Sequence record: SRR31156797_302
Strand: one strand, 5' to 3'
Length of the DNA: 54,381 nucleotides
Made by a program: the position numbers and the translations under genes. Positions 1 through 54,381 of this stretch are shown here, piece by piece. Numbering within the stretch: position 1 is the stretch's first letter; each line of letters opens with the position of its first letter. The notes under the pieces were generated by a model. The model was not told the origin of the DNA. It was given only the letters and a program-made list of their open reading frames with translations, and ran no database searches.

Positions 1-35
1 AGCCACCCGTTTCACGGGTGGATATTTACTCAAAA

Positions 36-620
36 TTATTTGATTGCTGCTTCGATGGCTTTCCATGCTTCTTCTTTTCCTTGTTTGGTAATGGAAGAAA
101 AAAGAATGAACGTATCAGCTGGATCAAAGGACAACGCTTTTTTGATCATACTTTCATGCTTATTCCATTTCCCACGAGGGATTTTGTCTGCTTTGGTGGC
201 AACAACGATCACAGGGATCTCATAATACTTTAAAAATTCATACATTTGAACATCTTCTTGGGAAGGTGCATGGCGCAAATCTACCAAAGATACTACTGCT
301 CGCAGCTGCTCTCTTTGTTCGAGGTACGTTTCAATCATTTTTCCCCATTTTGCTCGCTCGGTTTTTGATACTTTTGCATAGCCATAGCCAGGGACATCGA
401 CAAAATGCAGCGTATTTTCAATCAAATAAAAATTCAATGTTTGGGTTTTCCCCGGTTTTGACGAGGTTCGGGCTAAGTTTTTACGGTTAATCAATGTATT
501 GATAAAGGAAGATTTACCGACATTGGAGCGCCCTGCTAAGGCAATCTCCGGTAAGGGTGTATCTGGGTATTGTGCTGGTGAAACAGCACTAATGACGATC
601 TCAGCTTCATGTACTTTCAT
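36..620 (-). CDS. ysxC: Ribosome biogenesis GTP-binding protein YsxC/EngB
   Basis: [10 protein letters not shown]-loop, DVPGYG and TKADK motifs. Start moved to ATG 620, which has an AAGGAG RBS. Confidence 0.95.
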
Positions 621-645
621 TGGATCGCTCCTTTTCATTTTTTTC

Positions 646-682
646 AAAAAGAAAGCCGGATAGCAATGAAACTATCCGACTT
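646..682 (-). terminator. Intrinsic terminator-like hairpin between clpX and ysxC
   Basis: Minus strand GTCGGATAG-tttcattg-CTATCCGGC followed by TTTCTTTTT. Confidence 0.6.
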
Positions 683-690
683 GGTCTCGA

Positions 691-1935
691 TTAGACTGCT
701 TTTTTTGTCTCTTCATTGTAAATGATTTTTGGTTCGCCAAGTCCTTTCGCAGCTTCTTCCGTAATAGTGACTTTTTGAATCGACTCATCAGAAGGAACAT
801 TGAACATGACTTCCATCATGATATTTTCGATGATCGAACGTAATCCACGAGCACCGGTGTTTCGCTCAATTGCTTGGGCAGCAATCGCACGTAAAGCCTC
901 TGGCTCAAATTCGAGTTCTGTGTCATCTAATGCCATCAATTTTTGATATTGTTTGACAAGGGCATTTTTTGGTTCAGTCAAAATATGCACTAAATCATCT
1001 ACCGTCAATTTCTCTAAAGCAGCCATCACTGGCAAACGGCCGATAAATTCAGGGATCAAACCGAATTTAAGCAAATCTTCAGGAATGATCTGTTGCATCA
1101 CGCTCTCGCCTTCTTCAAGACGTTTGTTGTTTGTACCAAACCCAATGGTTTTTTCACCTAAACGGTTTTTAACAATTGTTTCGATCCCGTCAAACGCCCC
1201 ACCAACGATAAAGAGAATATTGGTCGTATCGATTTGGATCATCTCTTGATGCGGATGTTTCCGTCCCCCTTGAGGCGGCACACTAGCAGTGGTTCCTTCT
1301 AGGATTTTCAGCAAAGCTTGCTGAACACCTTCACCGGAGACATCACGAGTAATCGATACATTTTCACTCTTACGGGCGATTTTATCGATCTCATCAATAT
1401 AGATAATCCCTTTTTCAGCCATTTCTACATTATAATCAGCAGCTTGTAAAAGCTTCAAAAGAATATTTTCCACATCTTCACCGACATAGCCGGCTTCTGT
1501 TAAACTGGTTGCATCAGCGATTGCAAAAGGCACATTCAGTGAACGTGCTAGCGTTTGTGCCAAAAATGTTTTACCTGAACCTGTTGGTCCGATCAAGCAA
1601 ATATTGCTTTTCTGTAACTCCACATCTTCAGCTGTCGTTTCTACATTGACGCGTTTGTAGTGATTATAAACCGCTACAGCCAATGTTCGTTTGGCACGAT
1701 CTTGTCCAATCACATATTCATTGAGGACATTCAATAGTTCTTGCGGTTTCGGCACTTCGGTAAACTCCCGAACTGCTTCTTCGTAAAACTCTTCATCAAT
1801 GATTTCTTTGCACAAATCAATGCACTCATTACAGATATAGACCCCAGGCCCTGCAACGATCTTTTTCACCTCTTCTTGCGTTTTTCCGCAAAAAGAACAA
1901 CGAACAGCTTCATTACCGTTTGTATTATCGTACAT
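691..1935 (-). CDS. clpX: ATP-dependent Clp protease ATP-binding subunit ClpX
   Basis: CSFCGK zinc finger, [20 protein letters not shown] loop. Start ATG 1935 has an AAGGGGTG RBS. Confidence 0.97.
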
Positions 1936-2114
1936 ACTGTTCACCCCTTGAAAATTTTCCAACCTATTTAAAGGAGTGGAATTTGGTTTACTAACTTTGC
2001 AGTCTTAAACAATCATATCATAACTTTTTTGAAAGAAAAAGTCATTTTTACTTTGCCTAACGTTTTCTTATCATTTGTTAGTAATTCCAAAATATCCCCT
2101 ATTTACTCCCATGA

Positions 2115-2150
2115 AAAAACGGCCAACACCACTAGATGTTCGCCGTTTTT
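2115..2150 (-). terminator. tig terminator
   Basis: AAAACGGCGAACA...TGTTGGCCGTTTTTT hairpin with U tract just after the tig stop. Confidence 0.65.
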
Positions 2151-2161
2151 AAGAGTTTTGC

Positions 2162-3445
2162 CTACGCTTCTTTTGCAGTGCCTGTTACAAGTTCAACTGC
2201 TTTTTTCATTGTAATATCATGTTTCAACATGTCTTCTGTTAAGACGCGTTTGATTTGATCTACTGGCATATTGTAAGCTTCAGAAAGTTCTTTGATTTCT
2301 TTTTCGATATCTTCTTCTGTTGCTTCCAAACCTTCTTCTTTAGCGATTGCTTCAATGACAAGGTTTGTTTTCACGCGTGTTTCTGCTTCGCCTTCAAATT
2401 GTGTGTGAAGATCTGCTTCAGTTGAACCAGTTAATTGATAATACATTTCTGGTGAGATTCCTTGACGTTGCATATTGTTCAAGAACTCATCCATTGAACG
2501 GTGTACTTCATCATGTACCATTGAATGTGGTAATTCAACGATTTCTGCGTTTTCAACTGCTTGACGGATCGCAGCTTCATCTTTTGCATCTTCTGCTGCT
2601 TTTTCTTTTGTTTCAGTCAATTCAGCACGATATTTTTCTTTTAATTCAGCTAATGATTCAACGCTGTCATCAACGTCTTTTGCGAATTCATCATCTAATT
2701 CAGGAAGTTCTTTTGCTTTTACTTCGTGAACCGTTACTTTGAAGACTGCTTCTTTACCAGCTAAATCTTCTGCTTGATAATCTTCTGGGAAAGTCACGGT
2801 AACGTCTTTGCTATCGCCAGCTTTTGTTCCTACTAATTGTTCTTCAAAACCAGGGATGAATGAGTTTGAGCCAAGTTCAAGTGAGTAGTTTTCACCTTTG
2901 CCGCCTTCAAATGTTTCTTCTCCTAAGAAGCCTTCAAAGTCGATAACGACTGTGTCGCCATTTTCAGCTGCTTCGTCTTCTTTGATAACTAATTCAGCTT
3001 GTGCTTCTTGTTCGCGTTTGATGCGTGCATCAACGTCTTCTTCTGTTACTTCACGGTCTTGTTTTTCAACAGTTAAATCTTTGTAATCACCAAGTTTTAC
3101 TTCAGGTTTTACAGTAACTTCTGCTTTGATTACCCAGTCTTGACCTTTTTCCATGCTGTCAACGTCGATTTTTGGTTGCGAAACAGGATCGATCCCTGCT
3201 TCTTTTACAGCAGCTTCATAAGCTTCTGGAAGAACAGCGTTCAATGCATCTTCATACAACGCTTCTTCGCCGTACATACGGTTAAATACTTGGCGTGAAA
3301 CTTTCCCTTTACGGAAGCCAGGTACGTTAAGATTGCCTTTCACTTTATTGAATGCAGTCGTCAAGCCTTTTTGGATTTCCGCTTGAGCGATCGTAAATGT
3401 CAAAACACCATCATTGGTGCCTGTTTTTTCCCATTTTGCAGTCAT
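2162..3445 (-). CDS. tig: Trigger factor
   Basis: PGFRKGKV ribosome-binding signature, FKBP domain (FIPGFEEQL), 427 aa, GGAGG RBS. Confidence 0.97.
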
Positions 3446-3564
3446 TTATTTCCCTCCGAATATTAATTGATTTACATATGAAATAGCTTCATGCATACCT
3501 TTAAATAGTACACTAACGTTGTTTAATTGTAAACATTTTACCATGAAAGTTGCGAATTTTTCTT

Positions 3565-4512
3565 TCAGCGAATGCTCAAACGTAGGATATTGCGCAAGTG
3601 TCGTTTGCGTTCTTCCATTTCATTGTCTGCTTTTGGCTGTTCTTTTTCTTCAAATAACCCGCGATAATCTTCAATGTAGCTTGCCACCCATGCGTTTGCC
3701 TCTTCTTTTGCCGGTAAAAACGGGTAACTTATCGCTAAATGATCATCGATTTCTGCTGAGACACTTTCCGCTAAAATCGGGTCCTCTTGGGCGATCGTTT
3801 CTTCGATCGCTTTATGGATCGCTTTAACAGCGTCATCCTCCTGTAAAAGTTTCAATTCTTTCGGAACGATTTGCTGCATATTCCCAAGGTAATCGATTAG
3901 GTCAAAAGGTTCGTCCACTTCAAGACGCACGAGCTCATCCACTAATTTAGGTAGCAAATACGGATTTTTGATGGAAGCCAACGTGTCATGCATCAGCGAG
4001 ATAAATTGTGATTTGGTAATTGCTTGGGTAAAAACGTGCCACTCTGTTGCACTCACCGGTTGATTGGCTTCATCTAATGCGCGTAAATGCTTGCGTTTCC
4101 CATGAAAATCTTCCAATCCTAAAATTTGTTGTACTTCTTCTACTTTAGCTAGTTCACTAGCCAACTGTTCCTGATAGCGTTTTGGAATTTTTGTTTTCTG
4201 ACCTAATGTAAGCCAGCGCCGAGTTTTTAAGTATTGACCATCCAAGATCAGCAGATGACCAATTTGTAAAAAACCATCAGTTTGTTTCAAATAATCATCT
4301 AGATAGTCTTCCGCAAGATCTAACGCTTTGGCAAAATCATTCAGCTGTTGCAAGCATTCCACGAGCCATTGATTGATCTCAAAACTGGCGTTTTTTTGAT
4401 AAAGTTCATTGTACAAACGATAAGCCTGCAAAAACTCTTTTGACTGGTAGGCTTTTTCTGCCGCCAGACGAAGCCGCTCATTTGGTCCTGGGAAATCAAT
4501 CGTCTCACCCAT
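3565..4512 (-). CDS. Helical TPR-like protein (YsoA-like), function unknown
   Basis: TPR-like N-terminal helices, AGGAGG RBS, and position upstream of tig as for Bacillus ysoA. Confidence 0.6.
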   Translation of the reverse strand: MGETIDFPGPNERLRLAAEKAYQSKEFLQAYRLYNELYQKNASFEINQWLVECLQQLNDFAKALDLAEDYLDDYLKQTDGFLQIGHLLILDGQYLKTRRWLTLGQKTKIPKRYQEQLASELAKVEEVQQILGLEDFHGKRKHLRALDEANQPVSATEWHVFTQAITKSQFISLMHDTLASIKNPYLLPKLVDELVRLEVDEPFDLIDYLGNMQQIVPKELKLLQEDDAVKAIHKAIEETIAQEDPILAESVSAEIDDHLAISYPFLPAKEEANAWVASYIEDYRGLFEEKEQPKADNEMEERKRHLRNILRLSIR

Positions 4513-4549
4513 TCACGATCCCTCCTTTACTAATTGCTTGATCTGCTAG

Positions 4550-5380
4550 TTAGTTTTGTGCACCAATCATTACGTGATTGGCATCCACCTGTTTATTAAA
4601 GGCCTTGATCAAATTGATGGTTACCACACTTGTTTCTGCAAAATAATCCGCAGCCTGCTGCTTATTTTTATTAAAGACGATTGGTAAATAACCGAGATAA
4701 AAGAAAACATTGAATTGCAGCACATAGCGCCCGCAAAGTTCGCGAATCAAGACCGTTTGCCAACTGAGTTCTTCTTCTACAAAAGAAATAACTCGGATGC
4801 CAAAGAGCATTTTCCCAATTGTTTGGCCATGATTCAGCTTCGTCATCAGAACAAAATAGCCCAGATAGATCGCTAAGGCACAGATGTTGTAAAGACCAAA
4901 CCGCTGATTGGTTGCCGTTAGATTCGCTAGATTATAGATACTGCCGATCGTCATTTGCGTGATTGCCCGGATCACTAGAAGATCCACTAAAAAAGCAAAC
5001 AAACGAATCCAAAAACCGGCAAAAAAGTAGCTAGGAAAGTCATTAAAGAACCGTTTGTCTTCGGTCTGTTTTTCAGGTTCTTCAAAATGCTGCCACGCTT
5101 TTTGTCTTTCTTCGATCTCACTTTGGTTATACTCTTCTTCTTGAAAAGACGTCAAGACTTGTTGATAAAAATCATCGGGATGGTTTACTTGTGCGTTCTT
5201 CATCGCTTTGCTGGCGTTTACTGGTTCGGCTGTTTCTGAAACCTGCGCTTCAGTTCGCACATCCGTATGACCGGTTGACGGTGTGGAGGTTTCGCGCTGT
5301 TCCCTTTGATCGATTGTTGTACTTGTGTGACTGTCATCCGTTGACGATGTGCCAGTGGAATACTTGTTTTTATCTGTCAT
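4550..5380 (-). CDS. RDD-family membrane protein (YteJ/SppI-like) with long polar N-terminal extension
   Basis: AGFWIRLFAFLVD and GQTIGKMLFGIRV RDD motifs. Directly follows sppA. Confidence 0.85.
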   Translation of the reverse strand: MTDKNKYSTGTSSTDDSHTSTTIDQREQRETSTPSTGHTDVRTEAQVSETAEPVNASKAMKNAQVNHPDDFYQQVLTSFQEEEYNQSEIEERQKAWQHFEEPEKQTEDKRFFNDFPSYFFAGFWIRLFAFLVDLLVIRAITQMTIGSIYNLANLTATNQRFGLYNICALAIYLGYFVLMTKLNHGQTIGKMLFGIRVISFVEEELSWQTVLIRELCGRYVLQFNVFFYLGYLPIVFNKNKQQAADYFAETSVVTINLIKAFNKQVDANHVMIGAQN

Positions 5381-5382
5381 AG

Positions 5383-6414
5383 TTATTCACCTCCATAATA
5401 ATAAAGAGGTTTAGGGGCATCGCTTGTTCCTAAGCTTTCCATCAATTGGATCACTCGTTCTGTATTTGATTCTTTTAGTCCTTGCAGTTCGGCTAAACTT
5501 GAACCTAACCAAGTAGAAGCAAATCCAGTAGATGAAACGTCATAGCTGAAAATCTCTGCATCTTCCAAGCCTAGATCTGCTTGCATTGCTGCTAATGTAT
5601 CTTCAGGAAAACCGATTTCATCCACTAAGCCAACAGACACTGCTTGCTGACCATCATAGATGCGGCCATCAGCGATCTTTCTAACGGCTTCTTCTGTCAT
5701 GCCGCGTCCTTCAGCCACAATTTTAACGAACCGACCATAAGCATTGTCGACATAGGTCTGCAAGACTTCTTTATCGGCTTCTGTTGGCTCTCTCGTTGCT
5801 GAACCTACATCTTTTAGTGCACCACTTTTATACGTATTGTCTTCGATCCCTAGCTTTTCGAATAAGCCGGCATAGTTGAGCCCCGACATGATCACTCCGA
5901 TCGAACCGGTAATCGTTTCATCCGTTGCGAAAATTTTATCAGCACCTGCCGAAATATAATAACCGCCACTGGCTGCCATGTTTTTCATACTGACATACAT
6001 CGGAATCCCTAACTCTTTGATTTTTGCTAATTCACGAGCAATCTCGGCACTTTCATAGACGCCGCCTCCTGGGGTATTGACTTCCATCAAGATGCCCCCA
6101 ATAGTTGGATCTTCTTGGATCATCCGTAGTTCTTCTAAAAATCGCTGATGATCATAAGATTCTGTTGTGAATAAGCCGCCACTGGAGCTGCTGGCGATCG
6201 TTCCTTCTAAAGATAAGCGAACAATGCGATTGTCTTGATCTCCGGCAACTAACGTTGTCTCTTCGATCGCATTACTTCCGTAGAACAAAGCATTTAAACC
6301 TTGCAGCGTTTGAGTTTCCTCTTGCTCTGGACGATTTGTGATTACTGAAAAAACCCCCGAGCAGATAAATAACCCTGCTGCGATCGCCGCTGCGATCCAT
6401 CTTCTTTTATTCAT
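5383..6414 (-). CDS. sppA: Signal peptide peptidase SppA (S49)
   Basis: NTPGG, MAASGGYY and TGSIGVI motifs, N-terminal membrane anchor. Confidence 0.95.
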   Translation of the reverse strand: MNKRRWIAAAIAAGLFICSGVFSVITNRPEQEETQTLQGLNALFYGSNAIEETTLVAGDQDNRIVRLSLEGTIASSSSGGLFTTESYDHQRFLEELRMIQEDPTIGGILMEVNTPGGGVYESAEIARELAKIKELGIPMYVSMKNMAASGGYYISAGADKIFATDETITGSIGVIMSGLNYAGLFEKLGIEDNTYKSGALKDVGSATREPTEADKEVLQTYVDNAYGRFVKIVAEGRGMTEEAVRKIADGRIYDGQQAVSVGLVDEIGFPEDTLAAMQADLGLEDAEIFSYDVSSTGFASTWLGSSLAELQGLKESNTERVIQLMESLGTSDAPKPLYYYGGE

Positions 6415-6446
6415 TTTCCCACCTAACTTTTCACCTTTCCCATAAT

Positions 6447-6737
6447 TTAGTATAGATTTTTGATGACGATCACTGCTTCTTCGTCTCCAACCGCATCAAA
6501 TTTCTCGCTTTTTTCAGCTAAAACGTAGCCGCCAAAAAATTCCTTTGTTAGTTCATCCTGGACTTTGAATGTTTGCGCGGTTTCCACGGTGACTGATCCG
6601 GGTAAAATTTCTTGCAAGCTGTCCCAGCCCGTATCCAACATGACCTTTGTTTCATCTGTGACATTAGGATCTTTTTCTATCGCAGCTACTATTTTCTTTA
6701 GCTCTGAAAAAGTCATACAATTTACAAATTCTGGCAT
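6447..6737 (-). CDS. Small acidic hypothetical protein
   Basis: 96-aa ORF with GAGGGA RBS, co-directional with sppA. Confidence 0.7.
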   Translation of the reverse strand: MPEFVNCMTFSELKKIVAAIEKDPNVTDETKVMLDTGWDSLQEILPGSVTVETAQTFKVQDELTKEFFGGYVLAEKSEKFDAVGDEEAVIVIKNLY

Positions 6738-6918
6738 TTCATTCCCTCACTTTCTTACTTTTTTATTGTAGCGAACTTAAAAAAAAAAGCATAGCTTTAT
6801 GAGGAAATTTCTTGGGAATCTTATTCGACAAAGCTATGTCAGCTATTTTGATTCCCTATAGACTGGTTCAAATCAACCTTACCAATAACTATACCAATTA
6901 TTTTCATATAACTTACAG

Positions 6919-6947
6919 TTGACAGAAACAGGAATAAATATTATGAT
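6919..6947 (+). promoter_or_regulatory. Sigma-A promoter of glmS
   Basis: TTGACA (6919-6924), 17-bp spacer, TATGAT (6942-6947). Confidence 0.8.
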
Positions 6948-6997
6948 ATTGCTTGTATTTCTATAAAATATTTCACAAGGAGGATAGATAGACCAAT

Positions 6998-7135
6998 ATG
7001 GATAGCGCCTGATCTGGAAACAGATGACGAGGAAAGAGTTTATCGAAACATTCGGCGGATGACTCTAGGGACTGCACTCTACAGGCAAGAACAAATCTCA
7101 TCGTAAGATGATGACAAAGACTTGCTGCGCAGATA
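6998..7135 (+). ncRNA. glmS ribozyme (GlcN6P-activated self-cleaving riboswitch)
   Basis: Core AGCGCC(T)GATCT...AGATGACGAGG...GAGTTTATCGAA...TTCGGCGGATGACTC in the glmS 5' UTR. Cleavage expected at A^GCGCC near 7004. Boundaries approximate. Confidence 0.93.
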
Positions 7136-7182
7136 GAAATACATAATGCCAAACTAAATTTTTTGAAAGTAGGATTATCATT

Positions 7183-8994
7183 ATGTGTGGAATTGTAGGA
7201 ATCGTAGGAAAATCAAATGCAGAACGAATTATTTTAAACGGATTGGAACGCTTAGAGTATCGGGGCTATGACTCAGCAGGCCTTTATGTCGCTGATCGGA
7301 CTTCGGATCATTTAGTGAAAGCCCAAGGAAGAATCAAAAACTTGGAAGAAAAAGTGACTTCTGAAGTAACAGGAACGATCGGTATCGGACATACCCGTTG
7401 GGCGACCCATGGCAAGCCATCAGAAATGAATGCTCATCCTCACACTTCGGCAAACCAAGCACTCGTTTTGGTTCATAATGGTGTGATCGAAAACTTTGAA
7501 GAGCTTCATCAAGAATATTTAAGCAACCACCAGTTTGAAGGTCAAACAGATACCGAAATCGTTGTTCATTTGATTGAAGTGTTGAAAGAGCAAGACAACA
7601 GCACGACCAAAGCGGCCTTTAAAAAAGCTTTGTCCTTGATTCGCGGCTCTTATGCCTTTGCTTTAGTAGAAAAAAAAGATCCAGAAACCATTTATGTTGC
7701 TAAAAATAAAAGTCCCTTATTGATCGGTTTGGGAGATGGATTTAATGTCATTTGCAGCGATGCCTTAGCAATGCTCGATCAAACGACTCATTTTGTTGAG
7801 ATCGAAGATGGCGAAATGGTGACCGTAACAGCCGATGCGATCGAAATCGAAGATCCAAAAGGAAACCTTGTGTACCGTGAATCTTATGAAGCACAACTAG
7901 ATCTGACTGACATCGAAAAAGGAACGTACCCTTACTACATGTTAAAAGAAATCGATGATCAACCAACCGTGATGCGCCGCTTGATCCAAGAATATCAAGG
8001 AGAATCCGGTGAAGTAGTAATCGATCCAGCGTTAAAAAACGAACTTTTAGCGAGCGATCGAATCTACATCATCGCATGTGGTACCAGTAATCATGCTGGT
8101 TGGGCAGCAAAATCCATTTTAGAAAAGCTAACACAGATCCCTGTTGAGGTTCACTTATCTAGTGAGTTTGGCTACAACATGCCATTGTTGTCAGCAAAAC
8201 CCTTCTTCTTGTTCTTATCACAAAGTGGTGAAACGGCAGATAGCCGTCAAGTATTAGTGACGATCAACCAGTTAGGTCTTCCTAGTCTGACGATTACCAA
8301 TGTTGCTGGTTCTACTCTTTCTCGAGAAGCGAACCATACCTTATTGCTTCATGCTGGTCCAGAAATCGCCGTTGCCTCTACAAAAGCATATACCGGACAG
8401 ATCGCTGTCATGACCTTATTAGCAAAAGCCATTGGTGATGAAAAAGCTGTCCCTGAAGCATTGGATTTTGACGTGTTCCATGAACTAAGCATCGTTGCTT
8501 CTGCAATGGAGGCTTTAGTGGATGAAAAAGCTGTTATCAGTCAATTTGCTGAAGATTTTCTTTCCGAAACCCGTAATGCATTTTACATTGGTCGTGGGAA
8601 TGATTACTATGTATCAATGGAAGCGGCATTGAAATTAAAAGAAATTTCTTATATCCAAGCGGAAGGCTTTGCGGCTGGTGAATTAAAACACGGCACCATC
8701 GCGTTGATCGAAGAAGGTACACCAGTGATCGGTGTGATCACGGAAGAAGTGACTGGCTCTCATACGCGAGGCAATTTGAAAGAAGTCGAATCTCGTGGGG
8801 CTCACACCCTTGTGATCGTTAGTCAAGAGTTAGCAAAAGCGACTGATCAAATCATTTTGCCAAATGTTCATCCATTGGTAACCAGCTTAGTGGCAGTCGT
8901 TCCAACACAGCTGCTGGCTTACTTCGCCACTTTACAACGCGGATTCGATGTTGATAAACCAAGAAACTTAGCAAAATCCGTTACCGTTGAATAG
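7183..8994 (+). CDS. glmS: Glutamine--fructose-6-phosphate amidotransferase
   Basis: MCGIVG N-terminus, GHTRWATHG, C-terminal PRNLAKSVTVE. Confidence 0.98.
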   Translation: MCGIVGIVGKSNAERIILNGLERLEYRGYDSAGLYVADRTSDHLVKAQGRIKNLEEKVTSEVTGTIGIGHTRWATHGKPSEMNAHPHTSANQALVLVHNGVIENFEELHQEYLSNHQFEGQTDTEIVVHLIEVLKEQDNSTTKAAFKKALSLIRGSYAFALVEKKDPETIYVAKNKSPLLIGLGDGFNVICSDALAMLDQTTHFVEIEDGEMVTVTADAIEIEDPKGNLVYRESYEAQLDLTDIEKGTYPYYMLKEIDDQPTVMRRLIQEYQGESGEVVIDPALKNELLASDRIYIIACGTSNHAGWAAKSILEKLTQIPVEVHLSSEFGYNMPLLSAKPFFLFLSQSGETADSRQVLVTINQLGLPSLTITNVAGSTLSREANHTLLLHAGPEIAVASTKAYTGQIAVMTLLAKAIGDEKAVPEALDFDVFHELSIVASAMEALVDEKAVISQFAEDFLSETRNAFYIGRGNDYYVSMEAALKLKEISYIQAEGFAAGELKHGTIALIEEGTPVIGVITEEVTGSHTRGNLKEVESRGAHTLVIVSQELAKATDQIILPNVHPLVTSLVAVVPTQLLAYFATLQRGFDVDKPRNLAKSVTVE

Positions 8995-9037
8995 TTTTTA
9001 AAAAAACTGAAACCGAATTGGTTATCTTCTGTTTAAT

Positions 9038-9090
9038 AAAAAGAACTCCTCGTTCGATGACTCGATCGTTCATAGGGGTTCTTTTTTCTT
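9038..9090 (+). terminator. glmS terminator
   Basis: AAAAAGAACTCCT...AGGGGTTCTTTTTT. Confidence 0.7.
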
Positions 9091-9238
9091 GTTTTATGCA
9101 CAACAAATCCGAAAAGACTTTTAAAAGCAACTATACTTCGCAAGGCTTGCCCACGGCGTGTTCCCTTTTAAGCGTTGTCGACAAATTCGTTGACAAGTTT
9201 CTCTAGTTCGCAAGTTGACTTCTTGCTGGTAAGTAGAC

Positions 9239-9274
9239 AAAAAAGACGAACAAAGAATATCTTTGATCGTCTTA
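9239..9274 (-). terminator. glmM terminator
   Basis: Minus strand AAGACGATCAAAGA-tat-TCTTTGTTCGTCTT-TTTT. Confidence 0.75.
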
Positions 9275-9283
9275 CTTCTTCAT

Positions 9284-10639
9284 TTATTCCGCACCGATTT
9301 CTTCTCGAACGACCGCTGCGATTTTTTCAACATAGTAATCGACTTTTTCAATGGTTGGTGCTTCTGCCATCACCCGAAGCAATGGTTCTGTTCCTGAAGG
9401 ACGAACCAAGATACGGCCTTCGCCGTTCATTTCTGCTTCTGTCTCTTCCACGATTTTACGGATAGCTGGAACATCCATCGCACCATTTTTATCTGTCACT
9501 CGAATGTTGACAAGTTTTTGTGGATAGATCGTTACCTCTCCTGCTAATTCCGACAGTTTCTTGCCCGTTTGTTTCATGATATTCAATAGTTGAATTCCTG
9601 ATAGTAAACCGTCACCTGTCGTATTGAAATCCAAGAAAATCATATGCCCTGATTGCTCGCCACCGAAATTATAATCGTTTTTACGCATTTCTTCTACGAC
9701 ATAACGGTCACCGACTTGTGTGATCACATCTTTCAGACCAATTGCTTCCACTGCTTTGTGGAACCCTAAATTGCTCATGACTGTTGTAACGATCGTTCCT
9801 TGGTTCAAGCGTTTTTGTTCTGCTAAATATTTTGCACAGATATACATGATCTTATCGCCATCAACGATATTTCCTAGTTCATCAACTGCGATGACCCGAT
9901 CGCCATCTCCATCAAATGCAAGACCAGCATCGGCCCCTTTTTCAACGACGAATTCGGCTAATGTTTCGGGGTGAGTCGAACCAACACCATCATTGATGTT
10001 CAACCCATCTGGGGAAGTTCCCATTGTGAAGAATTCTGTTTCTAGATCGGCAAACAAACGATTAACGCTTGTAGCTGTTGCGCCATTTGCTGCATCGACA
10101 CAAACCGTGATCCCTTCTAAATCGTCAGGAATCGTTTGACGTAGAAATTGAGAGTATTTCAATAACCCTTCTGGGAACTCATCCACCGTTCCTAAGCCAT
10201 CGGCAGAAGGTCGAGGAAGTGTATCTTCCGGCGCATCAAGCAATGCTTCAATTTCAGCTTCTTGTTCATCGACTAATTTAAAGCCATCATTTCCGAAGAA
10301 CTTGATCCCATTGTCTTGTGCAGGATTGTGAGAGGCAGAGATCATCACACCTGCGCTTGCTTTTTGTACTTTCGTCAAGTATGCCACTCCTGGTGTGGAA
10401 ATAACGCCTAATTGAAATACCTCGATCCCAACGGATAACAAACCAGCAATCAATGCGCTTTCTAGCATTTGTCCAGAAATTCGTGTGTCTCGCCCAACCA
10501 ATACGCGAGGACGACGGTCCCCGGTTTCATGTTGACTTAGTACATAGCCGCCGTAACGCCCCAATTTAAATGCTAACTCAGGTGTCAATTCCTTGTTAGC
10601 TTCTCCTCTAACACCATCAGTACCAAAATATTTTCCCAT
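9284..10639 (-). CDS. glmM: Phosphoglucosamine mutase
   Basis: [21 protein letters not shown] and GGEQSGH motifs. Confidence 0.97.
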
Positions 10640-10678
10640 TTTAATAACCTCTCTTATTCATTCTCTACAGTCAAACGA

Positions 10679-11770
10679 CTAAGAACTACTTGTCGTCGTG
10701 CTGCTTGCGGAATTCTCTGTTTGTTCGTTCGTCGTGTCGTCTGTTGAAGAGTTGTCTTGAGAATTCTCACTATTCACTGCTTCATTGCTATCATTGTTTG
10801 ATTGATTCTCCGTAGTAGCTTCTGCAACCGGTGTGATTTGGATCGTCACGACCGTTGGATTGATTGTTGTCCCCTCAGGCACTGGAATGGTTACTGTCCG
10901 TTCCGTCGTTGTCGTGATCTCACTAACGTCCACCGGCACACCGATCTGTTGGGTTTCATCCAAGATTCTTTGTGGTCCTGTCAGAACGGCACTGATACTG
11001 CTCATGCGATAAATGTAATGGGAGATCCCGTCTGGAGTTGTCCCTTGTTGTGTAACAAACAATTCAATTTCTTTGCTTGGAGCCTCCATCACCAATGCAA
11101 CATCTACCGAATCAGGATCCGCGATGATCGCTAATGGATTGTTGTCGCTATCCCAGGCTTCGATGGTTCCATTGACAGTGATCGAATCCCCAGTGATATC
11201 ATCTGGATTTACGATCGCTACCACTCGGTCGATTTCAGCTAATGTTTGATCGCCAGTTGTGATTTCTACTTTCTGCGGATCGACACTCATTGAATCGACG
11301 CCGTAACCACTCGTTGCTCCGTCAGTGGAGATGATGGGTTCAACGGTAAACGTTTGGGTCACTTTTTTCTCGATCGTCACAGTGACTGTTTTTGGTTCGA
11401 TTTCAGCTGTGACGCTTGAACTAAGATTTTTTACTTCTAAAGGGACCTCATGGGTTCCTTCATCGAGCCCAGTCAAATCAGCTACGACTCGAAAGCTCCG
11501 TGTTTCCTCACTACGTTCTGCATTCAATTGTACACGATTTCGACTAGATAAAGTCACATCCACTGTTGTTTCAAATCCTTGGATGAAGTATTCATCCGTG
11601 TCGTAGGTGGTCTGAATCGGTACATTTTCGATCTCTTCCTCATAAGGATTTGATGTTCCCGCAAGATTGACTTGCAGACTTGATCCGCTGGCGATGAAAA
11701 ACAAAACCAGACTAAAGAACAGCGCTAGTATACCATAAAATACGTTTTGACGACGCTCTTTCTTGATCAT
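10679..11770 (-). CDS. cdaR: CdaR (YbbR-domain regulator of diadenylate cyclase)
   Basis: N-terminal TM helix, YbbR-type repeats, S/T/N-rich tail, located between cdaA and glmM. Confidence 0.88.
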   Translation of the reverse strand: MIKKERRQNVFYGILALFFSLVLFFIASGSSLQVNLAGTSNPYEEEIENVPIQTTYDTDEYFIQGFETTVDVTLSSRNRVQLNAERSEETRSFRVVADLTGLDEGTHEVPLEVKNLSSSVTAEIEPKTVTVTIEKKVTQTFTVEPIISTDGATSGYGVDSMSVDPQKVEITTGDQTLAEIDRVVAIVNPDDITGDSITVNGTIEAWDSDNNPLAIIADPDSVDVALVMEAPSKEIELFVTQQGTTPDGISHYIYRMSSISAVLTGPQRILDETQQIGVPVDVSEITTTTERTVTIPVPEGTTINPTVVTIQITPVAEATTENQSNNDSNEAVNSENSQDNSSTDDTTNEQTENSASSTTTSSS

Positions 11771-12648
11771 TTTCTTCCTCCTTTGTTGACCCCTTCAAAG
11801 AAAGATTGCAGCAAGTTGCGTTTGCCAGGTTTTTCTTCCGGAACTAATTCGCGATTCAACACGTCGAGATACTCTTGGCGAGAAAGTTCAGTCAACATGC
11901 GATTATTTAGCGTAATACTAACGTCGCCGGTTTCTTCTGAGACGATAATGGTCAATGCGTCACTGACTTCTGATATCCCAACAGCTGCTCTATGACGTGT
12001 CCCGAATTCTTTCGGAATCAGTGGACTTTCTGACAATGGCAAGTAGGCACTAGCAACAGCGATCTTATCATCTCTTAAAATGACTGCACCATCATGCAGC
12101 GGTGTATTAGGAATAAAAATATTGATCAGTAGTTCGCCCGTCACATCCGCATCTAAGGGAATCCCAGTTTCGATGTATTCTTCTAAACCAGTCGTCCGCT
12201 CGATCGTGATCAATGCACCGATCTTTCGTTTTGCCATATATTGAACAGCTTTGTCCAGTGCTTGGACCAAAACTTCATCCCGCCGTTTTTCGTTTTTAGA
12301 AGTCTTGAAGAAAGAGCTGCGTCCAAGATGCTCTAGCCCCCGTCGAATTTCTGGTTGGAAAATAACAATTGCGGCGATCACCCCATAAGTAATGACTTGA
12401 TCCATCAACCAAGATAGCGTCTTTAATCCTACGATACCAGCCAAAAACCTTAGAACAATGAACAGTCCGACTCCTTTGAACAACTGGATCGCTTTTGTCC
12501 CTCGCACAAGCTGGATAAGCTTATAAACCAAGTACCAAACAACGATCACATCTAAAACATTTACTAAAAAAGACCAAGAAAATATATCAAATGAGAGCAA
12601 TTCTCTCCAATAATCTAAATTAAAAAAATCCCTGAAATTTATCAACAT
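11767..12648 (-). CDS. cdaA: Diadenylate cyclase CdaA/DacA
   Basis: Three TM helices, PLHDGA and GTRHRAA catalytic motifs. Confidence 0.96.
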   Translation of the reverse strand: MLINFRDFFNLDYWRELLSFDIFSWSFLVNVLDVIVVWYLVYKLIQLVRGTKAIQLFKGVGLFIVLRFLAGIVGLKTLSWLMDQVITYGVIAAIVIFQPEIRRGLEHLGRSSFFKTSKNEKRRDEVLVQALDKAVQYMAKRKIGALITIERTTGLEEYIETGIPLDADVTGELLINIFIPNTPLHDGAVILRDDKIAVASAYLPLSESPLIPKEFGTRHRAAVGISEVSDALTIIVSEETGDVSITLNNRMLTELSRQEYLDVLNRELVPEEKPGKRNLLQSFFEGVNKGGRK

Positions 12649-12861
12649 AAACAGCCTTCCTTTATTCTTAAGACTTCAGATAATAGTATAACATAGGACC
12701 TCTTCAAAGATTTGAAAAAAAACAAATTTATGAAAAAGTTTTGAAAAAATAAACAGCTCTTTTATTTAGTTTACCATTATCATGAAATCATTGTTTGTCA
12801 AAGGTCTTAGAAGATTTCATCTAAAAGAGCTTCTTGCACGCATTTCATAGGAAAAACAACA

Positions 12862-12905
12862 AACGACCCTGAAAAAACGTGATAAAGCGTTTTTCCAGGG
12901 TCGTT
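12862..12905 (-). terminator. PFOR terminator
   Basis: AACGACCCTGGAAAAACG...CGTTTTTTCAGGGTCGTT followed by TGTTGTTTTT. Confidence 0.75.
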
Positions 12906-12918
12906 CCTCAGCTAGCGA

Positions 12919-15900
12919 TTATTCTTGCTGACGACGTTTTGCGCGCGCTGCACGCCGTGCTGCTCTTTCAGCGAGCTGTTCTTCGCTTAACGGCTGTTTT
13001 TCTCTTCGCACACGCTCCGTTTTTACTGCCATTGGTTGTTCTGTATCAGTACTTACATTTTTTTCAAGCTTTGCTCGAATTTTTTCTTCTTGACCTGCTA
13101 AGCGGGCATAGTTATAGAAACGAGTTTTCGCATCTGAAACGGTTTTTTCAAACAAGGCTTGCGCCGCATTGGGATTGGCAGACTGCAAGGAAGCAAATCG
13201 GACTTGGGTCTGCATAAAGGCAGGCATTTGATCAAATGCTGGCTTTTTGAAATCGAGCGTCATTGGCTGTTTCCCATTTTCTGCCAACAGCGGGTTATAG
13301 CGGTAGAGACTCCAATACCCTGATGCAACTGCTTCTTGCGCTTCTTTCAAGGATTGACGCATTCCGCCAGCAAGACCGTGAGTGATACATGGCGTATAGG
13401 CAATGATGATTGACGGTCCCGGGAACCGCTCGGCTTCTTCAAAGGCTTTGATCGTTTGCATTTGATTAGCACCAGATGCGATTTGTGCGACGTAGACATG
13501 TCCGTAGGTCATCGCCATCATTCCTAAATCTTTTTTGGAAACAAACTTGCCACTAGCAGCGAATTTAGCAATAGCCGAAGTTGGTGTCGCTTTGGAGACT
13601 TGCCCCCCCGTATTGGAATAAACTTCATTATCTAACACAAGAATATTGACATCTGCACCAGAAGCGAGAACATGATCGATACCGCCAAACCCAATATCAT
13701 ATGCCCAGCCATCGCCACCTATCATCCATTGGCTTGGCTTAACAAACAAATCTTTTTCCTGCAGAATTTTGTTCAGCTGAGGTGTCGTGGAAGCCTCAGC
13801 TTCTAAGGCGGCGATCAATTTTGCTGCTCGCTGCTGTGTCCCAGCACTTTCTTCTCGATGAAGGTCCCAATCATCAATCAAAGCCTGCAATTCTTCTGAT
13901 ACAGCGGCTTTCAATGACTGCAACTGGGCTGCTAATTTCTCCCGTCGGGTTTGGTTGGCTAAGAACATGCCATAGCCATATTCGGCATTGTCTTCAAACA
14001 GCGAGTTTGACCAAGCTGGACCCTGTCCTAAGTGATTGGTTGTATAAGGGGATACTGGTGAGGTTCCACCCCAAATCGAAGAGCAGCCGGTCGCATTGGC
14101 GATCATCATGCGATCACCAAACATTTGGGTCAGAAGTTTGACATAAGGGGTTTCCCCACAGCCCGCACAAGCACCAGAGAACTCCAATAAGGGCTTATTG
14201 AATTGGGAGCCCAAAACAGTTCCTGGTTTTGCTGGATTTTCCTTTTGGCGTAAAGTCATCGCAAAAGCCCAATTTAAAGCTTGCTCTTTTTGTTCTTCGT
14301 AAGGACGCATCGTCAAGGCTTTCCCTTTGGCGGGACATGCCTCCACACAAAGGCCGCAACCTGTACAATCTTCAACGGAAACTTGAATTCGATATTTTTG
14401 GCCGTTCGCTCCTCGCATCTCTCTGACGATAAAGCCTTCCGGTGCTTCGGTTAATTCATCTTCATCTGCCAAAAACGGGCGGATCGCCGCATGAGGACAG
14501 ACGAAGGCACACTCATTGCACATGGTACAGCGATCTGATAGCCACTCAGGCACTTCAACAGCGATGCCCCGCTTCTCAACCGCTGTTGTCCCGACAGGGA
14601 TCACCCCTTCAGTCATTTGGTTCCTTACGAGGGTGCCGACGGATAGTTGATTGCCTTCTTGACGGTTGATGGGTTCCACGATTTCCCGCACAAATTGTGT
14701 CATAGCAGTGGATGTCCTTTCCGGCACTTCGATTGTTGCCCACTCGCTTGGAACAGGGATTTCTTGTAATAATTCGATGGTGCGATCAATGGCTGCTTGG
14801 TTCTTTTCAACGATCGCCATCGATTTGTGCCGATAACTTTTCAGCGCCTCTTCTTTTAAAATCGGCAAGATTTCCTCGGTCGGAATGATGTTTGCCAAGT
14901 AAAAGAAGGCTGTTTCCATCGCGGTATTGATCCGCCCACCTAAGCCAACTTCCATTGCCAACTGCATGGCGTTGATGGTATAAAAACGGATCTCGTTTTC
15001 AGCAAGATAACGTTTCATCTTCTTCGGTAGATTATATAAAATTTGCTCTTGTGACCAGGTCGTATTTAATAAAAAGGTTCCGCCTTTTTTGAGTCCTTTC
15101 AGCAAATCATACGTATGCAAATACGCAGGCGTATGACATGCAACGAAATCCGCGTGTTCGATCAGATAGGTAGAACGAATGGGGGTATCCCCAAATCGCA
15201 GATGGGAAACCGTTAGACCACCAGATTTTTTCGAATCATAGTGGAAATAGCCTTGCACATATTTTTCGGTATGGTCACCGATGATTTTGATTGCTGACTT
15301 ATTCGCCCCAACGGTCCCATCAGAGCCGAATCCCCAGAATTTCGCTTGGAAGGTGGATGGATCAGTTAGATCTAGCGTGCCTTTTGAGGGCAACGACAAT
15401 TGCGTCACATCATCCGTGATCCCAATGGTGAAGCGTTTCTTTTGGCTCGCTTTTGGCTTAATCAATTCGTCATAAACGGCAACGATTTGATCAGGCGTCA
15501 CATCTTTTGACCCAAGACCATAGCGTCCACCAATGATCGTCGGCCGAATCGCTGCATCATACATGGCACTTTGCACATCCAAAAGCAAAGACTCTCCGTT
15601 GGCACCAGGTTCTTTGCTGCGATCCAATACAGCGATACTTTTGACGGTAGCAGGCATTTTTTCTAAGAAGACTTCTAATGGGAATGGTCGATACAGATGG
15701 ATCGACAAGACTCCCACCTTGCGTCCAGAAGCGCACAAATGATCCACCGTTTGCTGGATCGTTTGCGTTGAGGACCCCATCGAAACGATAACTTCTTCGG
15801 CGTCCGCAGCACCATAATAGTCCACTAAATCATAGTTGGTTCCTCTTAAAGCATTGATTTTCTTCATGTAAAAACGAACGATCTCAGGCAATGTTTGATA

Positions 15901-16602
15901 GTGCTGATTGATCGTTTCCCGCTGTTGAAAATGGATATCAGGATTTTGATTCGTCCCACTCGTTGTTGGGTGATTCGGATTCATCGCTTTTTGACGAAAA
16001 GCAGCCAACTTTTCATGATTAACCAGTTGTGCGAGTTCTTCATAGTCCAGCACCTCGATTTTTTGAATCTCGTGACTGGTTCGGAAACCATCAAAAAAGT
16101 TTAAAAATGGAATGTTGGCTTCAATTGCTGCTAAATGAGCGACTGGCGCTAAATCCATTACTTCTTGAACACTGCTTTCCGCTAGCATAGCAAAGCCTGT
16201 TTGTCGAGTGGCCATTACGTCGGTATGATCTCCGAAAATATTCAAGGCATTGGTTGTTACTGCTCGGCTGGCGACATGAAAGACGCCTGGCAGCATTTCC
16301 CCAGCAATCTTGTACATATTTGGTACCATTAACAAAAGTCCCTGAGATGCCGTATAGGTCGTCGTTAAGGCACCGGTTTTTAATGAGCCGTGAACCACAC
16401 CCGCCGCCCCTGCTTCAGATTGCATTTCAACCACTTTCACCGGCTGCCCAAAAAGATTATGCTTTCCCTGAGCAGACCACTGATCCACTAATTCAGCCAT
16501 GGTTGAACTAGGGGTTATCGGATAGATCGCCGCAAGTTCCGTAAAGGCATAGGAAATATAGGCAGCTGCCGTATTGCCATCCATTGTTTTTCTTTTTCTC
16601 AT
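12919..16602 (-). CDS. nifJ: Pyruvate:ferredoxin (flavodoxin) oxidoreductase
   Basis: YPITPSS, EMQSEAGAAG, two CxxCxxCxxxCP clusters, GDGWAYDIG TPP motif, 1227 aa. Confidence 0.96.
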   Translation of the reverse strand: MRKRKTMDGNTAAAYISYAFTELAAIYPITPSSTMAELVDQWSAQGKHNLFGQPVKVVEMQSEAGAAGVVHGSLKTGALTTTYTASQGLLLMVPNMYKIAGEMLPGVFHVASRAVTTNALNIFGDHTDVMATRQTGFAMLAESSVQEVMDLAPVAHLAAIEANIPFLNFFDGFRTSHEIQKIEVLDYEELAQLVNHEKLAAFRQKAMNPNHPTTSGTNQNPDIHFQQRETINQHYQTLPEIVRFYMKKINALRGTNYDLVDYYGAADAEEVIVSMGSSTQTIQQTVDHLCASGRKVGVLSIHLYRPFPLEVFLEKMPATVKSIAVLDRSKEPGANGESLLLDVQSAMYDAAIRPTIIGGRYGLGSKDVTPDQIVAVYDELIKPKASQKKRFTIGITDDVTQLSLPSKGTLDLTDPSTFQAKFWGFGSDGTVGANKSAIKIIGDHTEKYVQGYFHYDSKKSGGLTVSHLRFGDTPIRSTYLIEHADFVACHTPAYLHTYDLLKGLKKGGTFLLNTTWSQEQILYNLPKKMKRYLAENEIRFYTINAMQLAMEVGLGGRINTAMETAFFYLANIIPTEEILPILKEEALKSYRHKSMAIVEKNQAAIDRTIELLQEIPVPSEWATIEVPERTSTAMTQFVREIVEPINRQEGNQLSVGTLVRNQMTEGVIPVGTTAVEKRGIAVEVPEWLSDRCTMCNECAFVCPHAAIRPFLADEDELTEAPEGFIVREMRGANGQKYRIQVSVEDCTGCGLCVEACPAKGKALTMRPYEEQKEQALNWAFAMTLRQKENPAKPGTVLGSQFNKPLLEFSGACAGCGETPYVKLLTQMFGDRMMIANATGCSSIWGGTSPVSPYTTNHLGQGPAWSNSLFEDNAEYGYGMFLANQTRREKLAAQLQSLKAAVSEELQALIDDWDLHREESAGTQQRAAKLIAALEAEASTTPQLNKILQEKDLFVKPSQWMIGGDGWAYDIGFGGIDHVLASGADVNILVLDNEVYSNTGGQVSKATPTSAIAKFAASGKFVSKKDLGMMAMTYGHVYVAQIASGANQMQTIKAFEEAERFPGPSIIIAYTPCITHGLAGGMRQSLKEAQEAVASGYWSLYRYNPLLAENGKQPMTLDFKKPAFDQMPAFMQTQVRFASLQSANPNAAQALFEKTVSDAKTRFYNYARLAGQEEKIRAKLEKNVSTDTEQPMAVKTERVRREKQPLSEEQLAERAARRAARAKRRQQE

Positions 16603-16829
16603 CTATATAACTTCCTTTAATCATCATTTTGCACAATAAAACACAATTTATTATAGCTGAAAATCAAGGAATATAAAAGCACCGGCTGGGTAATTTTCTT
16701 TATTTCGTGAAACGAAATACATAGTATTTAGCTAATTTTCCTCCTCATTTCACAGACTCGGATCAAAAGACCTGAGGCTTTTCTTTCAGTAGAAACTTCG
16801 GTAAACTAAAAGAAAAAGGAGGAATCTTA

Positions 16830-17345
16830 ATGGATATTTCAATCATCAAAGCACAAGAAACAAATGCGGTAACAGGGATACATATCGGAGACCCTTCCGC
16901 TAAACCGATCGTCGAATTTATGAATTTGCGTTGTCCTTATTGTCGGCAATGGTTTGAGGAATCGTTACCGACCTTAAGTGAAGCTGTCACAGCTGGGAAA
17001 CTACGCCGTGTCATCAAATTATTCGACAAAGAAAAAGAATCATTGCAACGAGGCAATGTGATGCATCGGTTTGTTTCCAGTACAGATCCTCAGGCAACGA
17101 TCGCTGAGATTACAAAAATTTATCAAACACAAGACGAATGGGGTCATTTATCTTTAAATGAAGTGGCAGAATATGCGAAAAATACCTTAGGGCTATCTGA
17201 ACAAAATCATCCTGCGATCGCCGGAGAAATTGTGGAAGAAGCGAAAAACGCCAACATTCAATTTGTGCCAACGATTATCTTAGATGGGCACATTTTTGAT
17301 GAATCGATCACTGCTGAGGAATTAACTGCATTGATCAATGAGTAA
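16830..17345 (+). CDS. Thioredoxin-fold DsbA/BdbD-like protein without signal peptide
   Basis: GDPSAKPIVEFMNLRCPYC motif and VPT cis-Pro loop, AGGAGG RBS. Confidence 0.85.
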   Translation: MDISIIKAQETNAVTGIHIGDPSAKPIVEFMNLRCPYCRQWFEESLPTLSEAVTAGKLRRVIKLFDKEKESLQRGNVMHRFVSSTDPQATIAEITKIYQTQDEWGHLSLNEVAEYAKNTLGLSEQNHPAIAGEIVEEAKNANIQFVPTIILDGHIFDESITAEELTALINE

Positions 17346-17353
17346 CCACAAAT

Positions 17354-17411
17354 AAAAGAGCAGGAGCAGATTTGACGCGAACATCCACGTCAAATCTGCT
17401 CCTGCTCTTTT
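17354..17411. terminator. Bidirectional terminator (24-bp perfect inverted repeat)
   Basis: AAAAGAGCAGGAGCAGATTTGACG-10 nt-CGTCAAATCTGCTCCTGCTCTTTT between convergent genes. Confidence 0.85.
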
Positions 17412-17433
17412 GATTCATTTTTATTCCATTCGA

Positions 17434-18369
17434 CTAGCTGACTTGTTCACGAAGATGATCGGCAAATTCGTTGATTTTTCGAATGCGATGATTGATCCCT
17501 GATTTCGAGATCGCTCCTGATGGAATCATTTCTCCTAGCTCTTTCAAGCTGACCTCGGGATGTTCCAAACGTAATTCGGCGATTTCTTGCAGCTTTTCAG
17601 GTAGAGCTTGCAAGCCAACTCGATCTTGAATAAACTCGATATTGTCGATCTGCTTCGAAGCAGCGTCGATCGTTTTGTTCATATTGGCGGTTTCACAATT
17701 CACCAAACGGTTGACTGAGTTACGCATGTCTCGCACGATCCGCACGTCCTCGAATTTCAACATGGAATTGGTGGCACCGATCAGTGTCAAAAAATCAGCG
17801 ATTTTCTCAGCGCCTTTCAAGTAAGAAATATACCCATTTCTACGTTCTAATGCACGGGCATTCAAACCATATGCGTTTAGCATATCGCAAATATCTTGGT
17901 TATGCTCCTCGTAGATGGAATAAATCTCTAAGTGATAGCGGCTGGTTTCTGGATTGTTGATCGATCCTGATGCCATGAAAGCCCCTCGTAAATAGGAACG
18001 CATTTTTTGAGTATTGCCCATGATCTCATCAGAAACATGGCTTTGAAACATCAGCCCATCCATGATATCTAAGTCCAAAAGCACGCGCTTTGTCTCTTGC
18101 TTCAAACGAACGATGTAGACGTTGTTCTTTTTTAATTTCATTTTGCGACGGACCAGCAACTCGCTGCGCACGTCGTAATGATCTTTTAGTAAAGAGTAAA
18201 TACGTCTGGCAATCGCCGCGTTTTCTGTTTGAACGTTTAAAACAAATTGCTGGTTGTTGATACTTAATGACCCATTCATCCGAATCAAAGCTGCCAGTTC
18301 TGCCTTGGCATGTTCGCGATGAACTTCTAATGCAGTCAATTCTTTTTTTACTTCTGCTGCAAAGGACAT
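17434..18369 (-). CDS. whiA: DNA-binding protein WhiA
   Basis: [40 protein letters not shown]. Confidence 0.96.
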
Positions 18370-18387
18370 AAAAAAATCCCTCCTTTC

Positions 18388-19389
18388 TTAGATTTTGGCC
18401 CCGTAAACGATACGTAGAAGTTCTTCAATCACTTTATCTCCGTCATGAAAAACTCCGCCATCTCTAAGCTCCAGAAAGTCAGCTGAAATGACACGGCTGG
18501 CTTCTTCTCGCAGTCCTTGGAAATCGTGTTTCACTTGTACAAGATATTCATCATAAATCTCTGGGTCCATATATCCTTCTGGAACTTTCTCGGTGTTGAC
18601 TAACACCGTATCAATAAAGGGTTTGCCTAAATGCTTATGCAAGACTCGCACATGGTCGGCATCACTAAAGTGTTCGGTTTCACCTTTTTGGGTCATGATA
18701 TTACAAATATAAACCGTTTCAGCTTGTGTTTCCAACATTGCTTGGCCGATCTCGCTGATCATGAGATTGGGCAAAATACTAGTAAAGAGACTACCAGGAC
18801 CCAAGACGATCATATCTGCCTCCATAATTGAAGAAACAACTTTACGAGCTGCTTTCGGCTCATCATTGTTTTCTTGATTACGAACAAAGACCCGTTCGAT
18901 CGTTTTGCGATCAACCGCGATTTTGGACTCGCCTACCGCTTCGGTGCCGTCTTTAAAAACAGCGTGCAACACCAATGGCAGATCTGAGGAAGGATATACT
19001 CGTCCATCGATATGCATGATTTTCGACAAAATTTGAATGGCTTCATAGGTACTGCTACGCATTTCAGCAATCGCCGCAATAATCAAGTTCCCAAGGGCAT
19101 GATTGGCTAAAAATTTGTCTTCCGCTTTAAAACGGTATTGAAAAATATCATTATACAATTGCGGCATATCAGATAGAGCCGCCAGAACATTGCGCAGATC
19201 CCCCGGTGGTGAAATAGAGGAAACCAAATTGCGGATCTCGCCGCTGCTACCGCCATCATCAGCGACCGTAACGATCGCTGTGATGTCGACACCTTGATTC
19301 CGCAAGCTCTTCAGGATGACTGGTAACCCAGTTCCGCCACCTACCACAACGATCTTCGGCTTTCTGATTCGGTACGTTTTCATTTTCAT
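18388..19389 (-). CDS. yvcK: YvcK/GlmR family UDP-GlcNAc-binding protein
   Basis: [32 protein letters not shown]. Confidence 0.93.
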
Positions 19390-20276
19390 GAACGATTCAC
19401 CGTCTCTTTGCGCTTATCTTTGTCGCGATGAGTAATATTGACGCGATAGTCTTCTGCCAAAACCGCACCGATGCGCTCCGATAATGCAACCGAACGGTGT
19501 TGACCCCCAGTACAGCCGATAGCCACCGTCAAGCTGCTTTTGCCTTCCTTCACATAGCCTGGCATGATCGTTTGCAACAGTGTACTAAATTGCTGATAGA
19601 ATTCTTCCGTTTCTGGAAAAGACATGACGTAATCATACACGGGTTCATCTTTACCCGTTAAAGGACGCAACTCTGGAATGTAATGGGGATTCGGTAAGAA
19701 ACGAACATCCATCACGATATCAGCATCGATCGGCAAGCCATACTTGAAGCCAAACGAAAGTATTTCAATACGAAACCCTGTCTCATGAGAAGCACGAAAT
19801 TCTTGATTGATTTTTTCTCTCAGTTGCCGTGGGGTCAACGTCGTTGTGTCGATAACAATACTGGCACGCGTCTTCAAATCGTTTAAGATCGCTCGCTCTT
19901 TGCGAATGCCTTCCGTAACTAAGCCATCCATCGCTAATGGATGTGCTCTTCTCGTTTCCTTATATCTTGACACCAATTCATTGTCCGATGCATCTAAAAA
20001 GAGCATCCGTGTGTCGATAAAATTCGTGTTTTCAATATCGATCAGCATACTTTGGATTTCTTCAAAAAACGATCTTGAACGCAGATCGACAACTAAGGCA
20101 ATTTTTGTCACTTTTCCTGATTCTTTGATCAGTTCCCAAAATTTAGGGATCAAGCTTGGGGGCATATTGTCGATACAAAAGTACCCCATATCTTCAAAAC
20201 TCTGGATAGCGACCGTTTTGCCGGCTCCGCTCATCCCAGTAATAATGACCAATTCTAAATGATCCACTTCAGTCAT
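19386..20276 (-). CDS. rapZ: RapZ/YvcJ P-loop nucleotide-binding protein
   Basis: [26 protein letters not shown]. Start moved to ATG 20276 after AAGGAG. Confidence 0.95.
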
Positions 20277-20341
20277 AGGTAAAACTCCTTTCTGAAACAA
20301 CTCTATTATATCATGCCGGGCGTATCATTGGAACACCGGCA

Positions 20342-20380
20342 TAAAAAAAGACGTTAGCTCAAAAAATGCCGCTAACGTCG
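20342..20380 (-). terminator. Terminator after the aspartate racemase gene
   Basis: GACGTTAGC...GCTAACGTC followed by TTTTTTT on minus strand. Confidence 0.7.
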
Positions 20381-20389
20381 CTATCAGCT

Positions 20390-21100
20390 TTAGATTGCTT
20401 GGCGATTTGCCAATGCTTTTTCAATCGTCCGATCAACTAAAATCGATTGGGCATCCACGACTGGATAAGGATTGTCAGTCACAAATTCATCCATCAAGGA
20501 TAACTCGGTACATCCAAGTACTACGCTTTCACAGCCGATGCGTTCGGTGACTTCTTCCAGTATCTCAAAGTAAAGTTCTTGATCCAGATGATCATTTTCT
20601 TTGATTCGATCATAGATCAATGTATTGACCTTTTTTTGGATCGCTGGCTCTGGGAGATAGACATCAAGTCCCAACTGGCGCAATTCTTTCTCATAGATGC
20701 CGGCTTTGACACTGCCTTCTGTCCCAAGAAAGGCCACTTTTCCAGTGACGCCTTTTTCAAAAACGACTTTCGCTGCCTCACGAGGCATATGCAAAATCTC
20801 AATCTCAGTAGCCGCTTGCAACTCATCAAAAAAATAATGCGCTGTGTTACAAGTCAACACAATAAAATTTGGCTTTAATAAATTTTGTTTTTCGATGTCG
20901 TCCATTAAATAAGGAACAGGGTTTTCTAACGTATTGTCTAAAATATATGCCGTCCGATCCGGTACTGTCGCATGATTGAATAAAACATAGTTCAAGTAAT
21001 CTTGGTCTTTATGGGTCTGTGTCCGTCGGTTTAAAATGCGGACGAAACTTTCCGTCGCTAACGTTCCCATGCCGCCTAAAATACTAAAAAAATTCTCCAT
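20390..21100 (-). CDS. racD: Aspartate racemase (PLP-independent)
   Basis: LGGMG, CNTAH and LGCTELS two-cysteine racemase motifs. Adjacent to the D-Asp ligase. Confidence 0.88.
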
Positions 21101-21103
21101 CTT

Positions 21104-22360
21104 CTAGCCTTCTTTCGTATGGAAATACGTTTTGAATCGTTTGTTGTATAGATGGAACATTCTCTTTAACAGAATCCAACGCTTCAGAGATAAGTCTTCT
21201 TTATAAAAGACGGTCGTTCCCCAGCGATTTTCTGCTAATAATTTTTTTGCTCGTTCTTTCGCAGGATTTTCTTTTGCATAAGTCAAGAAGATGTTTTTTG
21301 GTACCCCTAGCCATAATTTCGCTTCTGGCGCGTCAGCTTTGCCATAAACCGTTTCTGTATAAGGTTTTTCGAAGACTAAATCTTCAGTGATAAACTTTGC
21401 CAAATTCAATCCGCTTAAGGTAATAAAGAAACTGCTTCTTCCTTGACGCAAGTTGATTTCAAATAGTTTATATTGCCCGTCTCGCGCATCATATTTCAAG
21501 TCAAAATTGGCAAATCCAACATACTCGATCTCTTTTAAAAACTTACGGATCATTTGATAAATTTGATCATTTTCGTCTGGAATGATCACTACGTAATTCC
21601 CAACAGCTCCAGGGGTTGGGTCTTCTAGTAAAGGATGACCTAAGCCCATCACGCGAACTTCGTGATTCTCATCAACATAGGCATTTAAAACCCGCATGTT
21701 GCTGTCATCACCGGGAATAAAATCTTGGACGATCATTTCATATTGATAACCCGCTTGATAAATGCGAGAAACGATTTCTTCAAATTCTATTCGATTATCA
21801 ATAATAAATGCTTTTTTGCGTCCTTCAAAATCAACTGACAGCCATGCTACACTATTTGCCGGTTTCAATGCCACAGGAAAATCAAAAGGCAGCTCTCCTT
21901 TGAACGTTCCTTCCGTCAACAGTTCAGGCGTTAAAATGAAGGTCTTAGGATAAGGCAAGCCATATTCCTCGCAGACTTCGTAAAAGCTTACTTTGTTGAT
22001 CAACCTTTTTAGTAAAGAATAATCGTTAGCGATAAAGGTATAATAGGGCGCCAATTCTTCTTTATGCTTCGCTAACAGTTCCGCATAACCATCGCCGCAA
22101 GGAATCAACAAATATTTCATTGCAGGATCATTGTAAGTATTTTTTCCTAACTTGATCAACGTCTCAGTGAATCCGGGATCATGGTCAAAACCTTCCACTT
22201 GATTGATTTTTACAATTTTACTAAAGCGGGTTGGTGCAAGTTCGGCGCCTGCATAGGCAACTGATTGAATACCATATGCTTCGTGGAACGCTCTGGCCAT
22301 ACCATAAACATTCATATCACTTCCTAATAATATGGGAAGAAAATTTTCCTGACTCATCAA
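21104..22360 (-). CDS. D-aspartate ligase (ATP-grasp, Asl type) for the peptidoglycan D-Asx cross-bridge
   Basis: PILLGSDMNVYGMARAFHE N-terminus, ATP-grasp motifs QDFIPG and FEINLRQGRSS, paired with racemase. Confidence 0.85.
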   Translation of the reverse strand: MMSQENFLPILLGSDMNVYGMARAFHEAYGIQSVAYAGAELAPTRFSKIVKINQVEGFDHDPGFTETLIKLGKNTYNDPAMKYLLIPCGDGYAELLAKHKEELAPYYTFIANDYSLLKRLINKVSFYEVCEEYGLPYPKTFILTPELLTEGTFKGELPFDFPVALKPANSVAWLSVDFEGRKKAFIIDNRIEFEEIVSRIYQAGYQYEMIVQDFIPGDDSNMRVLNAYVDENHEVRVMGLGHPLLEDPTPGAVGNYVVIIPDENDQIYQMIRKFLKEIEYVGFANFDLKYDARDGQYKLFEINLRQGRSSFFITLSGLNLAKFITEDLVFEKPYTETVYGKADAPEAKLWLGVPKNIFLTYAKENPAKERAKKLLAENRWGTTVFYKEDLSLKRWILLKRMFHLYNKRFKTYFHTKEG

Positions 22361-22665
22361 AAATCACTCTCTCTTTTGAATACGAAAAACGACCGCTCTC
22401 GTTTCGTTTGATTACAATAGCATTATAATACCACAAAGAAAAAAGCAATCAAAGTATCTATCTTTGATTGCTTTCTCCCACTTTGAACGGATAGAACTTA
22501 TAGGCAGTTTATTCAATGCGAATATACGTATACCTATTGCTATTCTATCAAATAAAATTTTGATTTCAAGCCCTTATCATGAAATTTGCAGATATTTCAC
22601 GCTTCCTTAAACTTTAGCGAAACCTATTGACAGACAAGTGAAAAAGTGAGTGCTTTTTCATCTGC

Positions 22666-25482
22666 TTAAAGGACTTTTTTCAAATAATGACCGGTGTAGC
22701 TGTCTGAAACCGCAGCAATTTCTTCTGGTGTACCAGTTGCAATGATCGTGCCACCGCCTTCGCCACCTTCTGGACCTAGGTCAATCACATGGTCCGCTGA
22801 TTTGATGACATCCAAGTTGTGTTCGATCACTAAAACGGTGTTGCCAGCGTCGACAAATCGTTCCAAAACTTTCAACAAACGGGCAATATCATCCGTATGC
22901 AGACCAGTCGTCGGTTCATCTAAGATATAAAAACTCTTGCCATTGGAATTTTTGTGCAGTTCACTGGCAAGCTTCATCCGTTGCGCTTCCCCACCAGACA
23001 AAGTAGTCGCTGGTTGTCCCATAGTGACATAACCTAAACCGACATCGACGATCGTTTGCAATTTTCGATGGATTTTGGGAATATGTTGGAAAAATTCCAC
23101 TGCATCTTCCACGGTCATATCTAAGATTTCCGAAATATTTTTTCCTTTGTAATGAACTTCTAACGTTTCTGAGTTATAACGTTTGCCATGACAAACCTCA
23201 CAAGGTACGTAGACATCAGGTAAGAAGTGCATCTCGATCTTGATGATTCCGTCCCCTTTACATGCTTCACAGCGTCCACCTTTTACATTAAAACTAAAGC
23301 GGCCTTTTTTATAACCACGGACTTTCGCCTCATTGGTTTTAGCAAATAAATCACGAATGTCATCAAAGACACTGGTATACGTTGCCGGATTGCTTCGAGG
23401 TGTCCGACCAATCGGGCTCTGATCGATATCGATCAATTTCTCAATAGCTTCATAACCAGTAATGGTTTTAAAGCGGCCAGGTTTGTTCGAATTCCGATTG
23501 ATTTTTTGCGCCAAGGCTTTTTTCAAAATTTCATTGACTAATGTTGATTTACCAGAGCCAGAGACCCCTGTAACTGCGACGAACTTTCCTAATGGAAAAT
23601 CGACCGAAATGTTTTTCAAGTTATTCTCAGAGGCACCGGTCACACGAATCTTTTCACCATTGCCTTTGCGGCGTTCCGTCGGTGTTGGGATTTCTCGTTT
23701 TCCAGATAAGTATTGACCTGTTAAAGAAGACTCATTGGCAGCGACTTCATCGGGAGTGCCTGCAGCGACGATCTCGCCACCTGCATGTCCTGCACCCGGA
23801 CCGACATCGATCAAGTAGTCTGCTGCCCGCATCGTGTCTTCGTCATGCTCAACGACAATCAGGGTATTCCCGAGATCACGCATTTTCCGCAATGAATCTA
23901 GCAAGCGATCATTGTCTCGTTGGTGAAGACCGATCGATGGCTCATCAAGAATGTAAAGCACCCCAGACAAATTGGAGCCGATTTGTGTTGCCAAGCGAAT
24001 TCGTTGCGCTTCCCCACCAGAGAGTGTGCCTGACGCACGACTCAAGGTCAAATAGTCCAATCCGACATTTTTTAAGAAGCTTAAACGATCATCGACTTCT
24101 TTCACGATCGGACGTGCAATCATTTGCTCTTGTTCCGTTAGTTTCAATTCTTCGACAAAGTTCAAGGCATTGTTGATCGCCATCTCACTCATTTCACCAA
24201 TATGCTTCCCATTGACTTGCACGCACAGCGCTTGAGGGTTCAAGCGATAGCCATGACAGGTTTTACAAGTCAACTCTGTCATATACAAACGCATTTGATC
24301 ACGGGTAAAATCAGAGTTGGTTTCATGATAACGGCGTTTGATATTTGGTAAGATCCCTTCAAAAGCGACCTCAACATCACGCACCCCACCAAAATCATTC
24401 TCATAATGGAAATGGAACATCTCCCCATTCGAACCATTCAAGATAATATCTCTGTGTTCTTCTGGCAATTCTTCAAATGGTGTGTCCATATCGATATTGA
24501 ATTCTTGACAGGCTTGTTCCAGCATTTGCGGATAATATTGTGAACTGATTGGATTCCATGGCAATAGTGCGCCTTCACGCAACGTTTTGCTTTGATCGGG
24601 AATCACTAAGTCGACATCGACTTCTAGCTTCACGCCAAGACCATCACAGTCTGGACAAGCACCAAAAGGCGCGTTGAATGAAAAGAGGCGTGGTTCTAAT
24701 TCTCCAACCGTAAAACCGCAATAAGGACAAGAATAATGTTCACTGAAGAGCATTTCTTTTTGACCGATCACATCGACTACCGCATAGCCGTCCGCTAACC
24801 GTAATGCCGCTTCAAAAGAATCAAACAGGCGTGAACGTATGCCTTCCTTCACAACAATCCGGTCGATGATGATGGCAATATCGTGCTTTTTATTTTTTTC
24901 TAATTCAGGCGCTTCAGAAACATCATAGACTTCACCGTCTACGCGCATCCTTACATAGCCTTCTCTTTGGATACGTTCGAAGACTTTTTTGTGCTGCCCT
25001 TTCTTTTGATAAACGATAGGTGCCAACAATTGGATCTTGGTACGTTCTGGTAATACCAAAACTTCATCCACCATTTGCTCAACCGACTGACTAGTGATCT
25101 CGATGTGATCATTTGGACAAATCGGGTGACCGATTCTAGCGTAAAGAAGCCGCAGATAATCATTGATTTCAGTAACCGTCCCTACTGTTGATCGCGGGTT
25201 CTTGCTGGTGGTTTTTTGATCGATAGAAATCGCTGGACTAAGTCCATCAATGCTATCTACGTCTGGTTTATCCATTTGACCTAAAAACTGACGGGCATAC
25301 GCCGATAGACTTTCTACATATCGGCGTTGTCCTTCGGCATACAACGTATCAAAAGCTAAGGAACTTTTCCCTGAACCCGAAAGACCAGTAACAACAACGA
25401 GTTGGTCTCTGGGAATCGTCACATCGATATTTTTTAAATTATGGGCCCGTGCCCCATGGATCACGATTTTATCATTTGCCAT
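22666..25482 (-). CDS. uvrA: Excinuclease ABC subunit A
   Basis: GARAHNLKN, two ABC cassettes ([14 protein letters not shown]), zinc fingers. Confidence 0.98.
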
Positions 25483-25495
25483 AGTGTTTCTCCTT

Positions 25496-27493
25496 CTAAT
25501 CAGCAGCTTTTAGCTCAAGAATAGTATCTCTTAAGGTAGCAGCCGTTTCAAAATCCAATGCTTTCGCAGCATCTTTCATCTCTTTTTCTAGCTTCAGCAA
25601 CAAGGTTGCTTTTTCCTCACGACTCAGTTCTTCATAAGAAGTCGTGGTGTATTCACCGGTCTCTTCTGCCACTTTTGTGATCGCGATCAGATCGCGAATT
25701 TCTTTAATAATGGTTTTCGGTACGATCCCATGTTCTTCGTTGTAGGCTTCTTGGATACTTCGGCGTCGCGCCGTTTCATCGATCGCTCGCTGCATCGAAT
25801 CAGTCATTTTATCAGCGTACATGATTACTTTTCCTTCAGAGTTTCGGGCTGCCCGTCCAATGGTTTGGACTAAGGAGCGTTCGCTGCGCAGGAAGCCTTC
25901 CTTATCGGCATCAAGAATCGCAACCAGAGAAACTTCCGGCACGTCTAACCCTTCTCGCAGTAAGTTGATTCCGACCAGTACATCAAATTCACCGAGGCGC
26001 AGGTCTCGAATGATCTCTGTTCGTTCCAATGTTTTGATGTCACTGTGCAAGTATTTGACTTTGATCCCTAATTCTTTGAAGTAATCCGTCAAATCTTCAG
26101 ACATTTTTTTCGTCAAGGTCGTCACAAAGACCCGTTCATTTCGCTCGACGCGCTCATTGATTTCTCCCACGAGGTCGTCAATTTGACCCATGATCGGTCG
26201 TACTTCGATCACCGGATCTAACAGACCAGTTGGTCGAATGATTTGTTGAACGACGGTATCGGTTTGATCGTATTCATAGGGGCCAGGTGTTGCTGACACA
26301 TAGACGATTTGATTGACATGTTTCTCAAATTCTTCCAAGCGTAACGGACGGTTGTCCAGTGCAGAAGGCAAACGGAAGCCATAATCCACTAACATTTGTT
26401 TTCTAGCACGGTCACCATTATACATCCCACGAACTTGGGGCATCGTTACGTGTGATTCGTCGATTACTAATAGAAAATCATCTGGGAAGAAATCCAATAA
26501 CGTATAAGGCGGTTCGCCTTCTTTTCGTCCATCCATGTGGCGAGAGTAGTTTTCGATTCCTGAGGTATACCCCATTTCTCGCATCATCTCAATATCATAG
26601 TTGGTTCGCTGCTCTAAACGCTGTGCTTCCAGCAGCTTATTTTCTGCTCGCAAAACTTTCAGTCGTTCATCGAGTTCACTTTGGATTGAAGCGATCGCAT
26701 GTTCCATATGGTCTTCATTGGTCACAAAGTGGGTTGCCGGAAAGATCGACACATGTTCGGTGTCACTCATGATCTCGCCCGTCAAGGCATCAACTTCACG
26801 AATCCGATCGATTTCATCGCCAAAAAACTCAATGCGCAACGCTCGCTCATCACGAGAAGCTGGGAAAATCTCCACAACATCGCCGCGCACGCGAAAACGC
26901 CCCCGTTGAAAATCGATGTCGTTTCGTTCAAATTGGATCTCGATCAATTCTTTTAATAGTTGATCCCGAGACTTTTCCATCCCTACTCGTAAAGAAACAA
27001 CTTGTCTTGCATACTCGATCGGCGAACCTAAACCGAAAATACAAGAGACAGAAGCTACAACAATCACATCGTTTCTCTCTAATAAAGAACTTGTCGCCGA
27101 GTGACGGAGCTTATCGATTTCATCGTTGACACTGGAGTCTTTTTCGATGTATGTATCACTGGAAGGAACATACGCTTCTGGTTGATAGTAATCATAGTAA
27201 CTGACAAAATACTCGACTGCATTATTTGGAAAGAAATCCTTAAACTCGCCATATAATTGTCCAGCCAATGTTTTATTATGGGCAATGATCAATGTCGGTT
27301 TATTGACTTCCTTGATTAGATTAGAAATCGTATAAGTCTTACCGGTCCCAGTGGCTCCCAACAAAATCTGTGCTTTTTTTCCACCGACCACCCCGTCAAC
27401 CAATTGATGGATCGCTTCTGGTTGATCCCCAGCTGGTTGATATTTTGATACTAAGTCAAATTCATGGGAAGTTGTTCTTTCGATCATCTTCAT
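25496..27493 (-). CDS. uvrB: Excinuclease ABC subunit B
   Basis: [20 protein letters not shown]-terminal UVR domain. Start may be ATG 27487. Confidence 0.98.
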
Positions 27494-27569
27494 TCCCCCT
27501 CGATTATTCTAAACGACAACAAAAAAAGAAAAACTCGCTGCCGCTTTTCCATAAATAAGTATATCATAG

Positions 27570-27583
27570 CGAACATACTTTCG
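27570..27583. promoter_or_regulatory. LexA/SOS (Cheo) box upstream of uvrBA
   Basis: CGAACATACTTTCG versus Firmicute consensus CGAAC-RNRY-GTTCG (1 mismatch). Confidence 0.8.
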
Positions 27584-27628
27584 CCATCATTTGCTATGAA
27601 AGTTTCATGCGATTAAGCATAACTTAAC

Positions 27629-27647
27629 ATGTTTGATTTTCTAACAT
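27629..27647. promoter_or_regulatory. Putative GlnR box upstream of glnPQ
   Basis: aTGTTT-N7-TAACAt versus TGTNA-N7-TNACA. A weaker copy starts at 27651 (ATGTGAGG). Confidence 0.6.
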
Positions 27648-27757
27648 CTAATGTGAGGTTTAAACGATTTTGTCATATTTTTAAAGAGAAAGACTTGTGT
27701 GTTGAAGAAAAAATCCATATAATCTATAAATACGTTATATCTAAAGGGGGAATTTTC

Positions 27758-29911
27758 TTGAAAAGAAAACACATGTCCTTCGCTTTAATCGCGCTGATTA
27801 TCAGCATTTTTACGCTCTCAGTAAAGTCAGCAAGTGCGGAGGAAACTACGTATAAGATAGGAACAGATTTAACATTTGCTCCTTTCGAATTCCAAAATGA
27901 AAATAATGAATACGTTGGGATCGATATAGATTTATTAAATGCGATCGCAGAAGATCAAGGTTTTGCAGTTGATTTACGTCCTTTAGGTTTTGACGCCTCC
28001 ATTCAAGGCGTGCAATCAAATCAGTTAGATGGCATGATCGCTGGGATGAGTATCACAGATGAACGTAAAGAAACCTTTGATTTCTCTGATCCTTATTTCG
28101 ATAGTGGGATTCAAATGGCAGTAGCTGCTGACAATGACAGTATTACTAGCTACGAGGATCTTGAAGGCGAAACGGTCGGTGCAAAGGTTGGTACCGAAAG
28201 TGCCCGCTTTCTAGAAAGCAATAAAGACCAATATGGCTACGACATCAAATTATATGATGACGCTACTGGACTATATGGCGCTGTACGCAATGGTACTGTG
28301 GCAGCCGCTTTTGATGATTATCCAGTGCTTGGCTATGCTATCAACAATGGCGAACCAATGAAGCTTGTCGGCGAACCTGAAAAAGGCGCTTCTTACGGAT
28401 TTGCCGTCAGAAAAGGCCAAAATCAAGAACTCCTTGAAAAATTCAACGCTGGTTTAGCCAATATGAAAGCTTCCGGCAAATACGACGAAATCGTCAATAC
28501 TTACATCACAACGTCTGATACAGATGCAGGCACTAGTGAAATGGTGAAAGTCGAACCAAAGAAAGATGTTTACCGAATTGCCAGTGACTCAGCCTTCGCT
28601 CCATTTGAATTCCAAAATGAAGACAATGAGTACGTAGGGATCGATGTTGATTTAATGAACCGGGCGGCAGAATTGCAAGGGTTCAACATCGAATTCAATT
28701 TCATCGGTTTTTCCGGAGCTTTGCAAGCGTTGGATGGTAACCAAGCAGATGGGATGATCGCTGGGATGACAATCACTGATGAGCGTCGTCAATCCTATGA
28801 CTTTTCTGATTCTTACTTTGAAAGTGGTATTCAGATTGCTGTAAAAGAAGGCAATGATTCCATCAAATCCTATGAAGATTTAGATGGAAAAACCGTCGGT
28901 GCAAAAGTTGGGACAGAAAGTGCAGACTTCTTGATCGCCAACGAAGAGAAATATGGCTATTCGATCAAATATTATGATGCTGCCGATCAATTATATGCGG
29001 CTGTTAACGGCGGACAAATTGATGCCATGATGGATGATTATCCAGTGATTGGTTATGCCATCAGCCAAGGACAAAAACTAGTGACACCGATTGAAAAAGA
29101 ATCTGGTGGTCAGTACGGTTTTGCGGTGAAAAAAGGCCAAAATCCTGAACTGATCCAAATGTTCAATGAAGCATTGAAAGAAATGAAACGGACTGGGGAG
29201 TACGATCAAATCATCAATAAATACATTGAAGAGGGCTCTGCCACAGAAAAACGAGTGGATGAATCAACGATCACTGGTTTGATCAGCAACAACTATAACG
29301 TCTTATTAAAAGGATTATGGAATACCCTATTACTAGCATTGATTTCTTTTGCCTTAGCATTAGTGATCGGAATCATTTTTGGACTATTCAGTGTTGCTCC
29401 AATCAAAGCATTGCGGGTTTTTGCAGGGATCTATGTTGACATCATTCGTGGTATTCCTATGATGGTATTGGCTTTCTTCATCTTCTTCGGCCTCTCCGAT
29501 GCGATTGGTATCACGATTCCGGACTTTGCTGCTGGGGTCATTACATTGACCTTAAATGCCAGTGCCTATATCGCTGAGATCGTCCGTGGTGGGATCAACG
29601 CGGTGCCAAAAGGTCAGATGGAAGCCTCTCGTAGTTTGGGGATGACCTACACTCGGACAATGCAGAAAATCATTTTACCGCAAGCGATCAAAATCATGAT
29701 TCCATCTTTCGTTAACCAATTCGTTATCTCGTTGAAAGATACAACGATCATCTCGGTTATTGGAGTCGTAGAATTATTGCAAACTGGGAAAATCATCGTT
29801 GCACGAACCACACAAAGTACCTATGTCTACTTGATCATCGCGATTATTTACTTAGTCGTGATCACAGCTTTAACGAAACTTGCAAAAGTTTTAGAAAAGA
29901 AGGTGAAATAG
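27758..29911 (+). CDS. glnP: Polar amino-acid ABC transporter: two substrate-binding domains fused to permease (GlnP type)
   Basis: Signal peptide, duplicated FAPFEFQN...GIDxD binding domains, permease motif [16 protein letters not shown] start 27758 after AAGGGGG. Confidence 0.88.
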
Positions 29912-29912
29912 C

Positions 29913-30650
29913 ATGAAAGAAAAAATCTTAGTTGAAAATCTTGTAAAAAAATACGGCGACAATACCGTATTGAACAATATCAATGTTTCAATCGCTGAAG
30001 GAGAAGTCGTTTGTGTGATCGGCCCTTCAGGATCTGGGAAATCGACGTTCTTACGCTGTTTGAACCGCTTAGAAGAACCAACCAGCGGCGATATTATCGT
30101 TGACGGCGCACATCTGATGGATAAAAACACCAATATCAATGCTGTTCGTCAACATATCGGCATGGTGTTTCAGCATTTCAATCTCTTCCCTCACTTGTCG
30201 GTTTTAGAAAATATTATTTTAGCTCCAATGGATCTAAAAAATGCTTCTCGGCAAGAAGCGGAACAAAACGCGATTCGTTTATTAGAGACGGTGGGTTTGG
30301 CAGATAAAAAAGACATGTACCCGGACAATCTGTCTGGAGGACAAAAACAACGGGTGGCAATCGCTAGAGCCTTAGCAATGAATCCCGATGTGATGTTGTT
30401 CGATGAACCAACCTCCGCCCTCGATCCAGAAATGGTTGGAGATGTACTCAATGTTATGAAGGATTTGGCAAAACAAGGAATGACCATGGTAATCGTTACT
30501 CATGAGATGGGCTTTGCCAAAGAAGTAGCAAACCGTGTGATGTTTATTGATGGCGGTAATTTCTTGGAAGACGGTACACCTGAGCAAATCTTTTCCAACC
30601 CTAAGCACGATCGTACGAAAGATTTCTTAGACAAAGTATTGAATATCTAA
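29913..30650 (+). CDS. glnQ: Polar amino-acid ABC transporter ATPase
   Basis: [27 protein letters not shown]. Confidence 0.92.
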
Positions 30651-30702
30651 AAAAATCCTCTGCAACAGCTCTTTTCTCGGACTGTTGCAGAGGTCTTTTT
30701 TT
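30650..30702. terminator. Bidirectional terminator after glnQ
   Basis: CCTCTGCAACAG...CTGTTGCAGAGG flanked by A and T tracts. Confidence 0.8.
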
Positions 30703-30948
30703 TTATTGATTTTTTCGTTTGGTTTCTTCTGAAATCCGCTTTTGATTTTCACCTAAAAATACTTTTGTATCGATAGGGTTGGCTTTGTTCGCCCCTCCGA
30801 CGCCAGTATCAACCATCTTTCCCCAACCCTTCAATGGCTCTTTCCCTGCTGCACGAAGTTGCGCATTTTTTAAACGTAACGCTTGTTTTTTTGCTTCTTT
30901 TTTCGCTTGATGTTTTGCTTGCCACTGCTTTAAGATGCTCATCTTCAT
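30703..30948 (-). CDS. Small basic hypothetical protein (about 80 aa)
   Basis: Strong AGGAGAGGAGG RBS, upstream TTACGA-17-TATAAT promoter (31077-31105), stops at a terminator. Confidence 0.7.
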   Translation of the reverse strand: MKMSILKQWQAKHQAKKEAKKQALRLKNAQLRAAGKEPLKGWGKMVDTGVGGANKANPIDTKVFLGENQKRISEETKRKNQ

Positions 30949-31333
30949 TCCCTCCTCTCCTTGTTATGAATCCTTACATAAATTCTTAGCAAACGGTATG
31001 CTGATTCCTGTTGACCTGGTAAGAGTAAACAGGGTTCACCTTTAAAATAGCAAATTTTTATTGAGTAGTTAAATCTATTATAACATTTCCTTTTCACCAT
31101 CGTAAGCTGCAGATACTAATTTTACTAAAACCATGAAAGGACATTTGAAATCAAGTAGCCAGATCAGAAGCAACATGTTACACTTATTAAACAACACTCC
31201 CTCCAAACCAAAATAGGTATACAAACATTTTTCTTTTTTTATTTTATAGCAAATGACGGGGTTTTCCTAATAAAAAACCAACATTAAAATAACAAAGTAA
31301 GGCTAATAAAATCATTTTGGAGGAACCTATCTT

Positions 31334-31876
31334 ATGAAAACCATCATTTTATTTTTCCCACTAATGATACTCTCCCTCTTTCTCACTGGCTGTACCTTGA
31401 TTGACGAAATCATGGATGACAACACCAAAAGCAGTTTTTCACCAGAAGCAACGTCGTCTTCTCAATCTTTGTCAGCTGATTCAGAAACCAGAGCTTCTTC
31501 TTCCAGAACTGAGAACCATGCATCAGAACCCGCATCAGAAACAACTCATTCTCCTGATGACGTTGCACAAGCTCAGAGCAGTACCGAAACAGCTGCCCCT
31601 CAATTTTCGTATTGTGAACAATTGCAGATCGGGCTGCCGCGACGGTGGAATCGAACAGTCAACAAAGACTTGCTCCATCAACTGCAAATAGGAATGTCTT
31701 GCGATCAAGTTCTTGAAACCATGGGTGGCCTTCCTTCTTGGCGACTAGCAGTCGTAGGTGTGGAATCCAATGCCTGGATCAATTCCGATGGTGAAGCAAT
31801 CATTGTCACTCTTATTAACCGAACCGTTTCTGATGTGGCCTGGCATGATCAGTTTTCTGAATCAGAAATTGAGTAA
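31334..31876 (+). CDS. Putative lipoprotein of unknown function
   Basis: GGAGG RBS, lipobox LTGC, S/T/E-rich linker, C-terminal domain LQIGMSCDQVLETMG. Confidence 0.75.
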   Translation: MKTIILFFPLMILSLFLTGCTLIDEIMDDNTKSSFSPEATSSSQSLSADSETRASSSRTENHASEPASETTHSPDDVAQAQSSTETAAPQFSYCEQLQIGLPRRWNRTVNKDLLHQLQIGMSCDQVLETMGGLPSWRLAVVGVESNAWINSDGEAIIVTLINRTVSDVAWHDQFSESEIE

Positions 31877-31969
31877 TCCATTAAGCGATCTCACGTGACT
31901 GATATTGGTAAAACGCAGGATGAAATTCAATCACCACTTTTATCAGAAGTCATCTAAAAAACTTGGGAG

Positions 31970-32737
31970 TTGAAGGATCAAATGAAACTGAGTCGACTTA
32001 GAAAAAAAATCCGGGAGCATAGCAGAAGAAGCCTTTTGCTTTCTTTGGGTATCAGTTGTTTTTTGCTTGGCGCTGCCCTCTTCTACAGCGAAAACCAGCC
32101 GGCAGCTGCCTACGAGCAGTTTTTAGAGATCGATTACTTAACTGCTTTACTGGAAGAAAGACCTTCCCCTGAGTCCATCAGCGATCTTGGCCTCGATCTC
32201 ATCAAACGTAGTGATCGGGTAAACCAAGAGCGCAGTGCCATCAACCGAAAGCGGCGCCGCGAAAATGTGATCGTCACAGAAGAGACTAGAAAAGTTTTTT
32301 CTCCCGATCAAGGAGCAATGGTTGATGAAGTAAGAAAAGTAACCACTCGCTTACCTGATTCAGCCATTGATTTGTTATCAATGATGGTTGATAGCAGCGC
32401 TCTCGAGACAAAAAGAGTGCCTTTAGGTTCACGGGACAAACTGTCCAAAATCAGCTTTGATTTTGACTTTGATGATTCTGGTAATGAAAGATTAGCGAAA
32501 ATCACATTGGTTGATGTCCCAGAATTTTTCGGTATTGATTTCTCACAATTCGAGAAAGAGGCTGATGTTGAGGAGATCAAAGAGACATTGATCGTACAGT
32601 ATGGTTTAGATGCTCACATCAGGGACGTTAGCGCCATTCGGAGACTTTTCTTTGTTCATGAAGGATTTGAGTTTTACATTAGTCATACCTACAATCCGAA
32701 TGGAGTCGGCATCACCGTCCAAGCGGTAGAACCATAA
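31970..32737 (+). CDS. Hypothetical protein with single N-terminal membrane anchor
   Basis: Basic N-terminus then hydrophobic LLLSLGISCFLLGAALF. True start may be ATG 31982. Confidence 0.65.
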   Translation: MKDQMKLSRLRKKIREHSRRSLLLSLGISCFLLGAALFYSENQPAAAYEQFLEIDYLTALLEERPSPESISDLGLDLIKRSDRVNQERSAINRKRRRENVIVTEETRKVFSPDQGAMVDEVRKVTTRLPDSAIDLLSMMVDSSALETKRVPLGSRDKLSKISFDFDFDDSGNERLAKITLVDVPEFFGIDFSQFEKEADVEEIKETLIVQYGLDAHIRDVSAIRRLFFVHEGFEFYISHTYNPNGVGITVQAVEP

Positions 32738-32776
32738 ACGAAAAATAGTTAATCCCCCTCTCTTTGCGGGATTAAC

Positions 32777-32817
32777 AAAAAAAGCGTCCGCGAATACAAA
32801 CGCAGGCACCTTTTTTC
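32777..32817 (-). terminator. luxS operon terminator
   Basis: Minus strand GGTGCCTGCG-tttgtatt-CGCGGACGCT-TTTTTT. A second hairpin GTTAATCCC..GGGATTAAC lies at 32748-32776. Confidence 0.65.
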
Positions 32818-32831
32818 TACTTCTATTTTGT

Positions 32832-33287
32832 TTAGGCAAAAACGGTCGACCAATTGTCACGTTCATCAAGAAATTCTTGCGCTAATTTTTGCGCACCTTC
32901 TAAGGTATGGTTCGCCGCCCAACCGCATTGTACTTCATTGCTGGCAGGTACTTCAGTTGCTTGCAAAACATCCTTCATGGTTTTTTCTAGGACTGTCAAA
33001 ATCTCTTCATAATCGTCATGATTCAAGACAGTCAGATAGAAGCCGGTTTGGCATCCCATGGGTGACCAATCCACGATATAATCTGCATGATTACGAATCA
33101 ACTCTGCCGTCAAATGTTCTAAAGAATGCAGACTTGCCATATCCATATGTGCTTGGTTCGGCTGCTTCAAACGAACATCATATTTGATGATGGTATCATT
33201 TGTTCCTTGTTTTTTATCGGCAACCCGTACATAAGGTGCTTTGACTTTCGTATGATCCAAATTAAAGCTTTCAACATTCATTTTCAT
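32832..33287 (-). CDS. luxS: S-ribosylhomocysteine lyase LuxS
   Basis: [35 protein letters not shown] motifs. Confidence 0.96.
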
Positions 33288-33299
33288 TGTACTTCTCTC

Positions 33300-33946
33300 C
33301 TACTCTTTTTGTGCTTCCACAAGCCAAACATACTCATTGATTTGCTTAAAACGACTGGTAAACCCATGTTGGCGAAAATATCGTTCGATATCCGCAGTAA
33401 CTGGATAGTACTCCCGTTGCAGATCAGCGGCTAGTCGCTGGTGTCCAGCTTGCCGCGCTTCATCGATTAGCTCCATTTTTCGGGCTAGGGAAAGAAACAT
33501 CGTATCCCCAAAAAGCACTTTCCCGCCTTTTGGCAGCATCGCCGCATATTTGCCGATTGCCCGTTGTTTTTCGTCCTCCGTAAGATGATGAAAAACATAG
33601 GTAGAAACGATCGTATCGATTACATCCGTGATTTCAGGAAAAACCTCCATATCACCATCTACAAAAGTCACTTTAGAAAGACTGGGTTTTGACTTGGCGA
33701 TCCGCCGCATCTCTGGCGATGGCTCGATTGCCAGCACGTTTTTCCCTTGATCAAGTAGAGCTTGTGTTAGATTTCCAGTTCCACTACCAAATTCTACCAC
33801 AGACCGCCCTGCCTTTTCAGCAATTTCAGCTAGTAACTGTTCATATTTGAAAAAAACCGCTCGATATTCTTCATCCTTACCTGCAACTGTTTCATCGTAC
33901 TCAGCTGCCCAGTCAGAAAAAATTGGAATAAACTCTCTGCCCATCA

Positions 33947-33947
<1 letters not shown>
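33300..33947 (-). CDS. Class I SAM-dependent methyltransferase (YrrT-like)
   Basis: MGREF...F..WA..YD N-terminus, EFGSGTG motif I, STYVFHHL. Context like B. subtilis yrrT. Confidence 0.85.
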
Positions 33948-36047
<2,100 letters not shown>

Positions 36048-36141
36048 CGTTTGACTCCTTATTCAGATTTTTAGGCAAAACTTGTAAGCTTCATATACCT
36101 ATTTTGGCTTGCAATCATCAGCCGTCGCCATTGAAAGCGGT

Positions 36142-36188
36142 AAAAAAAAGCAAACAAAAAGGGGTACTGACTATTACATCAGTACCCC
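36142..36188 (-). terminator. Attenuator terminator in the mccA operon leader
   Basis: Perfect 10-bp stem GGGGTACTGA-tgtaatag-TCAGTACCCC followed by TTTTTGTTTGCTTTTTTTT, between leader ORF and mccA. Confidence 0.85.
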
Positions 36189-36233
36189 AAAAAAATGTCG
36201 TCTTATCCGGATAGAAGCGAATCACTAAAAAAA

Positions 36234-36341
36234 TCAGCGATCTGCTGCGACAAAGGAACTAATAATAGGCATGACAAATGGGTATGCTGCTTTTTGCACC
36301 ATACAACAACAACAGGTAGTTTGTGTGTTGAAGTTCGTCAT
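36234..36341 (-). CDS. Poly-cysteine leader peptide MTNFNTQTTCCCCMVQKAAYPFVMPIISSFVAADR (putative attenuation leader)
   Basis: AAGGAGG RBS (36351-36357) 9 nt before ATG 36341. Four tandem TGT codons at 36303-36314, TGA at 36234-36236. Confidence 0.85.
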   Translation of the reverse strand: MTNFNTQTTCCCCMVQKAAYPFVMPIISSFVAADR

Positions 36342-36373
36342 GTCTTGTTCCCTCCTTTAATTTGCTTGTTATC

Positions 36374-36402
36374 AAAATAGCACGACTCTTTTTTTTTGTC
36401 AA
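36374..36402 (-). promoter_or_regulatory. Sigma-A promoter of the leader and mccA operon
   Basis: TTGACA (36397-36402), 17-bp spacer, extended -10 TGcTATTTT (36374-36382), A-rich upstream tract. Confidence 0.7.
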
Positions 36403-36453
36403 ATATTTTTTTTAATCAACAAGTATCGATCAATGAACGTTTATAAAATAACA

Positions 36454-37554
36454 TTAAAGAGGATAATAAGCAGTCACATAGGCATCCACGGCTTTGATCG
36501 CGGCTACAACATCTTCTGCGGATACCGTGAACGGCATATTGTGAATCGTCTCCCCTTCGATGGTTGCTTGTTTACCGACTTTCATAAGCTCTGCATCGCT
36601 AACATCAGAAAGATGCATTTCAGCTAATGTCGTTGGTAATTCCAACGCCTGATACAACTCAATATATTGGTCAATTTCATCAGGATCCGCGTTTTCCAGC
36701 ATCAATTGTGTAAGTGTCCCGTAAGCAACTTTCTCCCCATGAGTCAAATCATGGACGTCTCCTTCAAGGGCTGTCAAGCCATTATGGATCGCATGAGCTG
36801 CTGCCAAACCAGCACTTTCAAAGCCTAAACCACTTAACAGAGTGTTGGCTTCCACGATTTGTTCAAAAGCTTCGGTAACGACTTGTTTTTTATTTGCTTG
36901 ATAGGCTTTCAGTGCATTCTCAAAAAGAATCTCTTCGCATTTTTCAGCGATTGCCATGCCGGCAATTGGTTGAATACCACCCACCATATTCTTACTATGG
37001 CTTCGGGCAACGGCGCGTGCTTCGACATAGGTTGCTAGTGCATCCGCAATACCCGCTGCAAGTAATTTGGCAGGCGCTTTCGCAATAACGGCTGTATCCA
37101 CTAAGACAAGTTCAGGGTTTTTGTTGTAAAAACGATATTTTTCAAAGCGACCTTCATCTGTATAAATAACAGAAAGTGCCGAAGTTGGTGCATCAGTAGA
37201 AGCGATCGTTGGCAAAACAGCAATCGGTATGTTTAATTCATCCGCAACAGCTTTCCCAGTATCGATGGCTTTCCCGCCACCTAATGCAGCAATTACTTCA
37301 ATGGATTCGCTTTTGGCTTTAGAGACGATACGATCGATTTCATTTGCAGAAGCTTCTCCACCAAAAATTTCTTTTACCGGACCTAAATCAGCCGCTTTGA
37401 GATTTTCAAATAAATCTTCCCCGGCAATTTTCCAAACTGTTTCATCGGTCAAAAGCAGCACTTTCTTTCCTAGATCTTTAATGTGAGATAAACCATCCTT
37501 CAATACTCCTTTTCCTTGAACGTATCGTGACGGACTCGCAAATATTCTTTCCAT
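36454..37554 (-). CDS. gldA: Glycerol dehydrogenase
   Basis: FASPSRYVQG, GGGKAIDT, PTIASTDAP, AHAIHNGLT, HGEKVA. Start moved to ATG 37554 after AAGGAGG. Confidence 0.93.
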   Translation of the reverse strand: MERIFASPSRYVQGKGVLKDGLSHIKDLGKKVLLLTDETVWKIAGEDLFENLKAADLGPVKEIFGGEASANEIDRIVSKAKSESIEVIAALGGGKAIDTGKAVADELNIPIAVLPTIASTDAPTSALSVIYTDEGRFEKYRFYNKNPELVLVDTAVIAKAPAKLLAAGIADALATYVEARAVARSHSKNMVGGIQPIAGMAIAEKCEEILFENALKAYQANKKQVVTEAFEQIVEANTLLSGLGFESAGLAAAHAIHNGLTALEGDVHDLTHGEKVAYGTLTQLMLENADPDEIDQYIELYQALELPTTLAEMHLSDVSDAELMKVGKQATIEGETIHNMPFTVSAEDVVAAIKAVDAYVTAYYPL

Positions 37555-37685
37555 TGTATCTCCTCCTTCAATTGGTCTACTTTTATTGTGACACACTAAG
37601 CAAGCGATTTCAAAGGAAAAGAAAAAAAGATGGTCAAGAAGATTCGATTCTCGCCCATACTGCACATTTATAGCCATACAAACAC

Positions 37686-37724
37686 TCATGCCCTTATAAA
37701 ACTGATGGTTTTATAAGGGCATGA
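37686..37724 (-). terminator. Hairpin after dnaJ (17-bp perfect inverted repeat)
   Basis: TCATGCCCTTATAAAAC-tgatg-GTTTTATAAGGGCATGA. U tract is weak. Confidence 0.65.
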
Positions 37725-37741
37725 ATTGGATTATTTACTTG

Positions 37742-38911
37742 TTATTTCTTTTTCCCACCAAAAGCATCTTTCATTTTATCAAAAAATCCTTCTGGTTGTT
37801 GTTCGGTGGTTTCATGACCACTAGCTTTTGCATAAGCCCGCAATGCTTCTTTTTGTTCCTCATTTAAGTTCTTAGGTGTGATCAGCTTCACTTTGACTTG
37901 TTGATCGCCATTGCCGCCTCCCCGTAAGCGAGGTGCTCCTTTACCGCGTAAGCGGAAGTTCGTACCTGTTTGGGTCCCAGCTGGGATTTTTAACTTCACA
38001 TTCCCGTGAACGGTTGGCACATTGACCTCATCTCCTAAAGCTGCTTGGACAAAGTTCAACGGCAACTCGTAATAAATCTCTGAACCGTCACGATCAAAAA
38101 TATCACTTTCTTCCACACGGAAAACAACGTATAGGTCCCCATAAGGACCACCATTGGTTCCAGCTTCCCCTTGGCCAGATAAACGCATTTGTTGTCCATC
38201 TTCGACACCTGCAGGCACGTTGACTTTTACATTATGTTTTTTCTTTTCATGGCCAGTACCATGACAGGTTGTACATGGTTCTTTGATTTCTTTCCCAGTT
38301 CCATGACAAACATCACAGGTTTGACGGCTCATTACACGACCAAGCGGTGTTTGACGTTCAACATTGATAGTACCTGCACCATGACATTTATGACAGGTTT
38401 CTGGTGAAGTACCTGGTTTTGCCCCGTTCCCGCCGCAGGTATGACAGGTTTCTTCACGATTGTATTGAACAGTTTTTTCCACTCCGAAAATCGCTTCTTC
38501 AAAGGAAAGATCAACCGCATATTGCAAGTCTGCTCCTTGTCGAGGTGCATTAGGATTGGCTGCTCTGCCGCCTCCACCACCAAAAAACGATTCGAAAATG
38601 TCTTCAAATCCACCAAAACCGCCACCGGAGAATCCGCCACTGTTAAAGCCGCCGAATCCACCGCCATAACCGCCTCCGTAGTTCGGATCGGTACCAGCAT
38701 GACCATACTGGTCATAAGCAGCTCTTTTTTGGGAATCACTTAATATTTCATAGGCCTCAGAAATCTCTTTAAACTTTGCTTCTGCATCAGGTTCTTTATT
38801 GATGTCTGGATGATATTGTTTTGAAAGCTTACGATAAGCTTTTTTGATTTCGTCATCCGAAGCCCCTTTTTGTAGACCTAAGACCTCATAATAATCTCTT
38901 TTGTCTGCCAT
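37742..38911 (-). CDS. dnaJ: Chaperone DnaJ
   Basis: HPD J-domain, G/F region, four CxxCxGxG repeats. Confidence 0.98.
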
Positions 38912-38995
38912 TGGCTTCCCTCCACTCTATTCTTGCGTCTCTCGTATTTTAGCATATAATTCGCTCTAGAAAAATACGTTTCGCAAATTCATAAG

Positions 38996-39026
38996 AAAAA
39001 GCCAAAGCGGTGACTTTGGCTTTTTC
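38996..39026 (-). terminator. dnaK terminator
   Basis: AAAAAGCCAAAG-cggtga-CTTTGGCTTTTT. Confidence 0.75.
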
Positions 39027-39037
39027 ACAAACAGCGA

Positions 39038-40891
<1,854 letters not shown>

Positions 40892-40919
40892 TTAAACATC
40901 TACTTATAGATAGAAAGAA

Positions 40920-41507
40920 CTATTGTGCAACGATGACCATGCTTGCACGCAAGACACGATCATGCAATTTATACCCTTTTTGCAAGACAGTAACGATTGT
41001 GTCTGCCGGTGTTTCATCAGAGGCAGGTACAGTCTGCACCGCTTGATGCAAGTTCGGATCGAACATTGCACCTTCAGCAGGAATCTCTTCGATTCCCTCT
41101 TCTTTTAAGGCTTGACGCAGACTTTCAAGAACCATTTCAACGCCTTTTTTCAAATTCGCCGCTTGGTCTTGATCGACATCTGCTGCCATCGCTCGTTCCA
41201 AATTGTCGATTGCTGGCAACAGTTTTTTGCCAAGATCTTGCGAGCGGTATTTTTGTAAAAGTTCCCGCTCGTTGCGGTTACGTGAAGTGATATTTGCGAT
41301 CTCTGCACGAGCACGCAGGAATTGATCTTCCAATTCATTATTCTTTTCTTGCAAAAGTTCCAATTCGCTTTTTTCCACTGTTTCTTCCTCTGGTTGAGGA
41401 GTCTGTGCTTCAGTTTCAGTTGATTCATTTGAAGATTCAGTTGTTTCTGCGGTTTCTTCAGCAGTTTTATCTAATTCTTCATCTAAACGCTCTTCTTTTT
41501 CCGTCAC
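40920..41507 (-). CDS. grpE: Nucleotide exchange factor GrpE
   Basis: FDPNLHQAV and [12 protein letters not shown] motifs, GTG start. Confidence 0.96.
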
Positions 41508-41545
41508 GTTTCAACCATCCCTTCTACGATTTGTTTCATTGCCGC

Positions 41546-42589
41546 TTATTCATTGGCAGCGTCTAATGCGCGATAATAATCGGCCAATTTTTTTGCTAAC
41601 TCGCCTCGAAAAACTTCCATCAAACCAAACATCCGTGAATACGGCATACTTGATGGACCTAATAAAGCGATCGTTCCTTGTCCATGACCTTCGATTTCAT
41701 AGCTAGCTTGGATCAGACTCATATTTTGTAACAAGTCATTGCCAAGCTCAGAGCCGATTCTGATTTGAATCGCAGAATCTCTTGGCGCCAGCAGCTGTGT
41801 CAGCTGATCTGCATTTTTCATAAATGAATACATCGATTTGAACTGACTAACATCTTGCGTCGGTTCAAAATCCAGAAGATTCATTCGCCCGCCGACGAAG
41901 ATTTTTTCTTCAAAAATGTGGCTCAGCATCGTATCAAAGAGATCAACGATTCCGTCAGTCGTTTGAAAATACTTATGCAGAATCATAGGAATCTCTGTTC
42001 TTAAACGATGGTAGACCGTCATTAGAGGCTCACCGATCAATTTGTCGTTGATGATCCTTACCATTTTTTCCAAATCTTCGCTGCTCATCGATTCAGGAAG
42101 AGTAAAGACTTGATTTTCGACATTCCCTTTATCCGTCACGATGATCGCGATGATCTGTCGTGCATTCAATGGGACGATTCGAAAACCGGTCAATTTCCTT
42201 TCCTTCATATCTGGCCCGAGAGACAACGCTGTATAGCTAGTCAAGTTGGACAAGATCGTGGCAGACTGCTGGATGATTTCATTGATTTCATGAAAATCTT
42301 TTCCAAAAGAATGACGAATGGTTTGAATTTCGTTTTGGTCAACTTCCGATGGCTTCAATAAGTGATCAACGTAATAGCGATACCCTTTTATTGACGGCAC
42401 ACGCCCTGAAGATGAATGTGTCTTTAACAGAAGTCCAGCTTCTTCCAGCGCCTTCATCTCATTACGAATGGTGGCAGAGCTAGCTTCAACCCCATCTTCC
42501 ATCAATCGCTTCGAGCCCGTGGGCTGACCAGTATTCGTATAATTTTGGATGATGAGGTGTAAAATCATTTGTTGTCTAGGTGTCAACAT
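41546..42589 (-). CDS. hrcA: Heat-inducible transcription repressor HrcA
   Basis: SSATIRNEM, HSSSGRVPS, GYRYYVD. Start moved to ATG 42589 after GGAGGAG. Confidence 0.96.
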   Translation of the reverse strand: MLTPRQQMILHLIIQNYTNTGQPTGSKRLMEDGVEASSATIRNEMKALEEAGLLLKTHSSSGRVPSIKGYRYYVDHLLKPSEVDQNEIQTIRHSFGKDFHEINEIIQQSATILSNLTSYTALSLGPDMKERKLTGFRIVPLNARQIIAIIVTDKGNVENQVFTLPESMSSEDLEKMVRIINDKLIGEPLMTVYHRLRTEIPMILHKYFQTTDGIVDLFDTMLSHIFEEKIFVGGRMNLLDFEPTQDVSQFKSMYSFMKNADQLTQLLAPRDSAIQIRIGSELGNDLLQNMSLIQASYEIEGHGQGTIALLGPSSMPYSRMFGLMEVFRGELAKKLADYYRALDAANE

Positions 42590-42605
42590 TTTATCCACTC
42601 CTCCG

Positions 42606-42632
42606 TTAGCACTCATTCCTATTAAGTGCTAA
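42606..42632. promoter_or_regulatory. CIRCE element 1 (HrcA operator)
   Basis: TTAGCACTC-N9-AAGTGCTAA. Confidence 0.93.
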
Positions 42633-42642
42633 CACGATTATA

Positions 42643-42670
42643 AATATACCATATTTGCTAGGAATGTCAA
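42643..42670 (-). promoter_or_regulatory. Sigma-A promoter of hrcA operon
   Basis: TTGACA, 16-bp spacer, TGgTATATT, lying between two CIRCEs. Confidence 0.7.
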
Positions 42671-42687
42671 GTATTTGCATCACTTTT

Positions 42688-42714
42688 TTAGCACTCTTTC
42701 TAAGAGAGTGCTAA
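42688..42714. promoter_or_regulatory. CIRCE element 2
   Basis: Perfect TTAGCACTC-N9-GAGTGCTAA. Confidence 0.95.
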
Positions 42715-42771
42715 AAAAGAAATCAAAAAAAGAAGCAGCACGAAATGGCTACTTCTCTTACTCGTTCTTTC

Positions 42772-43962
42772 TTATTTTTCTGCATCCAAGAGAAATGCTT
42801 CAAACACTTCGTTGCCAATAAACATCCCAGCTTTCGTTAAAAAGACACGGTCACCTTGACTAGCCAACCAGCCTTTTTGAATCAACTGTTCGCTCGTTGA
42901 ACCATAGATTTCCTGAAAAGACTTCCCGAATTTTTCTGCAAACTGTATTTTTGAAATGCCGACCTTTTTACGAAGGCCTAAAAACAGTTCCTCTTCCATT
43001 TGATTGCTGGTTGTCAATTCTTCGATTTCGTGGATTGGCAACTGATTTTCCTGTAATGGTTTCAAATAATGCTGGATTGGACCTTTGTTCTTGTAGCGAG
43101 TCTGTCCAAGATACCCGCTGGCGCCTGCCCCAAAGCCAAAATAATGTTCATTGTTCCAATACACTAGATTATGTAAGGACTCATACCCTGGTCGTGCAAA
43201 ATTACTGATTTCATATTGGTTCAATCCAGCTTTTGTCATCGCGGCGATCGCCTCATCAAACATCTGCGTTTCAGCTTCTTGAGAAGGCAGTGCCATTCTC
43301 CCTTGGCGAACCCAGTTCATAAACATGGTTTTGTTTTCTAAAATCAAAGAATACATCGCATAGTGAGGCAACCCGAGATCAATCGCTCGCGTCAGTGTAT
43401 CACGGAAGCTTTCTATGCTTTGTCCCGGAAGTGCATAAATCAAATCGATCGTCACATTCTGAAAATCATGTTTTTCCAGCAGCTGAATAGTTGAATAAAC
43501 ATCTTCAGCGGTATGCTTGCGGCCAATTTTTTTAAGCAAGCGATTATCAAAGGTCTGGACCCCCATCGACAAGCGATTGACTTGATGATTTTTCAAAACC
43601 AGCATTTTTTCTTCACTCAAATCACCAGGATTTGCTTCCACAGTAAACTCTTTGGTTGTGTGTGTTGGCAGCAATTCATGCACACCTGACAGCAATCGAT
43701 CCAGTTGGTTCGCCGAAAGCGACGTTGGCGTCCCGCCGCCGATATAAATCGTTTTCGCCTCATTGAGAGGCTGACGCAAGAGGGTCAGCTCAATTTCTTT
43801 TAGTAACGCTTCGATGTACTCATCCACTGGCTGCCCTTCTAAAAACACTTTGTTGAAGTCACAGTAGTAGCAGATATGTTCACAGAAAGGTATATGTATA
43901 TACGCAGAAATATTTTGCGCGCTTTTTGTAGATGGATCGTTTATTGTTTGACCTTCAGGCAT
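42772..43962 (-). CDS. hemW: Radical-SAM heme chaperone HemW (HemN-like)
   Basis: YIHIPFCEHICYYCDF, GGGTPT, YEISNF, HNLVYW. Upstream of hrcA. Start uncertain, ATG 43962 chosen. Confidence 0.9.
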   Translation of the reverse strand: MPEGQTINDPSTKSAQNISAYIHIPFCEHICYYCDFNKVFLEGQPVDEYIEALLKEIELTLLRQPLNEAKTIYIGGGTPTSLSANQLDRLLSGVHELLPTHTTKEFTVEANPGDLSEEKMLVLKNHQVNRLSMGVQTFDNRLLKKIGRKHTAEDVYSTIQLLEKHDFQNVTIDLIYALPGQSIESFRDTLTRAIDLGLPHYAMYSLILENKTMFMNWVRQGRMALPSQEAETQMFDEAIAAMTKAGLNQYEISNFARPGYESLHNLVYWNNEHYFGFGAGASGYLGQTRYKNKGPIQHYLKPLQENQLPIHEIEELTTSNQMEEELFLGLRKKVGISKIQFAEKFGKSFQEIYGSTSEQLIQKGWLASQGDRVFLTKAGMFIGNEVFEAFLLDAEK

Positions 43963-44074
43963 TCCTAAGTAATTCTCCTCTACCTTCTTTTTTGCTCCCA
44001 CCGCTGAGAGCACCGGCACTCATTGTAGCATAGTTCTTAGAATTCTCCTATCACTTGGACTATTTTTAAGCAAG

Positions 44075-44316
44075 AAAAAACACCACTTCCAAGAAGTGAT
44101 GTCTTTAAATATTCATAGAAAAAATAAAGAGCACTACTCTTATTAAGTACGGTAAAATACCGCTTTTGTTCTTATCCCGCCCAGAAAAAAATCTGTTTGT
44201 TACAAGAACTAACACTTCCCCCAAACTGTTAGCGCCACAATAGATAAGCTGTTGTTGACGGCTTACTTAACAAGAGCAGGACTCTTATTCATGAAAGACA
44301 ATTGCTTGTCTTATCT
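44075..44316 (-). ncRNA. Candidate structured small RNA
   Basis: 23-nt closing stem 44127-44149/44264-44286 enclosing four hairpins. G-U pairs favour the minus strand. -10 TATACT at 44323-44328, terminator at 44075-44106. Confidence 0.55.
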
Positions 44317-44405
44317 GACTTAAGTATACCTTTTTAAAAAAATTAAGTCCTATCATCTTTTTCACCAGTCTATGAAAACGATGAGAATCTTCACCTTGGT
44401 AACAG

Positions 44406-45062
44406 TTATAAAATGTGCAGCAAAATATCGATCAGATAGCGGATCAACCGATACGCAATAAATAAGAAGAAAATATTTCCCAGCAAGAATTGAAAGACAT
44501 TGCCAATCGATCCCTTAAAGGAGCGAAAACTGAAATAACGCGACCAACGATTGAACCCGTTTTGGCGGTTTCGTTTCAAACGATACGCTTCATCATACTT
44601 CATCTCCAAGAGGTCATAATAAAAAATCATCAAGGGTTGTTGCACAAAGAAAACTTTTTTATAGCCTGCCATCAACGTGTACTGCTTATTATTGGAAGGA
44701 AAGTTGCGATTGCCGTTTTTCTTCACGCGCATCGTTGTTCCATCATTCATTTGGAACGCATAATGATCCTCAAATTCTGTCAGTTGATGAATTTGCGGCA
44801 CCTGATTTTCTTCTTCGAAAGCAAGTACGACCTCACTCGCTCGCTGATAAAGTGAAACCAACCACGCCATTATGCCTAGCAATATAACTAGCAAAATGAT
44901 ATTTAAAAGCAAACTTTCTTGTAACAAAAGTAAATAACCTAAGATAATCAAAATCGCCACACCAAGGGCAATCATTCTTCTACGGAAATAACTGCGATAC
45001 ATCAATTCAAAAGAGCGCCGATAATAGGCAAAATCTTCTTTAACAAAATCCATTTTTTCCAC
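44406..45062 (-). CDS. Hypothetical membrane protein
   Basis: Two N-terminal TM helices and a C-terminal hydrophobic segment, GTG start. Confidence 0.75.
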   Translation of the reverse strand: MEKMDFVKEDFAYYRRSFELMYRSYFRRRMIALGVAILIILGYLLLLQESLLLNIILLVILLGIMAWLVSLYQRASEVVLAFEEENQVPQIHQLTEFEDHYAFQMNDGTTMRVKKNGNRNFPSNNKQYTLMAGYKKVFFVQQPLMIFYYDLLEMKYDEAYRLKRNRQNGFNRWSRYFSFRSFKGSIGNVFQFLLGNIFFLFIAYRLIRYLIDILLHIL

Positions 45063-45215
45063 ATCTTTCTGTGTTTAGGTTGCTGATAATGTATCAAAGA
45101 TCCTTTTGAAAGTCAATTTCCCTCAAAAGTTTCAGCGTCTGATTTGTTTCAAACAAGAAAACGTTTTATAATGGAAGATGTAACAAAAAAAAGCGATGAA
45201 AGTAGGTTGAGATAC

Positions 45216-46037
45216 GTGATATTACAAGAAACATTTACCTTGCAGAACAAACTGGCAATTCCTAAGATTGGCCTTGGAACCTGGCAATCTTCTCCAGAAG
45301 ATGCTTACAACGCAACAAAATTTGCCATTCAAAATGGTTATCGACATGTCGATACAGCGGCAGCTTACAAAAACGAAGAAGCGGTTGGGAAAGCTGTGCG
45401 CGATTCAGGCGTTGCCCGCGATGAAATTTTTGTTACCACGAAAGTACCTGCTGAGTTAAAGACCTACCAAGAAGCGGTTGATAGCATTGATGCTTCTCTA
45501 AAAAAACTTGACTTAGGGTATATCGATTTGATTTTGATCCATGCCCCTCGTCCTTGGAAAATCATGGGAAACAATCCAGAAAACAAAGATTTTTATCTTG
45601 AAAACATCGATGTTTGGAAAGCATTAGAAGAAGCCTACTTAAGTGGAAAAGTAAAATCGATTGGTGTTTCCAACTTCGATCAAAAAGATTTGCAAAATAT
45701 TTTTGATCATTGCGATGTGAAACCGATGGTCAACCAGTTTATTTACCATATTGGCCTCACAAATGAAGAACTATTGACATTTTGCAAAGCGCACGAAATT
45801 TTAGTGGAAGGCTATTCACCAATCGCTACTGGTCGTTTACTCGATAACGATGCAGTGAAGACGATTGCTGAAGCCTATGGAAAATCTATTCCACAACTTT
45901 CAATTCGTTACTTGCTACAAAAAGACATTCTGCCATTGCCAAAATCCGTTCATGAAGAATACATTGCTGACAATGCCAAAGTTGACTTTGAAATTTCTGA
46001 AGAAGACATGAAGAAATTGGATGAGTTGCAAGCTTAA
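45216..46037 (+). CDS. Aldo/keto reductase
   Basis: IGLGTWQ, GYRHVDTAAAY, LIH, SIGVSNF, LPKS. GTG 45216 preferred because upstream starts overlap a TTGTTT-17-TATAAT promoter. Confidence 0.92.
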   Translation: MILQETFTLQNKLAIPKIGLGTWQSSPEDAYNATKFAIQNGYRHVDTAAAYKNEEAVGKAVRDSGVARDEIFVTTKVPAELKTYQEAVDSIDASLKKLDLGYIDLILIHAPRPWKIMGNNPENKDFYLENIDVWKALEEAYLSGKVKSIGVSNFDQKDLQNIFDHCDVKPMVNQFIYHIGLTNEELLTFCKAHEILVEGYSPIATGRLLDNDAVKTIAEAYGKSIPQLSIRYLLQKDILPLPKSVHEEYIADNAKVDFEISEEDMKKLDELQA

Positions 46038-46173
46038 GAATACTTGCGTTTAATTGAAAAAAGCAGTCCGATCAAGTCCAGTAAATGCTGGTCATGGATC
46101 GGGCTGCTTATTTTCTTCTACAACTCTGTTTAGAAAAACAACCGTTTCTTAGTCTGTTAAAACTGAATTCTTC

Positions 46174-47358
46174 TTATGTTAGTTGTTCAAAGGTACCCCA
46201 CACTTTTACTTCTTGTTCTTCTACCATTGTTCTGCCTTTTGCTAGAACCGTTTCTACTGCTAATGAGTCTTTGTTCAGCAAGCAAATATCAGCATCCATC
46301 CCTGCTGCAAGACGTCCCTTTTGATCAAGCTTCAATACTTTCGCTGGATTGGAAGTGATTGCTCGAATGGCGATCTCCAATGGAATCTGCTCTTTTTGGA
46401 CTGCTTCTTTAATGCCTACCATCAGCGCTCGCGAACTGCCGACACCCAGACCTATGAATTGATTGTTTTCATCAAAGTACGGGAGGCTGCCTTGCCCATC
46501 AGAGGTCATGGTAAATTGATCCAGCCCGATCCCTTCTGCTAACAAACGTTTCAATCCTTTACTGAAGCGAACCTCATCGTCTTCTTTTTCCCAGAAATCA
46601 GGATCTTCACTCGCCGTAAAATCGATCGTTCCACCCATTTTTGCAAAAGCAATACTTGCTTCGAAAAGCTCACTGGTCCGATTGGCATGTGTCGGTAAAA
46701 ATTGGCTGATTGGAATCTCTGTCTCTTCGATGGTTCGTAAAAGCAGCTCATATTTTTTCTTTCCTCCACCTAAGTGGACGTTTACGATACCTGCTTTTCC
46801 AGAAAGCATCCCACCAACACGAGCATCCGCAACCGCGCGGGTAAATTCTTCGAAACTTGGTTGTGAAGAACGATGGTCAGAAACGGCAATTTCACCGATA
46901 CCAATAATTTTATCGATAGTCAAAAAATCTTGGATGATGGAATCCGTGACGGGCGCCAAAGGCAATCGATACGAACCGTCATAAAGATAAGTCGTGATGC
47001 CTTCCGCCTCTAGTCCACGCGCCTTACTGATCAAGGCAGTCATATCTCTGCCTACTCCGTCAGTACCTAAACAGCCAACCACTGTCGTTACTCCTGCAGA
47101 GGTCAATTGACTCAATTTCACTTCTGGTGTCCGGTTTTGAAAGCCGCCTTCCCCGCCACCTCCTAAGATATGAAAGTGGCAGTCAATAAAGCCGGGCACA
47201 GCGAGTAACCCTGTGCCATCGATTTCTTCAAGAGGAACACCTGAGAATCCTCCTTCAATCGAATCTTGAATAGCAATGATCTTGTCTTCATTTAATAAAA
47301 TATCTTTTTTTCCTAAATAGTCAGGAGCGTAAACCTCTGCTTGTCGTATCACCTTCAT
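46174..47358 (-). CDS. iadA: Beta-aspartyl peptidase (isoaspartyl dipeptidase, amidohydrolase family)
   Basis: PGFIDCHFHILGGGGEGG, RTPE, GCLGTDG, GEIAVSDHRSSQP, SDGQGSLP. Confidence 0.92.
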   Translation of the reverse strand: MKVIRQAEVYAPDYLGKKDILLNEDKIIAIQDSIEGGFSGVPLEEIDGTGLLAVPGFIDCHFHILGGGGEGGFQNRTPEVKLSQLTSAGVTTVVGCLGTDGVGRDMTALISKARGLEAEGITTYLYDGSYRLPLAPVTDSIIQDFLTIDKIIGIGEIAVSDHRSSQPSFEEFTRAVADARVGGMLSGKAGIVNVHLGGGKKKYELLLRTIEETEIPISQFLPTHANRTSELFEASIAFAKMGGTIDFTASEDPDFWEKEDDEVRFSKGLKRLLAEGIGLDQFTMTSDGQGSLPYFDENNQFIGLGVGSSRALMVGIKEAVQKEQIPLEIAIRAITSNPAKVLKLDQKGRLAAGMDADICLLNKDSLAVETVLAKGRTMVEEQEVKVWGTFEQLT

Positions 47359-47388
47359 AAGTGCTTCCTCCTTGTGGCTGATTACTTC

Positions 47389-49134
47389 TTATTGCAAGCC
47401 GATTGCGACCGCAATAAAGATAAAAATGGTTCCTAATACAAATAAGAAACCTTGCATTTTGATCTGGAATTTCGCCCATTTCACCCATTCGATTCTTGCG
47501 ACACCTAAGACACCGATCAGACTTGCCGATACTGGAGTGAAGGCATCCATAAAGCCCGAGCCTAATTGATAAGCCAAGACAGCGATCTGTCTAGAGACAC
47601 CTAAAAGATCGGCTAATGGCGCCATGATCGGCATGGTTAATGCAGCTTGACCTGAATTTGAAGTCACGATCAAATTGAAGAAGCTTTGGAAAATGTACAT
47701 GAACCAGGCACCAATAAATGCTGGAACATTGCTTAACAAACCGCCGATGCTGTGCAAAATCGTATTCAACGCTGACGGCACATTGGCATCAGAACCGCCG
47801 AGAACCAGAAGAATCCCTTTGGCCATCCCCACAACGATTGCAGTTCCTGCCAATTCTGAGGCACCAGATTGAAAGGCACTCGCCACATCATTCAAGCCCA
47901 TATTTTCTAATTTGAAAAGAACCGCTATGATTCCTGCCCCTAAGCCCATAACAAAGAATTGAGAAGCAATCTCGGGAATATAGTAGCCTTTCTGCGTCAC
48001 ACCCCATACGATCCAGATCAAAACCGCCAGCATTTCAACCAAGATCAATTTATGACCTAATAAAAATGGTTTTTGCTCACTGGAGGTTTTTTCAAGATGA
48101 TTTCTAAAATACGCATCCGATTGATACGTTAGCGATTTCTCAGGATTCTTGCGAATTCTTTCGGCATAGATCATGAGGTACCCTGCGGATAGTGCGGTAA
48201 CCACGACCCACATGATGATTCGGAACGTTGCGCCTGAAAGAACGGGAATACCTGCGATCCCTTGAGCTACTGCCACACTAAACGGACTCATCCACGAGGT
48301 GGCATTTCCAATCTGGGAGGCGACATAGGTGACGGTGACCGCCACGATCGAATCATACCCCAATGCGATCACGAAAGGCACCATGACCATCGAAAACGGA
48401 ATGACTTCTTCTGCCATCCCAAAGGTAGCGCCCCCAAATGAAAAAGCAAAGAACAACAGCGGCAATGCCAAGCGTTCTAATCCACGAGTTTTGCTGATAA
48501 ATGCAAAGATCCCCGCATCAATCGCTCCGGTTTGCATGATAATACCAAACGCACCACCGACCACTAGGATCAGTGCTGCGATCCCAACTGCTGAGCCGTA
48601 TTTATCACCAGAAACCAATCCTTCAAAAACAAAATTTAAGAAGCCGAAACCGTTAAAGTCATCAGTTCCCCAAACCTTGGCTGTTTTGTGCAGTTTTTCA
48701 GAAGTATCATAAATTTTTTCGCCGTAAAGACTGTAAAGCGTGTCATCGGTCAGTCCCACCTCATCTAATTGACTCTGGGACAACTCTTTAGGCCCTTCAG
48801 CTAGAACAGCTGCTAAAGCCTCAGGATCGACATCTAATTCTTCCAACTCTTGTGGATCGTCTTCCAATTGATTCAACTGTTGATAGACGTATTCGTTATC
48901 TAACGGGTAGGCATAACGAAACGAATCTTGCATCAAGACCGTTCTGGTACTTATTTCCCCATTTGCATCGGTATACTCGATTTCTTGTGTACTGAATTTT
49001 CCAGCGGGAACTAAGAAAGTCAGCAACCACGCCAACAATACGACCCCAAAGATGATGACATACGTATGAGGCGTTTTCATTTTAGTTAAATCTTTCTTTT
49101 CTTTCCCCTTTTTCGCTTTTTTTCCAATTGTCAC
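47389..49134 (-). CDS. yfcC: YfcC-family (DcuC/ArcD-like) transporter
   Basis: PHTYVIIF...LVPAGKF, GMAEEVIPF, GYDSIVA, SGQAALTMPIMAPLADL. GTG start 49134 assumed. Confidence 0.85.
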   Translation of the reverse strand: MTIGKKAKKGKEKKDLTKMKTPHTYVIIFGVVLLAWLLTFLVPAGKFSTQEIEYTDANGEISTRTVLMQDSFRYAYPLDNEYVYQQLNQLEDDPQELEELDVDPEALAAVLAEGPKELSQSQLDEVGLTDDTLYSLYGEKIYDTSEKLHKTAKVWGTDDFNGFGFLNFVFEGLVSGDKYGSAVGIAALILVVGGAFGIIMQTGAIDAGIFAFISKTRGLERLALPLLFFAFSFGGATFGMAEEVIPFSMVMVPFVIALGYDSIVAVTVTYVASQIGNATSWMSPFSVAVAQGIAGIPVLSGATFRIIMWVVVTALSAGYLMIYAERIRKNPEKSLTYQSDAYFRNHLEKTSSEQKPFLLGHKLILVEMLAVLIWIVWGVTQKGYYIPEIASQFFVMGLGAGIIAVLFKLENMGLNDVASAFQSGASELAGTAIVVGMAKGILLVLGGSDANVPSALNTILHSIGGLLSNVPAFIGAWFMYIFQSFFNLIVTSNSGQAALTMPIMAPLADLLGVSRQIAVLAYQLGSGFMDAFTPVSASLIGVLGVARIEWVKWAKFQIKMQGFLFVLGTIFIFIAVAIGLQ

Positions 49135-49278
49135 TTTTTCTCTCCCTTTCCCTTTGCAGCGTTCTGCATAAATTATCATTTTTGCCTATTTTTTAGTATA
49201 TCGAAAAAACGTTTTTTCCTCATGGGGAAAGCATTAGAATTCAAATAAACTACGTTATAAAAAGAAAGAAAAAGAAAA

Positions 49279-49311
49279 AGTGAAAAGAAGCCAGAAACGC
49301 TTCTTTTCACT
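49279..49311 (-). terminator. ribF terminator
   Basis: AGTGAAAAGAAGC...GCTTCTTTTCACT followed by a long U-rich tract on minus strand. Confidence 0.75.
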
Positions 49312-49319
49312 ACGAATGC

Positions 49320-50279
49320 TTAGTTTTCTTCAGAAAGCCCATCAAAATAAGTTTCAGTGTCTCGTTCATCTTGCTTTAATTGTTCGATCAACGCTTGTGC
49401 GCCATTGAAAGCGACTTGATCACGTAAGAAATGATGCCAGCGGATCGCCACGGTTTCACCATAGATATCTTGGTGAAAATCGAGAATATAGATTTCAACT
49501 GTTAACTGGCGCCCCTGACCAAACGTATCATTGTGACCAATCGATCCCATCGATGGATACCACTTGTCACCGACTTTGATTTCCGTCACATAGACGCCTT
49601 CTTTTGGCAACCGAACGGTGCTCTTTACTTTGATATTCGCGGTTGGAAACCCAAGTTCTCGTCCTCTAGCATCACCGTGAACGACGGTTCCTTCAAATTC
49701 ATAAATATACCCTAACAAGCGATTGACTTGTGCCATATCGCCATTTTGTAGGGCAGAGCGAATGCGTGTGGAGCTAACCTTTTCTTCATCAAACGATTCT
49801 TGCGCGACAGTCACAACTTCAAAACGATTTTCTGCATATGTTGGTAACAGCGCCATGTTGGCTATCTCTTTCTTGCCGTAGGTATAGTCGAATCCAGCAA
49901 CAACAACTTTTGCATGCAGACCGATCATGTATTCATCCACAAACACCTGTGGTGCCAGATTTGCAAAAGCAGAAGTAAACTCAATGATATAAAGAATATC
50001 TACTCCAAGCTTTTCCATATGCGCTTCCTTTTGAGCCAAGCTGGTCAGGTATTGCATTTTTTCAGGATCGACTTTTTGAAAAACGATCGAGGGATGTTGA
50101 TTAAAGGTCATTAATGCCAATTTTAACCCTTTTTCTTCTGCGATCTTTCGTCCTGTTTCAATGACTTTCTGATGACCTAGATGTACGCCATCGAAAAAGC
50201 CTAACACTAAGACGATCTCCTCATCAGGAATCGTTTCGTGATCATAAGGGTGTCTCATTTCAATGATTTCCATGTTCAT
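49320..50279 (-). CDS. ribF: Bifunctional riboflavin kinase/FAD synthetase
   Basis: GFFDGVHLGHQ, VSSTRIR, GRELGFPTAN. Confidence 0.96.
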   Translation of the reverse strand: MNMEIIEMRHPYDHETIPDEEIVLVLGFFDGVHLGHQKVIETGRKIAEEKGLKLALMTFNQHPSIVFQKVDPEKMQYLTSLAQKEAHMEKLGVDILYIIEFTSAFANLAPQVFVDEYMIGLHAKVVVAGFDYTYGKKEIANMALLPTYAENRFEVVTVAQESFDEEKVSSTRIRSALQNGDMAQVNRLLGYIYEFEGTVVHGDARGRELGFPTANIKVKSTVRLPKEGVYVTEIKVGDKWYPSMGSIGHNDTFGQGRQLTVEIYILDFHQDIYGETVAIRWHHFLRDQVAFNGAQALIEQLKQDERDTETYFDGLSEEN

Positions 50280-51202
50280 TCTCCTATTTCTGTACGGATG
50301 ACTTTTACCGGTTTCATCATATCTTGGTATTTGTCATGAGCTTTATAGATACTGATCAATTGTTCTCGATAAAAAATCGCCACTAATTCCTCTGGGCGCT
50401 TTGGTAATCCAAACACGCTGAAAGGCAAGCGCATGCCATTTTTTACTTTCTGCCAGAGGTCCGCATCGATCGTCACTTGAACAAACTCCGATACCCCATA
50501 TTCCACCGGTAGCAGTAGTTCCGAAACACGTTGTTCATCGACTGCCTTTTGCACCTCTGCAATCGTGTAAGATTGTTCTTTAGAAAAACCACCGCTTTTT
50601 AAGCGAGTCAAATCAGACATATGCGCGGGTACACCCAGCAATTTTCCTGTGTCGACCGCTAACGTGCGAACATAAGTCCCTTTTCCACAAGAAACTTCAA
50701 AACGCCAGCTTTGCGTATTGTCCTCATGAAAAACCGGCTCTGAAATTCGTTTGAAGGAATAAATTTCTGCTTTGCGCTGTGGTCGCTCGACAGTTTCATT
50801 GTTGCGAGCATATTCGTAAAGTCGTTTGCCATTGACTTTGACCGCCGAATACATCGGCGGGATCTGGGTAATCGTCCCCGTCAACTGTTTCATTGCCTGA
50901 TCGATTTCTGTCTTCGTAAACGGACGAGTTAGTGCTTGTTGTTCAACGATATCCCCCGACCGATCTTCTGTAGTGGTACTGAAGCCCAAGGTGATTTCCC
51001 CGGTGTAGACTTTTCCAGAATCAACCAAGTATTCGACGATCTTCGTTCCTTTTCCGATACAAATGGGCAAGACACCATCCACGTCAGGATCTAGTGTGCC
51101 GCTGTGTCCGATTTTTTTTGTCTTTAATATTTTTCGTAATTTAAACACGCAGTCGTGACTTGTTTGTCCACGCTCTTTCCATAATGGTAAAATCCCGTCC
51201 AT
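50276..51202 (-). CDS. truB: tRNA pseudouridine(55) synthase
   Basis: KIGHSGTLDP, QIPPMYSAVK, CGKGTYVRTL. Start moved to ATG 51202 after GGAGG. Confidence 0.96.
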   Translation of the reverse strand: MDGILPLWKERGQTSHDCVFKLRKILKTKKIGHSGTLDPDVDGVLPICIGKGTKIVEYLVDSGKVYTGEITLGFSTTTEDRSGDIVEQQALTRPFTKTEIDQAMKQLTGTITQIPPMYSAVKVNGKRLYEYARNNETVERPQRKAEIYSFKRISEPVFHEDNTQSWRFEVSCGKGTYVRTLAVDTGKLLGVPAHMSDLTRLKSGGFSKEQSYTIAEVQKAVDEQRVSELLLPVEYGVSEFVQVTIDADLWQKVKNGMRLPFSVFGLPKRPEELVAIFYREQLISIYKAHDKYQDMMKPVKVIRTEIGE

Positions 51203-51324
51203 CGTATTCCTCCATTTCACTTCAACTTGCTTATTATAACATATAAAAAAAATTCATTGCACGACAAAATCCTTTTCGCTCCTTCTCATTACATGATAAA
51301 CTAAGCATATAAGGAGGTCCTAAA

Positions 51325-51903
51325 ATGGTTGTTTTAACGATAGGGTCATTTATTGGATTTGCCATCTTTTTGATCATGATTCAGCTCGGCACGATGCAGC
51401 GTTGGGAAGAAGCGTTTGCTTTGCAGATCATCCAAAGCCGTACGCCTTCTTTGACGCGCATGATGCACTTTTTTACCAATTTAGGAAAAGCCTTTCCGAC
51501 AGTTGCGATCGCTTTACTATTGTTTGTCTTTCCATCATCGCGGGCGGATCTTGCACCAAAAACAGCAGTCAGTATCTTCATAGTATCAGCAGCTGCTTAC
51601 CTGATCAAACGGATCGTCCGACGAGATCGTCCGATCGATCATCGTTTAGTTGAAGAAAAAGATCACAGCTTTCCTAGTGCCCATGCTGCCACATCCGCTG
51701 CCATGTACGGAACGATCGCCTTGAATCTTGGACAATTGGTTCCCTCAGCAGTCCTTCCGATGAGTCTGCTGGCAGTTTTGTTAAGCTTTATGATCGGCTT
51801 TAGCAGAGTCTACTTAGGGATCCATTTTTTAACAGATGTGATCGGAGGCTGGCTCTTGGGGACAGGTGTTGCTGGACTGGTAACTTTACTGATGAATACC
51901 TGA
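51325..51903 (+). CDS. PAP2-family membrane phosphatase
   Basis: K-x6-RP, SFPSAH and SRVYLGIHFLTDV motifs, AAGGAGG RBS. Confidence 0.9.
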   Translation: MVVLTIGSFIGFAIFLIMIQLGTMQRWEEAFALQIIQSRTPSLTRMMHFFTNLGKAFPTVAIALLLFVFPSSRADLAPKTAVSIFIVSAAAYLIKRIVRRDRPIDHRLVEEKDHSFPSAHAATSAAMYGTIALNLGQLVPSAVLPMSLLAVLLSFMIGFSRVYLGIHFLTDVIGGWLLGTGVAGLVTLLMNT

Positions 51904-51917
51904 TGCTCTTTTCAAAT

Positions 51918-51957
51918 AAAAAAGAACAGCTTCGATTGGAAGCTGCTCTTTTTTTTA
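51918..51957. terminator. Bidirectional terminator between PAP2 gene and rbfA
   Basis: AAAAAAGAACAGCTTC-gattg-GAAGCTGCTCTTTTTT. Confidence 0.75.
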
Positions 51958-52305
51958 TTCTTCTGAGTGCAATGCGCGAATCATTTCATCAATTTTATTC
52001 CCGTATTGTACTGATTCATCCAATTCGAATTGGATTTCTGGAACTTTATAGAGCGTTAACGCTTGACCTAATTCACGACGAACCAAGCCAGTTGCTTTTT
52101 CCAGTCCTGCTTGGGCTTTTTGCTTATCTGAAGCTAAGTCCGTTAGGGTGCTGTAAAAGATCGTTGCTTGCTGTAAATCTCCAGTTACTCGTACATCTGT
52201 GATCGTCACATCTTGCACGCGAGGATCACGAACTTTTTTACGAAGAATTTGATTGACTTCTTTTAAGATTTCTTGTGCCACTCGGCGATCTCGATAGTTA
52301 GCCAT
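51955..52305 (-). CDS. rbfA: Ribosome-binding factor A
   Basis: [34 protein letters not shown]. Confidence 0.96.
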
Positions 52306-52337
52306 TCAAAAAGCCTCCTTGTATAGTTGTCATTCCG

Positions 52338-54380
52338 TTATTTTGTCGGTACTTCTTCCATGACATAGCCTTCGATCACGTCATCAACTTTAAGATCGTT
52401 GAATTTCTCGATCATCGCGCCACATTCAAACCCTAGCTTCACTTCTTTGACATCATCTTTGAAGCGTTTCAAGCTGGCAAGTTTGCCTTCATAGATAACG
52501 ATGCCGTCACGGATCACGCGGACGCCACTGTCACGGCGAATACTGCCTTCCGTTACGTAGCAACCTGCGATCGTGCCCACTTTAGATACTTTGTATGTTT
52601 CACGAACGATCATTTGACCAGTGATTTTTTCTTCGAATTCAGGATCAAGCATCCCTTTCATCGCAGTTTCGATTTCTTCGATCGCTTTGTAGATGATGCG
52701 ATGCAAACGAATATCGACTTTTTCCGCTTCCGCTTGCTGTTTGGCTTGCGGTGTTGGACGGACGTTGAATCCGATGATGATGGCATTACTTGCTGCTGCT
52801 AGCGTTACATCACTTTCATTGATTGCACCAACGGCTGAATGGACGATGTTCACTCGCACACCTTCAACATCGATTTTCTTCAATGAAGCAGCTAATGCTT
52901 CAGCTGAACCTTGTACGTCTGCTTTGATGATGACATTTACTTCTTTCAGTTCGCCTTCTTTTAGACTTTCAAACAAGTTATCCAATGTCACACGACTGCT
53001 TGATGCGCGTTGCTCCATCAAAGCACGTTTTGCACGTTCTTCACCCGCTGCTCGAGCTGTTTTCTCGTCTTCAAAAGTAACGAAACGATCACCTGCTTGA
53101 GGCACATCATTCAATCCTGTGATTTCGACTGGTGTAGCAGGTCCAGCTGCTTTATCACGACGACCTAAATCATTCGTCATTACGCGAACACGACCGAAAG
53201 TATTCCCTACAACAATTGGATCACCTACATGAAGAGTCCCTTGTTGAACCAATAGTGTTGCTACAGGACCTTTTCCTTTATCAAGGCGCGCTTCAATGAC
53301 TGTACCGATCGCCCGTTGGGTAGGATCAGCTTTCAAATCTTCGACTTCTGCTACTAAGAGGATCATTTCAAGCAATTCTTCAATGTTTTGCCCAAATTTC
53401 GCTGAGATTTCAACGAAGATCGTATCGCCACCCCAAGCTTCTGGGATCAACTCATGTTCACTTAATTCTTGCATCACATGTTGTGGGTTAGCACCTGGTT
53501 TATCGATTTTGTTTACTGCAACGATGATCGGCACTTTTGCTGCTTTCGCATGGTTGATCGCTTCCACTGTTTGTGGCATCACTCCATCATCAGCTGCGAC
53601 AACAAGAATCGTGATATCGGTGATACTTGCTCCCCGTGCACGCATACTAGTGAAGGCCGCGTGTCCAGGAGTATCTAAGAAAGTAATTGGTTTGCCATTG
53701 ATGTCGATTTGGTAAGCGCCAATATGCTGCGTAATTCCCCCAGCTTCACCACTTGTTACGCGTGAATGACGTAAAGTATCAAGCAATGTTGTTTTCCCGT
53801 GGTCAACGTGACCCATGATCGTCACAACAGGTGGTCGTGATACTAAATTCTCTTCAATTTGTTCTTCTGCTTCGAAGAATTTATCGATGTCTGCGATATC
53901 CACTTGAACTTTTTCTTGTGGTTCGATTCCGTAATCGGTAGCAAGCAGTTCAATCGTATCTTTATCTAAAGGTTGGTTTTGATTGACCATAACCCCCATC
54001 ATAAAGAGTTTCTTGATGATCTCTGCTGGTTCACGGTAGATTTTTTTCGCGATATCCGCTACGTTCATGCCTTCTGAATATTCCAATACTTCTGGTAGCT
54101 CACGGAATTTACGTGCTGGAACTGGCGGTTTCTTTTCCGTCTGCTGACGGCCTTTTTTGCCTTTTTTATTGAATTTGTTGCGATTGTTATTGTTGAAATT
54201 ATTGTTGCGTCCACCGTAGTTTGACTTGCCGCGGTTTTGATTTCCTCCACGAGAATCATTCGATCCTTGCGGACGGTTATTGTTACGGTCTGCCCCTTGC
54301 GTATTTCCTGCAGATTGAGCGGCCGGACGGTTTTGTTGCCCTTGGTTATTTGGACGGTTTTGCTGTCCTTGGTTTGTTGG
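52338..54380 (-). CDS. infB: Translation initiation factor IF-2 (5' end lies beyond the window)
   Basis: [36 protein letters not shown]. Frame stays open past 54086 to the window edge. Confidence 0.97.
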
Positions 54381-54381
54381 G
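54325..54381 (-). repeat. Imperfect 27-bp tandem repeat in IF-2 N-terminal region (PxNQGQQNR)
   Basis: GGACGGTTTTGTTGCCCTTGGTTATTT followed by GGACGGTTTTGCTGTCCTTGGTTTGTT. Confidence 0.6.

What the first reader, a model, noticed from the sequence alone, without database searches (positions are those of the whole stretch)
36048..36402. Poly-Cys leader peptide plus antiterminator/terminator: candidate ribosome-stalling cysteine attenuator for mccA-mccB-MTase-luxS
Seen on the minus strand, in order: a TTGACA-17-TGcTATTTT promoter, an AAGGAGG RBS, a 35-aa ORF (36341-36234) whose only cysteines are four consecutive UGU codons (10-13), then 45 nt after its stop a perfect 10-bp GC stem with U tract (36142-36188), then mccA. 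Codons 18-22 (CAGCAUACCCA, 36279-36289) can pair imperfectly with the terminator's 5' arm (UGGGGUACUG). That pairing would enclose an inner helix UGUCG/CGACA and AGCAGAUCGCU/AGUGAUUCGCU. Inference: a ribosome stalled on the Cys codons leaves that segment free and the antiterminator forms, while a ribosome with ample Cys-tRNA runs through it and the terminator forms, as in trp/his attenuators. Established background: Firmicute Met-to-Cys operons are known to use CymR (B. subtilis yrrT-mtnN-mccAB) or a Cys T-box with antisense S-box (C. acetobutylicum ubiG-mccBA), and poly-Cys leader ORFs are known mainly from Actinobacteria. I know of no description in enterococci but could not search the literature.
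Basis: partly seen in the sequence, partly recalled or inferred. Interest (0 to 1): 0.93.

Follow-up and report, generated by a model that had tools for sequence, protein, structure and literature searches.

The report
Cysteine-sensing leader attenuator in enterococci
A short upstream reading frame with four cysteine codons, followed by a terminator, most likely lets enterococci switch on their methionine-to-cysteine genes when cysteine runs short, and the element is conserved but was not found described in the papers searched.

Summary
On the minus strand lie a promoter-like site, an AAGGAGG ribosome-binding site, a 35-codon ORF with four consecutive TGT codons, a strong intrinsic terminator, and then mccA-mccB-methyltransferase-luxS.

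The element is a conserved family, not chance. I obtained 55 distinct leader peptides from 106 Enterococcus, Vagococcus and unnamed related loci, and 51 of them carry 3-4 consecutive Cys codons. After the Cys run the nucleotides are conserved while the peptide frame differs.

In 134 genomes of the family, the leader was found in the same 56 genomes that hold mccB. In other loci it precedes mccB plus a cystine-type ABC transporter.

Four conserved RNA features emerged:
- a hairpin (P1) abutting the Cys codons;
- a helix that sequesters the leader's own Shine-Dalgarno sequence and start codon;
- a conserved terminator loop complementary to a leader block.

Rfam has no matching family, and ten literature searches found no Firmicute description. 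A second, unrelated poly-Cys leader precedes the Lacticaseibacillus paracasei cysK2-ctl1-cysE2 operon, whose cysteine control is published as unexplained.

Verdict: a ribosome-mediated, cysteine-responsive transcription attenuator (confidence 0.8) and a new member of a known kind. No experimental evidence was obtainable.

The parts
36374..36402 (-). Promoter-like site: -35 TTGACA (36402-36397), 17-nt spacer, TG-extended -10 TGcTATTTT (36382-36374). The predicted start of transcription is near 36367.
   Evidence: 10 of 12 matches, TG present. The same TTGAC(A/T)-17-TGnTAnnnT is visible in the leaders of other genera printed. The transcription start was not measured.
36351..36357 (-). Shine-Dalgarno sequence AAGGAGG of the leader ORF, 9 nt before the ATG.
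   Evidence: An SD-like sequence precedes the in-frame start in all 55 distinct leaders.
36234..36341 (-). Leader ORF of 35 codons plus TGA: MTNFNTQTTCCCCMVQKAAYPFVMPIISSFVAADR.
   Evidence: There are 55 distinct orthologous leader peptides. After CCC(C)MV the peptide frame differs between clades while the nucleotides are conserved.
36303..36314 (-). Four consecutive TGT (Cys) codons, codons 10-13: the proposed sensing site.
   Evidence: Among 55 distinct leaders the longest Cys run is 4 in 22, 3 in 29, 2 in 3 and 1 in 1.
36282..36304 (-). Hairpin P1. The 5' arm GTATGGTGC (36304-36296) starts inside the last Cys codon. The loop is AAAAA. The 3' arm is GCAGCATAC (36290-36282). This is segment 1:2 of the attenuator.
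   Evidence: It appears in the single-sequence folds and in the RNAalifold consensus. One pair changes C-G to U-A in 3 sequences. Two divergent copies found by the covariance model keep the hairpin through several compensatory changes (L114, L115). The exact-pattern scan fixed these bases, so invariance among those loci is not evidence.
36279..36293 (-). Proposed 5' strand of the antiterminator (AAAGCAGCATACCCA): the P1 3' arm plus flanks, complementary to the terminator's 5' arm.
   Evidence: Sliding 14-nt windows along 52 leaders give the single strongest complementarity here: -8.1 kcal/mol against -4.6 for shuffled arms. The z-score against a shuffled partner is -1.8, with 30 of 52 below -1.64. 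Only 3.6% of 55 unrelated terminator arms reach the observed mean. The segment is invariant, so no covariation is possible.
36334..36355 (-). 5' strand of the long-range helix P0: SD region GGAGGGAAC, the start codon, and codons 2-3 (CATGACGAA).
   Evidence: The core 7 pairs are formed in at least 50 of 52 sequences, with A-U to G-C in 3 and G-U in 10. The SD-start against block 2 duplex averages -20 kcal/mol, z -3.3, with 48 of 52 below -1.64. Cognate partners pair better than non-cognate ones.
36252..36278 (-). Block 2, the 3' strand of P0. TTTGTCATG (36278-36270) pairs with the start codon. CTATTAT (36268-36262) is complementary to the terminator loop. GTTCCTTT (36259-36252) pairs with the SD.
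   Evidence: In 29 of 52 distinct leaders the leader stop codon is the TAA inside this block. In the window the ORF reads through it.
36196..36252 (-). Inner hairpins between block 2 and the terminator: TGTCG/CGACA enclosing GCAGCAGATCGCTGA...AGTGATTCGCT, and TATCCGGATA.
   Evidence: Minimum-free-energy folds. The sequence is not conserved between clades. Every leader whose fold I inspected had some hairpin here, but this was not tested statistically.
36151..36188 (-). Intrinsic terminator: 5' arm GGGGTACTGA (36188-36179), loop TGTAATAG (36178-36171), 3' arm TCAGTACCCC (36170-36161), T tract 36160-36151.
   Evidence: In the stem, 7 of 10 pairs show changes on both sides across 52 sequences. 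The loop AATAG is nearly invariant. It is complementary to block 2b over at least 6 contiguous pairs in 49 of 52 and at least 7 in 41 of 52; shuffled loops reach 7 in 6.6% of trials.
32784..36047 (-). Controlled operon: mccA-like cysteine synthase/cystathionine beta-synthase family (36047-35082), mccB-like cystathionine gamma-lyase family (35092-33947), SAM-dependent methyltransferase (33947-33300), luxS (33287-32832), and the operon terminator (32803-32784).
   Evidence: NCBIfam matches and the terminator. The same gene order follows the leader in other species.

Best explanation
This is a ribosome-mediated transcription attenuator that reads the supply of charged tRNA-Cys.

Transcription starts about 25 nt before a 35-codon leader ORF. 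A ribosome loads on the nascent RNA and reaches four UGU codons.

When Cys-tRNA is plentiful, the ribosome runs on through block 2. Behind it the local hairpin P1 (GUAUGGUGC/GCAGCAUAC) re-forms and holds the segment GCAGCAUACC. The terminator (GGGGUACUGA...UCAGUACCCC plus U tract) then folds, and RNA polymerase stops before mccA.

When Cys-tRNA is scarce, the ribosome stalls with a UGU codon in its A site. Its leading edge covers the 5' arm of P1, which begins inside the last Cys codon. GCAGCAUACC(C) is left free and pairs with the terminator's 5' arm as that arm emerges. The terminator cannot form, and mccA-mccB-methyltransferase-luxS are transcribed. Those genes convert methionine-derived homocysteine to cysteine.

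Without any translation, P1 and the terminator both form, so the default state is off.

A second conserved helix, P0, pairs the leader's own SD and start codon with block 2 once block 2 is made. I infer that it closes the leader to further ribosomes, so that one ribosome makes the decision and untranslated RNA terminates. The conserved terminator loop is complementary to block 2b, which may lengthen the antiterminator.

Shown here: the parts, their conservation, the covariation of P0, P1 and the terminator, the enriched 2:3 complementarity, and the regulon.

Inferred: stalling, the timing, and the roles of P0 and the loop contact.
For: Anatomy at the stated coordinates.

Family:
- The leader DNA was found in 8 of 8 genomes of the genus and in 5 further genera.
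- The exact-pattern scan gave 48 Enterococcus or Vagococcus loci.
- A covariance model found it in 57 of 134 family genomes, in 7 of 17 genera.

Coding signature:
- 55 distinct leader peptides, 51 with 3-4 consecutive Cys codons.
- All have an SD-led in-frame start, though 9-17 unrelated codons precede the Cys run.
- Downstream of CCC(C)MV the nucleotides are conserved but read in different frames.

Structure:
- P0 and P1 are predicted independently by RNAalifold.
- 94% of cells form pairs, against 25-52% when partners are slid. Ten pairs show double changes, and 0 of 500 shuffles reach that.
- P1 is kept by compensatory changes in the divergent copies L114 and L115.
- The terminator's 5' arm matches the P1 3' arm best of all leader positions and far better than unrelated terminators do.
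- In truncated-transcript folds the terminator arm pairs with leader segments at P = 0.53 when the SD-to-Cys stretch is occupied. It is 0.06 in free RNA and 0.01 with a ribosome at the stop codon.

Regulon:
- Downstream genes are mccA, mccB, a methyltransferase and luxS. In a second copy per genome they are mccB plus cystine-type ABC transporter genes, and in Vagococcus acidifermentans (L057) the transporter genes follow the leader directly, with no mccB-like ORF detected.
- Leader and mccB occur in the same 56 genomes of six genera and are both missing from the other genomes of those genera.

Analogue with published data:
- The L. paracasei cysK2-ctl1-cysE2 leader carries MMSQSMFNAINCCCRTTRFWRCSAC between the promoter and the terminator motif named in PMC6004538.
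- Passages of that paper read report induction without cysteine, high 5'-UTR read coverage, and a mechanism 'yet to be discovered'.
Against: There is no experimental evidence for translation of the leader, for a 3' end at the hairpin, or for a cysteine response in enterococci. The only RNA runs that hold the locus are assembled contigs, which cannot show ends or levels.

The antiterminator strand is invariant, so its pairing has no covariation support. The pairing is imperfect (about -8 kcal/mol, with bulges) and uses different registers in different clades.

When only the footprint of one stalled ribosome is masked, thermodynamic folding keeps P0 and the terminator arm does not pair with the leader. 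The switch appears in silico only if the SD-start region is also occupied, or if a pseudoknot is allowed, which the program cannot model.

Four of 55 leaders have fewer than three consecutive Cys codons. One copy (L115) has a single Cys yet keeps P1 and the terminator.

The sequences are related, so counts across them overstate independence.

The pattern scan fixed the P1 bases, so their invariance in those loci is by construction.
Confidence: 0.8

Rival explanations
1. The element is a Cys-codon attenuator, but the working antiterminator is not the P1 3' arm. Block 2 (CUAUUAU-AGUUCC...) would pair with the terminator's 5' arm and loop. P0 (SD/start with block 2) would be the anti-antiterminator. 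Stalling would act by keeping ribosomes on the SD-start region, through queuing or steric exclusion, rather than by melting P1. Alternatively both contacts form together as a pseudoknot.
For: The terminator loop is conserved and complementary to block 2b: at least 7 contiguous pairs in 41 of 52, against 6.6% of shuffled loops. The window clade changes both sides (CTATTAT with GTAATAG). The E. faecalis-type leader (L013) lacks both motifs. With the SD-to-Cys stretch masked, the arm pairs with block 2 at P = 0.38 and with the P1 arm at 0.15. In 29 of 52 leaders the stop codon lies inside block 2b, so a terminating ribosome would cover it.
Against: The duplex between block 2b with its extension and the terminator arm is no better than with shuffled arms (z -0.46), and cognate pairs are no better than non-cognate ones. 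In the sliding-window scan this region is only a secondary minimum, 1.7 kcal/mol better than shuffled, against 3.6 for the P1 arm. L013 works, if it works at all, without this contact.
Confidence: 0.1
2. The leader RNA is a structured sensor of something other than ribosome stalling, such as a protein-, tRNA- or metabolite-binding RNA. The small ORF would be incidental or secondary.
For: P0, P1 and the terminator loop are conserved at the nucleotide level beyond what the codons need. One copy (L115) keeps the structure after losing the Cys run.
Against: No Rfam family, T-box or S-box, matches even at E up to 10, and none matches in five related loci at gathering thresholds. All 55 distinct leaders keep an SD and an in-frame start before the Cys codons, despite unrelated N-terminal sequences of 9-17 codons. 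Two unrelated leader families upstream of the same kind of operon also encode Cys runs.
Confidence: 0.04
3. Cysteine control of the operon is exerted mainly by a DNA-binding regulator at the promoter (CymR-, CysR- or CmbR-like). The leader terminator would only set a constant low level or stabilise the RNA.
For: CymR controls the B. subtilis yrrT-mtnN-mccAB operon (recalled, not from a call). LysR-type factors regulate sulfur amino-acid genes in streptococci and lactococci (PMC6004538, introduction passage). The promoter region is conserved among close relatives. One other family in the order has mccA-mccB with no leader ORF or terminator (L127).
Against: This does not explain the conserved Cys run, the in-frame SD-led ORF, the hairpin abutting the Cys codons, or the presence of the same leader before different operons. 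I did not search for operator motifs, so dual control is not excluded.
Confidence: 0.04
4. The small ORF encodes a functional cysteine-rich peptide, such as a metal-binding peptide or a modified-peptide precursor, and is not a regulatory leader.
For: It is annotated as a 45-aa hypothetical protein in an E. faecalis record. Cys-rich short peptides exist as natural-product precursors (general knowledge).
Against: Only CCC(C)MV is shared. The C-terminal half is read in different frames in different clades, and the ORF is 26-45 codons long. It has no NCBIfam match. A terminator always follows it. It travels with cysteine-supply operons.
Confidence: 0.02

Closest known systems
Classical leader-peptide transcription attenuators of amino-acid operons (E. 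coli and Salmonella trp, his, leu, thr, pheA)
   Same: A short SD-led ORF carries tandem codons for the regulating amino acid. A hairpin next to those codons (1:2) has a 3' arm complementary to the terminator's 5' arm (2:3). An intrinsic terminator (3:4) follows, then the genes that supply that amino acid. Pairing of the leader's ribosome-binding site with a downstream segment was also reported for trpL (recalled, not from a call).
   Different: The amino acid is cysteine and the host is a Firmicute, where T-boxes are the usual device. The regulatory codons lie just upstream of segment 1 rather than within it. The ORF continues 22 codons past the Cys run through a second conserved block. The terminator loop is conserved. 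There is no sequence similarity: the only Rfam leader hit is Phe_leader at 20.2 bits against a threshold of 55.
Cys-codon leader peptides predicted in Actinobacteria (PMC1262725; I saw only the search listing and the start of the abstract)
   Same: A leader-peptide attenuator with cysteine codons ahead of cysteine metabolism genes, predicted by comparative genomics.
   Different: The phylum and the sequence family differ. I did not read the details, so the target genes and structures cannot be compared.
Polycysteine leaderless short ORFs of mycobacteria, the 'Cys ribulon' (bioRxiv 10.1101/834739; abstract and outline read)
   Same: Ribosome stalling on a poly-Cys tract in a short upstream ORF raises expression of cysteine-related operons. 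Several loci per genome share the sensor and so form a regulon.
   Different: [quoted passage not shown] Here the ORF has an SD and a predicted 25-nt 5' UTR, and an intrinsic terminator is the output.
uORFC-8-2 motif upstream of cysS in Rhodobacterales (PMC8632094; passage read)
   Same: A uORF with tandem Cys codons, two stems, and a terminal U run, interpreted as ribosome-mediated attenuation.
   Different: It has two Cys codons inside the first stem. It is found only before cysteinyl-tRNA synthetase genes in alpha-proteobacteria. The sequence is unrelated.
Known controls of Met-to-Cys operons in Firmicutes: CymR on B. subtilis yrrT-mtnN-mccAB (recalled), and the Cys T-box plus antisense RNA on C. 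acetobutylicum ubiG-mccBA (mentioned in PMC6004538)
   Same: The same pathway genes (mccA, mccB, a methyltransferase, luxS or mtnN) are put under cysteine control.
   Different: The sensor differs. There is no T-box or S-box here. A translated Cys-codon leader takes the place of a repressor or a tRNA-binding RNA.
5' UTR of the Lacticaseibacillus paracasei cysK2-ctl1-cysE2 operon (PMC6004538; abstract and passages read)
   Same: Promoter, SD-led short ORF with CCC, a hairpin directly after the Cys codons, a strong terminator, and mccA/mccB-type genes. The published data show induction without cysteine and heavy 5'-UTR coverage.
   Different: The leader family is different: MMSQSMFNAINCCCRTTRFWRCSAC with a GGGCGCGAAA...TTTCGCGCCC terminator. 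My covariance model did not find it. The operon carries cysE instead of methyltransferase-luxS, and here it lies on a plasmid. The passages of the paper that I read do not mention the ORF.

Membership tests
Leader-peptide (ribosome-mediated) transcription attenuator | Short ORF with its own ribosome-binding site in the 5' leader | tested here: met
   AAGGAGG-9 nt-ATG and a 35-codon ORF. All 55 distinct leaders have an SD-led in-frame start.
Leader-peptide (ribosome-mediated) transcription attenuator | Run of codons for the amino acid whose supply the operon serves | tested here: met
   Four TGT codons in the window. 51 of 55 distinct leaders have 3-4 consecutive Cys codons, 3 have two, and 1 has one.
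Leader-peptide (ribosome-mediated) transcription attenuator | Intrinsic terminator between the leader ORF and the first structural gene | tested here: met
   for the window. A terminator is present in 52 of 52 distinct leaders, and 7 of 10 stem pairs covary.
Leader-peptide (ribosome-mediated) transcription attenuator | Hairpin 1:2 placed so that a ribosome stalled on the regulatory codons melts it | tested here: met
   The P1 5' arm starts inside the last Cys codon. P1 is in the RNAalifold consensus. Compensatory changes occur in 3 sequences and in the divergent copies L114 and L115. That a ribosome melts it is inferred from footprint sizes.
Leader-peptide (ribosome-mediated) transcription attenuator | Segment 2 can pair with segment 3 (antiterminator), excluding the terminator | tested here: inconclusive
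   Complementarity is enriched at exactly this position. But the pairing is imperfect, its register differs between clades, and the invariant strand allows no covariation. A rival pairing with block 2 exists.
Leader-peptide (ribosome-mediated) transcription attenuator | Read-through rises on starvation for the amino acid and depends on translation of the leader | not testable with these tools
   The RNA runs are available only as contigs. Indirect support comes only from the unrelated L. paracasei leader (PMC6004538).
T-box riboswitch (Rfam RF00230) | Match to the T-box covariance model (specifier loop, T-box sequence) | tested here: not met
   No T-box hit at E up to 10 in window 35000-37500, and none at gathering score in five related loci.
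SAM (S-box) riboswitch | Match to a SAM riboswitch model | tested here: not met
   No hit.
Mycobacterial polycysteine leaderless sORF attenuators | Leaderless start (transcript begins at the start codon) | tested here: not met
   The SD lies 9 nt upstream of the ATG, and the promoter-like -10 ends 32 nt upstream of the ATG. The transcription start is predicted, not measured.
Mycobacterial polycysteine leaderless sORF attenuators | Output is unmasking of the downstream gene's ribosome-binding site | not tested
   I did not analyse pairing of the mccA ribosome-binding site. The conserved output element here is a terminator.
Existing Rfam leader families (Phe_leader and others) | Score at or above the family's gathering threshold | tested here: not met
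   The best is Phe_leader at 20.2 bits against 55, E = 3.3, and it covers the terminator region only.

The most novel reading that the evidence does not exclude
Lactobacillales may run a ribosome-read cysteine regulon built from at least two independently evolved poly-Cys leader families.

In the enterococcal family the switch would be more elaborate than the trp paradigm in three ways:
- A helix sequestering the SD and start codon would restrict the decision to a single pioneer ribosome.
- The antiterminator would be a bipartite pseudoknot, in which the P1 3' arm pairs with the terminator's 5' arm while block 2b pairs with the conserved terminator loop.
- In the mccB-transporter operons a second mini-ORF that starts M-C-C(-C), just after the terminator, would add a second, translational checkpoint.
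Probability: 0.25. Interest if true: 0.75.

Novelty: new member of a known kind. Interest (0 to 1): 0.6.

Why it matters
Firmicutes usually sense amino acids with T-boxes, riboswitches or repressors. A conserved leader-peptide attenuator for cysteine would be an unrecorded regulatory family: it is absent from Rfam, and ten searches of the held literature found no description.

It occurs in a clinically important group. A leader identical to that of an E. faecalis record and leaders from E. lactis, E. gallinarum, E. casseliflavus, E. avium and E. raffinosus are all in the set.

It ties reverse transsulfuration, luxS and cystine uptake into one ribosome-read regulon.

A second leader family gives a concrete, testable answer to a published open question: how cysteine represses the cysK2-ctl1-cysE2 operon of Lacticaseibacillus paracasei, which matters for sulfur flavour in cheese.

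The element is also a compact natural cysteine-responsive switch with clear mutational tests.

Tried and rejected
RNA evidence:
- The look-up of sequencing runs failed once because the machine was busy. On repeat it gave 22 runs, all kept as assembled contigs.
- Four of them were laid on 32700-36900. Contigs run through the whole operon. They break only at the A-run in the promoter (X1) and near the T tract after the terminator (X18). These breaks are likely assembly effects. Nothing can be said about transcript ends or levels.

Thermodynamic switch test: masking only one stalled ribosome's footprint did not change the predicted pairing of the terminator arm. This is not decisive, because the program cannot model pseudoknots, kinetics or sterics.

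Block 2b plus its extension as the sole antiterminator: its duplex with the terminator arm is no better than with shuffled arms. I kept it only as a rival reading because of the loop complementarity.

Weak covariance-model hit L113 (27 bits, E = 0.02, another family): by eye it lay inside longer open frames and had no leader features, so I dropped it as chance.

The eight non-Enterococcaceae hits of the pattern scan were dropped as chance. They had two Cys codons only, as the pattern required, and neither an SD nor a third Cys.

mccB-like hits of 44-51% identity in other families (L118, L119, L123-L126) are paralogous lyases without Cys leaders and were not pursued.

Papers I could not read:
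- Liu et al. 2012, PMC3434756.
- Rodionov et al. 2004, PMC443535.
- The Term-seq paper I tried under PMC5756622.

Any of these, or closed supplements of the enterococcal RNA-map paper, might already list this leader. The main text of that paper (PMC7724050) has no hit for cysteine, leader peptide, attenuat or EF0288/EF0289.
Full report
**Observation**

- TTGACA-17-TATTTT with an upstream TG lies at 36402-36374.
- AAGGAGG lies at 36357-36351.
- An ATG at 36341 opens a 35-codon ORF that ends at 36234. Its peptide is MTNFNTQTTCCCCMVQKAAYPFVMPIISSFVAADR, and its only cysteines are four TGT codons at 36314-36303.
- The terminator hairpin is at 36188-36161 (11 pairs, 6 G-C) and is followed by a T tract.
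- An mccA-like gene starts at 36047.

NCBIfam scans name the following genes: a cysteine synthase/cystathionine beta-synthase family protein, a cystathionine gamma-lyase/synthase family protein, a class I SAM methyltransferase, and LuxS. A terminator at 32803-32784 closes the operon.

The promoter match alone is not above chance, with 8 sites against 9.0 expected. The 336-nt leader as a whole folds better than all 100 shuffles, z -3.39. No Rfam family matches, even at E up to 10.

**The element is a conserved family**

BLAST of the leader against 61 related genomes found it in 8 of 8 genomes of the same genus and in five other genera. The conserved core was the Cys codons plus the 50 nt after them.

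All 14 loci carried a small ORF with CCC or CCCC followed by MV. After that point the peptide reads AAYRFVMPI in some clades and SSILICHAY in others, while the DNA is nearly the same. Downstream of the Cys run, selection therefore acts on the RNA and not on the peptide.

I then scanned one genome for each of 185,579 species with an exact pattern that demanded only two Cys codons. It returned 56 loci.
- 48 came from Enterococcus (46) or Vagococcus (2). All 48 had a third in-frame Cys codon and an in-frame start. A strict SD pattern preceded it in 45, and a GGGG-type SD in the other 3.
- 8 came from unrelated phyla and had neither. I treat them as chance; eight is about what I estimated by hand for a 20-base pattern.

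A covariance model built from 52 distinct leaders found the element in 57 of 134 genomes of the family, in 7 of 17 genera. In a sample of 151 genomes of the order, the only solid hit outside the family was one genome of a second family. By its locus that genome corresponds to Vagococcus acidifermentans.

Over all 106 loci there are 55 distinct leader peptides. The longest Cys run is 4 in 22 of them, 3 in 29, 2 in 3, and 1 in 1. The codons before the first Cys number 9 to 17 and are unrelated between clades, yet an SD-led start is always in frame.

**The regulon**

The genes after the leader fall into three arrangements.
- mccA-mccB-methyltransferase-luxS, or parts of it.
- In many genomes of the E. 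avium/raffinosus type a second leader copy precedes mccB and three genes. Their best NCBIfam matches are the cystine ABC transporter binding protein, permease and ATPase, though all score below the curated cut-offs.
- In Vagococcus acidifermentans (L057) the genes after the leader are the transporter genes, with no mccB-like ORF detected, and in the divergent copy L114 a putative binding-protein gene follows (by eye).

Across the 134 family genomes, an mccB orthologue at E 1e-130 or better occurs in 65. In six genera the 56 genomes with mccB are exactly the 56 with the leader, and the other genomes of those genera lack both.

There are two exceptions.
- One genome (G124) has the leader before a putative substrate-binding-protein gene (read by eye) and has no mccB.
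- One genus has mccB in 9 of 11 genomes without this leader. The two genomes I inspected there have a different leader (see 'A second leader family' below).

**Conserved RNA features**

1. Hairpin P1 is GTATGGTGC/GCAGCATAC, and its 5' arm begins inside the last Cys codon. It appears in single-sequence folds and in the RNAalifold consensus. One of its pairs changes C-G to U-A in three sequences. Its invariance among pattern-scan loci is by construction. The two most divergent model hits are more telling: they keep the hairpin through several compensatory changes, GTATGATGGA/TCCATTATAC in L114 and CTATGGTAC/GTAGCATAG in L115.

2. Helix P0 is long-range and pairs the start-codon region (CATGACGAA) with TTTGTCATG 25 nt after P1. 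It extends to the SD through clade-specific partners: GGAGGGAAC/GTTCCTTT in the window clade, TCAGGAC/GTTCTGA and GGTAG/CTGCC in others.
   - The seven core pairs form in at least 50 of 52 sequences, with A-U to G-C in 3 and G-U in 10.
   - The SD-start against block 2 duplex averages -20 kcal/mol, z -3.3 against shuffled partners, with 48 of 52 below -1.64.
   - Cognate partners pair better than non-cognate ones, -20.0 against -17.2.

3. In the terminator stem, 7 of 10 pairs show changes on both sides.

4. For P0, P1 and the terminator together, 94% of cells are paired, against 25-52% when partners are slid by 1-3 columns. None of 500 shuffles reach the observed covariation.

5. The terminator loop (T)TAATAG is nearly invariant, which is unusual for a terminator. 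It is complementary to block 2b (CTATTAA) over at least 6 contiguous pairs in 49 of 52 leaders and at least 7 in 41 of 52. Only 6.6% of shuffled loops reach 7. The window clade has CTATTAT with GTAATAG, a change on both sides. The E. faecalis-type leader lacks both motifs.

**Which antiterminator?**

I slid a 14-nt window along each of the 52 leaders and scored its duplex with the terminator's 5' arm.
It scores -8.1 kcal/mol against -4.6 for shuffled arms.
- Weaker minima lie at TTGTCATGCC and at block 2b.
- Against 55 unrelated terminator arms taken from the same loci, the mean is -8.2 against -4.0, and 3.6% of controls reach the observed mean.

This is the classical 1:2, 2:3, 3:4 layout. The Cys codons lie immediately upstream of segment 1, so a ribosome with UGU in its A site would cover the P1 5' arm. 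That step is inferred from usual footprint sizes.

Four caveats apply.
- The segment is invariant, so covariation cannot test the pairing.
- The pairing has bulges and uses different registers in different clades.
- Folding transcripts cut before the terminator's 3' arm, with only one stalled ribosome masked, left P0 intact and the arm unpaired with the leader.
- When the whole SD-to-Cys stretch was masked, the arm paired with the P1 arm (P = 0.15) or with block 2 (P = 0.38). The combined figure was 0.06 in free RNA and 0.01 with a ribosome at the stop codon.

Both contacts could coexist only as a pseudoknot, which these programs cannot model. I therefore commit to the stall-dependent switch and to the P1-arm antiterminator as the most likely pairing. 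The block 2b-loop contact remains an open rival or addition.

P0 most simply closes the leader's ribosome-binding site once block 2 is made. That would enforce default termination and limit the decision to the first ribosome. This role is inferred.

In 29 of 52 leaders the stop codon is the TAA inside block 2b. In the window clade a one-base difference shifts the frame and the ORF runs 11 codons further.

**A second leader family and published data**

The mccB protein found orthologous operons in other families of the order.
(L117), both. The second is followed by a terminator. For the first, the simple scan found none.
- A third genome (L127) has no such ORF and no terminator.

A tblastn search of the plasmid collection found the mccA-mccB-cysE cluster on 32 Lacticaseibacillus plasmids.

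On L. paracasei pLC2W the region between a TTGACA-17-TACATT promoter-like site and the first gene has these features:
- It encodes MMSQSMFNAINCCCRTTRFWRCSAC behind a GGAGG.
- A hairpin follows directly after the Cys codons.
- The sequence AAGGGCGCGAAA-N16-TTTCGCGCCCTT follows. This is exactly the motif that PMC6004538 describes as a rho-independent terminator in the 5' UTR of cysK2-ctl1-cysE2.
- The best partner of that terminator's 5' arm lies in the hairpin after the Cys codons, at -14.6 kcal/mol.

According to the abstract and passages I read, PMC6004538 reports that the operon is up-regulated without cysteine, that its 5' UTR has very high read coverage, and that the mechanism 'is yet to be discovered'. 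The passages I read do not mention the small ORF.

The enterococcal genus whose mccB lacks the first leader has a related leader in 2 of 2 genomes inspected: M(N/S)YAKFN.FSYSCCQ..., then a hairpin and a GGCGCGAAAA-type terminator. No Rfam family matches any of these loci.

Poly-Cys leaders before Met-to-Cys operons thus appear in at least two unrelated sequence families in Lactobacillales. For one of them there is published cysteine-dependent behaviour.

**Comparison with what is known**

The working principle is that of the trp and his attenuators. Cysteine versions are in print in three settings:
- Actinobacteria (PMC1262725; listing and start of abstract only).
- Mycobacteria, where leaderless poly-Cys ORFs act on translation (10.1101/834739; abstract read).
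- cysS of Rhodobacterales (PMC8632094; passage read).

Ten full-text searches found no description of a Cys-codon leader in enterococci or other Firmicutes. All papers that combine 'polycysteine', 'attenuat' and 'leader' concern mycobacteria or unrelated topics.

The main text of the enterococcal RNA-map paper has no relevant term. Two comparative-genomics papers on sulfur amino-acid regulation in these bacteria, and the Term-seq paper I tried, were not held. Supplements were closed. Prior mention there cannot be excluded.

In an E. faecalis record the leader ORF is annotated only as a 45-aa hypothetical protein upstream of the EF0289/EF0290-type genes.

**Verdict**

It is a new member of a known kind of regulator. 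The mechanism is not new in principle, but this family is absent from Rfam and I found no description of it in the papers searched. It is widespread in a medically relevant genus, and it comes with a sister family that answers a published open question.

No experimental evidence could be obtained here.

Noticed in passing
L010, L019, L026, L027, L034, L037, L039, L042, L047, L058, L064, L065 (0-260 nt after the leader terminator): In 12 of 15 loci examined where the leader precedes mccB plus the cystine-type transporter, a second mini-ORF lies between the terminator and mccB. It has a strong SD and starts M-C-C(-C): MCCCLADERRK, MCCRLTVNKS, MCCHCIAERR, and one with MCSC. L034 uses a GTG start. 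It could be a second, translational cysteine checkpoint. The window has no such ORF.
   Followed up: partly
L115 (G062:C32:195933-196040, minus strand): This second, divergent leader copy lies upstream of an mccA-like gene. Its Cys run has decayed to one Cys (MANRQLLTTVCWTMVRKK), yet P1 and the terminator are kept through compensatory changes. It may be a decaying copy or one with another input.
   Followed up: partly
L121 (NC_017475.1, L. paracasei plasmid pLC2W) 2330-2530: There is an unannotated SD-led ORF, MMSQSMFNAINCCCRTTRFWRCSAC, between the promoter-like site and the published terminator motif of the cysK2-ctl1-cysE2 type operon. The cluster is flanked by an IS5 transposase. It occurs on 32 Lacticaseibacillus plasmids in the collection.
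   Followed up: partly
L128, L129 (G152, G022), upstream of mccA-mccB-cysE: A 29-codon SD-led ORF, M(N/S)YAKFN.FSYSCCQ.SR..., has two consecutive Cys codons, a 12-bp hairpin directly after them, and a GGCGCGAAAA...TTTTCGCGCC terminator. It resembles the Lacticaseibacillus leader.
   Followed up: partly
L122 (NZ_CP143580.1, E. faecalis) 2374-2511: The leader ORF is annotated as hypothetical protein WP_002355203.1 (45 aa). This E. faecalis-type leader lacks both block 2b and the AATAG terminator loop. The record is filed as a 747-kb 'plasmid' but carries housekeeping genes such as efp and pyrD.
   Followed up: no
PMC2902013, Table 1 (E. faecalis V583): EF0290 (mccB-type) was among only 15 genes changed at all three time points after chloramphenicol: log fold change -0.45, -1.66, then +1.07. 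That would fit a ribosome-read leader but has many other explanations.
   Followed up: no
L002 and L025 (E. innesii GAL7), mccA: The mccA-like frame ends after 190 codons, and a 489-codon frame then runs into mccB (open frame of 489 aa). This suggests a frameshift in mccA in that lineage, although the leader is identical to the window's.
   Followed up: no
window 36061-36150 (minus strand): About 100 nt lie between the terminator and the mccA start. They contain ACCGCTTTCA.TGG.GACG, which is conserved among the closest relatives. The sub-threshold Rfam Phe_leader hit (20.2 bits against 55) falls here and on the terminator. The function is unknown.
   Followed up: no
window 36454-37689 and 37742-38911 (minus strand): The upstream neighbours are a glycerol dehydrogenase gene (the listed ORF has an N-terminal extension, and the family match starts at residue 46) and dnaJ. 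The leader promoter lies in the 50-nt gap after the gldA stop codon.
   Followed up: no
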